Position numbers and translations under genes: made by a program. The notes beneath the pieces were generated by a model. That model did no database searches. It had not been told where the DNA came from and saw only the letters and a program-made list of their open reading frames with translations. Source: Myxococcales bacterium (lineage in GTDB: Bacteria > Myxococcota_A > UBA9042). Taken from it: DNA of 29,726 nt. The stretch covers positions 1 through 29,726 of the forward strand of contig JBBISH010000085.1 of assembly GCA_037441385.1 (NCBI GenBank). The letters are read 5' to 3'. Shown in pieces: positions 1 through 29,726 of this stretch (its first letter is position 1; the number at the start of each line of letters is the position of its first letter).

Positions 1-141
1 GGCGCGGGCGGCGGCGGCGGCTCCAACTACGCCATGCCAGGCATCTCGGCAACGCTGAAACTAGGCGCGGGCGCGGGCGGCGGCGGTGTCGCGGCGGGTG
101 GCGGCGCCGGCTGGGTCAAGCTCACCTGGTACGCGCCGTGA
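1..141 (+). CDS. C-terminal fragment of a glycine-rich protein (5' end outside the window)
   Basis: Frame 1 is open from base 1: GAGGGGGSNYAMPGISATLKLGAGAGGGGVAAGGGAGWVKLTWYAP, ending at TGA 139-141. GGGGGSxY followed by a terminal beta-strand (GWVKLTW) is typical of Gly-rich extracellular domains. Not in the ORF track. Confidence 0.7.
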   Translation, partial: GAGGGGGSNYAMPGISATLKLGAGAGGGGVAAGGGAGWVKLTWYAP

Positions 142-167
142 TCCTTGCTTGGGGCGTCTTTGGTTGC

Positions 168-854
168 CTACTCGCCCTCTACTTGGCGGCGGTGGGCGTG
201 CAGTTCGGCCAGCGTGCGCTCCAGGTTCCCGGCCAAACGCTTCCAGGTTGCGAAATTAGCTCGGGCAATCTGCTGGGCGACGGAAATGCCGCTGTGCATC
301 GCTTCCAGGGCGGCCAAGGCCTGCTCCGGGGTCTCTAACTCGCTGACATCCAAATAGCACGCCTCGCCGCGCGTGCCGCGGATGCGGTCGACCAGAGTTC
401 GCCGCACCAACTGCACAGTCGGGTCGGGCGTGTGCCGCAAAAGACCGACCAAGCGCTCTGCGCTCTCTGTCCCGAAGGTCAGACCCGGATGAAAGGCCAC
501 AGAGTACATGCTGGGTTCTAGCCCATGGCGCTGCAAGGCCGCGGCGACCTGTTCGTTGGCGTCGCGAGTCAGGCGCTCCCACTGCATCGCCGTCCCGGGG
601 TACTCGGGCGCCACGACCAGCGCCGCGTCGAACTGGCTGGGATCCGCTCGTTGCAGGCCATCGATGGCCGCCAGCAAGGCCGCCGCCACGTCGGGACCGC
701 GCAGCAACTGGGTGCGAATCATGCCGTTTTCGCGCGCTGGTCGCGCGTAGGGGCACAGGTTGTGCTCTTCGACCACCTCGCGGAGATAGCGGTCGCTGCG
801 GGCGAGCACCGCTGCATCGCTGTTGGGGTTGGGGCAATCGTCGGGTTCCGCCAT
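168..854 (-). CDS. DUF1415-like protein
   Basis: From ATG 854 (MAEPDD...). Motifs VVEEHNLCPYA, VAFHP and RHTPDPTVQLVR match the DUF1415 pattern (NLCPFA/FHP/RSPYP). The longer ORF extension is antisense to prlC. Confidence 0.7.
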   Translation of the reverse strand: MAEPDDCPNPNSDAAVLARSDRYLREVVEEHNLCPYARPARENGMIRTQLLRGPDVAAALLAAIDGLQRADPSQFDAALVVAPEYPGTAMQWERLTRDANEQVAAALQRHGLEPSMYSVAFHPGLTFGTESAERLVGLLRHTPDPTVQLVRRTLVDRIRGTRGEACYLDVSELETPEQALAALEAMHSGISVAQQIARANFATWKRLAGNLERTLAELHAHRRQVEGE

Positions 855-974
855 AGACCCAACCTGCCGCAATCGGCCGCGTCGCGCAAGGGCATTCCTG
901 TGGCTGGCTGGGCATCTGCGGGCCGGCTCGCTATGCTGCCGCCACGGCGCAACTCCGTGCCGCGGCGATGGGCT

Positions 975-3071
975 ATGAACGCGACTGAGCACCTGGGCGA
1001 CAATCCACTTTTGAACTTTGCCGATCTGCCGCCTTTTGGCGCCCTTGCCGCGCACCACGTCGAGCCGGCCGTGCGCCAGGCGATCGCCAAGGCTCGCCAG
1101 GACTTGCGGGCGATCGAGGCACAGAGCGATCCCGATGGGCCCGCGCTTCTCCGCGACCTGGAACGCCTTCACGATGGGTTGGGTCGCGTTTGGGGCGCCG
1201 TCGAGCACTTGCTCAGCGTGGCCGACGAGCCGGCGCTGCGCCAGGCGCACGACGCCGTGCAGGGCGAGGTCATCGAAGTCAGCGTAGAGATTGCCCAAAG
1301 TCAGCCGATATTCCAGGCGGTGGTCGCGGTGCGCCAGCGGCCCGACTTTGCCCAGCTCAGCCCCGCCCAGCGCCGGGCGTTGGACCAACTGTGGTTGGAC
1401 GCTCGCCTCTCGGGCGCCGACTTGCAGGGCGATCAGCGCAAGGAATTCGCGGATTTACAGCAGCAACTGGCCGAGCTGGGCACGCGCTTTGGCCACCACG
1501 TGCTAGACGCGACCAAGGCCTGGCACTTGGACCTGACCGATCGGGTCGACGTGGCCGGTCTGCCGCCCAGCGCCCTGGACTTGGCCAGCCAGACTTGGCA
1601 ACAGGCTAATCCAACAGAGGTTTCCTCGCCGGACACCGGGCCTTGGCGAATCACGCTGGACGCCCCGAGCCTGCTGCCCGTGCTGCAACACGCCAAGAAG
1701 CGCTCGCTGCGCGAGCAGGTCTATCGCGCGCACGTGGTGAAGGCGAGCAGCGGCGAATTTGATAATACCGCGATCATCCAAGAGATTCTGACCCTACGCC
1801 AGCGCCAGGCCCAGCTGCTGGGCTACCCGGACTATGCCGCCTTGTCGCTGGCCACCAAGATGGCGCCGTCGTACGACGCGGTGACGCAGCTCTTGGAGCG
1901 CCTGCGGGTGGCCAGCTTTGGCGCCGGTCAGAAGGATCTCCAGGATTTGCGCGACTTTGCCCGCGATCAGGGCGCGGCCGAGGCGGCGGACTTGCAGCCC
2001 TGGGATATCAGCTTTTGGGCCGAGCGGTTGCGCGAGAGCCGCTATGACTACAGTGACGAAGCGCTGCGCCCGTACTTCCCGCTGCCCAAGGTGCTGGACG
2101 GCCTGTTTGCCTTGTGCCAGCGGCTGTTCGGCGTCCACGTGCGTGCCGCCGATGGCGAAGCGCCTGTGTGGCACCGCGACGTGCGCTTTTTCCGCATCCA
2201 CGCTGCCGACGGCCAGCCCGTGGCTGCCTTTTACTTGGATCCCTACAGCCGGCCGCAGACCAAGCGCGGCGGGGCTTGGATGAACGAATGCGTAGGCCGT
2301 TCAGAGGCTTTGGGGCTGCTCGGCCAGCCGCGGCTGCCGGTCGCCTACCTCATCTGCAACGGGACACCCCCGGTTGGCGAGCGGCCATCGCTGATGACGC
2401 TGAGCGAAGTCGAGACTTTGCTTCACGAATTTGGCCACGGCCTGCAGCATATGTTGACCCAGGTCGACTTGGGGCTGGTGTCCGGTATCCGCGGTATCGA
2501 GTGGGACGCCGTGGAGTTGCCCAGTCAATTCATGGAGAACTGGTGTCAGCATCGCCAGTCCCTGCAGGGCCTGTCGGCCCACGTCGATACGGGCGTGCCG
2601 CTGCCCGACGCTTTGTTCGATCGCGTCGCCGCGGCCCGCACCTACCGCGCCGGCTCGGACATGCTGCGGCAAATAAGCTTTGCGCTGACGGACTTGACGC
2701 TGCACCGCGACTTCGACCCCGCCACGCAGCGGGCCCAAGACGTGTACCGCCAGATCGCCGCGCGCACGTTGGTGGTGCAGCCCTTGGCCGAAGACCGCTT
2801 CCTTTGCGGGTTTTCGCACATCTTTGCTGGCGGTTACGCCGCTGGCTACTACAGCTACAAGTGGGCCGAGGTGCTGAGCGCCGATGCCTTTGCCCAGTTC
2901 GAGGCCGTGGGCCTGGACGACGCGGCGGCGGTGGCGGCCAAAGGCCGGCAGTTTGCGGCGACGGTGCTGGGCCTGGGCGGATCGCTGCCGCCGATGGAGG
3001 TGTTCCGCGCCTTTGCCGGCCGCGACCCCGACGAAAGGGCGCTGCTGCGCCACGCGGATCTGCTGACGTAG
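975..3071 (+). CDS. prlC: Oligopeptidase A (M3A metallopeptidase)
   Basis: N-terminal NPLL, KRGGAWM, zinc motif HEFGHGLQH, WDAVELPSQFMENW and FSHIFAGGYAAGYYSYKWAEVLSADAF. Start placed at ATG 975 (MNATEHLGDNPLL). Confidence 0.95.
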   Translation: MNATEHLGDNPLLNFADLPPFGALAAHHVEPAVRQAIAKARQDLRAIEAQSDPDGPALLRDLERLHDGLGRVWGAVEHLLSVADEPALRQAHDAVQGEVIEVSVEIAQSQPIFQAVVAVRQRPDFAQLSPAQRRALDQLWLDARLSGADLQGDQRKEFADLQQQLAELGTRFGHHVLDATKAWHLDLTDRVDVAGLPPSALDLASQTWQQANPTEVSSPDTGPWRITLDAPSLLPVLQHAKKRSLREQVYRAHVVKASSGEFDNTAIIQEILTLRQRQAQLLGYPDYAALSLATKMAPSYDAVTQLLERLRVASFGAGQKDLQDLRDFARDQGAAEAADLQPWDISFWAERLRESRYDYSDEALRPYFPLPKVLDGLFALCQRLFGVHVRAADGEAPVWHRDVRFFRIHAADGQPVAAFYLDPYSRPQTKRGGAWMNECVGRSEALGLLGQPRLPVAYLICNGTPPVGERPSLMTLSEVETLLHEFGHGLQHMLTQVDLGLVSGIRGIEWDAVELPSQFMENWCQHRQSLQGLSAHVDTGVPLPDALFDRVAAARTYRAGSDMLRQISFALTDLTLHRDFDPATQRAQDVYRQIAARTLVVQPLAEDRFLCGFSHIFAGGYAAGYYSYKWAEVLSADAFAQFEAVGLDDAAAVAAKGRQFAATVLGLGGSLPPMEVFRAFAGRDPDERALLRHADLLT

Positions 3072-3089
3072 TCCGCCGGCCTGCAGCCG

Positions 3090-3662
3090 CTACAGCGCTT
3101 GGGGACCAAAGCGCACTTGGACCGTGCCGCCTGTGTCGCTGACGATGGGCGCCCGCAAGTCTGGCTTGGACTTTTGCAGGCAGGCGGCCACATCGGCCGG
3201 GACGCCGTGGACCTGTAGCTCGAACAGCCCCGATTGCCCCACCTCCAGGCCCGCGATCAGAGCGAATTCCGCGTCGATCGGCGCGGTGGCTGTGGCACCG
3301 CAGCGCTGCAGGGCTTGCCACAGCACCTCCGCGGCAGCCCGCCCAGCGCTGGGATTCAGGGTGCCGCCTGCCTTCAGCAGCGCAATCGGCGCACTTGGCG
3401 GCGCATCGGCCAGGGGTTCGGCAATCGGAGCGGCGATCGGCGGCAGGTGGCCAGGGGTGCGCAACGGGTTCGGCTCATCCGCTTCGGCGGCCGGCGCCAG
3501 TTCTTTGCCACTCGGGTCAGCGCCCCGGTCACGGGGGAATTGGCTTGGCACCAACTTGGGTTGTGGCCTCTGTGGCTTAGGGGGCGTACGCTCGCGCCAC
3601 TCCCACGCCGCCCACGCCAGCACCGCCAACGCCAGCGCGGCTACTAGCGCGGCTCGTCGCAT
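3090..3662 (-). CDS. Membrane-anchored hypothetical protein with Pro-rich linker and possible AgmX/PglI (TonB-C-like) C-terminal domain
   Basis: N-terminal hydrophobic helix AALVAALALAVLAWAAW, Pro-rich linker, and a C-terminal domain with paired Cys (LQRCG...VAACLQ) ending in a beta-strand (GGTVQVRF). Confidence 0.6.
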   Translation of the reverse strand: MRRAALVAALALAVLAWAAWEWRERTPPKPQRPQPKLVPSQFPRDRGADPSGKELAPAAEADEPNPLRTPGHLPPIAAPIAEPLADAPPSAPIALLKAGGTLNPSAGRAAAEVLWQALQRCGATATAPIDAEFALIAGLEVGQSGLFELQVHGVPADVAACLQKSKPDLRAPIVSDTGGTVQVRFGPQAL

Positions 3663-3683
3663 CGGTTGACTCGGCCGCACCGG

Positions 3684-4835
3684 CTACGGACAAGCCGCCT
3701 GGCAAGAGGCCTGGTCGGCAAAGATGTTGGCGCAATAGCTGCCGCAGCCGCAGCCGCTCATCATCACGCATTTGCTGCCGTCGTAGCCCCAGCCGACCAC
3801 CATGTCGCACATGCCCAGCGCGCCGGGGGCGATGGTGGCACAGGTCTTGGCCTTGCACGTCCCGGGCTTGTCCGCGATCAGGCACTTGGCGCCGCATGGA
3901 CACACGCCGGGCGCGGCACAGATCTCGCCCTTGGCGCACTCGGCGTCGGTCCAGCACTGGCCGGCTTTGAGTTCAGACAGCGATTTGCACATGTCCTTGT
4001 CGGCCACGCAGACCTGGCCGGTCCCGCATGGGCCGCTGCTGCAGCAAATGGGCCCGGCGGACCCGCAGGTACCCGGCTTGTCGGCCACCAAGCACATGGC
4101 GCCGCACGGGCAGATGCTGGCGCCGTTGCAGGGGCCGCCGCCGCAGTCCGAGTCGCTCCAACATTGGCCGGCCATCAAGGTGCCGCTGTCCTTGCATACG
4201 CCGCCCACGCAGGCTTCGCCCTTGCCGCAGGGGCCGCCGCAGCAGGTCTCGCTGGTAGCGCAGACGCCTGGGTGCGAGGCCTGGTTGCAGTCCGCGGTGC
4301 ACGGGCAGACAAACGCGTTCAGGCAGGCCAGGCCGCCGCAGTCCTCTTTGGTCCAGCAGGCGCCGGCTTTGGCGGGTGGCAGGCAGTCCAAACCTTCAAC
4401 GCATTGGCTGCCGGCGGGGCAGCCTTGACCGCCCAGGTTGCAGCAGCCGCCCGCCGTGTCGGGCTGGATGTCTTGCGGGGCATCGGGTGTGGCGTCTGGT
4501 GCGGCATCGGGGCTGCTGGAGTCGCCCGACGTGTCCGTGCTGGCGTCGACCACCGCATCCGCCACTGCGTCGGCCACCGTGTCCAGTTGCGCATCGGCGG
4601 TCGTGTCGCCCAGCGTGTCGGCGCCGACGTCACCCTGACCGTCGCTCACGGCGTCGGCCGCGGCCGTGTCACTTGCGCTGGTGTCGCTAGTCGCCGTGTC
4701 CGCGACCGCTGTGTCGTTGGCCGTCCCATCGGCGGCCACCGAGCTGTCCGTCGGGCCCTTGCCCGAGCTTGCCGGCGCTGCTTCGCAACCCACGACCAAA
4801 ACCAGCGCGGTCATCCACGATTGCCATGCCCTCAT
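3684..4835 (-). CDS. Cys-rich lipoprotein: Asp/Thr/Ala linker, three 12-Cys repeats, C-terminal Kunitz-like domain
   Basis: Signal peptide with lipobox VVG-C. Low-complexity DTA region, then three repeats containing GxCW...C...CPCxAxC...PGxC. Ends GMCDMVVGWGYDGSKC...SGC...NIF...C...C. Confidence 0.8.
   Translation of the reverse strand: MRAWQSWMTALVLVVGCEAAPASSGKGPTDSSVAADGTANDTAVADTATSDTSASDTAAADAVSDGQGDVGADTLGDTTADAQLDTVADAVADAVVDASTDTSGDSSSPDAAPDATPDAPQDIQPDTAGGCCNLGGQGCPAGSQCVEGLDCLPPAKAGACWTKEDCGGLACLNAFVCPCTADCNQASHPGVCATSETCCGGPCGKGEACVGGVCKDSGTLMAGQCWSDSDCGGGPCNGASICPCGAMCLVADKPGTCGSAGPICCSSGPCGTGQVCVADKDMCKSLSELKAGQCWTDAECAKGEICAAPGVCPCGAKCLIADKPGTCKAKTCATIAPGALGMCDMVVGWGYDGSKCVMMSGCGCGSYCANIFADQASCQAACP
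3855..4445 (-). repeat. Three tandem ~60-65 aa Cys-rich repeats within the lipoprotein (approximate limits)
   Basis: GACWTKEDC..CPCTADC..HPGVC / GQCWSDSDC..CPCGAMCLVADKPGTC / GQCWTDAEC..CPCGAKCLIADKPGTC. Confidence 0.85.
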
Positions 4836-4969
4836 CGCGTACCTCCCACTTGGCCACCCCATGCGGCAACAGAATAGCACCAACGCGTGCCGGCTGCCGC
4901 AGTCGCCGCGGCGACGGGCAGGGCGTACACTGCCAGACCGCGGCGTCGTGAGCCGCGCGGGCCTGGTCT

Positions 4970-6214
4970 ATGAATTTGAATTTCATTGCGATCGGCGACG
5001 AGGTCCTGCGCGGCGAGACGCGCGAGGGCAACGGCGCGGTGCTGGCCGATCTCCTGCAGCAGCGCGGTCTGCAACTGCATGGCACGCAGGTGATTGGCGA
5101 TGATTTTTCCAGCATTCGTCAGGGTTTGCTCGCCTTGGCCGTTGAGCCGACGATCCTCGTCATCAGCGGCGGCCTGGGCCCCACCGACGACGATTTGACT
5201 CGCGCGGCCGTAGCGGCGGCCGCGGGCGTTGCGATCGCGCGCAATCAAGGAGCCGAGCGGACCCTCCGCGAGCGATTCCAGGCGCTGGGCCGAACCATGG
5301 ATCCCAGCAATCTGCGTCAAGCCGATCTGCCCGTTGGCGCGGAATTGCTCGCCAACCGCCAGGGGACCGCCCCAGGGTTTACCATGCAGGTCGGCGCGTT
5401 GCACCTGATGGCCCTGCCTGGGGTGCCGCGCGAGTTCGCCGCCATGCTCGCCGATCACCTGCAGCCGTGGTTGACTCGCTTGGGCCTGGCCTCGCAGCCG
5501 CGCGCAGAGGCGACCTTCCGCTTGTTCGGCGTGACGGAAAGCGACATGCAAGGTCGCCTGAGCCGGCTGCCTCACTACGCCGCGGCCACCATGCGCTCGC
5601 TGCCCACCTGGCCCGAGATTCGTTTGGAGCTGGCCGCACGCGACGATCTGGCGGCTTTCGAGCAGCTGCGGGCCGAGGTGCGCGCCGACCTGCACCGCTC
5701 GATCTACAGCGAGCGGCGCGACCAGAGCTATGGCGTGGCCCTGTTGGAGCAGTTGCGCGCGCAGAACGCGACGGTGGCGGTGGCAGAATCGTGCACGGGC
5801 GGCCAGATCGCCGCGCTCCTTACCGCCGAGGCGGGCGCTAGTCAGTCCGTCCTGCTGGGCGTCGTGGCCTACGCCAACGCGGCCAAGACCGCCGTGCTGG
5901 GTGTCTCTCCGGCCCTCCTTGACGAACATGGCGCCGTGTCCGAGCCCGTCGCGCGGGCCATGGCCGAGGGCGTGCGACAAGTGGCGGACGCCGACTTTGC
6001 TGTGGCTACAAGCGGAGTTGCCGGGCCAGATGGCGGCACCGATTCCAAACCGGTCGGCACTTTGTGCCTGGGGTTGGCCTGGCGCGGCGGCAGTCAGGCC
6101 CGCACGCTGACCTTGCGCCACATGGACCGCGCTCGCTTCCAACGCTTGGCCACTTTCCAGGCTTTGGAGTGGCTGCGGCGGCGTTTGCTCGGCGTGGACG
6201 ACCGCGCCGGCTAG
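4970..6214 (+). CDS. cinA: CinA: MoCF-binding/ADP-ribose pyrophosphatase-like domain fused to NMN deamidase (PncC)
   Basis: IAIGDEVLRG..N, SGGLGPTDDDLTR, GTAPG, LPGVPRE, AESCTGG, HGAVSE, SGVAGPDGGT..KPVGT. Confidence 0.95.
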   Translation: MNLNFIAIGDEVLRGETREGNGAVLADLLQQRGLQLHGTQVIGDDFSSIRQGLLALAVEPTILVISGGLGPTDDDLTRAAVAAAAGVAIARNQGAERTLRERFQALGRTMDPSNLRQADLPVGAELLANRQGTAPGFTMQVGALHLMALPGVPREFAAMLADHLQPWLTRLGLASQPRAEATFRLFGVTESDMQGRLSRLPHYAAATMRSLPTWPEIRLELAARDDLAAFEQLRAEVRADLHRSIYSERRDQSYGVALLEQLRAQNATVAVAESCTGGQIAALLTAEAGASQSVLLGVVAYANAAKTAVLGVSPALLDEHGAVSEPVARAMAEGVRQVADADFAVATSGVAGPDGGTDSKPVGTLCLGLAWRGGSQARTLTLRHMDRARFQRLATFQALEWLRRRLLGVDDRAG

Positions 6215-6377
6215 CGCGAACGCCACCTGCTTCACACCTCTGCCGCCTGACCGACCCGGTCTGCAACCAGCGAGAATCAGGCGGGGACCTCGGCTCGGGC
6301 CCGAAGAATTGTCAGGCTTTCCGGGCCGAATCAAACGGATTCTGGCTGGCGATGCCATCGGCCTCGCAGCCACTGCT

Positions 6378-6743
6378 CTACTGGACATCCAACGACTCGG
6401 TCGCGTCGGCGGCCAACGCCGTGGCATCGGCGGCCAGTTCCGTGGCATCCGCCGGCAACCCGCTGTCCCACGGCGCCATGTCGGCGGTGGATGCATCGGC
6501 GGCCGACATGTCGGGACCCGAGATCGCGTCGTCGGCGGCGACCCCGCCGGTGGTCGCGTCGCTGTTGAACTGCTGGTTGGTGCCGGCGTCTTTGTCCGTG
6601 GTGGGCGTCTCTTCGGTCTTGCCGCCGCCCCCTTTGTCCGAACTGCTGGGTGAAACGGGGGTCGGCACGGGGTTGACCACGCAGCCGCACAGGACCACGC
6701 CCAACACCAGTCCCAGCCTTGTCATTGCGGCGCCCCAGCCCAT
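6378..6743 (-). CDS. Small low-complexity lipoprotein
   Basis: Hydrophobic signal LGLVLGVVLCG-C, then VVNPVPTP and an acidic Asp/Ala/Thr tail with ADATELA/ADATALA/ADATESL repeats. Start is ATG 6743 (GAGGA upstream) or ATG 6725. Confidence 0.7.
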   Translation of the reverse strand: MGWGAAMTRLGLVLGVVLCGCVVNPVPTPVSPSSSDKGGGGKTEETPTTDKDAGTNQQFNSDATTGGVAADDAISGPDMSAADASTADMAPWDSGLPADATELAADATALAADATESLDVQ

Positions 6744-6799
6744 CCTCGTCCTCGCACCCGCGTGCCTCTGCGGGCATTCCCACGGCCGGCCTCCAGTAT

Positions 6800-6816
6800 T
6801 TCAAGGTTTGTGCCAA
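6800..6816 (-). promoter_or_regulatory. Sigma54-like -24/-12 promoter facing the small lipoprotein gene
   Basis: Minus strand reads TTGGCACAAACCTTGAA, against consensus TGGCACG-N4-TTGCW. GG-N10 spacing is correct; the -12 element is GA instead of GC. Confidence 0.55.
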
Positions 6817-6924
6817 ATGTCCCGCGCCCGCGGTGCGATCGAGTGGTCTCGCTCAACTCGGTAAAATCAATGGATCTTGTTGCAGGCGCACCGTGCGGCC
6901 AGGAGCATCCCGCCGACGAGTAGT

Positions 6925-6960
6925 TGTTGAAATTTTCAGCACACGTAGAGATAATCCACA
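6925..6960. promoter_or_regulatory. Tandem imperfect palindromes, candidate bEBP upstream activator sequences
   Basis: TGTTGAAATTTTCAGCA (6925-6941) and CGTAGAGATAATCCACA (6944-6960), both TGT-N11-ACA-like and AT-rich, ~145-165 bp upstream of the predicted sigma54 start. Confidence 0.5.
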
Positions 6961-6983
6961 CTCCCCCTACCCGCGAGGCTGTG

Positions 6984-9900
6984 ATGGCGACTGCGCACCC
7001 GAACAATCCAGAGGCCGTGGCGGCGCTTGTGGCGTGCTGGCAGCCGACGCGGCGCTTGGCCCAGGGCGGTGGCGGCGAGGTCTGGCTGGCTCGGCGGCGC
7101 GGCGAAACGACCGAGGACTGGGTGATCAAGTACGCCAGCACGCCCGATTTGATGGCCGCGCTGGCCCGCGAGTGGCGCGCCCTGCACGCGATCGCCCTGC
7201 CGCTGTTGCCCGAGCCGGCGTGGTGGGCGCCGCTGGGGCCAAATCAAGCGGCGTTGGTGCTCCGGCGCGTTGCCGGTCAGCCTTTGGACCAGGGCCTGCG
7301 CGGGGCCACCTCTGGGCAAGTTCGCGAAGTGCTGATCGAATTGCTGCGGAGTCTGGCGGTCATCCACGCCGCCGGGTGGGTGCACGGCGACCTGCATCCG
7401 GGGAACATCCTGCTCACGCGATTGGGCGAACGCGCGCACGTGCACGTGCTGGACCTGGGCCTGGCCGACCGCGCGGGCGACCCGGTGCGCGGGCCGGGCC
7501 TTTTGGCTTGCGCTGCCCCAGATCGGCTGCGATCTGGCACCGCTGACCCGCGCGACGACCTGTTTTCACTGGCTTTGGCTGTGTGGCAAGCGTGGCGCGG
7601 TGCCGAGCTTTGGCCCGGCTATCCGCTGCGCATGCCGGCGGTGGGCACGCAACCTGAACTCGCGATCGGCGAGGGAAGCGCTGCGGAACGCGCACTGGTC
7701 GACTTGCTGCGCGCCATGGCCGCCATCGACCGCAGCCATCGGCCGCAAACCGCAGAGGCCGCGCTGACTTGGCTCGATGCCGCCGGGTCGGATGGCGAGC
7801 GCTGGGGTCGGGTTCTGGTCGAGGCCTCGCGCCGTCCGCGGCTCGACTTGCCCGCGGTGGAGCAGTTCGAGGCCCAGCACGCGGAGGCGCCGGTAGCCTG
7901 GGCGCTCGGGCCGATCGACGAGGAAAATGCCGTTGCTGTGCGCAGTTGGCTAACCTTGGCGGCCACGCGCTCGCAGACGCTGGCTTGGCTGGCGGCCGAC
8001 GCCGCGGACGGCGCCCTGTTGATGGCGCCCAACGCGTGCCGTGCGTGGCATGGGCCGGCGGCGCGCCAGCCGGCCGTCTTGGGCGATGGGGCCGCGCAAC
8101 TTGGTTTGGCGGCAAGGACTTGGCTGGTCGAGCAGTTGGCGGGGCTGGGGCAAGCCGGTGTGCTGGTGGCCGGACCGGTCGACGCTCTGCCGCCGCCGTT
8201 GGCCTGGGCCGTGCGGCACTGGGACGCGACGGGCGGGTGGCAACTGCGCGCCGCCGCTACTGCCACTCAGGCCAGCGATCCGGTGTGGTCGCGGCCGGGC
8301 TGTCAGGCGCCCGAACTGGCCCGTTGGCTCGCATCGGCTGTCGGCGGTCGGCGCTGGGACGGTGCCCTGGTCGAGCATCTGGCCCTGGCGACAGGCGGGC
8401 GGCTGCCCCTGGCGGCCGAGGCGGTGGCGGAGCTGTTGCAGCGCGGCCAGTTGCTTTGGCATCCGGGCGAAGTCGCGGCGGCTGCGGCGGACGTGGAAGC
8501 GGCAGTGGCGGCAGCGGTTTCGGCCGTGCAACATCCCGATCTGCCGGCTTCTGCCCATTGGCCACTGCTGGCGTGGCTGGCGGCCGCAGGCCATGCGGTG
8601 GCGGGCGAGTCGGTCGCTGAATTGGGCCTGCGGGTACCCGACCACCTGGACGGCGATCTGGCGGCCTGGCTGTGGCGGGATGGGGCGGGTAGTCTGCAAC
8701 TGCGCAGTACGGCTAGTCAAAGCCGGATCCATGCCGAGCTGCCGGCGCAAATGGTGGCCCAAGCTCTCCGCGTCGCAGCCGGCCGTGCGCGCCACCCGGC
8801 CGAGCAGGCGATCCTCCGCGTCAAGGCTTGGCAACGCGACGGCCAGCTCTTGCCGGGCGCCGACGAAATTGCCATGGCGGTCGAGTCGCTCCAGCAGCGC
8901 GGCGCTTCGCAGGCGGTGATGGCGCTGGCGGCGACGTGGCTGCCCAACTGGCGCGAGCTGTCCGACCCTCGGCTCCCGCGCATCGCGGCGGCGTGGCTGC
9001 GGGCCGTGGCAGACGGTGGCAACCTGGCCGAAGCCGCCGATCTGGCCCACCACTGGCCGGCGGCGTGGTCCAACGAGGCGGCCCTGGCTTTGGCACGCGC
9101 CGAAGTGGCCTTTCGCGCGGGCGATTACCCCACCTGCCGGGCGCAGGCGGAGGCCATCCTGCAGCGCGACCCCCAACAGCCAGAGGCGTGGCTTTGGCTA
9201 GCGTTTGCAGCCACTTGGCAGGGCGATCGTCAAGCAGCGCAACCGGCCATGGTCCGCGCGGCGGCGCTGGCGGCTCCGGGCGGCGACACCGCCGATTTGC
9301 TCGACTACTTGCAGGGTTTGCACGAGTACTACGCCGGGCAGCTGGATCCGGCCGAACAGCGCCTGCGCGCACTGCTGCAGCGGTCCCGCCCTGGGCTGTG
9401 GCCGGCGGTGCAAGGGGCGCTGGGGCTCGTGGCGCACCGCCGCGGCGATCTGAGCGGGGCTCGCCAGCACTATGGACTGGCCGCGACGCTGGCCCAGGCG
9501 CAAGGGGACCGCACGCGCGCGCTGAACATGGCCATGAACCTTGCCGTGATCGATCACGAATCGGGCGAGTTGGGGGCGGCGCTGGCTGGCTACCGGCGCG
9601 TGATCGACTTGGCCGAGCAAAATGGCAACCCAGGGGCGGCCGCGCGGGCCAAGACGAACCGTGGCAACCTTCTGGCATCGCTGGGACTTTTGGACGCCGC
9701 CTTGGGCGACCTGACGGCGGCCGTGCCGTTTTGGCAAGAAGTGGGCAACCACCACCTGCTGGGCAACGCGCTGTGCGTCCTGGGCGAAATTGCCCGGCGG
9801 CAGGGGCGCGCTGGGCACGCGGCCGAACTGCTGGAGCGCGCGGATCGGGCCCTGGAAGAGGCCGGGGCGGTGACCGAGCGGCTGGAAATCCAGATCGAGC

Positions 9901-11996
9901 TGGGCCAGATCGAGCTGGCGGCGGCTCAGGTCGACCAAGCGCGGCAGCGGGCGGCCGACGTGCGTCAAGCCGCGGCCAGTGCTGGACATTCCGAGTGGCA
10001 AGGCCGGGCGCTGACGCTGCTGGTGCAGTGCGACTTGGACGCGGAGCCGTGGCTGGCCGTGCCGCGCGAGCGTCTGTCCGGTTTGGACGACGACTTGCGC
10101 CTGGCCCTGGATTTGCTGCCCGCCAGCAAGGCCTTGCATCGCAACCAGGCGTGCGCGCTGCGAGCCCGGCTGCTCTTGCAGCGCGGCCAAATCGACGACG
10201 CGCGGCAATTGGCTCAGCAACAGGTGGGCGTCCTGCAACGGGTCGCCGCTACCTTGCGCGGGCCCGAGCGGGCCGCATTCGAGCGCGATCCTGCGGATGC
10301 CGCGGCCCGCACACTGCTTTTGGCGCTCGCCCAGCTGCCCGAAGTGCCCCACGGTGGCAGTGCGCGGCCCGGCTTGGTGCCCACCTTGCTGGCCGTCAAT
10401 CGCCGCCTGGGCGAGCAGCGCGATATCCCGCAAATCCTTGAAACCTTGATGGACTCGGCGATCTTGCTCACTGGTGCCGAGCGGGGATTCCTGGTTCTGG
10501 ACGAGGGCGATGCCGGCGTGAGTGCCGAAGTCCGCGCCACGCAGCTCAAGGTGGCCGTTGCGCGCAACTTGGACCGCGAGAATCTCAAGAAACCGCAGCA
10601 CAAATTGAGCCACACGGTGGCCGAGGAAGTGTTTTTGTCGGGCGAGCCAGTGCTGTCGCTGGATGCGCAGATCGACACGCGTTTTGCCGATCAGGCCAGT
10701 GTCCACGGGGGCGCGCTTCGGTCGATTTTGTGCGTTGCCTTGCGCTCGCAAACGGGATCGCTGGGCGTGGTCTATGTCGATAATCGCTTTGCATCGGGCG
10801 CATTTACCGACGAGCACGCCACGGTGCTCTCGGCCCTGGCTGACCAGGCGGCGATCGCGATCCAGACTGCCCGGCTCCTGCAGGCCCAGCGCGACACGGC
10901 CGAAGCCCTGCGGCGGTCCCGCGCCGAAGTCGAAGCGCTCAATGCCCAGCTTCGCTCGCAACTGGCCGAAGTGGAGCACGAATTGGACGACGTGCGCGCC
11001 GATCTGCAGGCCCAGCGCCTAGAGATCGCCCACCGCAGCGACTACTCGCAAATCAAGGGCGAAAGTCCGCAACTTTTGCAGGTATTTTCGCTGATGGACC
11101 GCGTGCGCGACCACGACTTCCCGCTGCTGCTCATCGGCGAATCGGGCACCGGCAAAGAACTGGTGGCGCGGGCCATTCACTTCACCGGTCGCCGCAAGCG
11201 CGGGCCATTCGTGGCGATCAACTGTGGCGCGTTGCCTGCTAACTTGTTGGAAAGCGAGCTGTTTGGCCATGCGCGCGGCTCGTTCACGGGCGCAGTGGCC
11301 GAGCGGCGGGGCCTGTTCGAGGCGGCGCATTCCGGCACACTCCTGCTGGACGAAGTGGGCGAGATGCCCCTGGAAATGCAGGTCAAATTGCTGCGCGTGC
11401 TGCAGACTAGCGAATTCAACCGCGTGGGCGACAGCACACCGCGCCGGGTGGATGTGCGGGTGATCGCCGCGACTCACCGCGACTTGGCGGCCATGGTGCG
11501 GGCCGGCACGTTCCGCGAGGACCTGCTGTATCGCTTGAAAGTCGTAGAGTTGCGTATTCCGCCGCTGCGCGAGCGGCCCGGCGACATCGCCGTATTGGCC
11601 GAGCATTTCCTGCGCGAAAATCGGTCCGCCGGCATCGGCAAGGTCGAGTCGATTGGCAAGGCGGCCCTGCAGCGGCTGCTGCAGTTCTCGTGGCCGGGCA
11701 ATGTGCGCCAGCTGGAAATGGTCTTGAAATCTGCGTGCTTGTTTGCTGATTCTGCGGTGCTCGAGCGCAGCGACATCGACTCGCTTTTGCAGCGCGAGCG
11801 CGGCGGCGAGGCGGCGACGGGGCGTGGCGAGCCCGACGCGTGGTGGTCGGTGGCTTCGCTCGACGTCATCGAGGCGCGGGTGGTGGCGGCGCGGCTGGCC
11901 GCGATGGGCGGCAACAAGCGCAAGGCCGCTGAGTCGTTGGGGATCGACCGCGGGACCCTGTACAAGAAACTGCAGTTGGCGCAGGGGGAACCGTGA
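6984..11996 (+). CDS. Giant sigma54-dependent activator: Ser/Thr kinase-like, degenerate STAND/P-loop, TPR, GAF, AAA+ and Fis-HTH domains
   Basis: Kinase motifs [24 protein letters not shown]-like helices. GAF ([25 protein letters not shown]). AAA+ motifs [82 protein letters not shown]. Start GTG/ATG at 6981/6984. Confidence 0.92.
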
Positions 11997-13024
11997 CCAC
12001 CGCGACGCGCTTTGGCGACTACCTGCTGCTGCAGCGCACCGCCTTGGGCGGCATGTCCGAGGTTTTTCGCGCCCAGCGCTTGGTGCGGCGGCCCGGCGAG
12101 CCCGAGCTGGCCTTGAAGCGGCTGCTGCCCATGCTGTGCGAAGACGAGCGGGTGGCGCGGCTGTTCCTGCGCGAAGTCGAAGCGTTGCGTCGCATCGACC
12201 ATCCCGTGGTGCTGCCGCTGGTCGACGCGGGCGAGCACGGCGGTGTCCCGTTTGTGGTCATGCCGTGGGTCCGCGGTGGCAACCTGCGGCAGGTTTTGCG
12301 CCTCGGCGACAGCGACACGCAGCAAGAGCCACTGCCCATCGAGGCGGCGTTGTGGCTGGGGGCTCAGTTGGCGGCGGGCTTGGCCGAGGCGCACGCAGTC
12401 GGGGTGGTGCATCGCGACGTGTCGCCGTCGAATATCCTGGTCGATACCGTAGGTTCTGTGTATCTCATCGACTTCGGCATCGCCCGCGTGGTCGGCTTGG
12501 CGCAGACCACCCACGGCCAGGGCCTGCGCGGCAAGTGGGCCTATGCGGCGCCGGAGCAAATTGCCGGTCAGGTCATCGACTACCGCACCGACTTGTTCAC
12601 ATTTGCCAGTGTGCTGGTCGAGGCGCTGATCGGTCAGGCCCCCTTTGCCGACGTCGATCGCGAGTCGACCTTGGCGCGCATCGGCCGGGCCGAGCCCTTG
12701 CGGTGGCCGCAGCTCGACGGCCCCCTGGCCGCCGTGGACGAGTTGCTGCGGGCGATGCTGGCGCGCGACCCCGATCATCGGCCTGGAGACACCGCCCTGG
12801 TTGCCCAGATTCTCTATCGCGCGCTCGTGCAAGTGGGCGATCCTCAAGGCACCAGCGCCCGGCAGCAACTGGCTGCACGGACGCGCGGTGTCCGCCAGCC
12901 GAGCGGTGTCCACCTGGTCCAGGCGGCCGAACTGCGCGGCGAGGACGTCACCAACCCAGAGCTGGACCCAGACGCCACTCAAGTCCGGATGGATCAAGCG
13001 CCATTTCCGCGGGAGGAGTCGTGA
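11993..13024 (+). CDS. Cytoplasmic Hanks-type Ser/Thr protein kinase (Pkn)
   Basis: LGGMSEVF, ALKRL, FLREV, HRDVSPSNIL, DFGIA, GKWAYAAPEQ, TDLF. No transmembrane segment. GTG start overlaps the upstream TGA (GTGA). Confidence 0.93.
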   Translation: MTTATRFGDYLLLQRTALGGMSEVFRAQRLVRRPGEPELALKRLLPMLCEDERVARLFLREVEALRRIDHPVVLPLVDAGEHGGVPFVVMPWVRGGNLRQVLRLGDSDTQQEPLPIEAALWLGAQLAAGLAEAHAVGVVHRDVSPSNILVDTVGSVYLIDFGIARVVGLAQTTHGQGLRGKWAYAAPEQIAGQVIDYRTDLFTFASVLVEALIGQAPFADVDRESTLARIGRAEPLRWPQLDGPLAAVDELLRAMLARDPDHRPGDTALVAQILYRALVQVGDPQGTSARQQLAARTRGVRQPSGVHLVQAAELRGEDVTNPELDPDATQVRMDQAPFPREES

Positions 13025-13989
13025 GCGCCCAGTCGACCTCGCACGCCCCCTTGCGCTGGCTGGAGCTGGCACCGGGATACGCCTGCAATTGTCGCTGCTT
13101 GGGCTGCCACTCGTGCAGTGCCGACGCCACCCAGCAGATGGAAAGTCCTGAAGTGGTGCGCTGGCTGCAAACGGGCCGGCAGCGGGGCGCCCAGCACCTG
13201 TGGCTCTCGGGCGGCGAACCCACCCTGCGCAAAGACTTCTTGGGCACATTGCGCTTGGCTCGCCAACTGGGCTATCGGCGGATCAAGGTCCAGACCAACG
13301 GCCTGTTGTTCAGCTATCCCGAGTTTGCCGACAAAGCGATCGCCGCGGGCATGAACGAAGTCAACTTGCTGCTCAAAAGCCGCGTTCCCAGCGTGCACGA
13401 CGAGCTGAACCAGTTGCCCGGCTCGCTGGCTTTGCTGGACCGCGCCGTGGCCATCCTGCGCACCCGGCCGCTGCGCCTGGAGGGCGATATCCTGTGGACC
13501 AGTCGCAACGCCGACGAACTGCCAGAGCTGGTTGACCACTACGGGCAACAAGGCTTCAAGCACTTCAACGTCTGGCTGTTTTCGCTGGTCGATCAGGGCG
13601 CGGCGGATCTGCGCGCGCTGGTGCCGCCCATGGCCCCGCACATTCCGGCCCTGCTGCGGGCCCGCGAGCTCGCCAAGCGCCACGGTGCCACCTTGGTGTC
13701 TTTGAACACGCCGCACTGCCTGGTGCCGCCCAGCGCCTGGGACCTGCAATTCGACGCCGCGGCGATGGCTATGCTGGTGGTCAATCCGGGGGGCATGGCC
13801 TTTCGCATGGACCAAAGTACCATTGAAACCGGAGTGTATGCTCCAGTGTGCATGGAGTGCCCGGCCAAGCCGTGGTGCCATGGAGTTCGCCAAGATTACT
13901 TGGACTTGCATGGCAGCGGCGAGTTGAAGCCCGTGGCGGCCACGACGGTGCGAGAATTCGATCCGCGGGGCAGCGCATTGGATCTGTAA
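13021..13989 (+). CDS. Radical SAM enzyme, HxsC-like
   Basis: GTG 13021 with RBS GGAGGAG. CNCRCLGC (CxxxCxxC), SGGEPTL, QTNG, PHC, and C-terminal CMECPAKPWCHGVRQDYLDLHGSGELKP (CxxCx5CxG...Y...G..EL.P), as seen in HxsC-type enzymes. Confidence 0.88.
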   Translation: MSAQSTSHAPLRWLELAPGYACNCRCLGCHSCSADATQQMESPEVVRWLQTGRQRGAQHLWLSGGEPTLRKDFLGTLRLARQLGYRRIKVQTNGLLFSYPEFADKAIAAGMNEVNLLLKSRVPSVHDELNQLPGSLALLDRAVAILRTRPLRLEGDILWTSRNADELPELVDHYGQQGFKHFNVWLFSLVDQGAADLRALVPPMAPHIPALLRARELAKRHGATLVSLNTPHCLVPPSAWDLQFDAAAMAMLVVNPGGMAFRMDQSTIETGVYAPVCMECPAKPWCHGVRQDYLDLHGSGELKPVAATTVREFDPRGSALDL

Positions 13990-13999
13990 CGATTTGAAA

Positions 14000-15007
14000 T
14001 TACGGAATATTATTCGGCTGGGCCGGTTCGGGTTCCGGTTTTACCTCTGGCGCCGGCTTCTTGTGGTCGTGGGGCGGCTTGGGCCCGTGCATGTGCGCGC
14101 GCCGCTCGAGCCCCGCCACCGCGCAAACGGTGATCATGAAGGCCAGGTTGGCGTAGAAAAGCCAAAGAAGCAGCGCCACTACGCCGCTCAGGGCCCCGTA
14201 CACCGCATCCATTTTGACCACGGACTTTACGTACAGCGTGAACAACCACTGGCCCACCGTGCACGTCAGGCCAAAAACAACGGCCGTGACCAGAAGGCGC
14301 CGCTTGCCGACCTTGCCAACGGACCAACGCACCAGCACAAAGAAAAGCGCAGCAACGGGCAGGCTTTGGCTCAGCAGCAGTGTCATGCCCAGCACGTCGA
14401 TCCAGCCCTTGGACAGGGTGTGCACCGATCCGGCCGCCACGTGCAGGCCCCACTCGACCAGCGGGCCCACAAAATTGACCAGCAGAGCCAAGCCCACCGC
14501 CAGCGCGATCACCCCGCTCATGTAGCCGGCGGCCCGCAGGGTCGAGCGCGGTTTCTTGTCAAAAATCGAGCGGATAGCGTCGTCGAGCCGGCCAAAGACG
14601 GTCATCCCCAAGAACGCGGCCGCCACCAAGCCCACCACGCCGTGCACCGTGCGGTGGCGAACCAGCGCCGCGGCGAATTCGGCGGGATTCCACGTAACGC
14701 CGGGCAAAGACTCGCGAACCCAGCGCACCATCTGCCGCAGGGCGGCATGGCGAAGCTCCAGATCGAGTCCGGTGACTTCGCCCGCGCGATCGACCGCCCC
14801 CAGCAAGAAGCCGAACACGGAAAACGTCGCCAGCAGCAGCGGCACCGCCGCCAACAGCGAGTACATCGCCAGGGCTGCCGCCCGATCGACCACGCCATGA
14901 CGCTGAACTTGATGAACAATTTCGGCCGCCAGTGGATAGCGCTCGGCCAGTTCGTGGCGCCAGGCGGCCAGCCGGTGGCGGATGCGGGTGGGGTGCGCGG
15001 CGTGCAT
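14000..15007 (-). CDS. YihY/virulence factor BrkB family membrane protein
   Basis: AAALAMYSLLAAVPLLL, multiple transmembrane helices, VYGALSGVVALLLWLFY. Start placed at ATG 15007. Confidence 0.88.
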   Translation of the reverse strand: MHAAHPTRIRHRLAAWRHELAERYPLAAEIVHQVQRHGVVDRAAALAMYSLLAAVPLLLATFSVFGFLLGAVDRAGEVTGLDLELRHAALRQMVRWVRESLPGVTWNPAEFAAALVRHRTVHGVVGLVAAAFLGMTVFGRLDDAIRSIFDKKPRSTLRAAGYMSGVIALAVGLALLVNFVGPLVEWGLHVAAGSVHTLSKGWIDVLGMTLLLSQSLPVAALFFVLVRWSVGKVGKRRLLVTAVVFGLTCTVGQWLFTLYVKSVVKMDAVYGALSGVVALLLWLFYANLAFMITVCAVAGLERRAHMHGPKPPHDHKKPAPEVKPEPEPAQPNNIP

Positions 15008-15158
15008 GATCCGCAAGGCTAGAGCACGAATCAGAAACTGCAAGGCCTGCGCACGCTGCCGGGCCCTACTTCTTGACGCGGGGCCGAAGCGGATCGGGTT
15101 GCGCGCGCCCGCGACTTCGCTACGCTTCTGGGCCAGGAGCGCGAGCCAGGGGGGACGC

Positions 15159-15902
15159 ATGGACAGCGGAGTGCAGCGGTGGTCGCGGCGGCGACTCATC
15201 CAGACGGGGTTGCTGGGCGCAGGCGCGTGGGTCGGTGGAGCCGGCACATGGTCGGCGCGCGCGTGGGCCGACGACGAAGTCGGCTGGAAGCACATTTTTT
15301 CCGAAAGCGGCGTGGCCGTGTGGAATCGCCTGGAACCCGGCCGAGAAGTGCCTGTTTTCAAAGGTATCGGCAGCATCGACGCCGGCCTGTTCGAAGTCCT
15401 GGCCGTGCTCAACGACGTCTCGCGGCACACCGAGTGGATGGCCAACTGTGCCCAGGCGCGAATTCTAAAACAGGTCAACGAGTTCGATCGCATCCTCTAC
15501 AACCGCACCGACGCGCCATGGCCCGTCAGCGATCGCGACACGGTCCTGGACTGTACCGTCGACGGCACCATGAGTCGCCGCGAAGTGCTGTGCCCCTTCA
15601 ATTCGATCGCGTCGTCGCTGCAGCCGCCGATCGACGGAGTGGTGCGGATGCCGCGGCTGCGCGGCTTCTACAAGTTGGTGAGTATCGACGACAAACGCAC
15701 CCGCGTGACCTACCAGATCGACGCCGACCCGGGCGGTCATTTGCCGGACTTCGTGGTCGAGATGACCACCAAGAAGCTGCCGCTGAACACGGTGACCGGG
15801 CTGCGCAGTCAGGTGGCCAGGACCCGGGGGCGTTACGAAAGCTTCTTGGCGAAGTACGATCCCAGCCACGGCGGCACCATTCCGGCGCAGTTCCAGAAGT
15901 AG
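15159..15902 (+). CDS. START (lipid-binding) domain protein with twin-arginine (Tat) signal
   Basis: SRRRLIQ, hydrophobic stretch and AWA cleavage site. START-like motifs W...SGVAVW, FKG, EW, APWPVSDRD, TRVTYQIDADPGGHLP. Confidence 0.85.
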   Translation: MDSGVQRWSRRRLIQTGLLGAGAWVGGAGTWSARAWADDEVGWKHIFSESGVAVWNRLEPGREVPVFKGIGSIDAGLFEVLAVLNDVSRHTEWMANCAQARILKQVNEFDRILYNRTDAPWPVSDRDTVLDCTVDGTMSRREVLCPFNSIASSLQPPIDGVVRMPRLRGFYKLVSIDDKRTRVTYQIDADPGGHLPDFVVEMTTKKLPLNTVTGLRSQVARTRGRYESFLAKYDPSHGGTIPAQFQK

Positions 15903-15935
15903 TTCCGCCAAAAGCTTCATGGAGTTTGCCTGCAA

Positions 15936-17150
15936 ATGAGCCTTACCTCGCCCTTTGCCGGTTGGCTACCGGCCGCCGATCGCTGTAGCCAAGTCATTGC
16001 GCCCCCCTACGACGTGGTCTCGACCGAAGAAGCCCGCGCTCGCGTGCACGGCAAGCCCCTCAGCTTCCTGCATGTTTCGCGCCCCGAGATCGACCTGCCC
16101 GTCGGCACCGATGTGCACTCGCCACCGGTCTACGCCCAAGCCGCGATCAACTGGCACGGCCTGCAAGCCGCGGGTGCGATTGCCCAGTGGCCGCGCGACG
16201 CGTACTACGTCTACCGGATGCAGATGGGCGAACACGTACAGACCGGTGTGGTGGTCGCCGCCGACGTCGCCGCCTACCGCGAGGGCCGCATCGCCCGCCA
16301 CGAACTGACCCGCCCAGACAAGGAAGACGACCGCGTGCAGCACATTTTGGCGGTGGCGGCGCAGACCGGGCCGGCGCTGTTGGCTTGGCGCGGGCAGCCC
16401 CAGCTGGTGGCGGCCCTGGAACAAGTAGCGAGCCGGCCCGCCGACTTGGACGCGGTGGGCGACGGCGACGTGCGGCACTCGCTTTGGGTCGTCGACGAGC
16501 CGCACCAACTGCAGGCGCTGCATGGCCTTCTCTGTGATTTGCCCAAGCTCTATATCGCCGATGGGCACCACCGCAGCGCGGCGGCTTCGCGGGTGGCGGC
16601 GGCTCAGCCCGGCAACCCCAAGGCGCAGCGGTTCTTGGCCGTGGCGTACGCCGCCGAGCAGATGCAGATCTTGCCGTACCACCGCGTGGTCAAGGACTTG
16701 GCCGGTCTGACGGCGGATCAACTGCTTGCGGCGGCCGGTTCAGCCTTTGCGGTCCAGCGGCTGGGTGGCCGGCCGCAGCTCACCCAGCGCGGCGACCTGG
16801 GCGTCTACCTGAATAATGCCTGGTATTTGTTGCGGATTCACCCTGATCGTATCCCTGCCGACCCGGTCGGTCGCCTGGATGTCAGCCTGTTGCACGATCA
16901 CTTGATCGCGCCGTACCTGCACATCACCGATCCGCGCCGCGACCCACGCATCGACTTCGTGGGCGGAGTGCGCGGCCTGTCCGAGCTGGAACGCCGCGTC
17001 GATTCAGGGGAAATGGCGGTGGCGTTCGCCCTGCATGCCACCAGCATGGCCGACCTCATGGCCGTGGCCGATGCCGGCCTGTTGATGCCACCCAAATCGA
17101 CTTGGTTCGAGCCCAAGTTGGCCGACGCAATGGTGAGTTACGGCCTGTAG
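15936..17150 (+). CDS. DUF1015 family protein
   Basis: APPYDVVS, SFLHVSRPEIDL, HELTRPDKEDDR, YIADGHHRSAAA, IDFVGGVRG, MPPKSTWFEPKL. Confidence 0.92.
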   Translation: MSLTSPFAGWLPAADRCSQVIAPPYDVVSTEEARARVHGKPLSFLHVSRPEIDLPVGTDVHSPPVYAQAAINWHGLQAAGAIAQWPRDAYYVYRMQMGEHVQTGVVVAADVAAYREGRIARHELTRPDKEDDRVQHILAVAAQTGPALLAWRGQPQLVAALEQVASRPADLDAVGDGDVRHSLWVVDEPHQLQALHGLLCDLPKLYIADGHHRSAAASRVAAAQPGNPKAQRFLAVAYAAEQMQILPYHRVVKDLAGLTADQLLAAAGSAFAVQRLGGRPQLTQRGDLGVYLNNAWYLLRIHPDRIPADPVGRLDVSLLHDHLIAPYLHITDPRRDPRIDFVGGVRGLSELERRVDSGEMAVAFALHATSMADLMAVADAGLLMPPKSTWFEPKLADAMVSYGL

Positions 17151-17199
17151 CTGCTGGCTGTGCCCCGGCCAATTCCACCACGGACCCCGCGAATTTCCG

Positions 17200-17228
17200 T
17201 TGACAGTTCGCGCGCCCATCGCTACCGT
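17200..17228 (+). promoter_or_regulatory. Sigma70-type promoter of the PilZ gene
   Basis: TTGACA (17200-17205), 17-bp spacer, TACCGT (17223-17228). RBS GGAGG precedes ATG 17302. Confidence 0.6.
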
Positions 17229-17301
17229 GCTGCGCCCTTCGGGACCCGACACCGGACCTTGAAGCCAAGCCGGTATCCGGAGACCCAGGCGGAGGCGAGC
17301 C

Positions 17302-17721
17302 ATGATCGACGTAGAAACCGGAGCCAAAGCCACCGTGCCCATGGTCATCGAGCGCCGCGGCGCCCAGCGCGTGGCCGTCGACTTGTTCGTGCAGGAGCGC
17401 GACGGCGATCGCCTGTTCGTGCACCCGGCGACGAACCTGTCGGCCAGCGGCATCTTCATCGAGAGCCATTCCTACTCGCTGCGCAACGCTTTGGAACGCC
17501 GCTACATCGAGCTGGAATTCGCGCTGCCCGGCGACAAGGTGCCGATCGTGGTGCGGGGCGAAGTGCTGGGTGCACGTCGCACGGGCGGATTCTCGCACGG
17601 GCTGGCGATCAAGTTCCTGGACCTGGCGGCCGAAGCCGAGCGGCGCCTGGCGGCCTTTGTCGAGCGCAAGCTGGCCGAGGGCGTGGGCGAAGGCCCCACC
17701 AGCGAGGCGGCGCCGATCTAG
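17302..17721 (+). CDS. Stand-alone PilZ domain protein (probable c-di-GMP receptor)
   Basis: RxxxR (RRGAQR), NxSxxG (NLSASGIFI), LEFALPG, GEV, GLAIKFLDL. Confidence 0.9.
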   Translation: MIDVETGAKATVPMVIERRGAQRVAVDLFVQERDGDRLFVHPATNLSASGIFIESHSYSLRNALERRYIELEFALPGDKVPIVVRGEVLGARRTGGFSHGLAIKFLDLAAEAERRLAAFVERKLAEGVGEGPTSEAAPI

Positions 17722-17917
17722 GCCACGACGCGGGAGCCTTCGCTCCCCAACTCCTCAGGTCGACCGGGCTCCGGCCGACTCGACATGCCAGGTTTCATCC
17801 ATTCCGGGTGCAAAACTTGGTCGGCATGTTGAACCAGATCCCTCCTTCCGCGCCGCTTGCGTCCCGCTTTGCCCCTAGTTGGGCTCGGCCGTGAGCGTGG
17901 CCATCCTGCGAGGCAGC

Positions 17918-18817
17918 ATGAACATGACCAACCCCCACGCGTCGGCGCAGGCGCGCTCGGTGCTCGGCGTCATCGGCGGCTCGGGTCTGTACGAAATGCC
18001 TGGCATCGAGCGGGTTTGCGAGCATCGCGTCGAGACTCCTTTTGGCGCCCCGTCCGATGCCCTTATCGAAGGTTGGCTCGGCGATACCCAGCTGTTCTTC
18101 TTGCCCCGCCATGGCCGCGGCCACCGCTTCTCGCCCAGCGAGATCAACTACCGCGCCAACATCTGGGCCATGAAGAAGGCCGGCGTCCACAACATTTTGT
18201 CGGTCAGCGCCGTGGGCTCGATGCGCGAAGACATCCACCCGGGCGACTTGGTCATCGTCGACCAGTTCATCGACCGCACCGTGGCGCGCCCGCGCACCTT
18301 CTTCAGCGATGGCATCGTGGCGCACGTCGGTTTTGCGGATCCGACCAGCGCGCGCATCGGCAAGGCGCTCAAGGCGGCCTGCGAGCGTCTGGGCCTGCGC
18401 CACCACGTTGGCGGGGCGTATGTCTGCATCGAGGGGCCGCAATTTTCCACGCGCGCCGAGTCCGAGACCTTCCGCACCTGGCACAACGTCGCGGTGGTCG
18501 GCATGACCAACTTGCCCGAGGCGCGGCTGGCCCGCGAGGCCGAGATCCCCTACGCCACCCTGGCTTTGGCCACCGACTACGATTGCTGGCACGCCGGCCA
18601 CGACGCCGTCACCGTGGACCAAGTGGTCGCGGTGCTCAAGGCGAACGTGTCCAACGCGCAGAAGGTCATTGCCGCCGTGGCCGCCGAGCCGCCGCAGGGC
18701 GACGATCCCGCCGTGGACGCGCTGAAGTACGCGGTGATGACCCATCCCGAGGCGATGCCGGCCGACGCCCGCGCGCGCTTGGGTCTGCTTTTGGACAAGT
18801 ACTACCCGCGGGCCTAG
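17918..18817 (+). CDS. mtnP: S-methyl-5'-thioadenosine phosphorylase
   Basis: GVIGGSGLY, TPFGAPS, LPRHGRGH, INYRANIWA, DQFIDRT, EGPQFSTRAES, GMTNLPEARLAREAEI, ATDYDCWH. Confidence 0.95.
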   Translation: MNMTNPHASAQARSVLGVIGGSGLYEMPGIERVCEHRVETPFGAPSDALIEGWLGDTQLFFLPRHGRGHRFSPSEINYRANIWAMKKAGVHNILSVSAVGSMREDIHPGDLVIVDQFIDRTVARPRTFFSDGIVAHVGFADPTSARIGKALKAACERLGLRHHVGGAYVCIEGPQFSTRAESETFRTWHNVAVVGMTNLPEARLAREAEIPYATLALATDYDCWHAGHDAVTVDQVVAVLKANVSNAQKVIAAVAAEPPQGDDPAVDALKYAVMTHPEAMPADARARLGLLLDKYYPRA

Positions 18818-18865
18818 CCGCCCTTTCCCGCCTGCGCCGTCTCCCCTGGCATGCAAGGTACTATC

Positions 18866-19816
18866 ATGAAACTTCTGGTGGTCGGTTCCGTAGCGTACGA
18901 TTCCGTAGAAACCCGTCACGGCAAGGTTGACCGCGCCCTGGGCGGCTCGGCGACGTTTTTTGCCATGGCGTCGTCGCTGTTCACCGCCACCAGCGTGGTG
19001 GCCGTGGTTGGCGAGGACTTCCATCGCAGCGACCTGGACCGGCTCGAGCGCCGCGGTGTCGACATCAGCGGCGTCGAGTTTGCCCAAGGCCACACCTTCC
19101 GGTGGGGCGGCAAGTACAGCCGCCACTTCGAGACGCGTACGACCCTGTTCACCGAGCTGAACGTGTTTGCCAACTTCAAGCCCAAGCTGCCCGCCAAGCA
19201 CGCCGCTGCCGACCTGGTGTTCTTGGCGAACATCCACCCGGATCTGCAGTACGACGTGCTCGAGCAATGCAAGCAGCCGCGCTTTGTGGCGCTGGACACC
19301 ATGAACTTCTGGATCAGCGGCGAGCGGCCGTCTCTGGAGCGCGTGCTGCGGCGTGTCGATGCCCTGTTCCTGAACGACGAAGAGGCCTTTGCCTTGTCGG
19401 GCGAGGGCAACGTCATCCAGGCCGCGCGCGCCATTCACGCCATGGGGCCGCAGACGGTGGTGATCAAGCGCGGCGAGCACGGCGCGGTGCTGATCCACGG
19501 CGGCCAAGCGTGGATTCTGCCGGCCGTGATGCTGGACCATGTGGTCGATCCCACCGGCGCGGGCGACACTTTTGCTGGCGGTTTCATGGGGTACCTGGCT
19601 CGGCAGCCGCGTATCGACACCGCCGCGCTGCAGGGCGCCATGGTCGCCGGTACCATCGCGGCCTCGTTCGCGGTGCAGGATTTCAGCGTCGACGCCATCG
19701 AGCGCGCGAGCATGGCCGATCTGCGGAGCCGTCACGAATTGCTGTGCGGTGGTCTGCTGCCGGCGCATCTCAACTTGGTGGCGGTCGACGGCCCGCATCC
19801 CACGGTTGCCGCCTAA
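18866..19816 (+). CDS. PfkB family carbohydrate/nucleoside kinase
   Basis: LLVVGSVAYDSVET, LGGSA, NDEEA, IKRGEHGA, PfkB signature DPTGAGDTFAGGF. Confidence 0.93.
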   Translation: MKLLVVGSVAYDSVETRHGKVDRALGGSATFFAMASSLFTATSVVAVVGEDFHRSDLDRLERRGVDISGVEFAQGHTFRWGGKYSRHFETRTTLFTELNVFANFKPKLPAKHAAADLVFLANIHPDLQYDVLEQCKQPRFVALDTMNFWISGERPSLERVLRRVDALFLNDEEAFALSGEGNVIQAARAIHAMGPQTVVIKRGEHGAVLIHGGQAWILPAVMLDHVVDPTGAGDTFAGGFMGYLARQPRIDTAALQGAMVAGTIAASFAVQDFSVDAIERASMADLRSRHELLCGGLLPAHLNLVAVDGPHPTVAA

Positions 19817-19840
19817 CCAGGCATTTACGCAGAGGAATCC

Positions 19841-20683
19841 ATGGCCATTGCTCCGCCTCCCCCGCGCTGGCTCGATCTGCTGGCGCGCCCCGAAGTCAGT
19901 CAGGCCATGGGCAAGCTGGTGCGCCTGCACGCGCCCAAGCCCGTGCTACAGCGCGCGATCCGCACCTTTGCCCGCATCTACAAGATCGACCTGCACGAGG
20001 CCGAGCGCGATATCGCCGATTTCGAGACGTTTCAGGACTTTTTTACCCGGACGCTCAAGCCGGGCCTGCGGCCAGTCAGCCAAGAGGCCAAGGCGATGGC
20101 CTCGCCGGCCGACGGGCGGTTGTCGGCGGTGGGCAGCCTGGACACCAGCACGCTGATCCAGGCCAAAGGGGTGGAGTATTCGCTGGATGCGCTGCTGGGT
20201 GGCTCGCAAGACGCCGATCCCTATCGGGGCGGCAGCTACGCCGTGGTCTACCTCGCGCCCAACAACTACCACCGCGTTCACAGCCCGTGGAACGGCACCG
20301 TGACCCAGTGGCGCTACCTGCCGGGTGCACTGTACCCAGTCAACAAGCTGGGAATTCGCCATGTCCACGGCTTGTTCGCCCGCAACGAGCGCATCGTAGG
20401 CCACTGCGAGACCGAATTCGGCCCGGCCGCGCTGATTATGGTCGGCGCCACCTGCGTCGGCCACATGCGGGTCGCGTTCACCGATTTGGCCTGCAATGAG
20501 GGCAACGTCGGTTCGGGGCTGCAGCCTTGCTCGCCGATGTTGGCGCTGCAGCGCGGCCAGGAATTTGGCGTGTTCGAGATGGGTTCCACGGTGGTGCTGG
20601 TGGCGGCGCAAAAGAACCTGCAGCCGCTGGTGCCGCTCGGTCAGCCGGTCAAGATGGGGCAGCCGTTGCTGGGCTTGCCGTAG
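19841..20683 (+). CDS. psd: Phosphatidylserine decarboxylase proenzyme
   Basis: FFTRTLKPGLRP, SPADG, YLAPNNYHRVHSP, LFARNER, MVGATCVG, self-cleavage motif FEMGSTVVL. Confidence 0.93.
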   Translation: MAIAPPPPRWLDLLARPEVSQAMGKLVRLHAPKPVLQRAIRTFARIYKIDLHEAERDIADFETFQDFFTRTLKPGLRPVSQEAKAMASPADGRLSAVGSLDTSTLIQAKGVEYSLDALLGGSQDADPYRGGSYAVVYLAPNNYHRVHSPWNGTVTQWRYLPGALYPVNKLGIRHVHGLFARNERIVGHCETEFGPAALIMVGATCVGHMRVAFTDLACNEGNVGSGLQPCSPMLALQRGQEFGVFEMGSTVVLVAAQKNLQPLVPLGQPVKMGQPLLGLP

Positions 20684-20734
20684 CTGGGGCGTTGGCGTCT
20701 ACTCACCCGAGACCCGCAGCCTGCGCGAGCGCCC

Positions 20735-21520
20735 ATGCCTGACACCACCGACACTCAACCCACGCCGATTCCTTGGCATTTGCGGCCAATGGCCGCCATC
20801 GACACCGAGACCACGGGCCTGTCGCCCCAGACCGGCGACCGCGTCATCGAGCTGGGCGTGGTGGCGTTCGACAATGGCGAAGTCACGGATCGCTGGTCGG
20901 TTTTGCTGGACCCGCAGCGGCCGTTGGACCCCGATGTCACGCGCCTGACGGGCATCAAACCCGAGGAGTTGGAAGGGCAGCCGACCTTTGCCCAGGTGGT
21001 CCCGCAACTGCTGGAAAAGCTGGCGGGTCGTATCCTGGTCGCCTACAACGCCTCGTTTGACCGCACCTTCTTGATCGCCGAATTCAGTCGCGCTGGAGCC
21101 CAGTTGCCGCGCGGGGCCCGCTGGTTGGACCCGCTTGTGTTTGCCAAGGAGCTGCAAAAGGGTCAGGGGAACCACAAGTTGGGTACCGTGGCCAAGCGCC
21201 TGGGCGTGCCGCTCGAAGAGGCTCACCGCGCCGCCGCCGACGCCGAGTGCGCCGGTTGGGTCCTGCAAAAGCTGGCCGAGCAACTGCCGGCCGACTTCGA
21301 CGAGCTCATCGATCTGCACGAAAAGTGGGAAGGCGAACAGGAATTCGAGCGTTCGCAATGGAAGGCCCGCGCTCGCGGCCGCCAGACCGGCCAAGTGCAG
21401 ACCCAGGGCGATGGTTTGATGCAGGCGCCCCAGTCGGACTTGGCCGCCCATGCGCTGGGCCCCACCTACGCCTATGGCGACGAGTTGGATCCGGTGCGAT
21501 TCATGATTCTGCACAGGTAG
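20735..21520 (+). CDS. DEDDh 3'-5' exonuclease (DnaQ/Pol III epsilon-like)
   Basis: ExoI IDTETTGL, ExoII YNASFD, ExoIII HRAAADAE. Confidence 0.92.
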   Translation: MPDTTDTQPTPIPWHLRPMAAIDTETTGLSPQTGDRVIELGVVAFDNGEVTDRWSVLLDPQRPLDPDVTRLTGIKPEELEGQPTFAQVVPQLLEKLAGRILVAYNASFDRTFLIAEFSRAGAQLPRGARWLDPLVFAKELQKGQGNHKLGTVAKRLGVPLEEAHRAAADAECAGWVLQKLAEQLPADFDELIDLHEKWEGEQEFERSQWKARARGRQTGQVQTQGDGLMQAPQSDLAAHALGPTYAYGDELDPVRFMILHR

Positions 21521-21526
21521 GTAGCC

Positions 21527-22231
21527 ATGGCCACCGAAGTCGAGCTCAAGCTCTTGCTGCCCGACGACCTGGCCCACGGGCTGGTGCGCGCTGCACTGGA
21601 TGCGGCGTGCGGGCCTGCCCAAGTGGTAGAGCAGGTCAACTACTACTTGGACACGCGCGACCGCCGCCTGCACGCCCATCGCTGCATGATTCGTGTGCGC
21701 GTGGGCGGGCAGGGCGATCAGCGTTGGGTCAAGGCCACTTGCAAGGCCAACCCCACGCTGCAGGCCGGCCTGCTGACCGTGGGAGAATTCGAGCACCGTT
21801 TGCCCGATGACCTGGCCGCGCGCTGGCTGCAGGGGCCGCCTTTTCGTAGTCAGCTTGCTGACTTGCAGGCCGTGGCCTGGGTCCAGACTGCGGGCCCTTT
21901 GGCGGGCGTGCTGCCGGCCGACGCGGCCCTGCATGTCCTGGGTGCCATGGCCACCACACGACGTATCTACGCTTTGGACAAGCTATTTTTTGGCGGCGAG
22001 CCGGGGCCGCTCACGCTCGAACTCGACCACGCGCGCTTTGGCGACCGCGGCGCCGACGCCCACCGCTTCGAGATCGAGGTCGAGCACGCCGACGTGGCCG
22101 CGCTCGAGCCGGGTATCACGGCGTGGCTGCGCGACCTGGGCGTGCACGCCTGGCCCGCGGACGAGACCAAGTTTGCCCAACTGCTGCGGATTTTGGACAA
22201 GCCCGAGTCGTTGCCGCGCACCGAATCTTAG
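21527..22231 (+). CDS. CYTH domain protein (triphosphate tunnel metalloenzyme)
   Basis: ExExK (EVELKL), QVNYYLDT, IRVR, LELD, FEIEVE, terminal TKFAQLL. Confidence 0.88.
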   Translation: MATEVELKLLLPDDLAHGLVRAALDAACGPAQVVEQVNYYLDTRDRRLHAHRCMIRVRVGGQGDQRWVKATCKANPTLQAGLLTVGEFEHRLPDDLAARWLQGPPFRSQLADLQAVAWVQTAGPLAGVLPADAALHVLGAMATTRRIYALDKLFFGGEPGPLTLELDHARFGDRGADAHRFEIEVEHADVAALEPGITAWLRDLGVHAWPADETKFAQLLRILDKPESLPRTES

Positions 22232-22373
22232 AGAGCGGATCACTTTGAGTCCTTCGCCGCGCCGCACCCGCCGCCATTGGAGCGGCGAGTCCCCAACGGG
22301 GCGAGCTTGCGACCCACGTAGCAGCGAGAGGCCTGACCAGGACACCCAAGAGCTGAACGAGTGTACAGCAATT

Positions 22374-22580
22374 CCTGCCTTACCGGTTAGCTACAGTGAT
22401 CGTGACTGCGTTTCAGGCTCGACGGCGAGCCGGGGTTGAAACCCCGGGCTCGCACTCAAGAAACCGGCCTTCGCCGGTTGGCGCAACCGCCCGTCCGAGT
22501 CCGCGGAGGCGGACTTCTCGACCGCGAGCCCCAGGTTTCAACCTGGGGTCGCTCGGGCTGTCGGCAACCGGTAAGGCAGG
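22374..22580. mobile_element. 207-bp MITE with 15-bp perfect TIRs and an 8-bp target-site duplication
   Basis: CCTGCCTTACCGGTT (22374-22388) and AACCGGTAAGGCAGG (22566-22580), extending to 20/23 bp. Directly flanked on both sides by CAGCAATT (22366-22373 and 22581-22588). No coding capacity. Confidence 0.85.
22425..22552. repeat. Inverted pair of 55-bp REP-like double-hairpin units (REPIN-like)
   Basis: Unit 1 (22425-22479): GCGAGCCGGGGTTGAAACCCCGGGCTCGC-N8-AACCGGCCTTCGCCGGTT. Unit 2 (22498-22552, reverse complement): GCGACCCCAGGTTGAAACCTGGGGCTCGC-N8-AGTCCGCCTCCGCGGACT. Confidence 0.8.
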
Positions 22581-22607
22581 CAGCAATTGGTCAGGTCTCT
22601 AGCCCGT

Positions 22608-23009
22608 TTACGGAATTCCCGCGCAGCGCCCGCCCTTGCAACTGCTGCTGAGCGGGGCCTTGCCGGTGGCGGTCCGCGCTGCGTTGATGTACGCGGTGCG
22701 GGTCGCGCAGTCGCCGTCGGCCTGGCAGGCGCAGCTGGCGTACTCAGGTGCGTCAAAACACAGCCAATCCCCTGCGCAGGTGCGGCGGGCGCTGCTGCCG
22801 CAGGTGCTTAGGCTGGGGTCGCTGGGGCTGCAGCTAGCGCCGTTGCCAAAGTGCGCGACCTGGCTGCATAGCGGTGGCGCAACGGTGGCCTGCTCGGTTT
22901 CGGCTGGGGTCACGTCGCACCCCCAAAGCAGCGAGCACGAAGCGCATAGGATGCCGCGGGCGAGTAGGAGGGCCGCGCCGAACCAGTTGGGGAACGTCGT
23001 TGCGTTCAT
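22608..23009 (-). CDS. Small Cys-rich lipoprotein
   Basis: Signal peptide with lipobox LWG-C and a Cys-rich mature part (CACQADGDC...SCKGGRC). ATG overlaps the Clp stop codon (ATGA). Confidence 0.7.
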   Translation of the reverse strand: MNATTFPNWFGAALLLARGILCASCSLLWGCDVTPAETEQATVAPPLCSQVAHFGNGASCSPSDPSLSTCGSSARRTCAGDWLCFDAPEYASCACQADGDCATRTAYINAARTATGKAPLSSSCKGGRCAGIP

Positions 23010-25573
23010 CCGCTCACCGCCGTCGCGACCAGGGCCCCTGGCAGCAGTTTCAGTTGCTGGCCGCGCGCTGTCAGCACCACATCGGCGCCGGGCTTGAGCA
23101 GACCATCCAGGATGCAGTCGGTCACAAAGCTTTCGACCACGGCTTCGATGCGCGCTCGCAGCGGCCGCACACCCAATGCGGGATCCAGGCCGCCCTCTAG
23201 CACCAGATCCACCACGCTGTCATCGGCGCGGTAGCGGATGAGGCGCGCCTCGTACAACCGGTCCGCGCCCGCGTCGATGGCCCGCCGCGCCACCACGCGC
23301 GCCGCTTCGCGGTCCAAGGGCCGGAACACTAGACATTCATCAAGTCGGCTGGCCAGCTCCGGCGACAGTTTGCTGCGCACCCGCTCGACCACGGCCTCGT
23401 CTTGGCGGGCCAGCGCCGCTTCGTCCTCGCCCGTGGCGACCACGGTCTCTGCGCCAAAGCCGATCGAGCGCCGCCGGCCGGCCGCCAAAAGCTCTGCGCC
23501 GATGTTGCTGGTGAGCACGATCAGGCAGTTGCGCACATCCACGGCGTGCCCGTGGTTGTCGGTGATGCGACCGGCATCCAGCAATTGCAGCAGCAGCGCC
23601 TGGACTTCCGCTGCAGCGCGGTCCACCTCGTCAAAGAGCAGCACCCGGTACGGCCGCTTCTGCAGCGCCTGCGCCAGCAACCCGACTTGCTGATGGCCCA
23701 CATAGCCCGGCGGCGAGCCCAGCAGCCGCGAAACCGTATGCGGCTCGGCGTATTCGCTCATGTCAAAGCGGACCAGCGCGTCGCCGCTGACAAAGAGGCA
23801 CTCGGCCAGCGCGCGCGCCGTCTCAGTCTTGCCCACGCCCGGCGCTCCCGCGAACAGCAGCGACGCGAGCGGGCGCTGGCCCGAAAATCCGGCGTAATTG
23901 CGCTGTACTCGCCGGGCAATCCGCTCGAGCACTCGGTCGTGGCCCACGATGCGCGCCTTGAGATCCGTGGCCAGGTCGCGGATGCGTCCGCGCTCGTCGG
24001 CCAGCAGCCGCTCCATCGGCACGCCGGTCAGCAGGTGTACCGCGCGCGCCACGTCGTCCACGGCCACTTGCTCGCGGCCCGCCCGCCGCACCTGCGCTCC
24101 AGCGCGGTCCAGCACCGAGATCGCCTTGTCGGGCAGGCAGCGGTCCGTGATGAAGCGCTTGGACAAGTGCACGGACGAGACCACCGCCTCGTGCTGGTAG
24201 AACACCCCGTGGTGCCTGCCAAAATTGGGCGCGACGCCCGCCAGGATCGTCACTGCCTCGGCCGCGCTCGGCTCCGGCACCTCGATCACCTGGAAGCGCC
24301 GATCCATCGCCGGGTCCGACTCGATGTGCCGCTGATACTCGGCCTTGGTCGTCGCGCCAATCAGCGGGAACTTGCCGCGCGACAAGGCGCTTTTCAAATC
24401 GTTCGCCGCGTCCAACGGGCCATCGCCGGTGCCAGCGCCCATCAGCGTGTGAATCTCGTCCATAAAGACGATGACTTGTCCCGCCGCCTTGGCCACCTCG
24501 TCGCGGAGTTTCTTCATCCGCTCCGAGAACGCGCCGCGCAGACCGGTCCCCGCCAGCAGCGCCGATACCGGGATTTCGACGATCACCGCCGATCCCAACT
24601 TGCCGTACTGACTAACGTTTCCAGACAGCCGCAGCGCCAACCCTTCGGCGATCGCGGTCTTGCCCACGCCCGCCTCGCCGATCAGGCACGGGTTGTTGGC
24701 GTGTTTCATCAGCAGGATGTCGATGAGCGCGTCGACAATCGCATCGCGGCCGATGATGGGTTCGATCTCGCCGGCCAGCGCCGCCGCGGTCAGATTGCGC
24801 CCCAGCTCGTTCAGCGTGGGGAACAGGTCCGGGTGCAGCGAAAACACCTTGCCATCAGCGACCTTCCTGCCTATCGGCGGCGGTTCCTGGGGCACCTCGG
24901 CCGGTGGATCCGCGCGCGGCTCGACCTTGGGGGGCGGCGGCACGGTGGGCAGCGGCCGGGTCGGCAGGGCGCTGCGCGGCACCTCGGAGCGTGTGAGATC
25001 GGGGCGCGGCAGATCGGGGCGCGGCAGGTCGGGGCGCGGCAGGTCGGTACGCGTGACGGGCCGATCGCTCAGCGGGCGCAACTCGCTGCTCCGCAAGCTA
25101 TTGTTCGCCGGCGGCTCGGGCTCGGGCGGCCGCACCACCGGCCGCAGCCCAGTGACGCCGCGGTCCTGATCGAACGTGACCTGCCCGATGACCTTGGCGC
25201 GCAGGCTGGGCACGGCCACGCCGGCTCGCTCCAGCACTCGGCAGGCTAGGCTATCGCGCACGCGCAGCAGGCTGGCGAGTAGCACCATCGACGTGGTCTC
25301 GGGTAGACCCGCGCTCTCACTCAACCGCTGGGATTGCCGGTGAATTTCCGCAAGCGCCTCGGGCGGGTCGTCGCGTTCGGCCATCCGCTCGTAGGTGTCG
25401 AGCACGGTCTGGTCGGTCACGCCGGTCTCGACCAGCACGTCGCGCGCCGGGCACTCGACCACGAACATCGCCACCAGATAGTGCACCGACCCGGTCGCCC
25501 GCCCCGTGGCCCGGGCCACGATGTCGGCTTGCGATCGGATCGTCCGCACTTCGCGTGACAGTCGCTCGGCCAT
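23006..25573 (-). CDS. ClpA/ClpC-type Hsp100 ATPase (ClpP-docking, no M-domain) with Pro-rich linker
   Basis: Clp-N-like region. NBD1 motifs NNPCLIGEAGVGKT, VFMDEIH, IGATT, RRFQ, LPDKAI. NBD2 motifs GAPGVGKT, RFDMSEY, GSPPGYVG, LLFDEVD, LTSN. IGF loop SIGFG. Confidence 0.93.
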   Translation of the reverse strand: MAERLSREVRTIRSQADIVARATGRATGSVHYLVAMFVVECPARDVLVETGVTDQTVLDTYERMAERDDPPEALAEIHRQSQRLSESAGLPETTSMVLLASLLRVRDSLACRVLERAGVAVPSLRAKVIGQVTFDQDRGVTGLRPVVRPPEPEPPANNSLRSSELRPLSDRPVTRTDLPRPDLPRPDLPRPDLTRSEVPRSALPTRPLPTVPPPPKVEPRADPPAEVPQEPPPIGRKVADGKVFSLHPDLFPTLNELGRNLTAAALAGEIEPIIGRDAIVDALIDILLMKHANNPCLIGEAGVGKTAIAEGLALRLSGNVSQYGKLGSAVIVEIPVSALLAGTGLRGAFSERMKKLRDEVAKAAGQVIVFMDEIHTLMGAGTGDGPLDAANDLKSALSRGKFPLIGATTKAEYQRHIESDPAMDRRFQVIEVPEPSAAEAVTILAGVAPNFGRHHGVFYQHEAVVSSVHLSKRFITDRCLPDKAISVLDRAGAQVRRAGREQVAVDDVARAVHLLTGVPMERLLADERGRIRDLATDLKARIVGHDRVLERIARRVQRNYAGFSGQRPLASLLFAGAPGVGKTETARALAECLFVSGDALVRFDMSEYAEPHTVSRLLGSPPGYVGHQQVGLLAQALQKRPYRVLLFDEVDRAAAEVQALLLQLLDAGRITDNHGHAVDVRNCLIVLTSNIGAELLAAGRRRSIGFGAETVVATGEDEAALARQDEAVVERVRSKLSPELASRLDECLVFRPLDREAARVVARRAIDAGADRLYEARLIRYRADDSVVDLVLEGGLDPALGVRPLRARIEAVVESFVTDCILDGLLKPGADVVLTARGQQLKLLPGALVATAVSG
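24996..25047. repeat. 15-bp tandem repeat (~3.5 copies) encoding DLPRP in the Clp linker
   Basis: AGATCGGGGCGCGGC x2, AGGTCGGGGCGCGGC, AGGTCGG. Confidence 0.9.
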
Positions 25574-25700
25574 GGCGTGCACAAGTCCGCGGGCTAACTA
25601 GGGTTCGTGGCCAGGTGTGCGCCAATCCGGTCGCGCGTCCGCTGGCGGCGGCGACGACGGACCGCTTGCCCGGCCTGGACCCGCGTCGCACACGGCTGGG

Positions 25701-25728
25701 AGTATCGTCGCCAGCGTGGCCCTGTCAA
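25701..25728 (-). promoter_or_regulatory. Possible sigma70-type promoter for the clp operon
   Basis: Minus strand TTGACA-N16-GATACT, ~130 bp upstream of the clp ATG and just downstream of the terminator at 25799-25839. Confidence 0.45.
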
Positions 25729-25798
25729 CCGCTCCCGTCGCCGGTCGCGCGACGACGTGCCCCCGCCACCAAGGCCGCGCCGCCCGCAAAGGTGCGCC

Positions 25799-25839
25799 AA
25801 AAAGCGGAGCGCGGCGGCTACCAGAGGCAACCGCCGCGC
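25799..25839 (-). terminator. Intrinsic terminator-like hairpin (minus strand)
   Basis: GCGCGGCGGUUGCC-UCU-GGUAGCCGCCGCGC is a 14-bp stem with two G-U pairs that would be A-C mismatches on the plus strand. Followed by UCCGCUUUUU. Confidence 0.65.
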
Positions 25840-26037
25840 GGGTGGCGAGGAAGAACAGGGGCTCCGCACACCGTTGGTCCGCTTGCCGACCGTCACTCCC
25901 TAACGATGACGACGGCCTATCCAACGGGTGGGCTCGGGGCCCGATTGACCTCCGTCCAGGAACTGGGCCGGAGCGGGGAATTGATTTCGGAAGGGGAATG
26001 CACAATGACGCGAATAGGGATTCTTGTCGCCACTTCC
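25799..26037 (-). ncRNA. Candidate sigma54-transcribed structured small RNA (~240 nt), family unknown
   Basis: Bounded by the sigma54 promoter (26050-26066) and the terminator. Long internal hairpin at 25859-25942. No credible ORF with a properly spaced RBS. Confidence 0.5.
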
Positions 26038-26049
26038 AAGCTGGTTCTC

Positions 26050-26066
26050 TGCAACAGTCATGCCAA
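26050..26066 (-). promoter_or_regulatory. Sigma54 -24/-12 promoter
   Basis: TTGGCATGACTGTTGCA matches TGGCAYG-N4-TTGCW with exact GG-N10-GC spacing. Confidence 0.75.
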
Positions 26067-26113
26067 ATCTAGTTTCCAGCCGGATTCGTTCCGCCACTGG
26101 GCGCACCGGACAA

Positions 26114-26126
26114 TAACGCATTGATC
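26114..26126 (-). promoter_or_regulatory. IHF-like site between the sigma54 promoter and the putative enhancers
   Basis: GATCAATGCGTTA against consensus WATCAANNNNTTR (one mismatch), in an AT-rich stretch. Confidence 0.5.
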
Positions 26127-26289
26127 ATGATGGGAAATCTGCTAACTTTGGAGATTCTTAGGGAGTCACATTGGCCCGCCGCGGCGGTCACCGTTGTTGC
26201 AACTGTCTCAACTTGAGAAGCGCGGTCTGGGCGAGTGTCCTGTCGCACCGGCAGTGTGACTCACGTTGCGACACTGTCACACCGGCTCC

Positions 26290-26321
26290 GTCAAATCCGA
26301 CAAGAGTCAAATCCGACAAGA
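26290..26321. repeat. Perfect 16-bp tandem direct repeat
   Basis: GTCAAATCCGACAAGA x2. Confidence 0.9.
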
Positions 26322-26431
26322 GCCTGGGGCGAATGTTCGGGGCCGAACTGGGGCCCAGCCTGATCCTTGCGGGAGTCGCAGGGGCGGGGGTCCTAGAGTG
26401 CGCGGCGCGCCCCCTTTGCCTACTGAAAAGG

Positions 26432-26492
26432 CTAGTACTACAAGCCATTCGAGAGGCCCAACCCTGAACGGACTTCGGGTTTGTAGTACTAG
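26432..26492. repeat. 61-bp inverted-repeat element bounded by CTAG (possible IS-end remnant or mini-MITE)
   Basis: CTAGTACTACAAGCC ... GGTTTGTAGTACTAG, 14/15 complementary. Confidence 0.6.
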
Positions 26493-26574
26493 TTGCAGAG
26501 CGGGTTCGGCAAGCCTTGCCGGGCTGAATCAGGTGGGGGGTGCACCCTGTGGCTTTGCGGTCGCGCGGCCGGTC

Positions 26575-27528
26575 CTACTCGGCGTCGTGGGCGGGCATGT
26601 CGCGCCAGACCACCATGCGCACCGTGCCGGCCACCCGGATCTCCACCGGCGCGCCGGGGGCTACGGTCAGCTCTTCGCCGTCCAGGACCACCAAGTCTTG
26701 GCGGCTGCCGTTGGTCCAAGCCAGGCGCGTCGCCGTGCCGGACTGCAACTGCGGATGACCGCTCAAGATGCCGCGGAGCAGCCCGGGCAAAACGGCTTGA
26801 GTTGCCAGCGGGCCCATGTTCGACAGGGTCATATGCACGCCGGGGCCGTTGCTGACCGTCATGACCCCTGGGAACGGCCGCACCAAGTGAAAGTAGCGCG
26901 GCAGCGGGCTCAAGATGCCAAAGGTGATGTTGGGCAGGCGCAACGGCTCGGGCTCTAGGGTCACGGCGCCATCGATCGGCGCAAAGCGATCCGAGGGCAG
27001 CTGCTGCAGCGCCAACCGCGCCAACAACTCCAAGATGCCGGGCGCGCCCTGCAACATCGCGTGGCGATAGTCGCTGTGGATGCGAGCGACCGCGCCCAGG
27101 CTGACCGTCATTCCGCAGTGATCGGGCAGGCCATCGACCTTGACGCTCAGCACCGGCACACGCTTGATTCGCCGCACACCGCGGGTCCACGCGTGCAGGA
27201 TACGCTGCGCCAACTGCGCCGGCCGCCGCGAGCCCACCAGCGCCGAGGCGATCGTGTTGACCCGGCCTGCCGGCAACACCAACAGCGGCGGCAGCGACTC
27301 GAGCAAGCCGGCCTGGGCAAAGCGCGTCAGTAGGTTGCAGGTGGTGCCGTCGCCGCCCGCCACCACGATGAGCTGGGCGCCGTCGCGCACGGCCGACACC
27401 AAGCCGTCCACGTCGTCGGCGCGATCCGACATCAGCAGGCGCAGTCGCGGCGACGACGTCGCCAACACATGTGCCAGATCGACGGCCGGCTTGTGACCCG
27501 CCGCCGGATTGATTACGCCCACCAACAT
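26575..27528 (-). CDS. Diacylglycerol/lipid kinase family protein (DAGK catalytic domain)
   Basis: VINPAAG, VVAGGDGT, LLVLPAGRVNTIA, C-terminal LDGE. RBS GGAGG lies 5 nt before ATG 27528. Confidence 0.88.
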   Translation of the reverse strand: MLVGVINPAAGHKPAVDLAHVLATSSPRLRLLMSDRADDVDGLVSAVRDGAQLIVVAGGDGTTCNLLTRFAQAGLLESLPPLLVLPAGRVNTIASALVGSRRPAQLAQRILHAWTRGVRRIKRVPVLSVKVDGLPDHCGMTVSLGAVARIHSDYRHAMLQGAPGILELLARLALQQLPSDRFAPIDGAVTLEPEPLRLPNITFGILSPLPRYFHLVRPFPGVMTVSNGPGVHMTLSNMGPLATQAVLPGLLRGILSGHPQLQSGTATRLAWTNGSRQDLVVLDGEELTVAPGAPVEIRVAGTVRMVVWRDMPAHDAE

Positions 27529-27685
27529 TGCTGCCTCCGCCGCCAAAAATCTGTCGGTGGCCGTGGATCGCCGCCGGCTGCGGATCGTCCAAGGGTTCGG
27601 GCGGCTGTGTCAAGGCCGCGCCACCACGGATCGCCAAGGGTGACAAGCCGGGGCGCGCCCGGCACAATGCCAGCCGAGGTGGGGC

Positions 27686-28132
27686 TTGCTCGACGAACTC
27701 GACGATTTCTTGACGGAACCTGAAGACGACTGCGCCGAGCAGGCCATGGCGGTCGAAGCGGTGCGCCCGGCCCTGCTGGACTGGGCGGCGGCGACGCTGC
27801 GGGCGCGCTCACCCCAGGCGGCTGCCTACCGCGGTGCCAAAGGGCAGGCCCAGTTTCGCCTGGACTTGGACCGCGGCCTCAAGCGGGTTGTCGAGTCCGA
27901 AGACGGCGGCAACCCGACCCAGTGGCGCCGTTGGATCTTGGCGACCGTCTACGGTCCGCGCGGCCAGGGCGATGTCGAACTGGATGGTATGCTTGTTGTT
28001 TTGGCCGAGGCGCTGGTGCGCCTGGTGCCATGGCCGCAGGGCCCGCGGGTGGCCGAGCGGGTCGTCGCGCTGCTTGGTGCCCACCACCCCGAGGTGCGCA
28101 AAAGGGTTGCGCAAAGGGTGCAGGCGGGCTAA
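27686..28132 (+). CDS. Hypothetical all-helical protein, possibly globin/phycocyanin-like fold
   Basis: TTG start after GAGGTGGGG. Fills the gap between the DAGK and ZnR-GYF genes. Amphipathic helices throughout. Confidence 0.55.
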   Translation: MLDELDDFLTEPEDDCAEQAMAVEAVRPALLDWAAATLRARSPQAAAYRGAKGQAQFRLDLDRGLKRVVESEDGGNPTQWRRWILATVYGPRGQGDVELDGMLVVLAEALVRLVPWPQGPRVAERVVALLGAHHPEVRKRVAQRVQAG

Positions 28133-28170
28133 GATCCTGCGCCCCGCGCCCGCGACTCAAGGATTGCCGG

Positions 28171-29726
28171 ATGAAGATCACCTGCCCAGCCTGCAACGCC
28201 AAATACTCTCTGCCCGACGAGCGGGTTCAAGGCAAAAACAAGGTCTTCAAGATTCCGTGCAAGCGCTGCGGGGCCGAAATCCGCGTCCGGGGCCTGGAAA
28301 CGGCCGAGGAAGTGGGCCGCACCACCCTGCCATTTGCCCTGGACCTCCCGCCGCAGCAGGCCGCGGCGCCCGTGCCGATCTGGTTCGCAGGCATCGACGG
28401 CAAGCAAGTCGGGCCCATGACCGAGGCCGAGGTGGTCGAGCACATCACGGCCGGCCGGCTGGGCGCGGCGGATCTGGTGTGGCGCAAGGGCTTTACGGCC
28501 TGGACGCCCGTCAAGGACGTGGCGCCGTTCGACGACATGGTGAGCGCGGCCCCCGGTGTGCCCACGCCGGATCCGGCGGCTGCCAAGAAATCGCCGCGCC
28601 GGGCGCAGACGCTGGAACTGTCTGCGGCCATGATCGAATTGCTCGTCAAGTTAGACGGCCAGCAGGGCGGCGAGCCCGACCTGCCGCCCGATCTGGGTAC
28701 GGTGGAGCCACCGAACCTGCCGCCGCTCGAGCCCGAACCGACGGTGGTCGCGGCCCGGCCCACGCCGGCCAAGACGCCTTCGGCGCGCGTCGCGGGTGAT
28801 GCCAAGGCCGCCGCCGCGCTGGACGAAGTCGAGACGGCCGTTTCGCCCGTGCCGCCGCGCCCGGTCGAGAATCAGCCGGCGGTGCGCGTCAGCGAACCGG
28901 TCCCCGTCGCGGCCAAGCCCGTCGAAGCCAAGCGCGAGTCCGTGCCGACGCCTGCCGCCCAGACCGCTGCTCGCGCCGATCTGCCGCTGCCGGCCGAGGC
29001 GACCCAGGCCGAGCCGGCCCTGCCCGAGCCGTCGGTCAAGATTCGTCTGCCCGAAGACAAGATCCGTCCCGCCGAGGCCGAGAGCCGCAGCCGTACCAAC
29101 GAAGCCCGCACGACCGGCGCTGCGGCTGGCAAAGATGCCGGCAAGGTCGATATCAAGCCGGTTCTGCCCGCCGCTCGCAGCGAGTCCAAGCCGGCCAAGA
29201 CCGAGACCAAGACCGAGGCCAAGCCCGCGGCCAAGACTGCGGCCGCGCCAGCCGGCAAGGCGGCCCCGGCGACCACCGGCAGCGGCAAACAGGCCCCGCC
29301 GGCCAAGAAAGCCGGCCCGCCGATGGGCCTGATCGCCGGTGGTGGCGCAGCGGTGGTCGGTATCATCGCCGTTGTGATCGCCATGAGCGGCAAGCCCGCC
29401 GAGAAGCCTGCCACCACGGAACCCGCCGCGGCGACTGCGGATGTCGCCCCGAGCGCGCCCGCCGTAGACGCCCAGGCGGCCGCCCCCAGCGCAGCCCCGG
29501 ACGTCGCCGCTGCCGCGCCCGAAGCGGATGTGGTCGCCGCTGCACCGCAGGCCGACGTGGTCGCCGCGGCCGAGGACGTGCAGGCGCCCAAGGTCGAAGC
29601 CGCCAAGATCGACGAAGGCAAGGCCGACGAGGCCAAGAAGGCAGAAGAGGCCAAGGCCGCCGAAGCCAAGAAGGTCGAAGACGCTAAAGCTGCGGAGGCC
29701 AAGAAGGCCGAAGACGCCAAAAAGGC
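28171..29726 (+). CDS. AgmX/GltJ-like protein: zinc ribbon, GYF_2, Pro/Ala linker, transmembrane helix and Ala/Lys/Glu repeats (3' end outside the window)
   Basis: MKITCPACNAKYSLPDERV...KIPCKRCG (MJ0042-type zinc ribbon). WFAGIDGKQVGPM...LVWRKGFTAWTPV (GYF_2). Helix LIAGGGAAVVGIIAVVIAM at ~29330-29385. Frame stays open to the window end; absent from the ORF track. Confidence 0.88.
   Translation, partial: MKITCPACNAKYSLPDERVQGKNKVFKIPCKRCGAEIRVRGLETAEEVGRTTLPFALDLPPQQAAAPVPIWFAGIDGKQVGPMTEAEVVEHITAGRLGAADLVWRKGFTAWTPVKDVAPFDDMVSAAPGVPTPDPAAAKKSPRRAQTLELSAAMIELLVKLDGQQGGEPDLPPDLGTVEPPNLPPLEPEPTVVAARPTPAKTPSARVAGDAKAAAALDEVETAVSPVPPRPVENQPAVRVSEPVPVAAKPVEAKRESVPTPAAQTAARADLPLPAEATQAEPALPEPSVKIRLPEDKIRPAEAESRSRTNEARTTGAAAGKDAGKVDIKPVLPAARSESKPAKTETKTEAKPAAKTAAAPAGKAAPATTGSGKQAPPAKKAGPPMGLIAGGGAAVVGIIAVVIAMSGKPAEKPATTEPAAATADVAPSAPAVDAQAAAPSAAPDVAAAAPEADVVAAAPQADVVAAAEDVQAPKVEAAKIDEGKADEAKKAEEAKAAEAKKVEDAKAAEAKKAEDAKK

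Follow-up and report, generated by a model that had tools for sequence, protein, structure and literature searches.

Analysis of a 29,726-nucleotide stretch of DNA from a Myxococcales bacterium, here called the window, strongly indicates that the gap between a DAGK (lipid-kinase) gene and a clp (Clp chaperone) gene holds an independent RNA gene of the sigma-54 type. The predicted RNA lies on the minus strand at 25799..26039, measures ~241 nt when counted from the predicted +1 through the U-run, and shows cross-genome conservation. In the two closest relatives BLAST aligns 26076..25797 and 26037..25797, and conservation covers exactly promoter to terminator. An earlier note on this DNA had proposed an RNA gene of the sigma-54/enhancer-binding protein (bEBP) type, separate from clp, and its promoter, enhancer, covarying stems and terminator all proved to be conserved. 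Taken as a whole, the locus is best explained, and we consider this explanation reasonably probable, as the gene of a structured non-coding RNA of ~240 nt that founds a new family, is switched by a bEBP, and may act by pairing with Shine-Dalgarno sequences.

The near-perfect -24/-12 box described previously was recovered as TGGCATgactgTTGCA on the minus strand at 26050..26065, with its GG at 26064-26063, its GC at 26052-26051 and a predicted start at ~26039-26037. Exact TGGCAY-N5-TTGCW boxes number only 24 in the 6.6-Mb genome, for which base composition gives a chance estimate of ~6. All seven own-genus copies of the RNA (7/7) carry a near-perfect box at equal spacing. The RNA model begins downstream of the promoter and does not contain the box, which therefore counts as an independent validation of the model's matches; a box with at least 9/11 consensus letters stands at a fixed distance upstream of 23 of the 25 matches. 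Among loci found with a looser motif pattern, 39 of 61 have a box of that quality 39-47 nt ahead of the first RNA motif. The genome also encodes rpoN (PF04552 at 158.5 bits, in a 586-aa frame on contig C1).

Further upstream on the minus strand, two putative enhancer (UAS) sites conform to the palindrome TGTCTCA-N3-TGAGACA. Site 1, TGTCGCAACGTGAGTCA (26257..26273), departs from it by 2 mismatches; site 2, CTTCTCAAGTTGAGACA (26204..26220), begins 53 bp after site 1, which puts its start ~155 bp ahead of the promoter. The palindrome was found upstream of the RNA in 40 of 45 family loci, usually as a tandem ~40-53 bp apart, and its matches number 69 in 17.1 kb upstream of the RNAs versus 1 in 15.3 kb of downstream control sequence. 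The whole genome contains only 6 such sites (≤2 mismatches), four of which precede the RNA paralogs, two at each. Of the enhancer-like palindromes and repeats previously placed at 26204-26321, it is thus these two palindromes that are conserved, while the direct repeats, two copies of CTTGTCGGATTTGA at 26291..26320 (minus strand), occur nowhere else in the genome and probably lie outside the conserved unit. An IHF-like site had also been proposed. The core ATCAATGCGTTA (26114..26125, minus strand) fits ATCAA-N4-TTR and sits in a moderately A+T-rich spacer (A+T 0.39-0.50 between enhancer and promoter, versus 0.27-0.37 at -300 to -200), but just 3 of 41 loci contain the consensus core; conservation does not support the site, and we do not regard it as established.

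The fifth genomic palindrome lies 87 nt ahead of the gene of a 530-aa orphan response regulator of the NtrC family (G000:C1:4979-6571) with the domains REC, Sigma54_activat and AAA_lid_14; the sixth, at C18:50832, has neither a sigma-54 box nor an obvious link. The palindrome is found upstream of 28 of the 30 orthologs of this regulator gene and inside the gene in none. Orthology was assigned from full-length scores (430-1156 bits, versus at most 349 bits for paralogs) and from the synteny RlmN-bEBP-DUF2520; between RlmN and DUF2520, the gene occupies another contig than the RNA gene. This co-occurrence of motifs makes the regulator a likely candidate for the activator of the RNA genes, and its predicted regulon in this genome would consist of itself and two paralogous RNA genes, the second of which is on the minus strand of G000:C125 at ~16280..16026. 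Two copies of the RNA are likewise present in 8 of 11 genomes of the genus. We propose that sigma-54 RNA polymerase at the box at 26065..26050 would wait for an enhancer-binding protein, which would occupy the two palindromes 140-210 bp upstream; a kinase signal passed to the NtrC-type regulator would then release a burst of both paralogous RNAs.

The RNA itself is predicted to fold stably, with a folding energy z of -3.0 that was equalled by 1 of 200 shuffles. Its body (all positions on the minus strand) is closed by helix P1, in which GUGGCG at 26028..26033 pairs with CGCCAC at 25847..25842; all six pairs (6/6) are changed on both sides across the family, and 95.1% of cells are paired. Within the invariant AAUCCCUAU, the bases UCCCUA at 26015..26020 form the 5' strand of a 6-bp pseudoknot. 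Their partner, UAGGGA at 25902..25897, is the loop of the apical hairpin GUCAUCGUUAGGGAGUGAC (25892..25910), of which CA.CG..AGGGAGUG is invariant among 43 sequences. The pseudoknot is paired in 43/43 rows, with A-U replaced by G-C in 7 rows and the pairing broken in none. There follows a G-poor, C/U-rich single strand (…CAUUCCCCUUCC…AAUUCCCC…) at 25973..26014, which is unpaired in the consensus structure and is the proposed seed region. The C/U-rich 5' region noted before is a family trait: the 40 nt after the first motif contain 9.2% G, versus 25.5% overall, and 41% C in 46 family members. The most conserved bases are those of the pseudoknot and apical loop, not those of the C/U strands.

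Hairpin P2 (25951..25972) shows compensatory changes, with 75-87% of cells paired in the family alignment. The ~84-nt interrupted hairpin that had been seen at 25859-25942, with its CCGUUGG/CCAACGG core, corresponds to the composite helix P3 (25859..25942), which covaries, with both-side changes in every pair; it comprises P3a (25942..25935/25866..25859), P3b (25930..25922/25876..25867) and P3c (25916..25914/25887..25885). Between P3 and the 3' strand of P1 runs a second C/U-rich linker, CUGUUCUUCCU (25848..25858), whose counterpart in the family is CCCCUUCC. The gene ends in an intrinsic terminator at 25799..25839, recognized earlier as a 14-bp hairpin plus U-run and found here to be kept in the family: a G+C-rich stem of 14 bp (25839..25809) is followed by UCCGCUUUUU, which reaches 25799. 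Its 14 pairs are present in the genus alignment, and in the family alignment the 14 model pairs fall into two helices with 93.7% and 95.3% of cells paired. In other genera the RNA carries additional tetraloop-capped hairpins.

Compensatory changes affect 20 of 53 pairs among the 7 genus copies. In the family alignment 50 of 57 pairs are changed on both sides and 91.9% of cells are paired, versus 64.4% when shuffled and 34-42% when slid, pair counts that lean towards the structure because this alignment was fitted to the model structure and includes 6 partial or spurious rows; the covariation score was reached by 0 of 500 shuffles. Pairs were counted on the model-based alignment, a MAFFT alignment of 43 diverse members being misregistered in the variable helices. 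Homolog collection and covariation, which the earlier note had named as a check, thus support the closing helix, two hairpin domains and the 6-bp pseudoknot. We suggest that the RNA, ending at its strong terminator, would fold into P1, P2 and the long composite P3, that the invariant UAGGGA of the P3 apical loop would join the invariant 5' UCCCUA in a pseudoknot, and that two G-poor, C/U-rich single strands would be left exposed. The pseudoknot, the second paralog and the candidate activator gene do not figure in the earlier note.

We give practically no weight to the reading that the interval encodes a small protein and owes its conservation to coding. Minus-strand ORFs of 73 and 135 aa do overlap the region, and in many members an AUG directly follows the first motif. 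However, this AUG is absent from the copy at 25799..26039 and several others, the substitutions in stems are compensatory, and alignment gaps of 1, 2, 4 and 5 columns disrupt every reading frame across the RNA. None of the four ORFs scanned in the DAGK-clp gap has a Pfam match, in keeping with the original remark that the gap holds no convincing ORF.

The model R1, derived from the RNA, matches 20 of 37 family genomes. With a loose RNA motif pattern, 31 of the 37, from 13 of 14 genera, yield 1-2 copies each, against none for the reversed control. Within the RNA's own class, R1 matches 15 of 107 genomes; all 15 belong to the family, and 70 genomes from 17 other families gave no match, in a search with strict filters and a model trained on one genus. 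At least three gene neighborhoods were distinguished: DAGK>RNA>clp, the RNA between SRPBCC/cNMP and a convergent hemA, and PEP-utilizer>RNA>NUDIX, besides others; no protein gene is consistently adjacent across the RNA loci.

These contexts bear on the alternative that the clp-like gene has in this RNA a leader or attenuator under sigma-54 control, with a terminator that would be read through conditionally, so that the enhancer system would control clp. The order DAGK>RNA>clp on one strand is shared by 5 genomes of the genus (g1) and by genera g3, g5 and g11, clp is also downstream in two g12 loci, and the RNA ends here only ~215 nt ahead of the clp start. A leader would always be upstream of, and co-oriented with, its target gene, whereas the contexts include convergent genes: a near-identical RNA (198-238 bits) adjoins convergent hemA in 4 genomes of genus g1, and for further copies the next gene is NUDIX, thiolase or a convergent SerB-like gene. 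Since copies occur in at least three neighborhoods, some with a convergent next gene, the RNA is not a clp leader by this evidence. Moreover, the 14-bp G+C-rich terminator stem with its U-run has no evident alternative pairing, and complementarity to the clp start region is not in excess. Past the terminator, as had been suggested, clp has its own promoter, a sigma-70-like TTGACA-16-GATACT on the minus strand at 25701..25728, which lies outside the RNA gene and marks its boundary; the two nearest relatives (L008 and L010) retain it, and TTGAC-type boxes are present in L021, L024 and L025. We conclude that the leader reading is very unlikely, though the clp linkage, kept in at least 5 genera, may reflect some read-through role for an otherwise independent RNA gene.

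The RNA matches no known family. Searched with the whole window, Rfam gave no hit at gathering thresholds, and at E≤10 the interval 25400..26700 returned just two irrelevant chance matches, both outside the RNA; the earlier statement that no known family could be assigned therefore stands, and we conclude that this is a new family. Rfam includes a model of Pxr. A full-text literature search, within the terms and library used, found no description of this RNA. A multi-helix junction, a conserved pseudoknot, invariant unpaired bases and an occurrence in two very distant lineages would also suit an RNA that senses a ligand or acts as a catalyst in its own right, an orphan aptamer of the riboswitch type or a ribozyme, with a small molecule bound by the pseudoknotted core. 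However, not even E≤10 brought up an Rfam riboswitch or ribozyme, no gene recurs consistently downstream for it to regulate, terminator and P1 are not in competition, and RNAs of this kind do not usually have a transcriptional switch of their own; we consider this reading highly improbable.

The regulatory layout, sigma-54 control of an sRNA gene, has several precedents. In the same phylum, Pxr of Myxococcus xanthus and relatives has a predicted sigma-54 promoter and enhancer, a multi-stem fold, a terminator of its own and, in some genera, paralogs, all features shared with the RNA reported here, together with a length of 108 nt, three stem-loops and a position always just downstream of the bEBP gene nla19 (PMC5568312). 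Our RNA differs in its ~240 nt, its closing helix, pseudoknot and composite hairpin, and the lack of an Rfam match, and it is unlinked to the candidate bEBP, having as its flanks DAGK/clp or hemA, NUDIX and others. In vibrios the NtrC-type LuxO acts with sigma-54 to drive several paralogous Qrr genes, and it directly controls little besides these sRNAs and itself; the Qrr RNAs are ~100 nt long and Hfq-dependent. V. fischeri Qrr1 is reported as an sRNA of this LuxO/sigma-54 type (PMC10162802). The circuit proposed here resembles the LuxO/Qrr system in the NtrC-type regulator with sigma-54, the paralogous sRNA genes and the regulator among its own targets, but no Hfq was found in the genome, nor any Qrr sequence or model match in the RNA, and the candidate regulator scores 361.5 bits against LuxO, where the cut-off is 800.

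The palindrome, read as TGTC-N9-GACA, resembles the sites of GlrR, which are TGTC-N10-GACA; the candidate regulator scores 311.7 bits against GlrR (cut-off 763). In Enterobacteria, GlrR (QseF) controls GlmY and GlmZ, reported as a homologous sRNA pair under sigma-54 and a response regulator, one of them a decoy (PMC4152352). Our RNA has no homology to either and no glmS link. RoxS/RsaE RNAs are ~100 nt long, sigma-A-dependent and under a two-component system, and act without Hfq. In Firmicutes they are reported to have unpaired C-rich motifs for pairing with G-rich Shine-Dalgarno sequences (PMC8216469). Our RNA likewise has unpaired C-rich motifs complementary to Shine-Dalgarno sequences, but RoxS/RsaE lack a pseudoknot and show no homology to it. 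CrcZ and CrcY carry repeated single-stranded motifs, and CrcZ sequesters Hfq/Crc through A-rich ones. In Pseudomonas these paralogous RNAs are reported to be under sigma-54/NtrC-type control by CbrB (PMC6296734). The likeness extends to sigma-54/NtrC-type paralogous RNAs with repeated single-stranded motifs, but here C/U-rich motifs take the place of A-rich ones, and the genome yielded no Hfq. Finally, in the sigma-54 regulome of Desulfovibrio vulgaris, 4 ncRNAs reportedly belong to bEBP regulons, and ncRNA regulators are biased to free-living species (PMC4641369); the lineage is another one, and there is no evidence of homology.

As to mode of action, the linkers contain unpaired C-rich motifs complementary to Shine-Dalgarno sequences in the consensus structure (CCCUUCC and CUUCCUC, with CACCUCCUUUC in paralogs), and many members have repeated motifs of the CUCCUUUC type. 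The 16S rRNA of this genome ends in ...GGATCACCTCCTTT; a type II copy of the RNA carries TCACCTCCTTT, and in some paralogs the C/U strands are identical to the 16S rRNA 3' end over as many as 11 nt. Single strands of this kind, poor in G, rich in C/U and with complementarity to Shine-Dalgarno sequences, are the classic mark of pairing sRNAs. By analogy with RoxS/RsaE, we tentatively suggest that, with no need for Hfq, the strands may base-pair to the purine-rich ribosome-binding sites of mRNAs and so lower translation.

Searches for targets gave no specific mRNA. Pairing of the seed with the clp start region was no better than with shuffles (z -1.4 to +1.1 at 9 loci), and a LuxO/Qrr-like feedback on the bEBP mRNA was rejected likewise, the seed versus its leader giving a mean z of +0.46 over 19 RNA/regulator pairs. 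Complements of the seed of 12-14 nt, found by genome-wide BLAST, were antisense of a Cys-rich repeat coding sequence (…CDDKNPC…); since these mRNAs have the same sense as the RNA, no pairing with the seed is possible. Near candidate starts, 10-mer seed complements occurred at 164 of 534, versus 82 of 324 in reversed controls, no clear enrichment with this crude set of start codons.

The lack of a specific mRNA agrees with another reading, that the RNA is a structured RNA that binds a protein or the ribosome (a sponge, decoy or scaffold) and not a base-pairing regulator, its pseudoknotted core being the recognition element and its repeated C/U motifs either docking sites for a protein that binds pyrimidines or an imitation of the 16S 3' tail. 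The invariant positions are indeed pseudoknot strands and unpaired loop bases, and an invariant core with accessory hairpins fits structured RNAs that bind a protein or a ligand as well as it fits base-pairing sRNAs. The repeated motifs and the tetraloop-capped accessory hairpins of many members point the same way, as do the two paralogs per genome, reminiscent of the decoy pairs GlmY/GlmZ and CrcZ/CrcY, and the core without sigma-54 control in possible homologs from ~1-Mb genomes. However, no candidate partner protein emerged, neither Hfq nor CsrA was found in the genome (90.9% complete), no protein gene stands consistently beside the RNA, and the Shine-Dalgarno-complementary strands typify pairing sRNAs. 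We consider it unlikely.

The possible homologs just mentioned are look-alikes, present in 3-4 genomes of ~1 Mb, that have neither a sigma-54 box nor enhancer sites. In a few such genomes, labelled Uhrbacteria, the core AAUCCCUAU pairs with the loop of CAUCGUUAGGGAGUG, and P1 and P3 are present, again without sigma-54 control. They have no gene context in common, and a pattern with 1 mismatch matched 2 of 401 genomes of their phylum, of which the first was the starting genome and the second is likely a chance match; it is possible that they are homologs of the RNA that lack the sigma-54 promoter. On that basis the RNA might belong to an older, cross-phylum pseudoknotted class that was captured in this myxobacterial family by the regulator and that, as a mimic of the 16S tail, acts as a signal-controlled global brake on Shine-Dalgarno translation, or as a decoy for the ribosome or a protein, and not as a classical sRNA with few targets, a version that we hold to be distinctly improbable. 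If the look-alikes are related, the function of the core may be older than its sigma-54 wiring.

Under the favored reading of a bEBP-switched RNA gene, a whole circuit may be drawn from sequence alone, running from a signal through an orphan NtrC-type regulator, a palindromic enhancer and a sigma-54 promoter to two structured RNA paralogs. To our knowledge, only a handful of dedicated regulator-to-sRNA circuits have been recognized (LuxO-Qrr, GlrR-GlmY, CbrB-CrcZ and Pxr), and each that we know of sits at a major physiological switch. The new RNA family, with its covariation-supported pseudoknot, is ready for annotation pipelines. Its host is an uncultured family of Myxococcota, in which the tiny predicted regulon would provide an unusually clean test bed for such a circuit.

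The gap of about 1 kb between a gene with a DAGK_cat domain (end 26575) and a Clp/Hsp100-type double AAA+ gene (clp, start 25582), whose product scores under the NCBIfam cut-offs for ClpB and ClpA, contains every sequence element listed in the earlier note, and all features of the locus lie on the minus strand. Reading 5' to 3', these are two copies of CTTGTCGGATTTGA (26320..26291), two imperfect palindromes as enhancer sites (26273..26257 and 26220..26204), an IHF-like match to ATCAA-N4-TTA (26125..26114), a sigma-54 box TGGCATgactgTTGCA (26065..26050), a stretch of about 240 nt (~26038..25799) that ends in a terminator, its G+C-rich hairpin of 14 bp (25839..25809) being followed by a U-run to 25799, and a sigma-70-like TTGACA-16-GATACT (25728..25701) preceding clp. 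The predicted RNA, 26038..25799, folds at -103.5 kcal/mol (z = -3.0), a value equalled by 1/200 shuffles. Directly after the DAGK stop lies an A+T-rich palindromic element of ~61 nt, CTAGTACTACAA…TTGTAGTACTAG (26432..26492, minus strand), that resembles REP- or MITE-like repeats. Each arm has 33 copies in the genome, mostly paired at a distance of ~60 nt. This element probably accounts for the extra ~280 nt of the intergenic region compared with the closest relative.

Searches of Rfam 15 assigned no family over the whole window at gathering thresholds, and at E<=10 the gap gave two irrelevant chance matches alone, both outside the RNA, in agreement with the earlier proposal that the RNA belongs to no known family. 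A full-text literature search found no description of it. A coding function for the interval was rejected as well: four ORFs scanned in the gap had no Pfam match, and alignment gaps of 1, 2, 4 and 5 columns among the seven copies found in the genus rule out a conserved reading frame, bearing out the view that the gap holds no convincing ORF.

A BLAST comparison of 25780..26340 with 40 relatives gave matches in 6/10 congeneric genomes and in 0/30 from outside the genus. The two closest genomes match over 26076..25797 and 26037..25797: one alignment starts with the -24 box, the other with the predicted +1, and both reach the last U, whereas DNA upstream of these starts is unaligned. These limits show that the conserved unit is a predicted gene bounded exactly by promoter and terminator. 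The sigma-54 box, described earlier as near-perfect, retains 10-11 of 11 consensus letters at constant spacing in all seven genus copies.

Five genomes of the genus and three further genera retain the order DAGK, RNA, clp, and a fourth additional genus also has clp downstream of the RNA. Another four genomes of the own genus have a near-identical RNA (198-238 bits) beside a convergent glutamyl-tRNA reductase gene, and further copies lie 3' of a PEP-utilizing enzyme gene and 5' of NUDIX, thiolase or convergent SerB-like genes. The TTGACA-type promoter of clp is retained downstream of the terminator. These differing neighborhoods, including convergent ones, together with clp's own promoter, argue strongly against the RNA being a leader of clp, as the earlier note had proposed. 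We conclude that the RNA locus is, as judged from its sequence context, an independent gene.

RNAalifold on the seven genus copies predicted 53 pairs, of which 20 show double changes that are compensatory. They are arranged in helix P1, which closes the fold with 6 bp (26033..26028 with 25847..25842), a hairpin P2, a hairpin P3 of composite build (25942..25859) and the terminator as a fourth helix, all on the minus strand. P3 is the interrupted hairpin of ~84 nt recognized previously, now supported by covariation, and G-U pairs in the consensus stems agree with the proposed minus-strand orientation. Members from other genera have an additional hairpin in P3, with GAAA or UUCG as its cap.

A covariance model (R1) trained on these seven copies from a single genus matched 20/37 family genomes in 7/14 genera. 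R1 begins ~5 nt before the +1, so that the promoter lies outside the model and upstream boxes provide an independent check: a sigma-54 box with at least 9 of 11 consensus letters was present just upstream of 23/25 matches, the two remaining being one match truncated by a contig end and one spurious terminator-only match. At class level, under strict filters, this narrow model matched 0/70 genomes in 17 other families and was confined to its own family. Two motifs are invariant, AUCCCU close to the 5' end and, in the apical hairpin, CA.CG..AGGGAGUG; the first lies 39-46 nt from the promoter and 94-115 nt from the second. When one genome for each GTDB species was scanned with the exact pattern, 61 loci were obtained, with a sigma-54 box at 39-47 nt in 39/61. 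The record titles of the box-bearing loci, nearly all Myxococcales, Myxococcota or Deltaproteobacteria MAGs, place the RNA family in Myxococcota. Box-less loci in unrelated phyla gave no full-length R1 match, consistent with the ~30 chance matches expected from base composition. Five loci titled 'uncultured Enterobacteriaceae' (L047, L064, L073, L082 and L090) carry the myxobacterial RNA and a sigma-54 box at a G+C of 0.62-0.66, and their labels are probably wrong. A looser pattern found one or two copies in 31/37 family genomes and 13/14 genera, including two copies in 8/11 genomes of the own genus; the reversed-pattern control gave 0 everywhere.

The 5' UCCCUA (26020..26015) is complementary to UAGGGA of the apical loop (25902..25897), which would form a pseudoknot, and members with UCCCUG always have CAGGGA as the partner. 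Pairs were counted on an alignment of 49 rows built with, and fitted to, the model, six of these rows being partial or spurious. All six pairs of the pseudoknot form in 43/43 rows and none is broken, one pair changing from A-U to G-C in 7 rows (type II). Since the G-C form comprises one paralog lineage and at least one separate sequence, these rows represent few independent events. Over the whole structure in this model-fitted alignment, 91.9% of cells were paired, compared to 64.4% after shuffling and 34-42% with the partner slid; both-side changes occurred in 50/57 pairs, and 0/500 shuffles reached the covariation score.

The pattern also matched three loci in records titled Candidatus Uhrbacteria and one in another ~1-Mb genome (L043, L061, L052 and L058, in genomes G053-G056 of ~0.9-1.1 Mb). 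Three of the four align with R1 at full length, with P1, P2 and P3, at 28.2, 22.9 and 19.6 bits, scores partly due to the motifs that served to find them. Three chance matches within one small lineage are unlikely. Neither sigma-54 box nor enhancer palindrome was found at these loci, their gene neighborhoods had nothing in common, and a sample of 401 genomes of their phylum yielded, besides the starting genome, a single match that is probably due to chance. These loci may stem from horizontal transfer or from an older RNA class.

The palindrome TGTCTCA-N3-TGAGACA is common to the 350 nt upstream of promoters of all paralog types, with 69 matches (<=3 mismatches) in 17.1 kb upstream versus 1 in 15.3 kb of downstream control. 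It is present in 40/45 unique loci, usually as two sites 40-53 bp apart, substantiating the enhancer-like palindromes noted before. Between enhancer and promoter, A+T rises to 0.39-0.50. The proposed IHF-like site is present as a sequence match and accompanied by this rise, but an IHF consensus core occurs in just 3/41 loci, leaving the assignment unsupported. The 6.6-Mb source genome has only six palindrome sites at <=2 mismatches: two in the window, two on contig C125, one on contig C1 and one without evident link. Those on C125 (16404 and 16470) precede a sigma-54 box driving a second predicted RNA paralog (C125 ~16026..16321, minus strand; L096 3527..3822) that R1 had not detected. This paralog has 5' GGAAUCCCUGUG, loop CACCGUCAGGGAGUG and a pseudoknot pair of the G-C form, and NUDIX, ABC-F and QueG genes lie downstream of it.

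The site at C1:4892 (L097 2393) lies 87 nt upstream of a gene (C1:4979..6571; L097 2480..4072) for a 530-aa orphan NtrC-family response regulator with REC, Sigma54_activat and AAA_lid_14 domains, flanked by divergent RlmN and convergent DUF2520 genes. This candidate activator (bEBP) scored under every cut-off for named equivalogs, including NtrC, AtoC, LuxO and GlrR. One clear full-length ortholog was found in 31/37 family genomes (429-1156 bits); partial-coverage matches reached at best <=349 bits among the matches listed. The orthologs share the RlmN-bEBP-DUF2520 synteny, with no adjacent kinase, and the palindrome occurs within 400 nt upstream in 28/30 fetched ortholog loci and inside the gene in 0. 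From the co-occurrence of the palindrome at the bEBP gene and both RNA genes, we infer a circuit in which the regulator would bind these sites, autoregulate and activate the two RNA genes. The genome also encodes rpoN (DNA-binding domain at C1 61582..62130). An exact sigma-54 box TGGCACGATGCTTGCT at C1:63373 (minus strand), near the expected start of the 586-aa rpoN frame, may direct sigma-54-dependent transcription of rpoN or its upstream neighbor. Three exact boxes within 4.5 kb on one strand, at C22:22491, 23714 and 26908 (minus), mark a predicted cluster of sigma-54-dependent units.

The consensus structure leaves two unpaired linkers, 26014..25973 and ~25858..25848. Family-wide, the first 40 nt past the 5' motif are 9.2% G, 41% C and 29% U, compared to 25.5% G overall, and CUUCC, UCCUU, CCAUC and CAUCC are the most frequent 5-mers. 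The own 16S rRNA ends in ...GGATCACCTCCTTT; TCACCTCCTTT occurs in some type II copies, and CCCCUUCC and CUUCCUC in the window copy. No Hfq or CsrA was detected in the genome, which is 90.9% complete. The RNA thus has the look of the sRNAs whose C-rich regions pair with Shine-Dalgarno sequences without Hfq. Seed complementarity to the clp start region, the regulator leader and, in a crude scan, the whole genome gave nothing over controls, and a repeated 14-mer seed match considered as a target proved to be same-sense coding repeats. Genes for Cys-rich repeat proteins at C33:3792, C51:40768, C62:33532 and C73:27903 share, in the coding motif …C-D-D-K-N-P-C-T…, 12-14 nt of same-sense identity with the RNA 5' end (CGACAAGAAUCCCU), which is taken as coincidence. 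Because conservation is strongest in the pseudoknot core, binding of a protein or of the ribosome is a serious alternative to Shine-Dalgarno pairing.

Small RNAs controlled by a bEBP and sigma-54 are a kind of system already known, other examples being Qrr/LuxO, GlmY/GlrR and CrcZ/CbrB. The Myxococcus sRNA Pxr is described as a 108-nt RNA of three stem-loops adjoining the bEBP gene nla19 (PMC5568312), whereas the window RNA is ~240 nt long, has another fold and is unlinked to its candidate bEBP; four ncRNAs are reported for the Desulfovibrio vulgaris sigma-54 regulome (PMC4641369). Since it has no Rfam match, differs in size and fold and is unlinked to its candidate bEBP, the window RNA appears to lie outside the RNA families of Pxr, Qrr, GlmY, CrcZ and the D. 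vulgaris ncRNAs. Conserved promoter, enhancer, covarying stems and terminator all support the earlier proposal of a sigma-54-type sRNA gene, the expression of which is predicted. Taken together, our results argue for a new RNA family whose pseudoknot is supported by covariation and whose regulatory circuit, of a known kind, has a predicted dedicated regulator.
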